Below, piece after piece: positions 1-51,140 of a stretch of DNA of 51,140 nucleotides. This DNA is from Bacillota bacterium (GTDB taxonomy: Bacteria > Bacillota > Clostridia > Oscillospirales > CAG-272), in NCBI GenBank assembly GCA_029219205.1, contig JAQXSY010000078.1, forward strand, positions 1 to 51,140, in the 5' to 3' direction. Position numbers and translations under genes: made by a program. Positions within the stretch are counted from its first letter, which is position 1. Every line of letters starts with the position of its first letter. The notes under the pieces are model-generated. The model had not been told where the DNA came from and did no database searches. It worked only from the letters and a program-made list of their open reading frames with translations.

Positions 1-251
1 TAATAATCAAGTTCAACATTGTAGTCGCTAAGCTTTTGATCCATTTGCTCAGAAAATAATTTTTCACCCGACGTATAGTAGACAAAAATGTCCGCTAAAC
101 CGTCTTTTTCGTTCAATTGAGCGATTATGCCATACATGTAAGTAAACATAATGTTGCATGTTAAAACCCCAATAAACAGCGTTGTAAAGAAAAATTTATC
201 CTCTGCGATCAACGACTTTAACTTTGCGAAAATCAAATATAATATTTTCAT
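1..251 (-). CDS. Partial membrane protein running off the window edge, possibly ABC permease-like
   Basis: Manual translation from ATG at 251 (ATGA overlap with the upstream stop): MKILYLIFAKLKSLIAEDKFFFTTLFIGVLTCNIMFTYMYG..., open to the edge, with an N-terminal hydrophobic helix. Not in the ORF track. Confidence 0.6.
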   Translation of the reverse strand, partial: MKILYLIFAKLKSLIAEDKFFFTTLFIGVLTCNIMFTYMYGIIAQLNEKDGLADIFVYYTSGEKLFSEQMDQKLSDYNVELDY

Positions 252-838
252 GTCTTTTTACCTGTTTTATTTATAAAATAAGAGTCAGGTGATTTAACAT
301 CAGTTTGTGTACGTTCAATTATTAGTTGTGCATCTGGATGTTCCCAAACCAAAACTAATGTCCCGTCCGGATTTAAGTAGTAAACTCCAATATATTTGAT
401 TGGTAACAGCCCAGGATTTTCCTGCAACTCATCTTTAGTGTAATAATCTGTGTTTTCTCCGGAATGTACTTCTTTCCCGGTTTTATCCAAGACAAAATAC
501 GGGTTTGAATTTCTTCCGTAATTAAACCAAATATCCCATCGTTTTGCGCTAATCGTGAAATAGTAATAATGGTATCTAACACCATTATCATAATCATATA
601 TAACCGGAGTTGAAAGGCTGCCGGAATAAAAAACCCCCTTGCTTGTAAGCAAATATTCAAATTCAATTTTATCACTTCCCTCGGTATATGTGACTCCCGA
701 TTCTATGTTATCATAGTAAATTGGAGTCATTCCAAACAAATAATTTATTACAAATATGAGAAATAAAATAGCAAGTATAGCTAATATGATTATAGTTGCC
801 TTTTTTTGCATTGAACCTGTTGTCTTGTGCAAAATCAT
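248..838 (-). CDS. Hypothetical membrane-anchored protein
   Basis: GGAGGAGG RBS before ATG at 838; one N-terminal TM segment (TIIILAILAILFLIFVINYLF); low GC. Confidence 0.75.
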   Translation of the reverse strand: MILHKTTGSMQKKATIIILAILAILFLIFVINYLFGMTPIYYDNIESGVTYTEGSDKIEFEYLLTSKGVFYSGSLSTPVIYDYDNGVRYHYYYFTISAKRWDIWFNYGRNSNPYFVLDKTGKEVHSGENTDYYTKDELQENPGLLPIKYIGVYYLNPDGTLVLVWEHPDAQLIIERTQTDVKSPDSYFINKTGKKT

Positions 839-868
839 ATGCAAGCCTCCTCCAAATCATTATAAATA

Positions 869-913
869 AAAGCGCATAAAGATACACGAGCGACCCCGTA
901 TCCTATGCGCTTT
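869..913. terminator. Stem-loop, terminator-like on the minus strand
   Basis: AAAGCGCATA-AAGATAC...GTATCC-TATGCGCTTT inverted repeat. Confidence 0.5.
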
Positions 914-1169
914 GTTATTAAATTTGTTCCAATGCCGAAAATGATATTTCTATTACTTCTTCGGCAAGAATGCTTGCGCATAGTCGTCAGAGAGTATGTT
1001 TGTGTTCGGCCTATTCTAATTATATTTATATGACATCATATTTTTTGTTAAAAGTCAATATAAATAATAGCACAAAAATAAAAAAATTCATAAAATTTCA
1101 CAACAGATAAAAACACAAAAGAAAAAACGCAAAACATGTTTATCGAAAAGGTATACATGCGCCGCAGCA

Positions 1170-1198
1170 TTGACAAAATCAGTAAAACTTAGTATAAT
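1170..1198 (+). promoter_or_regulatory. Sigma-A promoter
   Basis: TTGACA-17 bp-TATAAT, perfect consensus. Confidence 0.75.
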
Positions 1199-1365
1199 AA
1201 ACTCAGCCTTAAAAGAATTTAATCAGCCATAAGCATCGCAAGTTTTGCAAAACCGTACCGTAATATATTAAATGACTAATCAAACTGATGCACTATATAC
1301 TGTGTGCGTCTGTGAGTAAATCAGTGTTGTGCTCTTGGCTGGGATTCAACAGGAAAGGGAGTGAA

Positions 1366-2439
1366 ATGCTCTTGTATTCAAAAAATATTTTTACATTCAT
1401 CCGAAGAACCGCCGCTTTGCTTTTGTCGAGCTTGCTTTTGATATCATCTTTGTCAGGCTGTCAAAAAGAAATGAATGATCCTTCGGAAACGTCCGGAACA
1501 GCTTCCACCGAAGCAAATACTGCACAGTCCACGACTGCATCGAAGCAGGAAGAGCCGACAGACGAGATAAAAGCCCTTGCAAAAAAGCGTATTCAAGACG
1601 ACATTGATTTGGCTCTTTGGTATGTTGAGCAGGATTTAAACAACGGATCTTCCGTTTGCTTTCCTTTTGAACCGGCTGCCACGGAGTATTCCAAACTCAA
1701 CAGCACGCAGAAACAGCTTTATGATGAAATGCTCCCCAAAATCCCGTCGCTGATTCCTTTTGAATACACGGCAGAGGAATACGGATACGATGTTCTGGAT
1801 AACGTTTTTATTGCTGCAACTGCAATTTGCGCCGATTATCCGGAATATGAGCTTTACTTCAACATTGTGGAAGTCTTTGATAATAACACAACAACGGTGG
1901 CTCTGCGGTCGACATACTTTTTTCCCTCGGATCCGAATTACAAAAATGTCGAAGACACAAGCGCCTTAAAAGAAGAACTGGAGATTTTTGACGCGGAGTG
2001 CAATTTGATCGTCGAGGCAATTCCGGAAAACTTCAGTACCTATGACAAGTACCGCTATCTTGCAGCGGTAATCACAATAAGAACCATATACGACTACAGC
2101 TTTACCGGCGGACCTAAAACCATGTCGGCATACGGCGCAATCGAAGGATCTGTCGCCATTTGTCAGGGTTATTCCAGAGCGTTTGAATATCTTTGCAGAA
2201 AGGCAAATCTTTGGTGCAAAATCGTCATTGGAATTTCGCAGAATACTGCTCACGCCTGGAATCTTGTGAAGCTCGAAAGCGGCACCTACCATGTTGATGT
2301 TACTTGGTCAGATGCGGACATGAATGCAACGCTTGACGAGGGATGGCACGAGTATTTCATGCTGACACAGGAGCAGATTTTATCGAAGGATCACGAAATC
2401 ACTGACGGGACCGTTGCTACAGGAACGCTTTTGCAGTAA
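1366..2439 (+). CDS. Transglutaminase-like domain lipoprotein
   Basis: Lipobox-like LSGC; catalytic-triad motifs AICQGYSRAF, HAWNLV, YHVDVTW; start taken after the GGGAG RBS. Confidence 0.85.
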   Translation: MLLYSKNIFTFIRRTAALLLSSLLLISSLSGCQKEMNDPSETSGTASTEANTAQSTTASKQEEPTDEIKALAKKRIQDDIDLALWYVEQDLNNGSSVCFPFEPAATEYSKLNSTQKQLYDEMLPKIPSLIPFEYTAEEYGYDVLDNVFIAATAICADYPEYELYFNIVEVFDNNTTTVALRSTYFFPSDPNYKNVEDTSALKEELEIFDAECNLIVEAIPENFSTYDKYRYLAAVITIRTIYDYSFTGGPKTMSAYGAIEGSVAICQGYSRAFEYLCRKANLWCKIVIGISQNTAHAWNLVKLESGTYHVDVTWSDADMNATLDEGWHEYFMLTQEQILSKDHEITDGTVATGTLLQ

Positions 2440-2534
2440 AGTCTCAGAGTGCAATTTTTCAACGAATCATAATCTGTTTTTGACAAAAAGGTAATAACGC
2501 CCGTATCTTGTATCATAATTGGTCACAGCTTTCA

Positions 2535-2587
2535 TAATGAAAACACCATTGAAATCCGAATCCAAGGGTTGGAATCAATGGTGTTTT
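2535..2587. repeat. Palindromic element, copy 1 (AAAACACCATTG...CAATGGTGTTTT)
   Basis: 13-bp inverted arms; shares TAATGAAAACACCATTG and CAATGGTGTTTT with 16807-16864. Confidence 0.8.
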
Positions 2588-2944
2588 TGCATCCGAGCCT
2601 TTTGCCGAAAGAAAAAGATTCGATGCAAAAACACACGATGAAAAGGATGTTTCATGCAACTTCCGCACACCAAAAACCGAAAAACACATTCTTAAATTTG
2701 CAAAAAAACTCTTGATTTAATTTGACTTTCAGATTAAAATTAAAACAGAATTGTTACATACAGCGACAAAGAACGAAAATCCGGCGCAAACCTATCGGTT
2801 TTGCGCTCTCCCGGAAAAATCAGGATAAACACATTTGTAAGCAGCACGAAAGCTCCGAAAAAACGGTTCCTTATAAACAGCCTCAGGCTGTTTATAAGGC
2901 AATACACATTTTTTTGATATCGCAGCCGAGCAGGTACGACACAT

Positions 2945-4600
2945 ATGACAAAAGAAAAAAAAAAAACCATATTAACTTTTTCGGCGGTCTCACTTACGAT
3001 TCTGCTTGCATTTTCCTGCCGTCTGATTGGACAGAACGAAATATTTACTCCGCTTTCAAGTTTAATCAGAAGCTTTTTATACATCGGACTATACACGGCA
3101 TGGGGAATTTCCGTATACACACGTATCGTTCAGGTAAAAATCCGCCGCTATTTATCGATTGAAGCGGTTCTTATGGTTGCATGGCAGTCGCTGCGGACGG
3201 TGAAATATTTATTTTCAAGCGATTACAACACATCCCGATATCTGTGGTATATGTACTATCTCCCGATGCTGTTTATACCGATGTTTTCTGTATTTATCGC
3301 ATTATCGATCGGCAAGCCGGAGGAGCACAAACTCGCCGGGCAAGCGTATCTGCTGTACATTCCGACCGCGATACTGCTGCTCATGGTGCTGACAAACGAT
3401 TTTCATCAGCTTGTTTTTGTATTTAAAAGCAGTGAATGGACCGACCATAACTACAGCTACGGTTTTTGTTATTGGATAATAATCGGTTGGGCAATTTTCT
3501 GCGCACTGACGGCGATAATCTTGTTTTTTGTAAAGTGCCGGATTCCGAAAACGCGAAAAATTCTATGGACGCCCTTTATTCCGCTCGCAGCCGCAATAAC
3601 ATACTGTATCTTATATCTGCTGCGAATAGAGTGGCTGATCTTTTTTGCCGCGGATATTACGTCGTTTCTGTGCCTTACATTTACCGCAATATTTGAGTCA
3701 TGCCTGCGCTGCGGGCTGATACAGTCAAACACGGGATATGACGCACTATTTCCGGTCTCATCCCTCCGCGCGTTCATCACGGATACGGATTATAATATCT
3801 GTTATTCTTCTTCGGAATCCGCCGACCTGCCTGTCGGCACTATGCGCGCAACCGAGCGCGAGCCCGTAAGGCTTAACCGGAATACTCTGCTGAAAGGGCA
3901 TCCGATACGCGCAGGCCATGTTATCTGGCAGGAGGATGTAGCCGAGCTTGCCGACACGTTGGAACAGCTGGATGAAAACAACAAAGCAATCGCCGCTTCA
4001 AACGAAGTGGAACGTGAAAATTATCAGATCAACCGGCGAATTGCCACGCTTCATGAGCGAAACCGGCTTTACGACCTTATCAACACGCAAACAACCCGCA
4101 GTTATGAGCTTCTCAAAGTAATTCTTGACGATTACGAAAACTGCCGGGAAGACGAAGAGGCCGTCAGAAAAATATTATCCAAGACGGCTGTAATCGGAGC
4201 ATATATAAAGCGCCGCGGGAATCTGATCCTCCTCAGCGAAAACGAAACCGCGCTGCCGATAAAAGAGCTGAAGCTTTGTCTGAACGAATCCATACAGAAT
4301 CTGGAGCTGCTCGGAATCAAATGCGAATACACGATCAGGACGACAAGCTCCCTGCCGATTGCAGGCATTATCAGAATATACGACCTTTTTGAGAAAATAG
4401 TTGAATCCGGTATAGATTCGCTTATCGGATTATGGATACACATTTCAGAGCGGGACGGCAGCACTGTTGCGCGGATGGAAGCTTTTGCGGACGCAAACTA
4501 TACCCCGCCGGCAAACGATGACAGCGAATTTCATACGGGAGAGGACGGCTCGTTCGTTTTTGTCCTCCGATTGCCAAAAGAAGGAGAACAGGGGCAATGA
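2945..4600 (+). CDS. Multi-TM sensor protein (HisKA_7TM-like) with a degenerate kinase core
   Basis: About 8 TM segments, then a coiled coil and ERNRLYD where the H-box His would be; no recognisable N/G boxes. Confidence 0.7.
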   Translation: MTKEKKKTILTFSAVSLTILLAFSCRLIGQNEIFTPLSSLIRSFLYIGLYTAWGISVYTRIVQVKIRRYLSIEAVLMVAWQSLRTVKYLFSSDYNTSRYLWYMYYLPMLFIPMFSVFIALSIGKPEEHKLAGQAYLLYIPTAILLLMVLTNDFHQLVFVFKSSEWTDHNYSYGFCYWIIIGWAIFCALTAIILFFVKCRIPKTRKILWTPFIPLAAAITYCILYLLRIEWLIFFAADITSFLCLTFTAIFESCLRCGLIQSNTGYDALFPVSSLRAFITDTDYNICYSSSESADLPVGTMRATEREPVRLNRNTLLKGHPIRAGHVIWQEDVAELADTLEQLDENNKAIAASNEVERENYQINRRIATLHERNRLYDLINTQTTRSYELLKVILDDYENCREDEEAVRKILSKTAVIGAYIKRRGNLILLSENETALPIKELKLCLNESIQNLELLGIKCEYTIRTTSSLPIAGIIRIYDLFEKIVESGIDSLIGLWIHISERDGSTVARMEAFADANYTPPANDDSEFHTGEDGSFVFVLRLPKEGEQGQ

Positions 4601-5904
4601 GATATTTCCTTTTATCTTCGGATGCCGAACGCTTCGCGCTTCTGATGACCATGTTCATCACCGTGTGCTTCCTCATAATTCTGATGTTCGTCTCATCAGG
4701 AAAGCGGAAACAGTTCCTGTCGCAGATAATCAACATTGCGATGCTTGCGGTTGTATTCGTATTCCTCGTGCTGACCTATTCGGAGCACCGAAACATACAG
4801 CTTCAGATTACGGCGGCGCGGCATCTTTTTGTTCCGATGCCCGCACTGTGGGCGTTTTCGGTTATCTTCTGTACGCACGCTGTCTGCGTAATAATTGCGC
4901 GATTCAGACGCAGAAAGAAAAAGATTTACAGCGATTCAATCCGTGAAGCGCTCAACACTCTTCCCGCTGCGGTATGTTATTTTGACAAAAACGGTCTGGT
5001 TAAGCTGTGCAACCTTAACATGTACCGGCTTTATCACGAAATGACGAATTCAAACCTTCAGACTCTTGAGGAGCTTCATGAAGCGCTTGACAAATGCAGC
5101 AAAATAACGGCGGTCAAAAAAATATCCGACGAAAATCCCGTATGGCTGTTTCAGGACGGCAGATACCGGATGTTTTCCGAGAAATCAATCGAGGCAAACG
5201 ACGGAAAAATTTATGCCGAAGCAATTTTTTACGATGTAACGGAGCTTTATAACAAAAAGCTCGAGCTGAAAAACCAGGAAGAACAATTAAAAGAGGTTAA
5301 CGAAAATATCCGCATATTAACACAGAATATTGCCGCCATAACAAAAGAAGAAGAAATGCTTTTCCTGAAAACAAAGCTTCATGACCGTCTGGGAGCCGGA
5401 ATCGTAGCGGCGCGTCAGGCGATTCTTCTGCGCCGTTCTTCCGCCGAAACGGAAGGGGTTATACGGATGTGGCGTGAAGCGATCGCAATTGTAAATTCAG
5501 GCAAAAATGTCTATCCGGCTCAAAGCGGACTGAACGAGCTGCTCCGGGATGCAAAAACAATCGGAATAAATATCATCACCGACGGAATATTCCCGGACGG
5601 AAGCGAAAGCGCCGAAGTGTTTCTTTGCGCCATACAGGAATGTCTGACAAACTGCGCACGTCATGCCGGCGGAAACGAACTGTATGTCACAATATGTAAC
5701 GAAGCCGGAAAGGATAAAATCATCATAAAAAATAACGGCAAAGCGCCCGACAAGGAAATCAGGCCGGGCGGCGGGTTGATAAATCTGCAGAAAATGGTTT
5801 CAAGACACGGCGGAATCATGGAAATTCAATCTCTTCCGGAGTTTAAACTGACAATAACGATAGGTGAAAGAAGGGGCGCGGATGACACAGGTCTTAATCG
5901 TTGA
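4597..5904 (+). CDS. Sensor histidine kinase (HisKA_3/NarX-like)
   Basis: 3 TM, PAS-like segment, H-box LHDRLG, N-box ECLTNCARHA, NNG and GGGLINL; ATGA overlap with the upstream gene. Confidence 0.8.
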   Translation: MRYFLLSSDAERFALLMTMFITVCFLIILMFVSSGKRKQFLSQIINIAMLAVVFVFLVLTYSEHRNIQLQITAARHLFVPMPALWAFSVIFCTHAVCVIIARFRRRKKKIYSDSIREALNTLPAAVCYFDKNGLVKLCNLNMYRLYHEMTNSNLQTLEELHEALDKCSKITAVKKISDENPVWLFQDGRYRMFSEKSIEANDGKIYAEAIFYDVTELYNKKLELKNQEEQLKEVNENIRILTQNIAAITKEEEMLFLKTKLHDRLGAGIVAARQAILLRRSSAETEGVIRMWREAIAIVNSGKNVYPAQSGLNELLRDAKTIGINIITDGIFPDGSESAEVFLCAIQECLTNCARHAGGNELYVTICNEAGKDKIIIKNNGKAPDKEIRPGGGLINLQKMVSRHGGIMEIQSLPEFKLTITIGERRGADDTGLNR

Positions 5905-6520
5905 AGATCAGCGAATGGCAAGAGAAAACATCGAAAAGATTATTTTAAACAGCGGCAGATACGAGCTTGTCGGTTCAATTTCAACGGCGGGGATCGCCTG
6001 TTCTGTTTGTGAAGTGCACAGAGTCGATCTGATCCTTATGGACGTCTGTACCATCGGCAGAAAAGACGGTATAGATTCCGCAGCGGAAATCAAGGAGCGC
6101 TTCCCCGACATAAAAATCATTATAATAACCTCCATACCGGAGGTGGGATATCTTGACCGTGCGCAAAAAGCCGGAGTTGACAGCTTCTGGTATAAGGAAT
6201 ACGGACGCACGGAGCTTTTGGAAGTTATGGATAAAACAATGGAGGGAGAACATATTTTCCCGCCGGATACTCCCGCGGTTCAGCTTGGGTTTGCATCCTC
6301 CGCAGAGCTGACAGAAGGAGAGATACGCGTGCTTCGTCAGGTTATGGAGGGAATGGAATATGACGAGATTGCAAAGACGCTCAAAATCGCGCGCAGTACG
6401 GTCAATTATCATATGTCAAACATACTTTCCAAAACCGGTTATCCGAACAAAACGCTGCTTGCAATTGCCGTTGCCAAAAAGCAGCTGATAGTTCCGTCCC
6501 TCGAAGAGTATGACGACTGA
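5882..6520 (+). CDS. NarL/LuxR-family response regulator
   Basis: REC motifs LIVEDQ, LILMDV, IIITS, WYKE; C-terminal LuxR HTH LTEGEIRVL...STVNYHMSNILSK. Confidence 0.92.
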   Translation: MTQVLIVEDQRMARENIEKIILNSGRYELVGSISTAGIACSVCEVHRVDLILMDVCTIGRKDGIDSAAEIKERFPDIKIIIITSIPEVGYLDRAQKAGVDSFWYKEYGRTELLEVMDKTMEGEHIFPPDTPAVQLGFASSAELTEGEIRVLRQVMEGMEYDEIAKTLKIARSTVNYHMSNILSKTGYPNKTLLAIAVAKKQLIVPSLEEYDD

Positions 6521-6693
6521 CCGACGGACTGCATAAATATCAAAGGAGAGTCTTTTTGTTAATAAAATCTTTTCATAATCCCGTGCGTTTATTTAACAAA
6601 CGCAGCCGGCGCCGTACGCCTTTTTCCGGCTTTTCAGTAAGGCGGGTGCGGCCGCCGGTTATCTGATTTATTTAAAAACTTTCTTACGAATAA

Positions 6694-6732
6694 AAAATAC
6701 GCGGTATCCGTTTTGAGGATACCGCGTATTTT
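6694..6732. terminator. Bidirectional intrinsic terminator
   Basis: AAAATACGCGGTATCC-7 nt-GGATACCGCGTATTTT between convergent genes. Confidence 0.85.
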
Positions 6733-6738
6733 GTGTTT

Positions 6739-7152
6739 TTAAAGCTTTTTCATCCGAATCATTTCCATAACGGTGATTTCACCGTTGTCGTCAACAGCGA
6801 TCTCAGCCCACGGAGAAACCTCTTCGCCCAATACTTCGCCCTGAACTCCCGAATTGTACAAAATCTTGCCGTCTTCTTCTTTCCATTCCTGTTGGCCGGT
6901 AACAAGATAGTCGTCAACACGTGTCATTCCTGCAGAAACAGCGTTGTCGATCTCCTCCTGAGGAGTATTTTCCGGAATTTTTATCATGTTGAGAAGCTTT
7001 CCGTCAGGAGTAAATTCCATTACCTGCGAAAACGTTGAAGTATCAAAATCTTCAATATTTGCCGATTCCTCTTCTGTAACCCATTTAAAATCTCCGTCAG
7101 CGAATGACATGACTGCGGATACACCCCATCTGCCGATAATGTTCATATTCAT
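6739..7152 (-). CDS. Hypothetical acidic protein
   Basis: 137-aa ORF with AGGAG RBS, directly downstream of the next gene in an operon-like arrangement. Confidence 0.8.
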   Translation of the reverse strand: MNMNIIGRWGVSAVMSFADGDFKWVTEEESANIEDFDTSTFSQVMEFTPDGKLLNMIKIPENTPQEEIDNAVSAGMTRVDDYLVTGQQEWKEEDGKILYNSGVQGEVLGEEVSPWAEIAVDDNGEITVMEMIRMKKL

Positions 7153-7177
7153 ATCTCCTTTATAAATTTTTTATTAT

Positions 7178-7744
7178 TTAAGCCCAAGGATCAGCGGATT
7201 TAGGCTGACGTATGTCGGTCAGCAGATACTGCTCCCAAAGGCACCACTGTCCGTCGCCTTTTTTACGGAGCTTCACAGGACGAGGCGAGTCGGCGCCGCC
7301 GCAGGCAATATAAAGCCTTGCATATCCGTCCTCGTCAAATGAATGAGAATTGGAAGAAACGGTCAGTGAAAACGGCTCGGAAGGCGTATAATTGTTGTCG
7401 GGCGTTGCTCCGGCAAAATAAGAGAACGGAATGTAGGTACGCTCGCCGCGGAAACGGTCTTTGATGAACGATATATCCTGACCGTTCATAGGACGAGGAC
7501 CGCGCAGAAAATTCAGCATCTGCGTTCCGATGTCAGGTGAAGCCGCAAACGCGCAAAGCGCGCAAACGGTCAGCGCGGCCGTTTTGTAAGGCGTATCCAT
7601 TGCCGCTTCCGGCAGCGCCTGCAGCTGTTCAACGCTCTCCGGCAGCGCGGTAAAGGTAAAAGTTTCGCTCTTATTGCCCAGATTGCTTATCGCAGCGCCC
7701 GCGACGGTCTGTGCTTTGCTCTTGAGCCTGTCAAAAATACTCAT
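7178..7744 (-). CDS. Conserved hypothetical protein (DUF6935-like, from recall)
   Basis: GGAGGA RBS before ATG at 7744; motifs SYFAGATPDNNYTP and GGADSPRPVKL. Confidence 0.7.
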   Translation of the reverse strand: MSIFDRLKSKAQTVAGAAISNLGNKSETFTFTALPESVEQLQALPEAAMDTPYKTAALTVCALCAFAASPDIGTQMLNFLRGPRPMNGQDISFIKDRFRGERTYIPFSYFAGATPDNNYTPSEPFSLTVSSNSHSFDEDGYARLYIACGGADSPRPVKLRKKGDGQWCLWEQYLLTDIRQPKSADPWA

Positions 7745-7838
7745 GAAAAGTTCCTCCATAAAAATATATTATTTTTGTATATAAATTTATTATTTTTTAT
7801 ATCCGATTCCGCTTTGAGAAGTATTCGACTCACGCTTT

Positions 7839-10800
7839 TCAGCTTTTCTTTTTGCTTTTAACCACGATTATAATAACAACCGCAGCAGCAGCCGCGCCGG
7901 CAATTACAATGATAATCCACCACGGGAAACCGGTTTCATTTTCGCCCTCGCCGGGATTTACGTTTTCTCCCGTCGTTTGCGGAACTGTCTCGGAATCGTC
8001 GGGTGTCGGTTCGTCAGTTATCGGAGCATCGGTTATCGGAGCATCGGTTATCGGTTCGTCGGTTTCGGGTTTGCGCGTTTCGATCTCTTTGTATCCGCAG
8101 ACGGAGCATACGCGTTCTCTTGTTTCATCCTCTGTATCAGTCGCTTCTTTTACAACGTTCCATTCGCCAAAGGTGTGAGCGGCTTCATTCATATTTTGAC
8201 CGCAGGTGCAGAGGTTCCAGTGATTTATGCCGTCGGCTTTCCACTCGCTTCCGGCATTATGCGTATGCGAATTTTTGACCGTAACATTGAATACGGCGGT
8301 TTTGCCCTCGTAGGTAACGGTTATTTTCTGAGTGCCGACGGTGTTCATAACAGTCGGAGAACAGGTAAATCCGCTTGTAATGTTTTTATATCCGTCGCTC
8401 ATCACAACGCGAACAATCATTTGGTCCGTATTCAGCGTTTCGCCCTTGATGTATTCAAGCTTTGCCGGCGTATTCAGTATCTCAATGCCCTCAACCGTAA
8501 CTTCGTCATTCTCAAAGGTAACCGCCGCGGTCTTTGTATAAACCGTTTCGCTGTGCATTCCCTTGTACTCCATATAAGCGGCGGCGCGGTAATAGGCTGT
8601 GCCCAGGATTTGATCCGGAATAAGGTCAACGCCGTTCGCTCCGCTGATGGGAGCTGCTCCGCTCATGTTGTATTCGGAGGATTTGTACCACTGAATGTGA
8701 AGCTCTCCTTCGCCGATCGGCTTAATAAACGTCGAAAGCTTTACATACTCGCCGAGCTTCGCCGTTACAGACTCCGGAGACGTAATTACAGACGGAATTC
8801 CGATTTCTTTTGTAAAAGTAACGGCGACAAGGTCGGAATATACGGATTCGCTGGCCACGATCCTGCCGTCTATTACAACATTGTTTGTAATCATGACGCA
8901 GTAGTAGGTGGTGCCTTCCAGCTGTTCGGGAATAAAGAACGACTGCGTTCCGTAGGCTTCGTCGTCCTCGTCATAGATTGCTTTGATTGTGGAAATGTCG
9001 TTGACGCTCGTCATGTACCACTGGAACTGCGTCGAATCGCTGTCATTCAGCTTAACTGTGACAAACATCATTTTCGGCGTATCGCCGAGTTTATAGGTCC
9101 CGCCCTTCGGCTGATCGATAATAGTAGGTATGTTTGCTTTCGGGATCTCGGTTGCCGGGAATGTATAGGAAACAATGTGATTTCCGTATGAATCCGTATG
9201 ATAGTCTGCGCTGCTGCCGTTGATTGTCGCATTAACCTTATCGGCAAAGGCATAACCGCTGTTTGCCATCAGATATACGCTGACGGTATAGGCTTTTCCG
9301 GCTTCAAAAATGTAGTGCGGTTCAAACCAGGAAACCGATTCAACCGTCACACCGACGGAATCAACATTGCATTTAAGATCGGGAACCGCTCCCGTTACAG
9401 GCGCGTCGATGCCGGTTATATTTACCGAAGTGATCTCGGCTGCTTTAACCATGGGGAATGTGTAGCTGATTTTCAGCTGCTCGGTTCCCGCGCCGGATAG
9501 GATCTTTGCGGTCTTGTTATTTATCGTTGCCGACGACATGGATTTTGCAAAAACGGAGCCGTTTGTTGTTTCGAGCGTGATGATCACGGAATACGACTTG
9601 TTTGCGGCAAAGGCGCTTTCCGAAGGATCCCAGTTCACCGAAGCGATATAGTAATTTCCGCCGGCTGTTGAAGCCGTTGCCGCGGGCTTTGCTCCGAGCG
9701 ACGGTTCCGTGACAGTCAGTGCGACTTTATTGACGGGAGTTGGTTCAACATAAAAGGTGTAGGTAACGGCTCTTTTGTTTTCTCCGCCGCTGACGCTGCT
9801 AATCTCAGCGGAATTGCCGTTCAGGGTTGCGGTCATTTTAGATGCGGCTTCAAACGCAAATCCGTCCTTCGGTTCAAGATAAACTATATACGAATAGTTT
9901 TTTCCTGCCTCAAATACGCTGTTTGCATTGAGATCCTTGGAATTGCTTCCGTCGCTCAAACGCCACCTTGTTCCGTAAATCACAGCGCCGTTCTGCGCGA
10001 TTTTCGGCGTGCTCATGTCGGGATGAGCGCCTTCGGCCGGAATGGTTATACCGCTCAGATTGATGTCGGTGATCTTGACGTCGAGCTTGGGGAAGGTATA
10101 GGAAAGCGTCAGTCCGTCATAATTTACGCCCAGCTGAGTCTGCACGCCTTTTTTAATCTCCGGAACCACATACGTTGTGCCGGAGCCGGATTTGTAGAGG
10201 CGTGCGTCCAGTTTGTCAAAGTCAAAGGCGTATCCGTCGTTTGGCATAATCTTAAGCGTCAGACGGTATTCGTTTCCGGCCGAGAAATAGGTGCTGCTGC
10301 CGATCGAATATCCGCCGTTCATCGTCCATTTGACAGCGTCGCTTGCCGACCCGATGTACGCATTGGCGGTCGAAACGCTGAAACTTGTGCCGATCTTTGT
10401 ATTTTCAGCCGGGAAGGTAACGTCCTTGACATAAACGCTTGGAATAAGCGCTTTTTCGGGCTTGAAGCTGCAGCTTATGCAATACAGCCCGTTTCCCTCA
10501 TCGGACACCGACGCGGTATATCCGTTAATCGTCGCCTTAAGCTGCGACGCACTGGCGAATTTATAATCCCATGAGGTTGTGACTATATAAGTTTTTATGG
10601 TATATGTACGGTTGGGCTGGAGCACATAGCTTGAGGAAGAGGTGTATTCGCTGCCGGTGCCGTCTGTTTTCCATACGGTACAATAACCGCCGGAGTTATA
10701 TATGCTAACGCCGGTTGTTGTCGTTTTCGGACTGTAGTCGGGCTTTTGTCCAACCGTCGGCGTCTGAATGGTAACGGCCACATTTTTGATAACTGTTGAC

Positions 10801-11204
10801 GGACAATGGAAGAAAAGCAAAAGCTCTCTGCTGCTGCCTGATCCGCTGACAGTACAGCTGTTGCCGTTGATGGAACCGCTGAGGTTTGACGCGAATTTAT
10901 ATCCGCTTGACGGAGTGACGGTCAAAGTGCACATGTAATCATGCCCGCCCACATACTTTGTAGTGGACGTCACTTCCTGTTTAGCAGTCAAATCATACCA
11001 TCCGTCAAATGTTCCCACTGCTCCGACGCTGATTTGCGAATAACGGAACACCGGTGCATAGCCGGGAAGAGGCTCTGTCACGCCGGTTACGGCGACGTTT
11101 GAGATTACGACATCCGCCGCGCTTGCGGTAATACAAAGCGCCGCTATGAATCCGCACATAAGAAATATCGCAAGGAATACTTTCTTCAAAAATTTATTTT
11201 TCAT
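7839..11204 (-). CDS. Large cell-surface protein with repeated beta-sandwich/Ig-like domains and a C-terminal TM anchor
   Basis: Signal peptide (ASA); six repeats with P..G..P / GY.F / A.ING; two Ig-like QWY..YY domains; His/Cys cluster; PITDA linker; TM followed by KSKKKS. Confidence 0.85.
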   Translation of the reverse strand: MKNKFLKKVFLAIFLMCGFIAALCITASAADVVISNVAVTGVTEPLPGYAPVFRYSQISVGAVGTFDGWYDLTAKQEVTSTTKYVGGHDYMCTLTVTPSSGYKFASNLSGSINGNSCTVSGSGSSRELLLFFHCPSTVIKNVAVTIQTPTVGQKPDYSPKTTTTGVSIYNSGGYCTVWKTDGTGSEYTSSSSYVLQPNRTYTIKTYIVTTSWDYKFASASQLKATINGYTASVSDEGNGLYCISCSFKPEKALIPSVYVKDVTFPAENTKIGTSFSVSTANAYIGSASDAVKWTMNGGYSIGSSTYFSAGNEYRLTLKIMPNDGYAFDFDKLDARLYKSGSGTTYVVPEIKKGVQTQLGVNYDGLTLSYTFPKLDVKITDINLSGITIPAEGAHPDMSTPKIAQNGAVIYGTRWRLSDGSNSKDLNANSVFEAGKNYSYIVYLEPKDGFAFEAASKMTATLNGNSAEISSVSGGENKRAVTYTFYVEPTPVNKVALTVTEPSLGAKPAATASTAGGNYYIASVNWDPSESAFAANKSYSVIITLETTNGSVFAKSMSSATINNKTAKILSGAGTEQLKISYTFPMVKAAEITSVNITGIDAPVTGAVPDLKCNVDSVGVTVESVSWFEPHYIFEAGKAYTVSVYLMANSGYAFADKVNATINGSSADYHTDSYGNHIVSYTFPATEIPKANIPTIIDQPKGGTYKLGDTPKMMFVTVKLNDSDSTQFQWYMTSVNDISTIKAIYDEDDEAYGTQSFFIPEQLEGTTYYCVMITNNVVIDGRIVASESVYSDLVAVTFTKEIGIPSVITSPESVTAKLGEYVKLSTFIKPIGEGELHIQWYKSSEYNMSGAAPISGANGVDLIPDQILGTAYYRAAAYMEYKGMHSETVYTKTAAVTFENDEVTVEGIEILNTPAKLEYIKGETLNTDQMIVRVVMSDGYKNITSGFTCSPTVMNTVGTQKITVTYEGKTAVFNVTVKNSHTHNAGSEWKADGINHWNLCTCGQNMNEAAHTFGEWNVVKEATDTEDETRERVCSVCGYKEIETRKPETDEPITDAPITDAPITDEPTPDDSETVPQTTGENVNPGEGENETGFPWWIIIVIAGAAAAAVVIIIVVKSKKKS
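8010..8064. repeat. 15-bp coding tandem repeat (EPITDAPITDAPITDEP)
   Basis: (G/A)TC(G/A)GTTATCGG-based units repeated 3 times, in frame. Confidence 0.8.
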
Positions 11205-11285
11205 AATAGAAACCTCTTTTGCAGTTTTTTACAGAATTATATCCTGAGTCAAAATGCCTTTGATTCACATGAACAAAAGCAATTC

Positions 11286-12542
11286 TCATCCGCAGGTATA
11301 GCGAATTGTGCTGATCATCAGCGAGCCGTCTTCTCCGCTTATTTCCAGGGCAAAGACTTTTTCCAAACCGTCGGCGTCCGTATAAGAAATCCCGCAGTTC
11401 GGAACATCACCGTAAAAGGTCAGTCCGGCGACGAGCGGATGCTCCGGAGTAAGCGTGCCGTACGAATACATATCTACCGCGTAGAAAACCAGCGTGCCGT
11501 CATCATAAAAGTACTCGGGAAAAAGCGACACCAGCTTGAAATCCCCGACGGTTTTGTTCGTTGAAAGAACAATCTTCTCAGATGTTTCGGAAGAGTCTGC
11601 GATAAACACATCGTATTCGGACAAACCGTCAAGCACATCATCCGCCCAATGTGCGCTGATTTGCGCCGCGGGAATGTAATCATAGAACAAATTGAGCGTG
11701 ATTTTCTGCTTTTTGCTTCTTAAATCATCGGCAAGATTTCCAAACTGTTCGTCTGTTATATCCAGTTTTTCAGAAACCGACTCGTCCATTACGCCTAATG
11801 TGTTATGATAATATGAATACTTTATCGTATCGGTTTCGCCCGACTTATCCGGTTCATAGACACAAAAATAATAATCCTTGCATTCAAGAGTCGATCCGTC
11901 ATGAGAAATTTCATACAGACCGAATATACTGTACGAAATTCCGCCGGAACCCTCATAAAAGAATTTTCCGTTCTCGATATAACAATAGCACGATCTGGCA
12001 TACCCCTCCAGAATCTGCTGCGGAACATTTCCGACGCAGGTAAAAGCAGCAAGTATCTCGCTTCCGCTGTAAACGGCTTCATCCGATTCAACCGGACTGT
12101 CATTACGCACAATCAGCAATTCCGGAATCTCGTCTCCGCTTATGTCGCTTACAACATAGCCGACGCTTTTAAGCGCTTCGATGCTGTTCATGCCGGAAAC
12201 GGCTGAAACTACACAGTCAAAGCATGCATATCCGCCGAAATCACCGTAAAAATTTTCATTTTCTATGCTTTCAATGTTTAAAAGAATCTCATGGATATTG
12301 TTCAGAATCTCACTGTATACGCGGTAATAATAATAATCTGTAAACGGATAATCTATTACCGGATTATCCGTTTCCGCCTCGGTTGTATCTTCCGGACCGG
12401 AATCCGTTGTTATATCCGAAACATTTTCTTCAGCAGTCGTACCGTCCGTGTCAGCACCCGGCAAATCCACCGAAGCGCAGCCGGAAGATGTCAGTATAAT
12501 AATCGCCGACAATAAAACCCAAACAAGCAGCCTAATTTTCAT
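11286..12542 (-). CDS. Hypothetical lipoprotein
   Basis: Signal peptide ending SSGC, acidic Thr-rich linker, AGGTGG RBS. Confidence 0.8.
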   Translation of the reverse strand: MKIRLLVWVLLSAIIILTSSGCASVDLPGADTDGTTAEENVSDITTDSGPEDTTEAETDNPVIDYPFTDYYYYRVYSEILNNIHEILLNIESIENENFYGDFGGYACFDCVVSAVSGMNSIEALKSVGYVVSDISGDEIPELLIVRNDSPVESDEAVYSGSEILAAFTCVGNVPQQILEGYARSCYCYIENGKFFYEGSGGISYSIFGLYEISHDGSTLECKDYYFCVYEPDKSGETDTIKYSYYHNTLGVMDESVSEKLDITDEQFGNLADDLRSKKQKITLNLFYDYIPAAQISAHWADDVLDGLSEYDVFIADSSETSEKIVLSTNKTVGDFKLVSLFPEYFYDDGTLVFYAVDMYSYGTLTPEHPLVAGLTFYGDVPNCGISYTDADGLEKVFALEISGEDGSLMISTIRYTCG

Positions 12543-12627
12543 TGCACCACCTAAAAAAACCGTTTTTTCCTGCTTTTCAACATATTCGGCAGGATTCGGT
12601 TACAGTATACCTATTTTTTTGCAAAAT

Positions 12628-12686
12628 GCCCCATTCACATGAATAGGTTAAAAATATTATTTAAATACTGTTCATATGAATAGGGC
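12628..12686. promoter_or_regulatory. Paired palindromic operator candidates TTCAYATGAA
   Basis: TTCACATGAA at 12634 and TTCATATGAA at 12671; a third copy at 11264. Confidence 0.55.
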
Positions 12687-12990
12687 TTTTTTTCCTAAGA
12701 TGTGATATATTCATGTCAGTGATAAAAAAGCGGATCTGCGGGCTGCCGCGCAATGTTTTATCCTGTTTGTATTTATTTAATAAAAGGTAAAAAAACCGGG
12801 ACGCCGGCGCTTGACGCCGACTGAGAACGTCCGACGATCGGAAAATCTATCTGTTCGGAATACGGCTCAAAAAAAGCAAAACGGCGATTTCAATAAAAAA
12901 GCAGTTTTTAATCTAAAGATGTCAAAAAAATTGAGCAAGCCAATAAACACAGAGCATTATAATATCAAACATATTTCGGAGGAATTAAAA

Positions 12991-13722
12991 ATGGCTGACA
13001 AATGTGCAATATGCGGTGCGGAAATAAACGTGTTTCAGACACAGAAACTGGCCGACGGAACCTGTATCTGCCGTAAAAATTGTCGGGCAAAGGGATTTAA
13101 GGATTTTGATTTTGTTCACGGAAGCTTGCCCCAGGTGCGCGCTCACCTCGAACAGGTCGAACGCGGAACCGCGCTTTGGAATCACTTTTTTGTCCCGCGC
13201 AGGAAAAAGCTTGAAAGGTTTGCCGGCGTATACGTTGCGCCCGATCTCGGACTGATGGCATATGTCGAAACGCGTTTCAAATTCATAATTTTCGGAAAAA
13301 GCGAAATTGCCTGCGTTTACCGCATCGCCGATCTCTACGATTACATACGCGAGGATGTGGAAACCACTTCATCGGACGGCAAGAAGGAAATTAAATCATA
13401 CGTACACCTGAGCTTCCGCAATGTCGAAGGACTGTTTGATTTCAAAGTCAAGCCCGGTAACGGTATTTCCGCAGACAAAATGATAAAGTATTTCGACAAT
13501 CTGTTCGGTATACAGAAAACGCTCGGAAATTTCGCAAACAAAAAGAAAAACGAAATGGAAGCCACAATGGCATTCGCATCCGCAATCAAGACTGCGTCCG
13601 AGGGCGGCGACGCACGGGAACAGGCCGCCGTTGCAGCAGAGGCTTTAGATAAAATGAAGTACGGAGACCGTACGGAACTGATTTCCCGCGCAAACGCAGC
13701 TCTCGAATCTTTCCGGGGCTAA
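12991..13722 (+). CDS. N-terminal Zn-ribbon protein (DUF4428-like)
   Basis: GGAGG RBS; CAICG...KLADG.CIC..C. Confidence 0.7.
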   Translation: MADKCAICGAEINVFQTQKLADGTCICRKNCRAKGFKDFDFVHGSLPQVRAHLEQVERGTALWNHFFVPRRKKLERFAGVYVAPDLGLMAYVETRFKFIIFGKSEIACVYRIADLYDYIREDVETTSSDGKKEIKSYVHLSFRNVEGLFDFKVKPGNGISADKMIKYFDNLFGIQKTLGNFANKKKNEMEATMAFASAIKTASEGGDAREQAAVAAEALDKMKYGDRTELISRANAALESFRG

Positions 13723-13823
13723 AAGAAAATCAATATCCCCGTACAGCAGCGACGCCGTTTGCGGACGCGCGGCTATATGGGGATTTATGCTGACAACACA
13801 TCAAAAACAGGAGTAACAAATCC

Positions 13824-14354
13824 ATGCGAAAGGAATGTATCCTTATTATGGCGCTACTTACCGCGTTGTTTTCCCTTTTCGGCTTTTCCGGATGCAAAAA
13901 TTCCGGCAAATTTCCGTCCGACCCGTCCGCAGAACCGGTCGCTCTCGGCTTTTCGTGCAGCAGTATGTCGATGACGGATTCGTATTCGTTCTCGCTTAAG
14001 CGCGCCGACGGCAAAATCCTTTTCAATGCCAACTGGTACAGCTATGACTTAGAAAAACAAATTGATTTTGAGAACAACGAAGTATCCGAAGAAAAGATGG
14101 AGCGTATGCTTGAAATCATTAAAAAGCACAATCTTGTTGAGTTTGTCGGAAAATACCGTTTAAAAAATCAGAAATCCATTTTCACGGTCCTGGACGGAAC
14201 AAATCACTATCTGACTCTGAAAATGAGCGACGGCTCGGAAAAGCAAATCGACACTGCCGGAGCTGCGTGCACCGACCTTTATGCTTTTTTCACTGAACTT
14301 GCCCTGGAAACGGCGAACGCCCGCGAGTTAAATCATTTGGAAGGTGATAATTAA
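13824..14354 (+). CDS. Hypothetical lipoprotein
   Basis: AGGAG RBS; signal peptide ending FSGC. Confidence 0.8.
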   Translation: MRKECILIMALLTALFSLFGFSGCKNSGKFPSDPSAEPVALGFSCSSMSMTDSYSFSLKRADGKILFNANWYSYDLEKQIDFENNEVSEEKMERMLEIIKKHNLVEFVGKYRLKNQKSIFTVLDGTNHYLTLKMSDGSEKQIDTAGAACTDLYAFFTELALETANARELNHLEGDN

Positions 14355-14357
14355 AAG

Positions 14358-15443
14358 ATGGATACATTACAGGAATACAAATGTCCGAACTGCGGAGGGA
14401 TACTCGAATTTGACAGCAGCCTGCAGAAAATGAAGTGTCCATACTGCGATTCGGAATTTGAAATGGAGATGCTTAAGGCGCTCGACGAAGGAATTGCCGC
14501 CGAAAGACCGGACGAAATGGTCTGGAATACGGACGCCGGAAGCCAGTGGGCGGACGGAGAGGCAGACGGCATGCGCGTTTATGTCTGCCGCTCCTGCGGC
14601 GGAGAAATTGCGGCGGATGAAACAACCGCGGCTTCAACCTGTCCGTATTGCGGAAATCACATAACGATGACAGGTAATTTGTCGGGTTCATTGCGTCCGG
14701 ATTATGTAATACCGTTTAAGCTTGATAAAAAAGCGGCGAAAAACGCGCTGATGAGGCATATCAGAGGTAAGCGTCTCCTTCCGAAGGTTTTCAGAACACA
14801 AAATCACATTGACGAAATAAAAGGCGTGTACGTCCCGTTCTGGATGTTCGACGCGGACGCCGAGGCGGATATCCGCTTCAGGGCGGAAAAAACCCGCACA
14901 TGGAGCGACAGTCAGTATAATTATCTTGAAACCGAGGAATACTCCGCTTACCGTTCCGGCACGTTTTCTTTTGCAAATATTCCCGCAGACGGTTCGTCAA
15001 AAATGCCCGACGAACTGATGGAATCTCTTGAACCGTTCTATATGGATCAGGCGGTCGATTTTCAGACCGCGTACCTGTCCGGATATTTAGCGGACAAATA
15101 TGACGTAACGGCGGAGGACTGCGTGCCGCGTATCAATGAGCGCGCAAAACGAAGTACGGAAACGGCGTTCGCCGCAACAGTCACAGGATATAACTCGGTC
15201 AGAGCCGAAGTCAGCTCAGTCCGGCTGACAAACGGAAAAGCAAAATATGTTCTTATTCCGGTGTGGCTGCTGTATACAAAGTGGCAGGGCAAAAAATACA
15301 CTTTCGCCATGAACGGTCAGACCGGAAAATTCGTGGGTGATCTGCCGCTTGATAAAAAATTATACTGGCGCTGGCTCATAGGACTTTCCGCCGGAATCAC
15401 ATTGGGATTATACGGAATTATGCAGCTTCTGTTTTCGCTGTAA
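14358..15443 (+). CDS. Double Zn-ribbon membrane-anchored protein
   Basis: Four CxxC (CPNC, CPYC, CRSC, CPYC), YVPFW and MNGQTGK motifs, C-terminal TM. Confidence 0.85.
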   Translation: MDTLQEYKCPNCGGILEFDSSLQKMKCPYCDSEFEMEMLKALDEGIAAERPDEMVWNTDAGSQWADGEADGMRVYVCRSCGGEIAADETTAASTCPYCGNHITMTGNLSGSLRPDYVIPFKLDKKAAKNALMRHIRGKRLLPKVFRTQNHIDEIKGVYVPFWMFDADAEADIRFRAEKTRTWSDSQYNYLETEEYSAYRSGTFSFANIPADGSSKMPDELMESLEPFYMDQAVDFQTAYLSGYLADKYDVTAEDCVPRINERAKRSTETAFAATVTGYNSVRAEVSSVRLTNGKAKYVLIPVWLLYTKWQGKKYTFAMNGQTGKFVGDLPLDKKLYWRWLIGLSAGITLGLYGIMQLLFSL

Positions 15444-15462
15444 GGGAGAAAAAGGACGAAAT

Positions 15463-16284
15463 ATGAGAAACAAGATTATAGCAATAATTATTTCCGTACT
15501 TCTGCTCAGCTCCCTTTCGGCATTGATCATATCCGCAGAAAGCGAAGGTCGTTTACTCGAACGAGTTGAGGATACCGCAGGGTTATTAACCGACGATGAA
15601 TATTATGGGCTTCTCGAAAAGCTTGACGAAATAAGCGAACGGCAGATGTGCGACGTCGTAATAATAACTGTTGAAGAGCTGGATGAAGGATACACGCCGA
15701 CCGAATTTGCAGACGACGTATTCGACTACTACGGATTTGGCATCGGAGAAAACCGAGACGGCATTCTGCTGCTTATAAGCATGGAGGAGCGGGACTGGGC
15801 AATTTCAACCCGCGGCTACGGAATTACGGCATTCACAGACGCCGGACAGGAATACATAATCGATATGATTATAGACGACCTCGGCAACAATAATTACGCT
15901 TCGGCATTCAACACCTTTGCGGAGCAGTGCGACGAATTTCTGACGCAGGCAAAAACCGGAGAACCGTTTGACATAAATAATCTCCCGGGAAGCGCAAGAG
16001 ACCACTTGACTGAATTTTTCCTGTGCGCCGTTTTAGGAATCTCCATGGGAATTGCAATAGCAAACAGCATGAAGTCAAAGCTGAAAACCGTCAAAGCGGC
16101 AGTCTCGGCAGGAAACTATACGGTCAAGGACAGTTTAAATCTGGTTTCATCAAGCGACACCTTCATCACCCGCAGAGTTACCAGATCGGTCAGACAATCA
16201 AGCAGTTCCGACGACAGCGGAGGCTCATCAACCCACACCAGCTCGTCCGGCGCAACACACGGGGGCTCAAGCGGAAAATTCTGA
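15463..16284 (+). CDS. TPM domain protein (YgcG-like)
   Basis: Signal peptide; D.AGLL, DGILLLISMEERD motifs; TM; Gly/Ser tail ending HGGSSGKF. Confidence 0.88.
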   Translation: MRNKIIAIIISVLLLSSLSALIISAESEGRLLERVEDTAGLLTDDEYYGLLEKLDEISERQMCDVVIITVEELDEGYTPTEFADDVFDYYGFGIGENRDGILLLISMEERDWAISTRGYGITAFTDAGQEYIIDMIIDDLGNNNYASAFNTFAEQCDEFLTQAKTGEPFDINNLPGSARDHLTEFFLCAVLGISMGIAIANSMKSKLKTVKAAVSAGNYTVKDSLNLVSSSDTFITRRVTRSVRQSSSSDDSGGSSTHTSSSGATHGGSSGKF

Positions 16285-16368
16285 TGCAGCAAAAAGCCGG
16301 GCTGCATGAAAAAAACAAATATTCGGCATTAACGTGACATAAATTAAATTTGGAAAGCAGAGTGAAAA

Positions 16369-16752
16369 ATGAGGCGGGTCGTAATTGATATGCAAAGCTA
16401 TCTCTTCTCCGACGCCATTTCCATGGCTCTTATGAATTCGGACTACGACTTTGAAGTTCACAATTCATCATATCCGGGTGATACTGCGGAGTTATGCCGT
16501 CTGTTCACGCCTTATGCGCTTCTCATGGAAGTGACAAGCTATATGCCTTGGAAACTGGAAGAACGGCTTGCAATACGGAACAAAGTTAAACAGCAGGTTC
16601 CGGATTGCAAAATCGTTCTTATAGTTGATGAAAATTCGGAGAAAATGCTGGCGCGCGAGGTTGCTCAGGCAAAGAAAAACGGACTTATTGACAATTTTAT
16701 ATACGGTTCGGTTTCATCGGCTTATTTGTCTGCCGTTATTGACACATTATAA
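16369..16752 (+). CDS. Stand-alone atypical receiver-domain protein
   Basis: CheY-like length and pattern; LLMEV at the phospho-Asp position, PDCKIVLIV. Confidence 0.7.
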   Translation: MRRVVIDMQSYLFSDAISMALMNSDYDFEVHNSSYPGDTAELCRLFTPYALLMEVTSYMPWKLEERLAIRNKVKQQVPDCKIVLIVDENSEKMLAREVAQAKKNGLIDNFIYGSVSSAYLSAVIDTL

Positions 16753-16806
16753 GCGGATAAGCTTGCATATCACAGTAAAATTGCCGTTCACGGCGGCGTC
16801 GAAAAT

Positions 16807-16864
16807 TAATGAAAACACCATTGTAATTTTACACCGTAAGGTGCGGATAACAATGGTGTTTTCA
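16807..16864. repeat. Palindromic element, copy 2; probably also a bidirectional terminator
   Basis: TGAAAACACCATTGT...ACAATGGTGTTTTCA 15-bp arms, inner CACC-GTAA-GGTG. Confidence 0.8.
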
Positions 16865-16967
16865 ATTTTTACGAGTTTTTTCAAGGAATTCCGTCCCGGC
16901 TTTTTTCGGGAATTCGGCGTTTCATTCCGTTTTATTCCAAAATCAATCCGATTTTTGGATATGTAAT

Positions 16968-17402
16968 TTACTTATACATATCGGCAATGGCTTTTGTTGC
17001 CTGAACGGTTCCGCGCGGATGATGCGGAGGGGCATATACGGTTGAAATTAAGAGCGGACAGTTTCCGGTATTTATAATATTATGCCATGTTCCCGCGGGA
17101 ACAAAAACAGCATATCCTTCGGCAACGGGCCGCTGATAATTCAGCCTGTTTTCGGACGGACCCATAATAACCGTTCCGTTTCCGCTTTCAATCCTGAGAA
17201 ATTGATCATGATCCGGATGAAGCTCCAGCCCGACTTCTCCGCCGACAGGTATGTTCATCAACGTAAGCTGTAAATTCGGTCCGGTCCATAACGCGGTTCG
17301 ATATTTTGTATTTTGCTGAGCGGCTCTGTCAATATTCGTAACATACGGCGCAGGACCAAAATCGGTCATAGGTTTATGAAAGCAATTACTGTTTCGATTC
17401 AT
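16968..17402 (-). CDS. Cupin domain protein
   Basis: E.HP.HDQFL.IE.G and VPAGTWHNI.N cupin motifs; ATG at 17402 after GGGAG. Confidence 0.9.
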   Translation of the reverse strand: MNRNSNCFHKPMTDFGPAPYVTNIDRAAQQNTKYRTALWTGPNLQLTLMNIPVGGEVGLELHPDHDQFLRIESGNGTVIMGPSENRLNYQRPVAEGYAVFVPAGTWHNIINTGNCPLLISTVYAPPHHPRGTVQATKAIADMYK

Positions 17403-17527
17403 ATTACTTCTCCCTTCACGAGTAATTATATGAAAATTGCCTTTAGGCTGTGCAAACAAAACTGCGCAGGTTGCAAAAGAAACGGCAAAATCAGCCGCCC
17501 GGCGTTGAAAAAGTCAACCGGTTGAAA

Positions 17528-17575
17528 AAACGGACATAAATTATAATACACTTGTATCATAATTTATGTCCGTTT
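17528..17575. repeat. Long near-perfect palindrome
   Basis: AAACGGACATAAATTATAATACA-CT-TGTATCATAATTTATGTCCGTTT (23-bp arms, 1 mismatch). Confidence 0.8.
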
Positions 17576-17661
17576 ATGTCAAGAGAAACACAAAGATGCT
17601 GCTTAAGGACAGAACTCTGCTATCTGCCAAAAGAATAAGAAGAAATTATTGACTGTCAAAT

Positions 17662-17970
17662 TTATTGACTATCAACTATATTTTTCATGAGATTGAATAT
17701 GGAAATTTTAATGTCGCCGGGCAATTCGTTATAAATTCTTTCAAATTGTTCATAATCGACGCCGTCGCTGTTTTTTTCTTCTTTAAAAAATTCAGACAGA
17801 GTAATCCCAAATGCGTTACATATGGACTGTAATGTAACAATAGAAGGCAATGTCTCACGGTTAAACATATTTGTAATTGTTGACTGCGGCAAACCAGCTT
17901 CAACAGAAAGGCGATAGACCGACCAATTTCTATTTATTCGAAGTTGATTTATCTTTTTTAAAATATCCAT
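17662..17970 (-). CDS. XRE-family HTH transcriptional regulator
   Basis: WSVYRLSVEAGLPQSTITNMFNRETLPSIVTLQSICNAFGITLSEFF. Confidence 0.9.
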   Translation of the reverse strand: MDILKKINQLRINRNWSVYRLSVEAGLPQSTITNMFNRETLPSIVTLQSICNAFGITLSEFFKEEKNSDGVDYEQFERIYNELPGDIKISIFNLMKNIVDSQ

Positions 17971-18037
17971 AGGTCTAACACCTTCCTTATGTATTTATTA
18001 TACTGCACATTTGTAAAATATTATTTACCCAAATGTA

Positions 18038-18066
18038 TTGACTTTGATATACATTTGTAGTATAAT
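18038..18066 (+). promoter_or_regulatory. Sigma-A promoter overlapped by an inverted repeat (candidate XRE operator)
   Basis: TTGACT-17 bp-TATAAT; CAAATGTAT (18030) / ATACATTTG (18049). Confidence 0.7.
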
Positions 18067-18121
18067 AATTGTTGAGATGTAATGCGATTTTTCACATTAT
18101 GAATAAGGAGGAGCGATTATA

Positions 18122-18526
18122 ATGGAAAACAGCCAGGAAACAGTAAATGTTCAAACCGGAGAGACAAAATTCTGCAAAGAATGCGGCGAGAAAATCGCGG
18201 CAAAAGCCGAGATTTGTCCAAAATGCGGATGCAGAGTTGAAGCACCCGCCGCCGCAGCTGCTGCGCCGCAAATTGTTATCAATAACAGCAACCAAAATTC
18301 CAATCAGAATATAAATCAAATATCCGCGATGATGAAAGTAAAACAAAGGAATAAATTGGTTGCATTTTTCTTATGTCTGTTTTTAGGCTTTTTGGGCGCA
18401 CACAAATTCTATGAAGGCAAGACCGGTATGGGTGTTTTATATCTTTTTACAGGCGGTCTGTTCGGCATCGGTGTTATTATCGATTTAATCACGATTCTAT
18501 TTAAACCTAATCCTTATTTTGTATAA
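18122..18526 (+). CDS. Zn-ribbon + TM2 domain membrane protein
   Basis: FCKECG...CPKCG; [32 protein letters not shown]. Confidence 0.9.
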
Positions 18527-18910
18527 AAAAAAGCAGCCGATTGAACGGTTAGCTTAAAAATAATGAGTTTTCTTCTTTATAATAGTTAAGTTTAGACAGT
18601 CTCACTTTTTATTTGTGAGACTGCCGTTTTTTAACGGTTGCAGAGAAATACTTTAACTAAATGGGAAAAACAAAAAAGCCCCGACCGAAATGTCGGAACT
18701 CTGTTATTTTGTCCTACATGCGCGATTAAAAACCCATTTTGTTTTCTGCGTCGGCGTATTTTTTTCCGTTAAAAAAAAGACCTCAAAACCTGCGCGAAGC
18801 ACAGAAATTTTTTTGAACGTCCCATCTGCCGCAAAAGATTAAACCACAAAATTCTGATGTGGGGTTGAACCGACAAGGCTTTTTAACTGCTTTGAGCAGC
18901 GAATTTGCCT

Positions 18911-19062
18911 GAATTATTCATTATTCAGTTATTATTATATTGCCAATAAATAAAAATGGCAAGGCGAAGCCTTGCAAAACACTTTTTCACTATTCACTAT
19001 TACTTATTACTTCCAAAACCCAAAAGGCGAATTTAGTAAAGAGTGAAGAAGGTAACAAGTAA
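18911..19062. repeat. Heptamer-repeat / hairpin element
   Basis: TTATTCA x2, GCAAGGC-GAA-GCCTTGC hairpin, TTCACTA x2 TTACTTA TTACTTC, and a partly complementary GTGAA/AAGTAA arm. Confidence 0.5.
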
Positions 19063-19090
19063 GCCCCAAAGACTGATGCCTTTGGGGCTT
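19061..19090 (-). terminator. tRNA terminator hairpin
   Basis: AAGCCCCAAAG-8 nt-CTTTGGGGCTT immediately after the CCA end. Confidence 0.7.
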
Positions 19091-19177
19091 TGGTGCCGGT
19101 GGCGGGGGTCGAACCCGCATGGTATCGCTACCACCGGATTTTGAGTCCGGCACGTCTGCCAATTCCATCACACCGGC
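19091..19177 (-). tRNA. tRNA-Leu(CAA)
   Basis: GCCGGTG acceptor stem, anticodon loop CTCAAAA, long variable arm, GTTCGA T-loop, encoded CCA; promoter TTGCAT-17-TATAAT at 19220-19192. Confidence 0.97.
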
Positions 19178-19247
19178 ATATACAATTTCATATTATAGCA
19201 TAAAATTTCATATTATGCAAGTATAAATTTTATTTTCGGAGCGTAAT

Positions 19248-20579
19248 ATGATTAATTTTTTATGCGAACGAATTTTCGGACCGTTTTTACCGGTATTTCT
19301 CATCTGCGCCGGCATTTTTCTGGCCTTCAGGCTGCGCGGCACACTGCTGCGCCGTCCTGCCGGGATAATTCGTTCGATATTTACCCGCGCCGAAAAAAAT
19401 GAAAAGTCGCCGTTTATCGCAGTCGCGCTGTCGCTTGCAGGCACGCTCGGCGTCGGGAACATAACCGGCGTCGCGGCGGCGATAAAGACCGGCGGACCGG
19501 GCGCGGTATTCTGGATGTGGGCGGCGGCGCTGGCCGCCATGCCGGTAAGGTACAGCGAAATAGTGCTTTCCGTAAAATTCTGCAAAACCGAAGCCGGCGC
19601 CGCAGATTACATACGTTTGACAGGCAAAGCTCCCGCCGCCGCCGCTTTTTCCGCTTTGTGCGTCGCCGCATCGTTCACCATAGGAAACACGGTTCAGGTA
19701 AACGCCGCCGCAGAAGCCGTTTCGTATATGCTCCCTTCTCTTCCGCCGATTATTGTAGGGATAGCCTTCGCTCTGACGGTTCTTTTGGTAACCACCGGCG
19801 GATACGACCGAGTCGGAAAATTTTCCGCGGTTGTTATACCGGTTCTTTCGCTCGGATACGTACTGCTCTCGCTTGCCGTAATAATACCGAGGGCATCGGA
19901 GCTCCCGTCGATCATTTCACTGATAGTAAGCAGCGCGTTTCACTTTGAAAGCGCCGCCGGAGGAATTGCGGGTTTCCTCTGTTCTTCGGCGGTGCGTGTC
20001 GGAGTATCTCGCGGCATCCTGTCAAATGAGGCAGGCTGCGGAACAGCTTCATACGCGCACGGCGCAACGGGAGGGGATCCGGCGAGACGCGGCTGCTTCG
20101 GGCTTTTTGAAGTCTTCGCGGACACCATACTTATGTGCTCGCTGACCGCATTCACGATTCTGCTCGCGCCTCCGTCGGAGCTTGACGGCACTGCTTTGGC
20201 CATTGAATCGTTTTCGGCACCGTTCGGCGCGGCAGGTGAAGCGGTTGGTATATTCATAGCGCTCTCAACAGCGGTATACGCACTCGCTTCGGTTGTATGC
20301 TGGTCGCATTACGGCGTGCGCGCGCTGACCTTTTTTACGCACAATCCCATAGCTCGTCGAATCTATCTTCCGCTGTTTTCCGCGGCGTGCGTAACCGGAG
20401 CGGTCATGGCGCATTCGGAGGTATGGAAACTTGCCGATTTGTCGGTTGCAATGATGACAGTGCTGAATTCCTCCTGCGTATGCGCGTCGGCAGGTTATGT
20501 CGCAGAGGAAACCTTACGCTTTTTCGGAAAAAAACACAAATACGGCTCCGCAAAGAGAAAGGGACGAAGCGCCGCCTGA
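19248..20579 (+). CDS. Alanine/glycine:cation symporter (AGCS family)
   Basis: LAGTLGVGNITGVA, GGPGAVFWMW, RGILSNEAGCG, EVFADT. Confidence 0.92.
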   Translation: MINFLCERIFGPFLPVFLICAGIFLAFRLRGTLLRRPAGIIRSIFTRAEKNEKSPFIAVALSLAGTLGVGNITGVAAAIKTGGPGAVFWMWAAALAAMPVRYSEIVLSVKFCKTEAGAADYIRLTGKAPAAAAFSALCVAASFTIGNTVQVNAAAEAVSYMLPSLPPIIVGIAFALTVLLVTTGGYDRVGKFSAVVIPVLSLGYVLLSLAVIIPRASELPSIISLIVSSAFHFESAAGGIAGFLCSSAVRVGVSRGILSNEAGCGTASYAHGATGGDPARRGCFGLFEVFADTILMCSLTAFTILLAPPSELDGTALAIESFSAPFGAAGEAVGIFIALSTAVYALASVVCWSHYGVRALTFFTHNPIARRIYLPLFSAACVTGAVMAHSEVWKLADLSVAMMTVLNSSCVCASAGYVAEETLRFFGKKHKYGSAKRKGRSAA

Positions 20580-20601
20580 GCGCACCGTCCCTTAATTTTT
20601 A

Positions 20602-21942
20602 TCATTTTTCGAAAACGCTGATGTCTCTCAGATGTACCGTATCGCGCGCGCCGGTTACAAACAGCGTCAATTTATCAGTTCTTACGTTTGACAGCTGGCA
20701 AATCTTGCGGTGACCGACAGTATAGCCCTCATAAACGCGCACACCTTCTCCGTTGATAATGCGGAAGGTCTCAATGCGCTGACCTTTTGTCAGATCCTCC
20801 ATAATATTCATAAAGCCGATATCATGATATCCGTCCAACGTGATTTCAAACTTGCACTGAGTATCGCTGTCCATTTCTATCTGGCGAATCTCGCAGGGCA
20901 GCTTTTTCTTCTCGCCGAACGCGTTTTCAAGCGCTTCTCCGAGCTCTTTAAGTCTTGCGATATCACGCGGGTCAAATCTTCCGGACGGCATCGGAGGAAT
21001 ATTAAGGTTGAATGAAGTATTCGCGCCGCAGGAATTAAGGTATGTATTGAAAAGACGGTCAAGCGAATGAGGCTCTTCGTTTTCATGATAGAACCAGCCG
21101 TAACGGATCGACATATCGATTTCCGCGCCTGCAAAGCCAAGACTCTTTGCATACATTATATTATTCAGCTCGCCGATATTCTGATCGTGATTATACATAT
21201 ACGTAAGATCGCCGTTAAGCGGACCCTTGCCGGTCTGGGGCTCGCATCTGAAGCATAAATCTGTCGGCACAACCGCCCACTCTGAGCGGCGCGCCTGACC
21301 TGCCTCGTTTCCGCACCAACGTACGTCGGGACCGAAATCGTTAAAGATCGACGCATTAGGCTGATACTTTCTTATCAGTGAAATATAGCGGTCGTAATCA
21401 TACACCTGTCTTCTGCCGTTCGGACCTTCGCCGCAGGCGCCGTCGAACCAGACCATAAACAGTTCGCCGTAACCGGTAAGCAGCTCTTCAAGCTGATTGC
21501 AGTAGTAGTCGTTGTATGCTTCCGTTCCGTAAAGCTTGCAGTTTCTGTCCCAGGGAGAAAGGTATACGCCGAATTTAATTCCGCCTCTGCGGCATGCGTC
21601 GGCGCATTCGCGGACAACGTCGCCCTTGCCGTCTTTCCACGGACTGTTCTTAACGCAGTGCTCCGTGTACTTGCTGGGCCACAGACAAAAGCCGTCGTGA
21701 TGCTTTGCTGTGAGAACCAGACCCTTCATTCCGGCGGATTTGATCGCTTCAACCCATTCGTCACAGTTCAGATCGTAAGGATTGAAAATTTTTTCGTCCT
21801 CGTTTCCAAGTCCCCACTCAAGATTTGTATAGGTATTGACCGTAAAATGAACGAATGCGTAAAACTCCGTGTCAAACCAGTCCAGCTGACGCTTTGAAGG
21901 AACAACCGACGCAGCGGACTTTAAAAATTCCTTAAATTCCAT
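20602..21942 (-). CDS. Alpha-L-fucosidase (GH29)
   Basis: FVHF, LTAKHHDGFCLWPS, YLSPWDR, WFDGA, RWCGNEAG. Confidence 0.92.
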   Translation of the reverse strand: MEFKEFLKSAASVVPSKRQLDWFDTEFYAFVHFTVNTYTNLEWGLGNEDEKIFNPYDLNCDEWVEAIKSAGMKGLVLTAKHHDGFCLWPSKYTEHCVKNSPWKDGKGDVVRECADACRRGGIKFGVYLSPWDRNCKLYGTEAYNDYYCNQLEELLTGYGELFMVWFDGACGEGPNGRRQVYDYDRYISLIRKYQPNASIFNDFGPDVRWCGNEAGQARRSEWAVVPTDLCFRCEPQTGKGPLNGDLTYMYNHDQNIGELNNIMYAKSLGFAGAEIDMSIRYGWFYHENEEPHSLDRLFNTYLNSCGANTSFNLNIPPMPSGRFDPRDIARLKELGEALENAFGEKKKLPCEIRQIEMDSDTQCKFEITLDGYHDIGFMNIMEDLTKGQRIETFRIINGEGVRVYEGYTVGHRKICQLSNVRTDKLTLFVTGARDTVHLRDISVFEK

Positions 21943-22194
21943 AATTAATATCCTCTCTGAAAGATTTTTCTGAGAATTTTATGCATTTTTTGCATTATAC
22001 CATAACAAAAAAAAATATTCAATATCTATTTCGATTCAAAAACATTTTACAGGTTGGTTTTTAAGACATCGAAGCAAAATATCCGCTCTTTTGGAATAAG
22101 AGAGCTCGTTTAACCGCCCGCCAAAAACACAGTTACGCCGTATGCGGCGCATCGCGGCAAAATAAAATTTTGCAAAGAAATTTATATAAATATA

Positions 22195-22223
22195 TTGACA
22201 AATTATATAAAGCGTGATATTAT
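22195..22223 (+). promoter_or_regulatory. Sigma-A promoter of the RHH-clpB unit
   Basis: TTGACA-17 bp-(TGn)TATTAT, with TTATATAAA repeats either side of the -35. Confidence 0.7.
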
Positions 22224-22274
22224 ATTAATAAAAGGAGTTACAATATACTCCGAGGAAAGGGTTGGTTAACCTAT

Positions 22275-22937
22275 ATGAAAAAAACATTATACAGTCTGAT
22301 GCTTTCCGACGACGTCATGCGCGAGATTGACGCGCTCGCTCACAGAATGGGTACGAACCGCTCGAACCTCGTCAACATGATACTTGCGGAACGTGTTGAG
22401 ATGCAGACGCCGGAGCAGCAGATAAGCGACATTTTCAGCGAAATCGAGCGGCTGCTTTCCGCATCGCGCGAGCTGGTTCCGTTTTTTACGCCCAATGCCC
22501 AGCGGGTTGCGGTACGCTCAAGTCTTGAATATAAATACCGTCCGACACTCAGATATGAAGTTGAGCTTGCAAGCGGATTTGTTCCCGGGGAGCCTATCGG
22601 AACACTGACCGCAAGCTTCCGTACGCAATCGCAGGGACTGCTTGAACTTCTCGGACGATTTTTCCGTTGTCTCGGACGGATTGAGGAGCGAACGCTTCCG
22701 ATAGGAGTAGCATATTCGATAGAAAACGGACGGTTTACACGCGAACTCTCGTATCCGGTAAAGCGAAGCGGCTCCGGAGGCAGCAGCGCTCTCGACGCAA
22801 ACGAGATTTCACGCGCGATAACCGATTATGTCAGCCTGATAGACAAGATGCTTAAGGCGTGCGTCGGAGGCGCGGATTCGCAGACGCTCGCAGATATGTA
22901 TTCCGCGGACCTCGAAAAGCGTGCCGTCCTTATCTGA
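22275..22937 (+). CDS. Ribbon-helix-helix (CopG-like) domain protein
   Basis: N-terminus KTLYSLMLSDDVMREIDALAHRMGTNRSNLVNMIL fits the RHH pattern. Confidence 0.7.
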   Translation: MKKTLYSLMLSDDVMREIDALAHRMGTNRSNLVNMILAERVEMQTPEQQISDIFSEIERLLSASRELVPFFTPNAQRVAVRSSLEYKYRPTLRYEVELASGFVPGEPIGTLTASFRTQSQGLLELLGRFFRCLGRIEERTLPIGVAYSIENGRFTRELSYPVKRSGSGGSSALDANEISRAITDYVSLIDKMLKACVGGADSQTLADMYSADLEKRAVLI

Positions 22938-22977
22938 TTAATTAAAAACCCGACAAATCCGGAAAGGGATGAATTAT

Positions 22978-25617
22978 ATGAATGCAGAAAAATTCACTCA
23001 GAAAACCATAGAAACAATAAATGCAGCACAGAATCTTGCGCGCGAAAGACAGAATCAGACAATAATGCCCGAGCATCTGCTCTATGCTCTTCTTTCGCAG
23101 GAAGGCGGGCTTGTCGGCACGCTGGTGTACAGAATAGGTCAAAAGTCCGGAAACACGGATGTTGTGGGAGCGATGCTCGGAGAGCTCAATGCAGCGATAA
23201 ACCGTCTGCCCAAAGTCACGGGTACAAGCGACGAGCTTTATCCTTCGAGAGAGGTTTCCGCAGTTCTCAGATTTGCGGAAAAAGTCGCCGGACAGCTTAA
23301 GGACGAATATATATCGGTCGAGCATCTAATGCTCGGACTGCTTGCGGAAGGCGGACGCACAATTCAGGACGTCTGCTCAAAATACGGCATAACAAAACAG
23401 AGCTTCACCGACGAACTGGCAAAGGTCAAGACTTCGCCGGTCACAAGCGATAATCCGGAGGACACCTACGACGTTCTTGCCAAATACGGCACCGATCTTG
23501 TTGAACGTGCGCGCGAACAGAAGCTTGATCCGGTTATCGGGCGTGATTCCGAAATAAGAAGCGTTATCCGCATACTTTCGCGTAAAAGCAAGAACAATCC
23601 CGTACTGATAGGCGAGCCGGGCGTCGGAAAAACAGCGATTGCGGAAGGACTTGCGCAGCGTATAGTGCGTGAAGACGTACCGGACGGTCTGAAGGACAAA
23701 ACAATATTCTCGCTCGACATGGGCGCGCTCGTTGCCGGCGCAAAGTACCGCGGAGAATTTGAGGAAAGGCTCAAGGCGGTTCTTAACGAGGTCAAGAAAG
23801 CGGAAGGCAAAATCATTCTGTTTATCGACGAGCTGCACACAATAGTAGGCGCAGGAAAAACGGAAGGCTCCATGGACGCCGGAAACCTGCTTAAGCCAAT
23901 GCTTGCGCGCGGCGAGCTGCACTGCATCGGCGCGACAACGCTCGACGAATACAGAAAATATATTGAAAAAGACGCGGCGCTTGAGCGCCGTTTCCAGCCC
24001 GTAATGGTAGACGAGCCGAGCGTTGAGGACACAATCTCAATACTTCGCGGACTCAGGGAAAGATATGAGATCTTCCACGGTGTAAAGATACACGACAACG
24101 CTCTCGTATCCGCGGCGACGCTGTCGCACCGTTACATCACCGACAGATTCCTTCCGGACAAAGCGATTGACCTTGTCGACGAGGCCTGCGCAATGATAAG
24201 GACAGAAATTGATTCAATGCCGAGCGAGCTTGACGATCTCAGACGCGACATTATGCAGCTTGAGATTGAGGAAATGTCGCTGAAGAAAGAGGACGACCAG
24301 CTTTCGAAGGACAGGCTCGCAAAGCTTACTGCGGAGCTTGCCGAAAAGAAGGATAAATTCAACGAAATGAAGGCTCGCTGGGAATCCGAAAAGCAGGCAA
24401 CCGAAAACGTAAAGAAGCTGAAGGCTGATATTGAAAAAATGACCGGCGACATGGAGCAGGCTCAGCTCCGCGGAGAGTATGAAAAGGCCGCAAAGCTCCA
24501 GTATTCGGATTTGCCGGCGCTTCAGAAAAAGCTTGAAGAAGCGGAAAAAGCGACCGAGCGCCAGAATCAGAACATGCTCGTACGTTCAACAGTAACCGAC
24601 GAAGAAATTGCAGAGGTAGTCGCGCGCTGGACGGGCATACCCGTATCAAAGCTGGTTGAAGGAGAACGCGAAAAGCTGCTTCACCTTGAAGACATTCTTC
24701 ACCGGCGCGTAATCGGTCAGAATGAAGCGGTCAGACTCGTAAGCGAAGCAATACAGCGTTCGCGCGCAGGAATTTCGGATCCGAACAGACCGATTGGAAG
24801 CTTTATGTTCCTCGGCCCGACCGGCGTCGGAAAAACCGAGCTTGCAAAAACGCTTGCAGAGTGTCTGTTTGACGACGAGCACAACCTTGTCAGAATCGAT
24901 ATGACTGAATACATGGAAAAATTCAGCGTATCCCGTCTTATCGGAGCGCCTCCCGGATACGTAGGCTACGACGAAGGCGGTCAGCTCACGGAGGCGGTCA
25001 GACGTCATCCGTACAGCGTCGTTCTTTTCGACGAGGTGGAAAAAGCTCATCCGGACGTATTCAATATTCTGCTTCAGATTCTCGACGACGGACGTATAAC
25101 AGACAGTCAGGGAAGAACGGTCGATTTCAAGAATACGATTATAATTCTGACTTCAAACCTCGGCAGCCAGTACCTGCTCGACGGAATAACTCCGGAAGGA
25201 GAAATCTGCGAGAGCGCGCGTTCAAAGGTCATGGCAGAGCTGCGCGCGTCGTTCAGACCGGAATTTCTAAACAGACTTGACGAAATTGTCATGTTCAAGC
25301 CGCTGACAAAGGCAAATCTCAGCGGAATAATCGACAATCTGCTCTCCGGACTCAGAAAGCGTTTGGAGGAAAGAGACGCGGGAGGCGGCCTCAGGCTTGA
25401 AGTTACCGACGCCGCAAAGGAGCTTATCATCGACAACGGATACGACCCGGTATACGGCGCCCGTCCGCTTAAGAGATACCTGCAAGGCACCGCTGAAACT
25501 CTTATCGCAAAGGAGATACTTTCCGGAAATCTGACCTCCGGTTCGACAATCGTTCTGGACGCCGAAAACGGCAAGCTCGTATGCCGTCCGGTATATAATG
25601 CGGAAATTCTAAATTAA
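22978..25617 (+). CDS. clpB: ATP-dependent chaperone ClpB
   Basis: Clp N domain, Walker A GEPGVGKT and GPTGVGKT, long coiled-coil M domain, YGARPLKR. Confidence 0.97.
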
Positions 25618-25641
25618 AAGCTCTTATCCGTTTCGGACATT

Positions 25642-25676
25642 AAAAATCGGAGACTGTTTAACAGTCTCCGATTTTT
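25642..25676. terminator. Bidirectional terminator
   Basis: AAAAATCGGAGACTGTT-T-AACAGTCTCCGATTTTT between convergent clpB and alaS. Confidence 0.85.
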
Positions 25677-25694
25677 TTTAAGATAAAATATTTC

Positions 25695-28334
25695 TCAGGC
25701 TTTAAGCATGTTCTTAATAATATCCGGCAGAGAGCTCATCGCTTCTTCAAGCTTTGAAGCATCCTTTGCTCCCGCTGACGCGCTGTCAGGTCTGCCTCCG
25801 CCTCCGCCTCCGGTTATTGCGGCCGCCGCTTTAACGATATTTCCGGCGTGCGCTCCGGCTTTAACCGCATCCTTTCCGCACGAAGCGGTAAATGTCAGTT
25901 TGCCGCCGATATCGGCGCATATGACCGCGACGACGTCGGAATTTTCCGACTTGAATTTGTCGCAGACGGTACGGGGAAATTCCGGCGCACAATCTTTGAA
26001 CAGGCCTTTAACCAAACGTATCGAACCGATTTTCTCGGCGCCCGAAATCAGGCTTCCGGTCTGAGCGTCCGCAAGCTTTTCGCCGAGAACGTCAATTTCG
26101 TGCTTCATGTCCTTAATTTCGCCCATAACCTGAGCGGAACGGCGGGCAATGTCTGCGGAATTTGCCGCTTTAAGTTCATGAGCCGCGTCGGAAATGAGCC
26201 TATCGCGCTCCGTAAGCAGTTCAAGCACGCCGTATCCGGTTGTGCCTTCAATACGACGTACGCCCGCGGCAACGGAGGATTCGGAAATAATTCTGAACAG
26301 TCCCGCCTTCGCGGTGTTGTCAAGATGAGTTCCTCCGCAAAGCTCCGTTGAAAAATCACCCATCTTAACCATTCTTACAACCGCGCCGTACTTTTCTCCG
26401 AACAGCGCCATAGCGCCGCTCTTCCGCGCGGTTTCAATATCTGTTTCAACAGTAGTTACCGGTTCGCCGGCGAGAATGTTTTCGTTTACAAGCGCTTCAA
26501 CAGCATTTAGCTCTTCGGGCGTAAGCGCGGCAAAATGAGAAAAGTCAAAGCGAACGCGGGTATCGTCAACGTAAGAGCCGGCCTGCTCAACGTGCGAACC
26601 GAGAACCCTGCGCAGCGCCGCCTGAAGCAGATGTGCCGCCGAATGGTTTCGTCTGATCGCATTTCTGCGCAAAACGTCAATTTTCGCGCTGACCTTGTCG
26701 CCGACTTTTATAACTCCGTCGGTCATGCTGCAAAGATGTACGTAAACTCCTCCGGTTTTTTTCGTATCGGTTACATTTATTACAGTTTCACCGTCGTATA
26801 TCAGACCGGTATCGCCGACCTGACCTCCGCCTTCGCCGTAAAACGGAGTTTTATCAAGTATGAGAGAGAATTCGCCTTCCGTAACTTCGTCAACGGAATC
26901 GCTTCCGACGATAACGGCGATAACCGTTGCCTCAGAAGAATCGTTTTCGTAGCCGACAAACTCCGTATGAGGAAGAGAGCTTATAAACGACTTCTGTTCG
27001 TCGCTCCAGCCGCTTATATTCGCTCTTGCGGAACGCGCGCGTTCGCGCTGCTCGGCCATAAGCCTGCGGAAGCCCTCCTCGTCGATGCCGAGTTTTGCTT
27101 CCTCCGCAATCTCACGGGTGAGATCGATGGGAAATCCGAAGGTGTCGTAAAGTCTGAATATATCCTCGCCGGAAAGCACTGTGCCTCCTGCGGAGATGGT
27201 ATCGTTTATTATGCCGGAAAGAATCGAAAGACCGGAATCGATAGTTGCTGAGAAACGTTCCTCCTCGATGCGGATTATCTTCTTTATATATTCAAGCTTT
27301 TCCGTAAGCTCCGGATATTCGCTGAGATTTTCATGCGCAACAACATCGACAAGGTCGGCCAAGAACAAGTCGTTTATACCGAGAAGTCTGCCGTGGCGCG
27401 CCGCGCGTCTGAGCAGACGGCGGAGAACATATCCTCTGCCTTCGTTTGACGGAACAACGCCGTCGCATACCATAAACGCAGTCGAACGGATATGGTCGGT
27501 TATAACACGGAGCGAAATGTCGGTTTTCTTGTCGTCGCCGTAATTTACGCCGGCTTTTTTCGCAACTGCTTTCATAATATTCTGCACGGTATCGACTTCA
27601 AAAAGGTTGTCGACGCCCTGCATGAGGCAGGCGAGACGCTCAAGTCCCATTCCCGTGTCAATATTCGGCTTCGGCAGGCGTGTGTAATTGCCTTTTCCGT
27701 CGTTATCAAACTGAGTGAACACAAGATTCCAGAATTCCATGAAGCGGTCGCAGTCGCAGCCCGGCTTGCAGTCTGGACTGCCGCAGCCGTATTCCTCGCC
27801 GCGGTCAAAATGTATCTCCGAGCAAGGTCCGCAGGGTCCGGAGCCGTGTTCCCAGAAGTTGTCTTCCTTTCCGAGACGGACAATGCGATCGGACGAGACG
27901 CCTATTTTATTGTGCCATATGTCAAACGCTTCGTCGTCGTCCTGATATATCGTGACCCAAAGCCTGTCAACCGGCATTTCAAGAACATCGGTTATAAATT
28001 CCCATGCCCAGCTTATGGCTTCTTCTTTAAAATAGTCGCCGAAAGAGAAGTTTCCGAGCATTTCAAAGAAAGTACCGTGGCGCGCGGTTATTCCGACGCG
28101 CTCGATATCCGGCGTTCTTATGCATTTCTGACAAGTCGTCATACGGTGTCTCGGAGGCTCTATCTCGCCGGTGAAATACTTTTTAAGCGGAGTCATACCC
28201 GCATTTATAAGCAGAATGGATTTATCTCCCTGAGGAACAAGCGGAAAGCTTTTGTGCCGCAGATGTCCCTTCGATTCAAAAAATGAAAGATATTTTTCGC
28301 GAAGCTCGTTTAAGCCCATGTATTTCATTGTCAT
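25695..28334 (-). CDS. alaS: Alanine--tRNA ligase
   Basis: RHGTFFEMLGNFSFGDYFK, DTGMGLER, HSAAHLL, ELCGGTH, GGGGRP; start could be 28340, 28334 or 28328. Confidence 0.98.
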   Translation of the reverse strand: MTMKYMGLNELREKYLSFFESKGHLRHKSFPLVPQGDKSILLINAGMTPLKKYFTGEIEPPRHRMTTCQKCIRTPDIERVGITARHGTFFEMLGNFSFGDYFKEEAISWAWEFITDVLEMPVDRLWVTIYQDDDEAFDIWHNKIGVSSDRIVRLGKEDNFWEHGSGPCGPCSEIHFDRGEEYGCGSPDCKPGCDCDRFMEFWNLVFTQFDNDGKGNYTRLPKPNIDTGMGLERLACLMQGVDNLFEVDTVQNIMKAVAKKAGVNYGDDKKTDISLRVITDHIRSTAFMVCDGVVPSNEGRGYVLRRLLRRAARHGRLLGINDLFLADLVDVVAHENLSEYPELTEKLEYIKKIIRIEEERFSATIDSGLSILSGIINDTISAGGTVLSGEDIFRLYDTFGFPIDLTREIAEEAKLGIDEEGFRRLMAEQRERARSARANISGWSDEQKSFISSLPHTEFVGYENDSSEATVIAVIVGSDSVDEVTEGEFSLILDKTPFYGEGGGQVGDTGLIYDGETVINVTDTKKTGGVYVHLCSMTDGVIKVGDKVSAKIDVLRRNAIRRNHSAAHLLQAALRRVLGSHVEQAGSYVDDTRVRFDFSHFAALTPEELNAVEALVNENILAGEPVTTVETDIETARKSGAMALFGEKYGAVVRMVKMGDFSTELCGGTHLDNTAKAGLFRIISESSVAAGVRRIEGTTGYGVLELLTERDRLISDAAHELKAANSADIARRSAQVMGEIKDMKHEIDVLGEKLADAQTGSLISGAEKIGSIRLVKGLFKDCAPEFPRTVCDKFKSENSDVVAVICADIGGKLTFTASCGKDAVKAGAHAGNIVKAAAAITGGGGGGRPDSASAGAKDASKLEEAMSSLPDIIKNMLKA

Positions 28335-28369
28335 GAACATCCTTTTTCTAAATTATAATTTAATAATAT

Positions 28370-28500
28370 ATTCTATCAAAAATAAAAGGTTTTGTCAACT
28401 TTATTATTAAAAATTACTTAAAATAGTTACAAATATAGAAAATTTATTTATATATTTTTGTTTTTTTGCACTTGCATAAAAAACTTTTTCATGCTATAAT
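28370..28500. promoter_or_regulatory. Divergent sigma-A promoters (alaS and solute-binding protein)
   Basis: Minus strand TTGACA(28398)-17-TAGAAT; plus strand TTGCAT(28472)-17-TATAAT; both extended -10. Confidence 0.7.
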
Positions 28501-28581
28501 GCTAGTTACATGAATTATACGAAAATGTATAAAAATTAATCAGGCATGTTTAAAAACGGCAAGAAAGGATTAAAACCGAAA

Positions 28582-30051
28582 ATGAAAACCGCAGTAAAGA
28601 TTTTTTCTGTGCTTCTCGCGCTGATAATGGCTTTTTCGGCCGTGGCATGCGCCGGAACACAAAAGAACAATGAAAAGACCGATGAACCGGTGACTACAAA
28701 TGCTCCGGACACCGAACCCGATGAAGTTCAGTTTGAAAAAGACAATCTTCCAAGCGACATAAAAAGCCTTTATGACGGTAAAACCGTAACGGGACTTGTT
28801 TGGGAGGACGTTTATTTTCCGGAATTTTATATAGAAGAGCCTTCCGGAGATATCGTTTCAAACTCGATCTACAAGAGAAACCTGAATGTCAGCGAACGTC
28901 TTGGAATCAAACTTAATTTCGTTGAACAAAAGGGCAGCTACAATTACCAGGGCGACTTTGTCAACTATGCTTACAAATCAATATCGGGAAGCGAGCAGGC
29001 GTTCGACTATATAGGCGGATACAGCAGCGCAACGGCGGCTCTCATTCTCAAAAACGTTCTGACAGACCTGGCAAACGAGGAATATGCCCCGTATCTGGAT
29101 TACGATAAGCCGTGGTGGCCTAAGTTCCTTATTGAAGAAGCGTCGGTTCGCGGTCAGGTGCGCGCAATTTCCGGAGATATTTCAACGAACCTTATATATA
29201 TGATGTTCGGAATATATTTCAACAAAGAACTGCTTGACACATTCAATGTTGAAGATCCGTATCCGATTGCGGAAGCAGGAAACTGGACTATTGACCAGCT
29301 TATAGAAATGGCAAAAGTCTGCTACACAAATGAAGACGACGAATCCAGAAGATATTACGGATTCTATTCGACGCACAACTACCCGTGGTATCATACGTGC
29401 GGTTTCAAATATGTCGAGCATGACTCCGACGGCGATATATACGCTTCCGACGATATAGAAGACGAGCGCGTACATTCACTTATTGTAAAGCTTTGCGATT
29501 TTCTTTACACGGGTGAAAGAGAAGAACCTACCAATACAACTTTTAAAGACGGAAAAATCGCATTCACTTTATGTGAAATGTACTATGCCGCAAGCGATCT
29601 TAGAAGCGTCGAATTCTCCTTCGGATTCCTTCCTCCTCCGAAATATGATGAAAACCAGGAAAGCTATATAACCTGTCTCTCGTTCCCGCACACGCTTTAT
29701 GCGATACCCAAAGACGTAAAAGACTCGGTAATGTCGAGCGCAGTACTTGAAGCGCTTGCTTCCGAATCCTACAGAACGGTTTCTCCCGTACTGTTTGAGG
29801 ACGCTCTTAAAGTTAAGTATTCCGACATCGGAGACGCTTATTCATCAAGAATGTATGACTATACAAGAGCCGGAGTAACCTTCGATATGGGAAGAATGTT
29901 CGGAATGTGCCTCTTCGACGACCAGACCTGGGCGGCTTTCTCATCATGTATATCCGATAACAACCCCAACTGGGCGTCTAAAGCAAAGGGAATATACACT
30001 TTGGTAAAGAACCGTTTGAAGAAGCTGACAAAGGCAATGACCGCCGATTAA
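28582..30051 (+). CDS. Extracellular solute-binding lipoprotein (sugar ABC type), orphan
   Basis: Lipobox AVAC; YFNKELL, WTID.L, FGFLPPPKYDE.Q motifs. Confidence 0.8.
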   Translation: MKTAVKIFSVLLALIMAFSAVACAGTQKNNEKTDEPVTTNAPDTEPDEVQFEKDNLPSDIKSLYDGKTVTGLVWEDVYFPEFYIEEPSGDIVSNSIYKRNLNVSERLGIKLNFVEQKGSYNYQGDFVNYAYKSISGSEQAFDYIGGYSSATAALILKNVLTDLANEEYAPYLDYDKPWWPKFLIEEASVRGQVRAISGDISTNLIYMMFGIYFNKELLDTFNVEDPYPIAEAGNWTIDQLIEMAKVCYTNEDDESRRYYGFYSTHNYPWYHTCGFKYVEHDSDGDIYASDDIEDERVHSLIVKLCDFLYTGEREEPTNTTFKDGKIAFTLCEMYYAASDLRSVEFSFGFLPPPKYDENQESYITCLSFPHTLYAIPKDVKDSVMSSAVLEALASESYRTVSPVLFEDALKVKYSDIGDAYSSRMYDYTRAGVTFDMGRMFGMCLFDDQTWAAFSSCISDNNPNWASKAKGIYTLVKNRLKKLTKAMTAD

Positions 30052-30065
30052 TTAAACGGTAAATT

Positions 30066-30097
30066 AAAGGACCTGCAAAATTACGCAGGTCCTTTTT
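30066..30097. terminator. Bidirectional terminator
   Basis: AAAGGACCTGC-8 nt-GCAGGTCCTTTTT. Confidence 0.8.
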
Positions 30098-30121
30098 AAA
30101 TTTTACTGTAAAGACGTTCGG

Positions 30122-32608
30122 TTATTCTTCGAATTCTTCATCCGTCTCTTCTTCCGTTTTGCCGTCGGACTTAACAACCGTCATATTAACGAGCTTTGCT
30201 CCGTCGGAAAGACGCATAAGTATAACTCCCTGGGAAACTCTTCCAACAGAGGATATGCCGTTTACGTGGGTTCTGATAACCGTTCCGGCGTCGGTAATAA
30301 AGAGAACGTCGTCGTCTTCGGAGACCGCGGAAACAGCGCTGAGCTTACCGGTTTTTTCGGTTATGTTATGACACTTCATTCCCTTTCCGCCGCGGTTGTG
30401 TCCCGCAAATTCATCAAACGAGGTCTGTTTGCCGTATCCGTTTTCTGTTACGGTAAGCAGCTTTTTATTTTCGTCAACAATAGAAACGCCGACGACTCTG
30501 TCTCCCTCTTCAAGACGGATACCGATAACTCCGGACGCGGTTCTTCCCATAGGACGAACCTGACTTACCGGGAATCTGACGGCAAGTCCATTCTTCGAAG
30601 CAATGATTATTTCTTCTTCCGGAGCCGTACTCAGAACAAATCCAAGTTCGTCGCCTTCATCAAGTGAAATTGCGATCTTACCGTTGCGGTTAATGCGTTC
30701 AAATTCGGAAAGAGATGTGCGTTTGATCGTACCGCCGCGCGTAATCATTGTAAGATAATCGGCTTCATCAAACATTTCGGCGGATATCAGAGCCGTAACC
30801 TCTTCGTCGGGCTGTATATCGATAATATTAATTATGTTTGAACCCTTTGCCGTGCGCGACGATTCCGGAATCTGATAAGCCTTTATTGAATAAACCTTTC
30901 CCTTATCGGTAAACATAAGCAGAGTCGAATGAGAATTGACCGCAGCTACCTTTTCAACCGAGTCCTCTTCCTTCGTTGTCATTCCTATGATCCCTTTTCC
31001 GCCGCGCTTTTGCGCCTGATAAACATCGGAGGGAAGACGCTTGACATAGCCGTCTCCGGTCAGCGTAATAACGCAGGTGTGACGCTCGATTATATCTTCG
31101 AGCATAATTTCATTTTCAACTTCAACGATTTCGGTCCGGCGTTCGTCGTTGTAGCGGTTTTTAATGTCCGTAAGATCATTTTTAATTATTTCTTTGAGCT
31201 TAATTTCATCGTCAAGCACCGCTCTGTATTCGGCAATAAGCGAGCGAAGCTCTTCAAGACGCGCCTCAACCTTTTCACGTTCCATTCCCGAAAGCTTACC
31301 GAGCGTCATATCGACGATTGCCTGAGCCTGAGCGTCGGTCAGTCCGAATGATTCGCAGAGTTTTGCCTTTGCGTCCGGAATCGATTCGCTTGAGCGAATT
31401 ATCTTTATGACCGCTTCGATATTGTCTATCGCAATTTTATATCCCTCAAAAATATGTTCGTCGCGCAGAGCTTTGTCAAGATCAAAACGAACGCGCCTTG
31501 TTACAACATCCTTCTGATGCGCAATGTAGTATTCAAGAATCTGCTTCAGATTAAGCACCCGTGGCTCGTTGTTTACAAGCGCAAGCATATTCACCGCACA
31601 CGTATCCTCAAGCTGAGTATATTTATACAACTGATTGAGAATAAGCTGTCCGTTTGCGTCGTGACGGTATTCTATAACGATACGCATACCGGCCCTGCCC
31701 GTTTCGTCACGAAGCGCGGTTATGCCTTCAATACGCTTTTCCTTTACGCAGTCGGCGATGCTGATTACAAGATTCGCCTTATTTACCATGTAAGGAATTT
31801 CCGTAACAATAATCCTGTGCTTGTCTTCCTCAATTTCCGCTTTTGCACGTACCATTATACGTCCTTTTCCGGTCATGTAGGACTCTTTTATACCGTTGTA
31901 GCCGTATATTGTGGCGCGAGTCGGAAAATCGGGACCTTTTATAAACTGCATAAGCTCCGGAATCGTCGCTTCGGGATGCTCCATAAGATAAATTGTACCG
32001 TCGATGACTTCGCCCATATTGTGAGGCGGAATATTTGTCGCCATACCGACCGCTATACCGACCGAGCCGTTTACAAGAATATTCGGAAAACGGGACGGAA
32101 GAACCGTCGGCTCCAAAAGCTTGTTATCGAAGTTCGGAGCCATATCGACGACGTTTTTATTTATATCCGAAAGCATTTCGCCCGCAAGCTTGGACAGTCT
32201 CGCCTCGGTATAACGGTAAGCAGCGGCTCCGTCTCCGTCGACGTTGCCGAAGTTTCCCTGTCCGTCAATTAAAAGATATCTGAGCGAGAACGGCTGAGCC
32301 AGTCTTACCATTGCGTCGTAAACCGAAGAGTCGCCGTGCGGATGATACCGTCCGAGTACGTTACCGACCGTTGCAGCCGATTTATGATACGGCTTATCAT
32401 ATGTCAGCTTATCCTCGTTCATTGCGTAAAGAATTCGTCTGTGCACCGGCTTCAGACCGTCGCGCACATCCGGAAGGGCTCTTGACTTTATAACCGACAT
32501 TGCATACTGTATAAAGGAAGCTTTAACTTCCTTTTCCATGCCCACGTCAATTATTTTTTGATTTTCAAATTCAAAATTTTCATCCTCGTGTTGATTTTTC
32601 TTAGCCAC
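30122..32608 (-). CDS. gyrA: DNA gyrase subunit A
   Basis: [31 protein letters not shown], GyrA-box QKRGGKG. Confidence 0.97.
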
Positions 32609-32639
32609 TTTAAAATTCCTTTCTTCTGCCGAAACGGAG

Positions 32640-32927
32640 TTATCAACAAGTTTTCAACAGCTTTTCTCATATTTTTCATCATATTATTTTTTTGAAAATC
32701 TGCTTTTTAAAACTCAAATAAACCATCCGTCACGGCATCTGTCCACCGATATCCTACAAGTTTTCCACATTTGATCAACAACCTGTGGAAAACAGAACTG
32801 TTCTTATTTTTGATAATATTATTCAAGAAAAAACTTTGCATTTATTACTGTCATGCCGATTTTTTACTCAAACAAACAACCAGTTTTCAACAAGTTTTTC
32901 ACATGCTGTTGAAAACAGTTATTCACA
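32640..32927. promoter_or_regulatory. DnaA-box cluster between gyrB and gyrA
   Basis: TTATCAACA 32640, TTTTCAACA 32651 and 32884, TTTTCCACA 32761, TGTGGAAAA 32784, TTTTTCACA 32895, TGTTGAAAA 32907, TTATTCACA 32919. Confidence 0.8.
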
Positions 32928-32933
32928 TTTTTT

Positions 32934-34895
<1,962 letters not shown>

Positions 34896-34910
34896 TTAAG
34901 TGGTCCTTTC

Positions 34911-35195
34911 TGTGGAAATGATCCGTATTTAAAACCCGGCTGTGGAAAATATTATTTTTTCCTTTGGCGCGGGGAGAATAAAAACATAGATAAGATAAGA
35001 ATATGTATAAACAAAAGTAATCGAAGTAAGGATTGTGGAAAATGTGGAAAACCGCTTGAAACAAGCCTGTCATGCAGTTTTGCCGGACAATAAAAACTAA
35101 AAATTAGCTGTGGAAAACGCAGTAAAAGCTGTTGCCGGAATCTGAAATCATAAATATGACATCCTGTGACAAGCCTGTGGAAAACTTGTGAGAAA
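34911..35195. promoter_or_regulatory. Putative oriC: DnaA boxes, DnaA-trio-like run and AT-rich tract
   Basis: TGTGGAAAA at 34941, 35034, 35043, 35109, 35176; near matches at 34911 and 35187; AT-rich tract about 34977-35020. Confidence 0.85.
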
Positions 35196-35201
35196 CCTGC
35201 G

Positions 35202-36695
35202 TCAGCGATTTTTCAGTTCCGATATCAGTCCTTTTACCTCGGCCTCATACTGAGGATTTGTCTTAATTTTATTTTCTACCGTTTCAAGAGAGTTTATTAT
35301 TGTTGAATGGTCTCGGTTGAAAACTTTTCCTATTGCCGGAAGCGACATATCGGTCATTGTGCGGATTATATATATTGCAATATGACGCGGTGCCGTAAGC
35401 TCCGATGAGCGTCCTTTGCCTTTCAGCGCTTCAACCGTAACGCCGTACTTTTTTGTTACAAGATTCAGAATTTTGTCAACGGTGACGCTTACCGGTTCCG
35501 AGCCTGTAAGCATATCGGAAATCGAACGTATAGCAAGATCAATCGTAATCGGAGCGCCGCTGAGAAAGCTCTTTGCCGCGATCTTTCTGACCGCTCCTTC
35601 AAGCTGTCGTACATTTGAGTGAAGATTCTCGGCTATGTACGCCATGACGTCAGTCGGCATCTGAATGCCGACGGCTTCCGTTTTGGCTTTTAAAATAGCC
35701 ATTCTCAGCTCCATGTCCGGAGGCTGTATATCTGCGCCGAGTGCGCTTTCAAAACGTGTTCTCAGACGTTCCTCAAGCGTTTTCATTTCGCGAGGAGGAC
35801 GGTCTGAGGTCATTATGATCTGCTTGTTGTTTTCGTAAAGCGCATTGAAAGTATGGAAAAATTCTTCCTGCGTCGATACTTTTCCTGCGATGAACTGTAT
35901 ATCGTCGATCAGCAATACGTCGGTCTGTCGGTACTTTTCACGGAACTGCTTTGTGATATTACGGCTTATAGAGTCTATAAGCTGATTTGTAAAATCTTCT
36001 CCTTTGACGTAAACAACCTTTTTGTCCGGCAGAGTTTTCTGAACGCGGTCGATAACTGCGTAGAGCAGGTGTGTTTTGCCGAGACCGCTCGGACCGTATA
36101 TAAGCAGGGGATTTGTGTTTCCTCCCGGATCCGCCGCCGCCGCTATACACGCCGAATGAGCAAACCGGTTTGAGCTTCCGACAACAAAGGTCTCAAAGGT
36201 ATATTCAAATTTATTAAATTTGTAAACGTCTGCGTAGTTAATGATTTTTGAATCGCCGACCGAAGTGAATATTTCCGGATTTGCAGGTTTTTCGTCGGTT
36301 TTTTGAACGTCCGTACTATCCGGCGGAAGAATGCATCCGATTTTATTTTCGGTTTTTTTCGAATTTTTATTATCTTCAAACGAAGTGTCTTCTTTTTGAA
36401 GCCGTATTTCCGAAAGCACCTTGCTCTGCGCTTGGTCCGAACGGATGTCAACGCTGACTTTGTATCCTAAAAGCTCCGCCAGCGCCTTTTCTATCTCCGT
36501 ACGGTATTTGTCGCCTCGTACAATGTCTCGTTTAAAATCGCTCTTTGCGACAAGTACAACGCTTGTATCGGTTATCATAACGATTTTAAGCTCTTTGAAC
36601 CAGAGATTCATCGTTGTTTCCGTATATTGAGTATTTCTTTCAATAACCTTGAGCGCGGCTTCCCAGACCTCGCTGTATTCAACATTTTCTGACAT
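35202..36695 (-). CDS. dnaA: Chromosomal replication initiator DnaA
   Basis: YTFETFVVG.SN, NPLLIYGPSGLGKTHL, LLIDDIQF, QEEFFHTFN, domain IV SLPAIG..F.RDHST. Confidence 0.97.
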   Translation of the reverse strand: MSENVEYSEVWEAALKVIERNTQYTETTMNLWFKELKIVMITDTSVVLVAKSDFKRDIVRGDKYRTEIEKALAELLGYKVSVDIRSDQAQSKVLSEIRLQKEDTSFEDNKNSKKTENKIGCILPPDSTDVQKTDEKPANPEIFTSVGDSKIINYADVYKFNKFEYTFETFVVGSSNRFAHSACIAAAADPGGNTNPLLIYGPSGLGKTHLLYAVIDRVQKTLPDKKVVYVKGEDFTNQLIDSISRNITKQFREKYRQTDVLLIDDIQFIAGKVSTQEEFFHTFNALYENNKQIIMTSDRPPREMKTLEERLRTRFESALGADIQPPDMELRMAILKAKTEAVGIQMPTDVMAYIAENLHSNVRQLEGAVRKIAAKSFLSGAPITIDLAIRSISDMLTGSEPVSVTVDKILNLVTKKYGVTVEALKGKGRSSELTAPRHIAIYIIRTMTDMSLPAIGKVFNRDHSTIINSLETVENKIKTNPQYEAEVKGLISELKNR

Positions 36696-36766
36696 GGCAG
36701 CTCCTTTGTAGGTTTATATGCGTCATTTTGGGGATTTATCGGTTTTATGTGCTTTGTGTCCCGGAA

Positions 36767-36802
36767 TTAACGGAGTTAATTTCTTAACGGAGTTAATTTC
36801 TT
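36767..36802. repeat. 17-bp tandem direct repeat upstream of dnaA
   Basis: TTAACGGAGTTAATTTC x2, exact. Confidence 0.85.
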
Positions 36803-36884
36803 GCCGATACGATTTTAAGCTCCTTAAACCGAAGATTTATCGTTTTTTTTGTATACTATTTCCGTCAGCCATTTTGAAAAATTG

Positions 36885-37121
36885 TCAGATTTCTCTGTTC
36901 TGTAAGGTCGAGGTTGAAATCTGCGACAGTATAACCTTGTTATCGTCTGTTAGAATAAAGGATTTCGGCAGCTCTTCCGCCGCCGTATCTGTGGCGCCGT
37001 TTTTCTCATGCGTTTTAAGAAAATCGCGGGTGTCGGCGGATACGGTCGCCGTATCAAGATCAAAAATTCCGATTATTTTCGAACATAAAATATTTTTACT
37101 GTTTCCGATGTGAAGAAACAT
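36885..37121 (-). CDS. remB: RemB/DUF370 family protein
   Basis: MFLHIG...IIGIFDLD...PKSFIL...LSQISTSTL; GGAGGA RBS; follows recF. Confidence 0.88.
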   Translation of the reverse strand: MFLHIGNSKNILCSKIIGIFDLDTATVSADTRDFLKTHEKNGATDTAAEELPKSFILTDDNKVILSQISTSTLQNREI

Positions 37122-37135
37122 AACTATCCTCCGCA

Positions 37136-38218
37136 CTAAAGCAATTCGGGAACTCCGCCGGACACTTTATACGCTTTTCCCTTTAATTTAACAGCCGGCT
37201 CGCAGGACGTCATGATAACCTGACGTCCGCCTATACCGGAAAGCAGATACTCTCTCCTGCGCTCGTCAAGCTCGCTCAGAACATCGTCGAAAAGAAAAAC
37301 GGGATATTCTCCGGTATACTCCTTTGAAAGCTCGCCTTCGGCAAGCTTCATCGCGAGCGCAATCGACCTCTGCTGACCTCTTGAAGCAAACGTACGCGCG
37401 TCTTTTCCGGACAAAGTAATTTGTATATCGTCCTTGTGAATTCCGTAGAGCGTGCAGCCTGCGCGCAGCTCTGCGTCAATATTTTCAGTCAGAAGCTTAA
37501 GATATGCGGATTTATCGCGCGGCGTCCGATAAACAAGACCGGCAACTTCGGCTCCGCCTGTCATATCTTTTACAAACGCTCCGGCTGCCTCTCCGAGCCG
37601 TTTTATATAGCAGTCGCGTTTTGAAGCAATAATTTCCGCTTCAAAGGCAAGCTGTTCCGACCATATTTCGATTGTGTCAATAAGCGAGTGCGGCGCGTTG
37701 GGCTCGCGGCAGGCGCGCAGGAGAGCGTTTCGCTGACTTAAGATATTGCTGTACTTTCTGAGCGACGAAAGATACAGCTTGTCCGACTGAGAAAGCGCCA
37801 CATCTGCAAACGAGCGCCTTGCCGCCGGTCCGTCGCAGACAATGGACAAATGCTGCGGGCAAAACAAAACCGCTCTGAAAAATCCGATCATTTCGCTCAT
37901 AAGAGTAACCGGCGCGCCGTTTTTACGGCAGAATCGCTTGTGATTTTCACCGTCCCACCTGACGCTCATCAGACAGCTTCCGGACGTTTCGTTTTCGCAG
38001 GAGAGCGAAAGTCCGGCTGACTGTTCGCCGTAGCGTATAAGTTCCGAATCGTGCGAGGAGCGGAAGCTTCTGCCTGACGCAAAAATGTATATTCCTTCAA
38101 GCAGGTTGGTTTTTCCCTGCCCGTTCATACCGCCGATGAATGTGACCTCGGGATCCGGCTCAATAACGGCGTCCTCGATATTGCGGTAATTATGGTATTT
38201 TATACGCTCGAGGCGCAT
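37136..38218 (-). CDS. recF: DNA replication/repair protein RecF
   Basis: YRN, GMNGQGKTNLLE, SFR, ASRGQQRS, LFDDVLSELD; start taken at ATG 38218. Confidence 0.95.
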   Translation of the reverse strand: MRLERIKYHNYRNIEDAVIEPDPEVTFIGGMNGQGKTNLLEGIYIFASGRSFRSSHDSELIRYGEQSAGLSLSCENETSGSCLMSVRWDGENHKRFCRKNGAPVTLMSEMIGFFRAVLFCPQHLSIVCDGPAARRSFADVALSQSDKLYLSSLRKYSNILSQRNALLRACREPNAPHSLIDTIEIWSEQLAFEAEIIASKRDCYIKRLGEAAGAFVKDMTGGAEVAGLVYRTPRDKSAYLKLLTENIDAELRAGCTLYGIHKDDIQITLSGKDARTFASRGQQRSIALAMKLAEGELSKEYTGEYPVFLFDDVLSELDERRREYLLSGIGGRQVIMTSCEPAVKLKGKAYKVSGGVPELL

Positions 38219-38222
38219 GGAA

Positions 38223-39371
38223 TTATTTAATGTGACGGACCGGACCGACAATCATGAGAAAACGCTTGTCTTCCTCTTCATCGTCCGGCTCGATAAGCGT
38301 AAACGAAAGCGGAGAGGTCATTGAGAGCTTGACGGTGTCGCTTTTCAAAGCCTTCATAGAGTCGCATAAATACCGGCAGTTGTAGCATATTTCAATATCC
38401 GGACCGGTTTTTTTAATTAAGGGAATATCGTCGCTGACGCTGTTTGTAATAGAAACGGCGCTGATGTTAAGCGATCCGTCCGTAAAATTCAAAATTACCG
38501 GAGTTTTTGCTTGTCCGGGCTGACGGTCCTCGGTAACGAGAAGCGCTCTGTCAAGCGCGTCGCTGAACTGTTCTTTGTCAATTTTTACATTAATTTCGCT
38601 CGATTTCGGAATTATCCGTTCGTAGTCGATGTATTCAACGTCGATCAGACGCGCGAACATGGTGTAGCGCTCGGTTTCAAAGAGAATGTGCTTGCGTCCG
38701 AGTCTGAGGGTGACCGCATCTCCGTCGCCGAGCAGACGCATAAGCTCGTCGGTTGTTTTAAGCGGAAGAATAAAGCGCATATCGATTTCTTCGCCGTCAT
38801 CATTTATCGAGGTAAGCTCGGTTTTCTGTTCACAGAGCGCAAGTCTGAATCCGTCGCTTCCGACCGCTGTGAAAACGCCGCCGCATACCTTCATGAAAAC
38901 GCCGTTGAGAGAGGGTCTGGGGTCGTTTAACGCAGCGGAAAACGCTGTGCATCTGATAAGCTCTGCAAGGTCGTCCTGCTTCATTGAAAAGCCCTTGTCG
39001 CTTGTAATTTCGGGCAGATCCGGGTAAGCCGATCCGGGCTGCGCCTGAAGCTCAAATACCGATTTTCCGTTATATATTCTTGTTTTCAGAGTTTTTTCAT
39101 CGATTTCGACAGTAACGTTTCCCGCAGGCATCGCTTTAATGATTTGGGCAAATCTCATAGCGTTAAGTAAAAAGAAGCCTTCCTCTTCGACTCGGCACGG
39201 TACAGTTACCTTTATTCCCTTTTCAAGATCATATCCGACAAACAGGCATCCGTCGCCGCAAGTTTGCATAAGAACACAGTCAAGCGCTTTGATTGTATTT
39301 TTTCCGGACGCGACCGAGCATACGGGAGCCGTCGATTCAATAAGCTTGTCACGATCAATCGTTATCTTCAT
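38223..39371 (-). CDS. dnaN: DNA polymerase III beta clamp
   Basis: YDLE, RPSLNGV, SDGFRLA, YIDYERIIP, YNCRYL.D, C-terminal PVR. Confidence 0.93.
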   Translation of the reverse strand: MKITIDRDKLIESTAPVCSVASGKNTIKALDCVLMQTCGDGCLFVGYDLEKGIKVTVPCRVEEEGFFLLNAMRFAQIIKAMPAGNVTVEIDEKTLKTRIYNGKSVFELQAQPGSAYPDLPEITSDKGFSMKQDDLAELIRCTAFSAALNDPRPSLNGVFMKVCGGVFTAVGSDGFRLALCEQKTELTSINDDGEEIDMRFILPLKTTDELMRLLGDGDAVTLRLGRKHILFETERYTMFARLIDVEYIDYERIIPKSSEINVKIDKEQFSDALDRALLVTEDRQPGQAKTPVILNFTDGSLNISAVSITNSVSDDIPLIKKTGPDIEICYNCRYLCDSMKALKSDTVKLSMTSPLSFTLIEPDDEEEDKRFLMIVGPVRHIK

Positions 39372-39414
39372 GTCGTTTTTCCTTTTCCTACATATTAATA
39401 TATATACTAAATAT

Positions 39415-39443
39415 ATTATATCACATTACACGTCTGAATGCAA
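39415..39443 (-). promoter_or_regulatory. Sigma-A promoter for dnaN
   Basis: Minus strand TTGCAT-17 bp-(TGn)TATAAT. Confidence 0.7.
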
Positions 39444-39561
39444 GCGAAAAACCGCCTTTGAAGGAAAAGAAAAACCGGTATTTTTCAAAAGATTTTGTAA
39501 AAATAAAAACAGCCGGCGCAAGACTGCAAATACAGCGCGCCGGCCAAAAAAAGGTATGTAA

Positions 39562-40818
39562 TTATCTCTTTGAGAGGACGTTATTTTCGTATGACTTGAC
39601 TTCGCACAGCCAATCGTTCCTTTGAGGAACATTCTGAGTTTCGCAGTAGCGGTCCCATACGGCGGCAAAGGGATACGACTTAAGCTCTTCAAGAAGTGCG
39701 AGCCGCGACGTATAATCCATATCGTTTTCATATTTACGAAGCAGCGCGGTAGGCTCGAGCTTTGCATAAAGAAGCGCTTTCTGCATATTGCGGGAACCGA
39801 TTACCCATGCGGCGATGCGGTTTATGGAGGCGTCAAAATAATCGAGGCCGATATGAACGCGGTCCTCAAAACCGTTGCGTACAATCTCAAGCGCAATATA
39901 TTTCAGCTCGTCGTCAAAAATTACGACATGATCGCTGTCCCAGCGTACCGGACGCGAAACGTGAAGCAGTATCTCGTCAAGGAAGAGTAGCGCAGAAGAT
40001 ATTTTGTCGGAAATCTGTTCCGTCGGATGGAAATGACCGGCGTCAAAGGTGAGAAGAGTGTTGTTTTTAACCGCGTAGCCCATAAGGAATTCGTGAGAAC
40101 CTATGGTGCAGGATTCCGCTCCTATTCCGAAAAGCTTGGATTCGATAGAGTCACGCGTATATTTCGGATCGAGCTTGAGCGCGAATATTTTGTCGTAGGA
40201 ATCCTTGAGTCGCGCGCGGTATGCCAAACGGTCTACCGGGATGTCCTTAAAGCCGTCGGGTGTCCAGTGATTCGTAATGCAGGTGCTGCCCATTTTTTCG
40301 CCTATGTACGCGGCGATTTTACGGCAGTTCAGCGCGTGCTCAATCCAGAAGCTGCGTATTCCTTCGTCGTGGTGGCTGAGCGTAAAGCCGTCGGAGGCAA
40401 GCGGATGCGACATGAAGGTTGTATTGAAGTCGATGCCGAAGCCGTTCTTTTTCGCCCATTCGATCCATGAGTCAAAATGTTTGGGCTGGGGTTCGTTTCG
40501 CGGCACGTTTTCTCCGAGATTGTCAAGATAGATTTCATGAAGCGAAATGCGTTTTATTCCGGGAATGAGCGACGCGGCTTTTGTAAAGTCGTCGCGGAGC
40601 TGATCAATATTAGTTGCTCTGCCGGGATAGTTGCCGGTTGTCTGGATGCCTCCGGAAAGAGCTGCGTCGGGATTTTCAAAGCCGTGAACGTCGTCGCCCT
40701 GCCAGCATTGTATGGAAATCGGTATCTTTGCGGTTTCTGCAATCGCCTTTTCGGTGTCGACGCCTAACTTTGCGTAAAGCTCCTTTGCGTATTCATAGGT
40801 TTTTTCGGTTGTTGACAT
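39562..40818 (-). CDS. rhaA: L-rhamnose isomerase
   Basis: CWQGDD, TGNYPGRA, ESKLFGIG.E, HVSRPVRWDSDH. Confidence 0.95.
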   Translation of the reverse strand: MSTTEKTYEYAKELYAKLGVDTEKAIAETAKIPISIQCWQGDDVHGFENPDAALSGGIQTTGNYPGRATNIDQLRDDFTKAASLIPGIKRISLHEIYLDNLGENVPRNEPQPKHFDSWIEWAKKNGFGIDFNTTFMSHPLASDGFTLSHHDEGIRSFWIEHALNCRKIAAYIGEKMGSTCITNHWTPDGFKDIPVDRLAYRARLKDSYDKIFALKLDPKYTRDSIESKLFGIGAESCTIGSHEFLMGYAVKNNTLLTFDAGHFHPTEQISDKISSALLFLDEILLHVSRPVRWDSDHVVIFDDELKYIALEIVRNGFEDRVHIGLDYFDASINRIAAWVIGSRNMQKALLYAKLEPTALLRKYENDMDYTSRLALLEELKSYPFAAVWDRYCETQNVPQRNDWLCEVKSYENNVLSKR

Positions 40819-40847
40819 AATTAATATTCCTTTATATGTATAAAAAT

Positions 40848-42317
40848 TTACTTTGCAATCTTAATAAAACGCTCGTAGCCTTCATCCCACATATCGGTAT
40901 TTTCAGGCTCGTATTCCTTTACGTCGAAGGAATTGCGAACGACTTCACGCGCCTCCGAAAGCGATCCGATTTCGCCCAAACCTATTGCCTGAACCGCGAG
41001 ATTTCCTATTGCGGTCGCTTCAGTGGGGCCGGCGATTACGGGTCTGCCGCAGGCAGAGGCGGCAAAGCGGCAAAGCGGAGCTTCCTTTGTTCCGCCGCCG
41101 ACAATGTTTATAAACGGAACGCGGTGGCCTTTCAGCAAATCAATCTGTTCTGCGGTCTGGCGGTATTTCATTGCAAGACTGTCGAAAATGCAGCGTACAA
41201 TTTCTCCGACGGTTTCCGGAACCGGCTGATTTGTCTCGCGGCAGAAGTCCGCGATACGCTTTGGCATGTTTCCGGGCGCCGCAAAACGGTTATCTGCCGG
41301 GTCGATAAAGGAACGGAGCGGCTTTGAGGCGACTGCCATATCGGAAAGCTCATCATAGCTGTATTTCTTTCCTTCGCGCGCCCACTGACGGCGCGATTCC
41401 TGCTCGAGCCAGAGTCCCATAATATTTTTGAGGAAACGAATCTTTCCTCCGACGCCGCCTTCATTTGCGAAACCGTATTCCAACGCTGCCTTTTCCGTGT
41501 TCGGAGCGTCAAGCTCGGTTCCCATAAGCGACCATGTTCCGCTGCTTATGTATGTAAAATCGTTTCCGTTGGCGGGAACTGCCGCAACGGCTGAAGCGGT
41601 GTCGTGCGAAGCTGTGAGATAGATGTCCGGAGACATTGTACCGCCGAATTCTTCAACGATTGAGCTTCTGAGCTTGCCGACCTTGGTTCCCGGCATCGAT
41701 ATATCGGTAAAGATTTTTGAAGGGATGCCGAATTTTTCAATCATATCGAACGCCCAGTTGCGCGTTTTTGCATCGAGCAGCGCTCCGGTTGATGCAATCG
41801 TATATTCGGTTCGCATTTCACCGGTGAGGAAATAGTTCAGCAGGTCGGGCATAAAGAGCAGCTTCTCTGCTTTGTCAAGCGCGCCCGGATCCTCGCGAAG
41901 TCTTGCGAGAAGCTGGAAAACGGTATTGATGTTTATAAGCTGGATACCTGTTGTGCCGTAAAATTCGGATACCGGAACTTTTTTGTAGGCATATTCCTGA
42001 ATATTGTCGGTAAGCGTATCGCGGTAGTTATGAGGGTTGCCGAGCAGTCTTCCGTTTCGGTCGAGCAATCCGTAATCTACGCCCCAGGTGTCGATTGCAA
42101 CGCTTTTAATATCGCGGTCGTCGGACAGTGCGCATTTGTTGAGCGCGGCTTTTATCTCAAAAAATATACGAAGCGTGTCCCAGTGGAAGGTGTTTCCGAC
42201 CATAACGGGATCGTTTGAAAAGCGGTGTATTTCGTTCAGAGTAAGCTTTTTTCCGTCGAATTCACCGACTATACCTCTGCCGCTTGATGCGCCGAGGTCT
42301 ATTGCGAGCATTTTCAT
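40848..42317 (-). CDS. rhaB: Rhamnulokinase (FGGY family)
   Basis: LAIDLGASSGR, IDTWGVDY, SHDTASA, ISSGTWSL.G, LKNIMGLW; adjacent to rhaA. Confidence 0.9.
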   Translation of the reverse strand: MKMLAIDLGASSGRGIVGEFDGKKLTLNEIHRFSNDPVMVGNTFHWDTLRIFFEIKAALNKCALSDDRDIKSVAIDTWGVDYGLLDRNGRLLGNPHNYRDTLTDNIQEYAYKKVPVSEFYGTTGIQLININTVFQLLARLREDPGALDKAEKLLFMPDLLNYFLTGEMRTEYTIASTGALLDAKTRNWAFDMIEKFGIPSKIFTDISMPGTKVGKLRSSIVEEFGGTMSPDIYLTASHDTASAVAAVPANGNDFTYISSGTWSLMGTELDAPNTEKAALEYGFANEGGVGGKIRFLKNIMGLWLEQESRRQWAREGKKYSYDELSDMAVASKPLRSFIDPADNRFAAPGNMPKRIADFCRETNQPVPETVGEIVRCIFDSLAMKYRQTAEQIDLLKGHRVPFINIVGGGTKEAPLCRFAASACGRPVIAGPTEATAIGNLAVQAIGLGEIGSLSEAREVVRNSFDVKEYEPENTDMWDEGYERFIKIAK

Positions 42318-42344
42318 ATGTAGAATGTTCCTTTCGGGTGGAAA

Positions 42345-43193
42345 TTATTTTTCGAATACAATTTCTTTGAGCGCGGTTACGGCTGCTCCGAATGCTTCTT
42401 CGGACGAGCTGTACGCGGATCCGACCTTTGGATGTTCGCCGGTTTCAAGCTTTTCCAGTCCGGCGAAAACGCGGAGATGAGGCTCAACTGTGAGATAATA
42501 TGTCTGTTCACGGCTTCTGAGAGAGTCTATAATGTCCTTTATACGTGCAATTCCGTAGCCGGATGCGACAATCGTACCGTCTTCAACGGCGTCTTTAATG
42601 TGCATATAATATATCTTGTCTTTGAGCAGTTCAAAAGCGTACGGGAAGGTTTCGACCTTTTCCTGAATAAAATTGCCCGGGTCGAAGACGCACTTTATTC
42701 TGCCTGCAAATTCTTCCTGAATATCAAGGCAGCGATCCGCATTGGCGCCGTAAATTCCTTTTTCGTTTTCGTGGCAGAGATAAACTCCCGCCTTATCGGC
42801 TTCGTCCGCCATAGCGGAAAGCCTGCGCATAACCTCGCTGCGGTGTCCGTCTAAGTCGCCATCGCTGATGTAAAAGCTGAACATACGTATATTGCGCGTG
42901 CCGAGTTTTTTTGCAATTTCAATGGCGCGGCGCGTTTTTTCAAGGTGAGGCTCAAACGGATCCGTAATCTGGATTTTTCCGAGGGGAGATCCGATTGAGG
43001 ATACGGTTATTCCTTCAAGAGTGAGCTTTTCCTTTACTGTATCAAGCTCGCTGTCGCTAAGATCCAGAATGTTCTTACCGTTTACGCCGCGTATTTCCAT
43101 ATGAGTTATGCCGTTTTCTTTAAGACCTTCAATCTGGCGGTCAAAATCGGATGAATACTCATCGGAAAATGCGCTGAGAATAAATTTTGCCAT
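42345..43193 (-). CDS. Sugar phosphate isomerase/epimerase (TIM barrel)
   Basis: HENE, FDPGNF, HIKDA, EPHL metal-binding motifs. Confidence 0.85.
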   Translation of the reverse strand: MAKFILSAFSDEYSSDFDRQIEGLKENGITHMEIRGVNGKNILDLSDSELDTVKEKLTLEGITVSSIGSPLGKIQITDPFEPHLEKTRRAIEIAKKLGTRNIRMFSFYISDGDLDGHRSEVMRRLSAMADEADKAGVYLCHENEKGIYGANADRCLDIQEEFAGRIKCVFDPGNFIQEKVETFPYAFELLKDKIYYMHIKDAVEDGTIVASGYGIARIKDIIDSLRSREQTYYLTVEPHLRVFAGLEKLETGEHPKVGSAYSSSEEAFGAAVTALKEIVFEK

Positions 43194-43238
43194 GATTAAA
43201 ATACCGTTCCTTTCTTTGAATATATGGCAGAATTGGAA

Positions 43239-45653
43239 TTATTTAAGTTCAACAATCGTAACGCCGGTATCTCCTTCGCCGTAATTGCCGAGGCGGAAGG
43301 ATTTGACGCGGCTGTCGGCTTTCAGACACTTATGAAGCGCGTTTCGAAGCGCTCCGGTGCCCTTGCCGTGGATGATCGTGACTGTTTGCATACGGGCGAC
43401 TTTGGCTTCGTCGAGATATTTGTCAACCATAAACCACGCGTCGTCGGTCAGCTGACCGCGAAGGTCGAGCGACGGAGAAAAATTCTTATTTACGACTGCG
43501 CGGTAGGAGGCGGCCGCAGTCTTTTTCTTATCGGCTGAGGTAACAGTAACCGCCTCCTCGACAAGACGCAGATTTTTTACGGTTGTCTTTGTGTTAATAA
43601 GCCCCGAACGGACAACAACATTTCCGTCCTTGTCCGGGCCTTCGGTTATTGTTCCCTGCTTATTTATGTTTACGAGCAGTACCGTATCCCCGGTGCGATA
43701 GTCACGCGGAGGCTCGTAATTGTCGTTGGTGTTTTCGATTACGGGATTGATACTGTCGGACGCTCCGCGCAGACTCCTGCGTATCTCACGGCGCGCGCGG
43801 TCGAGAGAGCCGGCAAGCTCCTCCGATTCGCGGCGGCGTTTGACTTCGTCAAGCTCAGCAAGCACGTAATCCGACGTAACTCTCGCGCTTTCAATGATCT
43901 GAACCGCCTTTGCCCGGCTTTTTTCAAGCTCTTTTTCGGCGTTTTCAAATTCGGCACGGAGTTTTTTCTCATTTTCATTTTTAAATTGTTCGTATTCTTT
44001 GCGCATCCGTTCGGTTTCCGCAAGCTTGCGCTCCATTTCGATGCGGCTTTCCTCAAGCTTTTCGATGACAAATTCAAATCGCTTGTTATCGCTTGAAATG
44101 CGGTCCTTGGCGTTCTGAATTATATCATTGTCAAGTCCCAGACGCTGTGAAATGGCAAATGCGTTTGATTTTCCGGGAGTTCCGATTATAAGCCGGTAAG
44201 TCGGACGGAGCGTTGCGATATCAAATTCGCAGGAAGCGTTTGTAACTCCTTCTGTGTCCAGCGCCCAGACTTTTAGTTCCGCATAGTGCGTTGTTGCGGC
44301 GCACATCGCGCCGTCGGAGCGTAATTTTTCAAGAATCGAAATAGCAAGCGACGCGCCTTCGGTCGGGTCAGTTCCCGCGCCAAGCTCGTCAAGCAGTACA
44401 AGACTGCGGTTGTCGGCTTTTTTCAGAATATCCACGATATTAACCATATGCGCGGAAAAAGTTGAAAGCGACTGCTCGATTGACTGTTCGTCGCCGATAT
44501 CGGCGAGTACGGAATCAAATACGCATATGACAGAGTCGCTGTTTGTCGGAAGATGCAGTCCTGACTGAGCCATAAGCGCAAAAAGACCGACGGTTTTCAG
44601 CGTGACCGTCTTTCCGCCGGTGTTCGGACCGGTTATAACAAGCGTGTCATAATCGCCGCCGAGTGTAACCGTGATAGGAACGACTTTGTTTTGATCAATC
44701 AGCGGATGACGTGCGCTGCGCAGATTTATAATGCGTTTATCGGAAATTTCGGGTTCAAGAGCCTTCATCCTGAAGGAAAGCTCCGCCTTCGCAAAAACGA
44801 ATGAAAGCTCGGTTATTGTGTGATAATCCTGCATTAGAATGCCGGAAACCGACGCGCAAAGCGCCGAAAGCTCCGCCAAGATGCGGTCGATTTCATGCTG
44901 TTCCTTGCTTTGAAGCTCTCTCAGCTCGTTATTTGCTTCAACAACAGAGAGCGGTTCAATAAAGAGCGTCGCACCGGAGGCGGAGGTATCGTGAACCAGT
45001 CCTTTTATTTCGTTGCGGCATTCCGCTTTAACCGGGACGACATATCTGCCGTTTCGCATCGTGACTATGTTTTCCTGAAGCGCTTTGCTGAAAGCACCGC
45101 CGGAAACATATTTCTGAAGAGAATCCTTAATACGGTTGTTTGCGCCTTTGATTTTGCGCCTTATATCGGAAAGCTCAGGGCTTGCCTCGTCGGCGATCAT
45201 ATCTTCGGCGATGATCGTACGTGTTATGCGATCCTCAAGCTGGCGGTCGGTGATGAGACGCGAAAAATCCTCCGACAGGGAGCCGGTCAGATCATCTCCG
45301 TTTTTGCCGCTTCGGTAGTCAATAAGACGTCTTGCGGTATTGAGTACGGCGGCGACGTCGAGCAGCTCGCGTACGGACAGAGGCGCTCCCTTTTCCGCAC
45401 GTTCAAGCGCTCCTCCGATATCCCGTACGTTGCCGAAGGTCGGAGTTCCCTTGACTGATATCAGATTTTTTGCGTCGGATGTCCGTTTTTGCTGTTTGCG
45501 GATGCGTTCGGCGTCATGATCGGGAACGAGCGCTTTTGCTTTTGCCTTTGCGCCTTCGGTCAAAGCGCAGTCTGCAAGCATTTGAGCAATTTTATCGAAT
45601 TCAAGCGTTGTCAGCGCTTTTTCATAATTTGTCATAAGAAGAGTTTTGTACAC
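43239..45653 (-). CDS. mutS2: Endonuclease MutS2
   Basis: ITGPNTGGKT, QSLSTFSAHM, LLDELGAGTDP, C-terminal Smr domain IIHGKGTG; start may be 45635. Confidence 0.95.
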   Translation of the reverse strand: MYKTLLMTNYEKALTTLEFDKIAQMLADCALTEGAKAKAKALVPDHDAERIRKQQKRTSDAKNLISVKGTPTFGNVRDIGGALERAEKGAPLSVRELLDVAAVLNTARRLIDYRSGKNGDDLTGSLSEDFSRLITDRQLEDRITRTIIAEDMIADEASPELSDIRRKIKGANNRIKDSLQKYVSGGAFSKALQENIVTMRNGRYVVPVKAECRNEIKGLVHDTSASGATLFIEPLSVVEANNELRELQSKEQHEIDRILAELSALCASVSGILMQDYHTITELSFVFAKAELSFRMKALEPEISDKRIINLRSARHPLIDQNKVVPITVTLGGDYDTLVITGPNTGGKTVTLKTVGLFALMAQSGLHLPTNSDSVICVFDSVLADIGDEQSIEQSLSTFSAHMVNIVDILKKADNRSLVLLDELGAGTDPTEGASLAISILEKLRSDGAMCAATTHYAELKVWALDTEGVTNASCEFDIATLRPTYRLIIGTPGKSNAFAISQRLGLDNDIIQNAKDRISSDNKRFEFVIEKLEESRIEMERKLAETERMRKEYEQFKNENEKKLRAEFENAEKELEKSRAKAVQIIESARVTSDYVLAELDEVKRRRESEELAGSLDRARREIRRSLRGASDSINPVIENTNDNYEPPRDYRTGDTVLLVNINKQGTITEGPDKDGNVVVRSGLINTKTTVKNLRLVEEAVTVTSADKKKTAAASYRAVVNKNFSPSLDLRGQLTDDAWFMVDKYLDEAKVARMQTVTIIHGKGTGALRNALHKCLKADSRVKSFRLGNYGEGDTGVTIVELK

Positions 45654-45663
45654 GGATGCATTT

Positions 45664-46428
45664 TTATGTGCGGTCCGGATTTTCAGGGTTATTTTTTGAG
45701 TCGGAAATCATATTGTGGTAAAATGACAGAGCGCGGAGCTCCTTTTCGGCGCGCAAAACCGCAAACTTTTCACAAACTGCGGCAAGGCCGGAAAGCTCGT
45801 CCTCTTCAAGCGAAAATGCGTATAGTCTCTTCGGATTGCATTCGGTTATATAACGCATTGCCTGCACAACCGGGGCGCTCAGCAACATACCGCTGCCGCA
45901 GTCGCCGCAGAAAAGACAGCCGTTGACTGCGTCGAAAAACAGGCCGTCGTTTTTTTTGCAGACTGAGCAGCCGCTGAGGTCGGGGCGAAAGCCTGATTCG
46001 GACATAACGCGAAGTTCAAACGCCGCTTTGATAAGTGCAACCGGCTTTTCTCCTTTTCCGAGCGCATGCATAGCGTTCAGCGTGAGAGACAGCAGCCCCG
46101 GACATGGCTCGTTTTCGCAGGCGACCGCTCCGGCAAGCTCCGTTACGTACGCCGCGGCGGCGTAAGCTTCAATCGAGCCAAACGAGTCAAAAAAACTTCC
46201 CTTTGGCGCGGTCTCGCTTACAAAAAGCCGGTCGCCGCGCTTTTTCAGCATAAATTCGCCGTAAGTCATCGGACGGCAGGCGGCGTGGTTTTTGTTTTTC
46301 ATGCTTCTGACTCCGTAAGCGGATACGGTGAGCTTTCCTGACGAATCGGTCAGCAGCGTCAGAATTTTGTCGTTGTCACGGTAATCCGCAGCGTACAGAA
46401 CCAGCGCATTGCAGGTTTCTTCGCTCAT
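45664..46428 (-). CDS. recO: DNA repair protein RecO
   Basis: DKILTLLT..GK OB fold, G..P.L..C..C Zn finger; downstream of era. Confidence 0.92.
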   Translation of the reverse strand: MSEETCNALVLYAADYRDNDKILTLLTDSSGKLTVSAYGVRSMKNKNHAACRPMTYGEFMLKKRGDRLFVSETAPKGSFFDSFGSIEAYAAAAYVTELAGAVACENEPCPGLLSLTLNAMHALGKGEKPVALIKAAFELRVMSESGFRPDLSGCSVCKKNDGLFFDAVNGCLFCGDCGSGMLLSAPVVQAMRYITECNPKRLYAFSLEEDELSGLAAVCEKFAVLRAEKELRALSFYHNMISDSKNNPENPDRT

Positions 46429-46437
46429 TTCCGGGAT

Positions 46438-47325
46438 TTAAAGCTCCTTGCGGTTATATCCGAAATTGTTAAGATTTGCGACATTGTCGCGCCAGTTTTC
46501 CTTGACTTTTACCCAAAGATTAAGATAAACCTTCATGCCGAAGAACTTTTCGAGATCTTCCCTTGCGTAGGTTCCGATGGTTTTGAGCTGTTCGCCGTGC
46601 TTGCCGATAATAATGCCCTTGTGACTTTCGCGTTCGCAGAATATTTCCGCACGGATGCTTATCATTTTGGAGGTTTCGGAAAAATCCTCGATTACGACCG
46701 CGGTGCCGTGAGGGATTTCGTCGTCGAGCGTACGGAGCAGCTTTTCACGGATGATTTCGGCTGCAATCTGACGTTCCGGCTGGTCGGTAATTTCGTCCTC
46801 TTCGAAGAACCAGCTGCCTTCTTTCATAAACTGTTCCGCCTCGTCGAGAACCGTATCGACGCCTTTTCCTTTGAGTGCGGAAATCGGAATAACCGAGGCG
46901 AAATCGTAAAGGTCCTTATAGGCGTTTATGGTTTTTCCGACTGTTTCGCCGTTTGCGGTATCTGTTTTGTTTATTACAAGCAGGGCGGGCAGCTTATTTG
47001 ACTTTAGATGATCGATTATATTAAGCTCGATGTCTCCGGCGGCGCCGTGCGGCTCAACAACGAGTATTGCGGCGTCCGCTTCTCCGATTGTGCCGGTTAC
47101 GGTTTTTACCATATATTGACCGAGCTTTGTACGCGGCTTATGCATTCCGGGCGTGTCAAGGAAAACAAACTGATCCTCTCCGCGCGTCAGAATTCCGGTT
47201 ATACGGTTTCGTGTGGTCTGAGGCTTTTTTGAAACAATGGCGATTTTTTCGCCGGTAAGAGAATTGAGCAGCGTGGACTTGCCTACGTTTGGCCTGCCGA
47301 CAATTGCCATAAAGGCTGTTCTCAT
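46438..47325 (-). CDS. era: GTPase Era
   Basis: GRPNVGKS, QTTR, DTPG, NKTD, KH domain KGIIIGK. Confidence 0.97.
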   Translation of the reverse strand: MRTAFMAIVGRPNVGKSTLLNSLTGEKIAIVSKKPQTTRNRITGILTRGEDQFVFLDTPGMHKPRTKLGQYMVKTVTGTIGEADAAILVVEPHGAAGDIELNIIDHLKSNKLPALLVINKTDTANGETVGKTINAYKDLYDFASVIPISALKGKGVDTVLDEAEQFMKEGSWFFEEDEITDQPERQIAAEIIREKLLRTLDDEIPHGTAVVIEDFSETSKMISIRAEIFCERESHKGIIIGKHGEQLKTIGTYAREDLEKFFGMKVYLNLWVKVKENWRDNVANLNNFGYNRKEL

Positions 47326-47349
47326 GTAAATAAATCCTTTCAGCGTCGG

Positions 47350-47886
47350 TTATTTATTTTCCGCCTTTTCTTTTTCACGGAGTATATTTATGATTTCATC
47401 CTGCCTTGCAAACATATCGCGTTCGTCGTCCGGTCCGGTCTCGTGGTCGTAGCCGAGCAGGTGAAGCGTAGAATGTATGCACAGAAACGCTGTTTCATCA
47501 AAGAAAGCGTTTTGTCCGTCGGGAGTGCTTGAATGCGGGTATGTCTCGGACTGTTCCTTTGCTTTTTCAAGCGAGATTACGATATCTCCGAGAAGCACTC
47601 TTCCGCAGTCAATGTCCGGCTCTCCGCAATCGAGCATCGGAAACGACAGAACGTCTGTGGGCGCGTCCTTGCCGCGGTATTTGTTATTAAGCCTGCGTAT
47701 GCCCGCGTCGTCGGTGAATGTAACCGAGATCTCGGCCGGAGCTTCAAAGCCTTCGAACGCAAGCGTCTCGCGTACCGCTTCGCGAACTGTTTTGCAGAGA
47801 CCTGTGAGTATCGGTACTTTGTTCTGCTTGTTTGAGACTAAAACTTTATATAATTTTTTATAGTTGTGAGTTTTCAATCGGATCAA
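47350..47886 (-). CDS. ybeY: rRNA maturation RNase YbeY
   Basis: LN..YR..D.PTDVLSF, LGDIVIS, HSTLHLLGYDH. Confidence 0.95.
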   Translation of the reverse strand: MIRLKTHNYKKLYKVLVSNKQNKVPILTGLCKTVREAVRETLAFEGFEAPAEISVTFTDDAGIRRLNNKYRGKDAPTDVLSFPMLDCGEPDIDCGRVLLGDIVISLEKAKEQSETYPHSSTPDGQNAFFDETAFLCIHSTLHLLGYDHETGPDDERDMFARQDEIINILREKEKAENK

Positions 47887-47899
47887 ATCCTTTCAGCGG

Positions 47900-48925
47900 T
47901 CAAATTTTTCTGAAAAACGGCTTATCCGCTCTGCGCTCTTCCGCACGCGCTGATTTTTCCCGTTCATATTTGTCGTATGCTTGAATAATCTTCTGAACCA
48001 GACGGTGACGGACAACGTCCCGGTCTGTGAAATTGTGTATTGCGATGCCTTCGATGTCGCGCAGAATACGCGTCGCTTCAACAAGACCGCTTTTCTGACC
48101 GCGCGGAAGATCGGTCTGCGTGATGTCTCCGGTTACAACTGCCCTTGAGTTGAATCCGAGGCGCGTCAGAAACATTTTCATCTGCTCCGGGGTGGTGTTC
48201 TGCGCTTCGTCGAGAATAATAAACGAATCGTCAAGCGTTCTTCCGCGCATATAAGCAAGCGGAGCGATTTCAATCGTACCCTTTTCAACGTGGCGCGCGT
48301 ACGCCTCCGGTCCGAGCATATCATAAAGCGCGTCGTAGAGCGGCCTTAGATACGGATCGATTTTGCTTTGCAGATCGCCCGGAAGATAGCCGAGCCGCTC
48401 GCCCGCTTCAACGGCGGGACGCGTCAGAATAATTCGGTTTACCTCTTTGTCACGCAGCGCGGTGACCGCCATGGCGACCGCCAGATAAGTTTTTCCGGTC
48501 CCGGCAGGGCCGATGCCCATAATAACGGTGTTTTTCTTTATCGCTTCAACGTATTTTCGCTGGCCGACCGTCTTGGCTTTGATCGGCTTGCCTCTAGTTG
48601 TTATGCAAATACAGTCGGAATCAAGCTCGTGCAGTTCATCTTCGCGTCCGTCGTTGACCATACCTATGACGTATTCGACATTCTGTTCGGTCAGGTTTTC
48701 GTTAAGAGTAGACATGGTTTTGAGATAGCTCAGTACGCGGCACGCTTTAATGACCGATTCCTCGTCCGGAGAGCTGACGGTTATTGCGCTGCCCGCGGAG
48801 TTGTCGGAGTCGCGGTTTGTAATTGTTACTCCGTACGCTTTCTCAATTATATCTGTGTTCCTGTCAAAGCTTCCGAAAATTGCCGCCGTCTGACCGGCAT
48901 TGTCTGTGTGTATGCTTTTTTCCAT
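47900..48925 (-). CDS. phoH: PhoH-family ATPase
   Basis: GPAGTGKT, RPAVEAGE.LG.LPG, MRGRT, LDEAQN. Confidence 0.95.
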   Translation of the reverse strand: MEKSIHTDNAGQTAAIFGSFDRNTDIIEKAYGVTITNRDSDNSAGSAITVSSPDEESVIKACRVLSYLKTMSTLNENLTEQNVEYVIGMVNDGREDELHELDSDCICITTRGKPIKAKTVGQRKYVEAIKKNTVIMGIGPAGTGKTYLAVAMAVTALRDKEVNRIILTRPAVEAGERLGYLPGDLQSKIDPYLRPLYDALYDMLGPEAYARHVEKGTIEIAPLAYMRGRTLDDSFIILDEAQNTTPEQMKMFLTRLGFNSRAVVTGDITQTDLPRGQKSGLVEATRILRDIEGIAIHNFTDRDVVRHRLVQKIIQAYDKYEREKSARAEERRADKPFFRKI

Positions 48926-49004
48926 ATAATATTTTTTACCTCTGAAGGATAAAATGTCTGAATATTGTCCGCGCCCCTGCGGATTCCGTTTTTAAAACCT
49001 GCCG

Positions 49005-50306
49005 TTAACTGCCGCGGACGCCAAGCTCACGTGTAACCGCGATGTTTTCAACGCACCTGATTATTACGTTCATGAAAAGCGTTCCGTCTGTGATGTTCCA
49101 GTCGATTGACCGTTCAAGAATATCGGCGTTGCTGAGTTCGGCGCTTGCCGTGTCGTTTATGCGGCGCAGCGCGATGTCGTATGCCTCTTTTTCGGTAAGC
49201 GTAAACTCTTCGTCGAGAATCGGTTCGGCATAAACGCCGGATAAGAATATGGGCAGCGCAATCTCCGGGAGCAGTTTCGAGCCTTTAAATAAAGTGAGAC
49301 GGTCCACCCTTTCTATTTTACCATAACCCGAGGGCAAAATGCTACTGTTTTTATAAATTTTTATTGATTTTGAGAAAAATATTATATTAAGCTCGCGCGC
49401 GTCGAGCTCGCCCTTAATGCTGACTGTGCCGGAAAGCGGGACCTCGGTCTGAAATTCACGCACGGTTTCCGCAAAAACATTTCCCGACGCACGGATGAAT
49501 TTATAAACCTTCCGTTCGTCGGTTCTGCCGGTTTCCCATACTCCGCCGATGAGCAGCTGTCCTTTTTTGACGGTCTGTCCGACTTTTACCTCAGGCTGTC
49601 CCGCGCGGACTTCGGTCCGCACGACATATCCGTCACGGGCGGCAACCATATTTGCCGGCGAACCGTTGTTTTCGTTTGAGCGGTCCGGCACAATGCTTTC
49701 GATAACAACGACTTCGGCTGTCGTACCCGAAAGATTTACTGCGATCCAGGCGATGTCGTCTCGTCCGATCAGGCAGGCGTTGCAAAGCTCATGAAAATCT
49801 ACTCCGGGAATGTAGGATCCGATTCCGAATCCGTAGTCTTTAAGAAGAGCGGTTATTTCTGCGTCTCCTATCTTATCGTTTCCGCTGACGGAAACGTCCC
49901 AAACGAACAGAGTAGACAGACGGAGAAGCGTGAAAAAGATCAGCGCGCCGCACAAAAGACCGGGACGGCGTTTATACCGCCTCAGTATTGCGGGAATACC
50001 GCAGTGTTTTTCGGACACGCCGGCTGATAAATAATCCGGGAAAATTTTGCGGAATTTTTTGCATTCGCCGGGGCTGAGCGTCAGGGAAAGCGCGCCGTCA
50101 TCCGAAATCTGCATATCGGAGTAGTCTATCGCGTGTTTCAGCATAAGATCAAGCGTGTTTGTTGCAAGTGAGTAAGGGAATGTCAGCCGGTACGAGCCGA
50201 AAAAGAAACGTACCGCCGCGGACAGAGTAAACTTTGTGTTGTAACGCGGTTTTTGTCTCCGGCTTTTTTCGGTTTGGGCGTTCACGGATTTTTTATCTCG
50301 TTTCAT
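49005..50306 (-). CDS. yqfD: Sporulation protein YqfD-like
   Basis: TM then FVWDV.V.GN, PANMVA..DG.V, GQ.V.KGQLLI.G, ENIA; lies between yqfC and phoH. Confidence 0.85.
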   Translation of the reverse strand: MKRDKKSVNAQTEKSRRQKPRYNTKFTLSAAVRFFFGSYRLTFPYSLATNTLDLMLKHAIDYSDMQISDDGALSLTLSPGECKKFRKIFPDYLSAGVSEKHCGIPAILRRYKRRPGLLCGALIFFTLLRLSTLFVWDVSVSGNDKIGDAEITALLKDYGFGIGSYIPGVDFHELCNACLIGRDDIAWIAVNLSGTTAEVVVIESIVPDRSNENNGSPANMVAARDGYVVRTEVRAGQPEVKVGQTVKKGQLLIGGVWETGRTDERKVYKFIRASGNVFAETVREFQTEVPLSGTVSIKGELDARELNIIFFSKSIKIYKNSSILPSGYGKIERVDRLTLFKGSKLLPEIALPIFLSGVYAEPILDEEFTLTEKEAYDIALRRINDTASAELSNADILERSIDWNITDGTLFMNVIIRCVENIAVTRELGVRGS

Positions 50307-50593
50307 GCTTTTTTGAACCTCCCTCCGGAGAGCTCTATCGACTCGATACAGCCGCAGATACGCATGTCTTTTCCGAAAAACGACTTAAGCGTCAGCTCGC
50401 TTCCGTTTACCTGCATTGTGCAGTCGCAAAGCTTCAGTTTAACGCTGCTGCTTGAAAACGACAGAACCGCAACGCATTCGTTTACCATAAGACCGTCCGC
50501 CATGCTGAGCGAAAGCCCGGACGCACGGCAGAAGGAGTCTGAGGGCAGCTCCGTCCATTCGGACAGCCTGCGCAGAAATTTTCCGCCTGACAT
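50303..50593 (-). CDS. YabP/YqfC family sporulation protein
   Basis: ELP.D...V.G.EL.L....I.G.IESI pattern; upstream of yqfD with ATGA overlap. Confidence 0.7.
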   Translation of the reverse strand: MSGGKFLRRLSEWTELPSDSFCRASGLSLSMADGLMVNECVAVLSFSSSSVKLKLCDCTMQVNGSELTLKSFFGKDMRICGCIESIELSGGRFKKA

Positions 50594-50714
50594 AATTATA
50601 CCCCCGAAATCATAAAAATAAACTGTATCGGCTGTATGCATGAGTATAAAACCGTACGTAATAATTCTATGCGGAGAAAATGTTATTTATGGCTTTTTTG
50701 GGCGGAGTTTGGTT

Positions 50715-51140
50715 ATGGAATTACTTAATCTGATGCGCGAGGCGGCGGCAAACGCGCTCACAATGTGCGCCGGTACGCTTATACCGGCATTGTTTCCTTT
50801 TTTCGTTGCCGGAAATTTGCTGAACGCGTGCGGGGCGTTTGAATATGCCGGACGGCTGCTTGATAAACCGTCAAGAACCGTTTTCGGCATTGGCGGCAGC
50901 TTTGCGACCGCATTCCTTATGGGCGCGTGCTGCGGTTATCCGAACGGCGCCAAAACCGTACGCGAATGTTACGACCGGGGCGTCTGTACACGCGGCGAAG
51001 CTGAGACTATGCTTTGTTTTTGCAACAACTGCGGCGCTGCGTATTTGATTTCCGGAGTCGGAGCTTCGCTTACTGGGTCTGCTGCGTTTGGAATTAAGCT
51101 TTGGCTTTGTCAGCTTGCGTCCGCCGCCGCCGTAGGTCTT
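50715..51140 (+). CDS. ylbJ: Sporulation integral membrane protein YlbJ-like (partial)
   Basis: Manual translation from ATG 50715: ...LIPALFPFFV...GACCGYPNGAK...FCNNCG...; open to the window edge. Not in the ORF track. Confidence 0.8.
   Translation, partial: MELLNLMREAAANALTMCAGTLIPALFPFFVAGNLLNACGAFEYAGRLLDKPSRTVFGIGGSFATAFLMGACCGYPNGAKTVRECYDRGVCTRGEAETMLCFCNNCGAAYLISGVGASLTGSAAFGIKLWLCQLASAAAVGL

Follow-up and report, generated by a model that had tools for sequence, protein, structure and literature searches.

A rearranged order of the origin gene cluster, dnaN-recF-remB-dnaA-gyrB-gyrA, in an uncultured Clostridia species

In Firmicutes the origin context rnpA-rpmH-dnaA-dnaN is conserved (PMC7561715). 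The canonical region of Bacillus subtilis and Clostridioides difficile has the order rnpA-rpmH-dnaA-dnaN-(yaaA)-recF-remB-gyrB-gyrA, with the unwinding occurring in the dnaA-dnaN spacer, as reported for C. difficile (PMC7561715). The basal unwinding unit is a DnaA box located beside DnaA-trios (PMC6669920). The cluster is breakable: E. coli, Helicobacter and others have differing origin contexts, and the gene directly upstream of gyrB can be dnaA, dnaN or recF (PMC8359277 and PMC4285127). Such contexts are phylum- or class-level features, whereas the arrangement described below belongs to one species-level lineage in an otherwise canonical family; moreover, unlike in those contexts, the unwinding module here appears to have stayed with dnaA. 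The gene order, which is among the most conserved in bacteria, is broken cleanly here; other phyla are already known to have rearranged origin contexts, and our literature searches found no paper describing the present order in a Firmicute.

In this work, we analyse one stretch of DNA of 51,140 nucleotides (the window) from a metagenome-assembled genome (MAG) of an uncultured pig-gut/wastewater Clostridia species. Like the canonical B. subtilis/C. difficile region, the locus has the same gene set, co-oriented, and, by comparison with PMC7561715 and PMC6669920, has a DnaA-box cluster directly downstream of dnaA, in which tandem boxes go with trio-like repeats and an AT-rich stretch. Unlike the canonical region, it has dnaN-recF-remB upstream of dnaA, the module adjoins gyrB, rpmH-rnpA is unlinked and no box cluster is present upstream of dnaA. 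We consider it probable that this represents a genuine lineage-specific swap and that the origin still works as in other Firmicutes.

Gene order of the cluster and its junctions

Based on the ORF calls and the Pfam matches, the order on the minus strand is rhaA followed by dnaN-recF-remB-dnaA-gyrB-gyrA (Table 1), and the order and positions given in the preliminary description hold for all six genes. The place directly downstream of dnaA is occupied by gyrB and not by dnaN, the place directly upstream of dnaA is occupied by remB and not by a divergent rpmH-rnpA, and recF-remB-gyrB-gyrA is not contiguous, with dnaA and a 306-nt box-rich spacer separating remB from gyrB. The dnaA frame is full-length without stops, and domains I, III (AAA+) and IV (helix-turn-helix) are intact, with the matches covering residues 1-64 of 65 of DnaA_N, 4-159 of 162 of Bac_DnaA and 1-69 of 69 of Bac_DnaA_C. 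The reported distance of 4 nt between dnaN and recF is also correct (dnaN stop at 38223-38225); it is noted that the alignment with RecF of relatives begins at about residue 9-12 of the long recF ORF. The remB start is likely the ATG preceded by GGAGG.

Table 1. Features of the rearranged cluster and its surroundings (positions in the window)
Feature	Position	Strand	Evidence or remark
gyrA	30122..32608	-	Pfam DNA_topoisoIV 533 bits and gyrase C-terminal repeats
gyrB-gyrA spacer, DnaA-box cluster	32609..32933	.	4 boxes, <=1 mismatch, both orientations
gyrB	32934..34895	-	domain calls
Candidate oriC unwinding region	34896..35201	-	between dnaA and gyrB; boxes, trio-like repeats, AT-rich stretch
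One ATTTCCACA box	34911-34919		dnaA-gyrB spacer
Five TTTTCCACA boxes	35176-35184, 35109-35117, 35043-35051, 35034-35042, 34941-34949		dnaA-gyrB spacer
dnaA (497 aa)	35202..36695	-	Bac_DnaA 218 bits, Bac_DnaA_C 82 bits, DnaA_N 28 bits
Perfect 17-nt tandem repeat, 2 copies	36767..36800	-	remB-dnaA spacer
Diverged copy of dnaA coding nt 70-116 (47 nt)	36809..36855	-	39/47 identical (83%); begins 30 nt after remB stop
remB (RemA-like/DUF370)	ORF 36885..37136; 36885..37121 from ATG 37121 (78 aa)	-	Pfam RemA-like 43 bits
recF	37136..38218	-	domain calls; ATG at 38218
dnaN (beta clamp, 382 aa)	38223..39371	-	three of three beta-clamp domains
Candidate dnaN promoter	39415..39443	-	-35 TTGCAT 39438-39443, 17-nt spacer, extended -10 TGaTATAAT 39415-39423
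Terminator-like hairpin and T-run after rhaA	39509..39527	-	terminator prediction
rhaA (L-rhamnose isomerase)	39562..40818	-	Pfam RhaA 667 bits; new upstream neighbour of dnaN

It was further correct that rhaA, and not rpmH/rnpA, lies upstream of dnaN. The rhaA gene closes a minus-strand run yqfD-phoH-ybeY-era-recO-mutS2-TIM barrel-rhaB-rhaA, and rpmH was located on another contig (C51), in the order uvrA-rpmH-rnpA-yidC-jag-smpB, where the box scan of the assembly found no DnaA boxes near rpmH/uvrA. The neighbours in the window and on C51 have no counterparts near the origin clusters of relatives.

The genome is a short-read MAG of 2.3 Mb in 191 contigs, 95.6% complete. An assembly artefact, i.e., a chimeric contig or a mis-ordering of the assembly graph with the true order being canonical, has thus to be weighed, and the mosaic skew along the contig would fit it. 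We checked the three new junctions with separately assembled public contigs, from runs of other studies. Two of the three recur in these independent assemblies, in contigs from two other studies: gyrB and dnaA are joined by X1 record 4 (34404-35612) and X5 record 26 (33331-35333, 36 differences), and recF/dnaN and rhaA are joined by X1 record 7 (38338-39598) and X5 record 29 (37384-40068, 19 differences). X1 hardly differs from the window, of which it may be the source sample, and X5, a strain diverging by about 1-2% from the window, is the only clearly independent witness; its junction-carrying contigs show 0.7-1.8% differences. By contrast, the remB-dnaA junction (36696-36884) is bridged by the MAG contig only, among the pieces listed from four runs, the nearest being X2 record 12, which ends at 36796, and X5 record 28, which begins at 36847, leaving 50 nt (36797-36846) unbridged. 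The dnaA-gyrB and rhaA-dnaN junctions alone exclude an adjacency of dnaA with dnaN and of remB with gyrB. Moreover, no repeats of at least 25 nt that are common to the junction spacers or present elsewhere in the genome, and able to mis-order the blocks, were found, and dnaA, dnaN, recF, remB, gyrB and gyrA are present in one copy each in the assembly; the search for a second canonical dnaA-dnaN locus, which the preliminary description had named as a possible refutation, found none in the 191 contigs of this 95.6% complete assembly. Misassembly is unlikely, and a canonical true order hidden by such an artefact we regard as very unlikely. A second weak Bac_DnaA match, on contig C4, belongs to an IstB/DnaI-like loader adjoining a DnaB_2 protein and is not dnaA.

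Comparison with related genomes

The survey covered 192 related loci, comprising 37 from family and order relatives and 155 from metagenome and genome collections. The transition from dnaA to gyrB occurs in none of the 192, so the arrangement is unique among the relatives sampled, while dnaN comes next after dnaA in 150 of the 155 loci that are informative in this respect. Among the 37 family and order loci, dnaA is succeeded by dnaN in 32, by a remB-like ORF in 1 and by recF in 1, with 3 uninformative; among the 155 collection loci, dnaN has this place in 118 and remB in 1, with none found in 2 and 34 uninformative. In 96 of 97 loci remB lies directly upstream of gyrB. The scans of the metagenome and genome collections gave no DnaA above about 50% identity across the whole protein. 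The closest relative (G013) has dnaA-dnaN-recF-remB-gyrB-gyrA. Because the sampled relatives are canonical, the closest one included, the cluster order here is evidently derived, and the rearrangement appears specific to this species or lineage among the relatives sampled.

In the DnaA tree, the sister is G013 (support 89), within the family clade (support 100), and the best identities of GyrB (70%) and DnaN (45%) are both with this same genome. By this phylogenetic placement, dnaA is native to the family. It bears directly on another explanation, namely that remB and gyrB were parted by the insertion of a foreign dnaA-oriC cassette, with the native dnaA lost afterwards. Such a replacement, in place of a rearrangement, would give the same final order, and dnaA-oriC does act as a unit here; however, besides the tree, the TTTTCCACA box type and the module layout are as in family members, and the 47-nt fragment listed in Table 1 fits the resident dnaA at 83%. 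We consider this explanation highly improbable.

Like in other gut Clostridia MAGs of the family (e.g., G013, G011, G023), yaaA is absent and the boxes are of the TTTTCCACA type, and like in several of them a second box cluster is present in the gyrB-gyrA spacer (3 boxes in G013, 5 in G002). Unlike here, the same-family MAGs have dnaA-dnaN-recF-remB-gyrB, and in many of them gyrB and gyrA are separated by a PfkB kinase gene, which is absent here. The absence of yaaA between dnaN and recF had been counted in the preliminary description as part of the rearrangement; the absence itself stands, with no S4_2 (yaaA) domain found by the domain search of the assembly, but it is a family-wide trait, the distance from the aligned end of dnaN to that of recF being below 125 nt in 17 of the 18 loci of the family in which both genes are present. 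In other families of the order, an S4_2 gene is retained between them. The absence of yaaA is unrelated to the swap.

The dnaA-gyrB spacer as a candidate origin

The densest two DnaA-box clusters in the assembly lie on the two sides of gyrB, at 34941-35184 (5 boxes in 244 nt) and 32640-32927 (4 boxes). In the window, the motif TTWTNCACA was counted 11 times, a number not reached in any of 100 shuffles (expectation 3.94 +/- 1.93), and the dnaA-gyrB and gyrB-gyrA spacers hold 9 of these occurrences; the exact TTTTCCACA occurs 45 times in the genome, 7 of these on the contig of the cluster. Elsewhere no comparable cluster was found on other contigs, the next best having 3 boxes; that one, on contig C127, lies within coding DNA with mixed mismatches and was taken as chance. 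In the dnaA-gyrB spacer, trio-like repeats and an AT-rich stretch (34973-35033) come after the tandem box pair; the stretch is up to 85% AT and has the third least stable 50-mer of the region of 30-42 kb. The period-3 T/A-rich repeats after the tandem boxes align with clearer CTA-type repeats of relatives, and they fit the 3'-GAT-5' consensus of PMC6669920 loosely. The module of tandem boxes, trio-like repeats and AT-rich DNA is homologous to the dnaA-dnaN spacers of relatives, with alignment scores of 45, 44 and 40 as compared with a null of 20.5 +/- 3.1 (maximum 37, n=800). This homology indicates that the unwinding module moved together with dnaA and now adjoins gyrB. The preliminary description had overlooked this module and its move with dnaA to the front of gyrB.

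By analogy with other Firmicutes, binding of DnaA to the tandem boxes would most likely open the neighbouring trio-like and AT-rich DNA directly before gyrB, with the second box cluster of the family, in the gyrB-gyrA spacer, lying about 2 kb from the putative unwinding site. Alternatively, the order may be real while initiation does not occur at the dnaA-gyrB spacer, the boxes being regulatory or relict and the origin lying elsewhere, e.g., on one of the unplaced contigs or where the strand switches. Origins apart from dnaA are known, as in E. coli (PMC4285127), the least stable DNA of the region lies upstream of dnaN and not beside the boxes, a 20-kb gene run crosses the site in one direction, and no negative-to-positive skew switch, as a long-standing origin should show, is present at 35 kb: in the four-fold-site GC skew, most genes to the right of 38 kb are positive while those to the left of 35 kb have a mean close to zero and not a negative one. 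The third-position and four-fold-site values are bimodal among contigs, give no clean switch in the window and do not confirm firing at this site; the whole-sequence profile is dominated by gene orientation. However, the skew is noisy and unrelated to the gene-strand majority in the genome. Moreover, no other contig, the rpmH/uvrA locus included, has a comparable box cluster, and the tandem boxes, trio-like repeats and AT-rich DNA of the module are laid out as in the relatives' dnaA-dnaN spacers. We give an origin lying elsewhere a small though appreciable chance of being correct. It is also noted that at least 14 consecutive genes, from dnaA to yqfD, would point towards an origin at 35 kb.

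If the origin does lie in the dnaA-gyrB spacer, a more speculative possibility, which we hold to be doubtful although conceivable, is that the two box clusters flanking gyrB make up a bipartite origin in which gyrB, and not dnaA, is looped out, with dnaA and dnaN transcribed towards it. If this is true, the lineage would be a case of a 'dnaA-oriC cassette' transposed in nature, selection would link the unwinding module to dnaA and not to dnaN, and gyrase expression could be wired directly to the origin. Apart from this, the swap offers a natural test case in which the initiator gene and the unwinding site are together and the clamp gene is apart, allowing one to ask which linkage matters, dnaA-oriC or oriC-dnaN, and whether dnaN needs a place beside the unwinding site or under the dnaA promoter. 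In practice, the likely origin here would escape origin-finding rules keyed to the dnaA-dnaN spacer.

Transcription of dnaN and a possible route of the swap

In the B. subtilis type of dnaA-dnaN autoregulated operon, dnaN is read from a DnaA-box-bearing promoter upstream of dnaA. Here dnaN precedes dnaA, and box scans of the 190-nt spacer upstream of dnaN found no DnaA boxes. The similarity of this spacer to the relatives' dnaA-dnaN spacers (scores of 31-32) does not exceed the null (maximum 37) and gives no ground for seeing in it a relic of the old unwinding site. The claim that dnaN has its own consensus promoter holds for the extended -10, which is perfect, but not for the -35, which fits TTGACA at 3 of 6 positions; because of this, the candidate is absent from the consensus promoter scan, which gave weaker overlapping candidates in its stead. 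Of all 50-mers in the 30-42 kb region, the one that holds this candidate is the least stable. Since no terminator or promoter is predicted between remB and dnaA, dnaA may be co-transcribed behind dnaN. The promoter that would serve dnaN-recF-remB, possibly with dnaA too, thus has no boxes and lies behind the terminator of rhaA.

It is plausible from this layout that dnaN has been released from DnaA autoregulation, as was suggested before, in that a promoter upstream of dnaA can no longer serve dnaN, whose own upstream spacer lacks DnaA boxes. Against this, the rpmH-dnaA spacers of relatives hold 0-1 boxes (11 of 11 loci), and therefore promoter-box autoregulation is not evident anywhere in the family; the possible co-transcription of dnaA behind dnaN likewise weakens the suggestion.

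As to the route, we propose that, starting from the ancestral family order, with rpmH divergent from dnaA-[DnaA boxes, unwinding site]-dnaN-recF-remB-gyrB-gyrA, the block of dnaA with its downstream box/trio/AT-rich module and the block dnaN-recF-remB exchanged places without inversion. A further break would have placed the rhamnose genes before dnaN, with rpmH-rnpA-yidC-jag remaining behind uvrA on the other contig. The 47-nt dnaA fragment after remB, a candidate scar of the rearrangement, suggests a route by duplication or template switching and not by cut-and-paste; its local score against dnaA is 54, as compared with 19.8 +/- 2.6 for shuffled sequences, the maximum of 500 being 31.

Gene order and its junctions

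The window is one entire contig (51,140 nt) out of the 191 that make up a metagenome-assembled genome of 2.30 Mb, with completeness put at 95.6% and contamination at 1.35%. On its minus strand rhaA, dnaN, recF, remB, dnaA, gyrB and gyrA follow one another, each with a full-length Pfam match, which bears out the order given in the preliminary description, as well as the 4 nt claimed there between dnaN and recF (dnaN stop to recF ATG). A hairpin with a T-run, the predicted rhaA terminator, lies upstream of dnaN. The "consensus promoter" ascribed to dnaN stands only in part: the candidate has a perfect extended -10 (TGaTATAAT), but its -35 (TTGCAT) matches at three of six positions, and for this reason it is absent from the consensus-scan list. 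Two ORFs, one just downstream of gyrA and the other before clpB, are without Pfam match.

Regarding misassembly, 10 studies of pig gut, faeces and wastewater contribute 19 public runs that contain parts of the stretch; from four of these runs, each of a different study, Logan contigs were compared with the window. The dnaA-gyrB and rhaA-dnaN junctions are both bridged by assembled pieces (records) of runs X1 and X5, thus ruling out the canonical dnaA-dnaN and remB-gyrB adjacencies, while the remB-dnaA junction is unbridged among the matches listed. X1 may be the source sample of the window; X5, which belongs to a different study and holds a separate strain, counts as an independent witness. 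The four spacers have no repeats above 24 nt in common with one another or with the rest of the genome, so that an exchange of blocks through repeats in the assembly graph does not account for the order.

A second canonical dnaA-dnaN locus is not found by tblastn in this 95.6% complete assembly: all six proteins are single-copy, with further matches only to gyrA and gyrB paralogues (29-31%) on other contigs. A weak second Bac_DnaA match, on contig C4, is instead an IstB/DnaI-like loader adjoining a DnaB_2 protein. The rpmH gene is located away from dnaA, on contig C51 in the order uvrA-rpmH-rnpA-yidC-jag-smpB, where a glycoside hydrolase gene lies upstream of uvrA and diverges from it. There, rpmH to jag are co-oriented with uvrA, the uvrA-rpmH spacer contains a promoter-like TTGACA/TATAAT pair, and no DnaA boxes were found in the uvrA/rpmH region.

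Positions of features and bridging records
Feature	Sequence	Position	Remark
rhaA to gyrA	window	30122-40818 (-)	
remB start	window	37121	most likely; ATG preceded by GGAGG
Tandem DnaA boxes	window	35034-35051	
17-nt tandem repeat	window	36767-36800	perfect, two copies
501-aa ORF	window	28546-30051 (+)	just downstream of gyrA
220-aa ORF	window	22275-22937 (+)	before clpB
X1 record 4	window	34404-35612	bridges dnaA-gyrB; 4 differences
X5 record 26	window	33331-35333	bridges dnaA-gyrB; 36 differences
X1 record 7	window	38338-39598	bridges rhaA-dnaN
X5 record 29	window	37384-40068	bridges rhaA-dnaN; 19 differences
X2 record 12	window	36796	stops
X5 record 28	window	36847	starts
rpmH-rnpA-yidC-jag	C51	16379-19492	after uvrA
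remB-like ORF	L047 (genome G007)	10585-10758	directly after dnaA
remB-like ORF	L110	1164-1391	directly after dnaA
PfkB-family kinase gene	L036	15637-16563	between gyrB and gyrA

Comparison with relatives and route of the rearrangement

We surveyed up to 20 kb around dnaA in 37 genomes from the window's family or order, none of them of its genus, and 155 more loci from metagenome and genome collections, annotated using the window's own proteins; some contigs are in two collections, so that loci are not independent genomes. In the first set the gene after dnaA is dnaN in 32 loci, a remB-like ORF and then dnaN in one, recF (dnaN undetected) in one, and uninformative because of contig ends in three; in the second it is dnaN in 118, remB in one, no known gene in two, and uninformative in 34. 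Among these 192 loci gyrB never follows dnaA, and the upstream neighbour of gyrB is remB in 96 of 97. In a quick maximum-likelihood tree (37 rows) the window's DnaA lies within the family clade (support 100) as sister to that of G013 (support 89), a genome of canonical order that is the best match also for GyrB (70%) and DnaN (45%). Hence dnaA is native to the family, and the window's order is derived.

The reshuffled cluster is real and derived; it represents a species-level variation on a well-known system and does not amount to a novel kind. According to PMC7561715, PMC4285127 and PMC8359277, origin contexts differ in other phyla, and dnaA, dnaN and recF can each be found upstream of gyrB; no description of the window's order in a Firmicute was found in the literature searched. 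The remB-like ORF after dnaA in L047 and L110 is another small reshuffle within the family; G007 has no such ORF between recF and gyrB. In two sister genomes (loci L054 of G009 and L055 of G014) recF is undetected between dnaN and remB.

Since all genes keep their orientation, a block exchange is indicated and not inversion. Starting 30 nt past the remB stop is a 47-nt stretch that repeats dnaA coding nt 70-116 (39/47 identical); it scores 54 against 19.8 ± 2.6 (maximum 31) in 500 shuffles. Such a short copy at the new junction fits tandem duplication followed by loss, or template switching, and its 17% divergence implies that the event is not recent. We infer the mechanism in these terms, having derived no single-step model that gives both the fragment and the intact dnaA behind it. 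For dnaA to be separated from rpmH, at least one additional break is required; as the flanks show no synteny with those of relatives, this step is not reconstructable. The 17-nt repeat, some 70 nt before the dnaA start and not a DnaA box, could be a protein-binding site.

As stated in the preliminary description, yaaA is missing between dnaN and recF, and no S4_2 (yaaA) domain was found in the genome. Among 18 same-family loci with both dnaN and recF, 17 have a gap below 125 nt between the aligned ends of the two genes, too little for yaaA; in the exception (L052, gap 499 nt) two small ORFs tested showed no S4_2 domain. Two other families of the order have a 71-73-aa S4_2 gene at this place, so the loss is a family trait, independent of the dnaA move.

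DnaA boxes and the candidate unwinding module

In the dnaA-gyrB spacer (306 nt), TTTTCCACA boxes number five and ATTTCCACA occurs once, all sharing one orientation. When up to one mismatch to TTATCCACA is tolerated, no other part of the assembly has a denser box cluster; the gyrB-gyrA spacer, which has four boxes, ranks second. The count of TTWTNCACA in the window is 11 (attained in 0/100 shuffles), against an expectation of 3.94 ± 1.93, and nine of these lie within the two spacers; the rhaA-dnaN and remB-dnaA spacers have no DnaA boxes. The relatives' boxes cluster between dnaA and dnaN, where they number up to 10, and often occur also between gyrB and gyrA (up to 5; 3 in G013), with 0-1 in the rpmH-dnaA spacer in 11/11 loci.

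At the end of the relatives' dnaA-dnaN spacer come one box or tandem boxes, then a short run rich in C, trinucleotide repeats of CTA type and finally an AT-rich stretch. In the window the tandem boxes are followed by a comparable trio-like, AT-rich stretch, the third least stable 50-mer within 30-42 kb, which aligns to the corresponding stretches of relatives G023, G017 and G002 with scores 45, 44 and 40 (null 20.5 ± 3.1, maximum 37, n=800). This layout also corresponds, loosely as regards the trios, to the box-plus-DnaA-trio unwinding unit of B. subtilis (PMC6669920) and to the site at which C. difficile unwinds between dnaA and dnaN (PMC7561715). The candidate module thus travelled with dnaA and now lies directly in front of gyrB.

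Many family members have a gene for a ~300-aa PfkB-family sugar kinase between gyrB and gyrA, such spacers reaching ~1 kb and several of them containing DnaA boxes too (2-5); in the window and in G013 the boxes are retained, the kinase being absent. The dnaA-dnaN spacer of G023 (L038; 1883 nt, ~1.5 kb longer than its relatives') has long stretches recurring in inverted orientation, as though dnaA and the unwinding module had been pushed apart by insertion of an inverted-ended element.

Expression and the site of initiation

In the window's order dnaN would no longer be readable from a promoter upstream of dnaA, its own putative promoter region is box-free, and DnaA boxes lie within 50 nt of the gyrB start. 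No terminator or promoter is predicted between remB and dnaA, so that a dnaN-recF-remB-dnaA transcript is possible; the uncoupling of dnaN from DnaA proposed in the preliminary description is not established. If initiation occurs in the dnaA-gyrB spacer, dnaA, remB, recF, dnaN and ten genes (rhaA to yqfD) face the origin. The order is of use as a natural experiment on how dnaA, oriC and dnaN are linked, and it serves as a caution for automated origin finding.

In this genome GC skew at four-fold sites shows clear strand asymmetry, with contig means of about ±0.1 to 0.2 and 70-90% of genes per contig agreeing in sign. In the window, most genes beyond 38 kb have positive skew, and those before 35 kb are near zero on average, not negative; a long-standing origin would show a mirror-image switch, which is not seen here. 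The skew is also unrelated to the gene-strand majority across contigs. A working origin elsewhere than in the dnaA-gyrB spacer is kept as an improbable alternative. Skew at codon third positions is bimodal among contigs and does not follow the gene-rich strand, C24 (3+/29- genes) and C113 (28+/6- genes) both being positive, a mismatch unexpected for a Firmicute.
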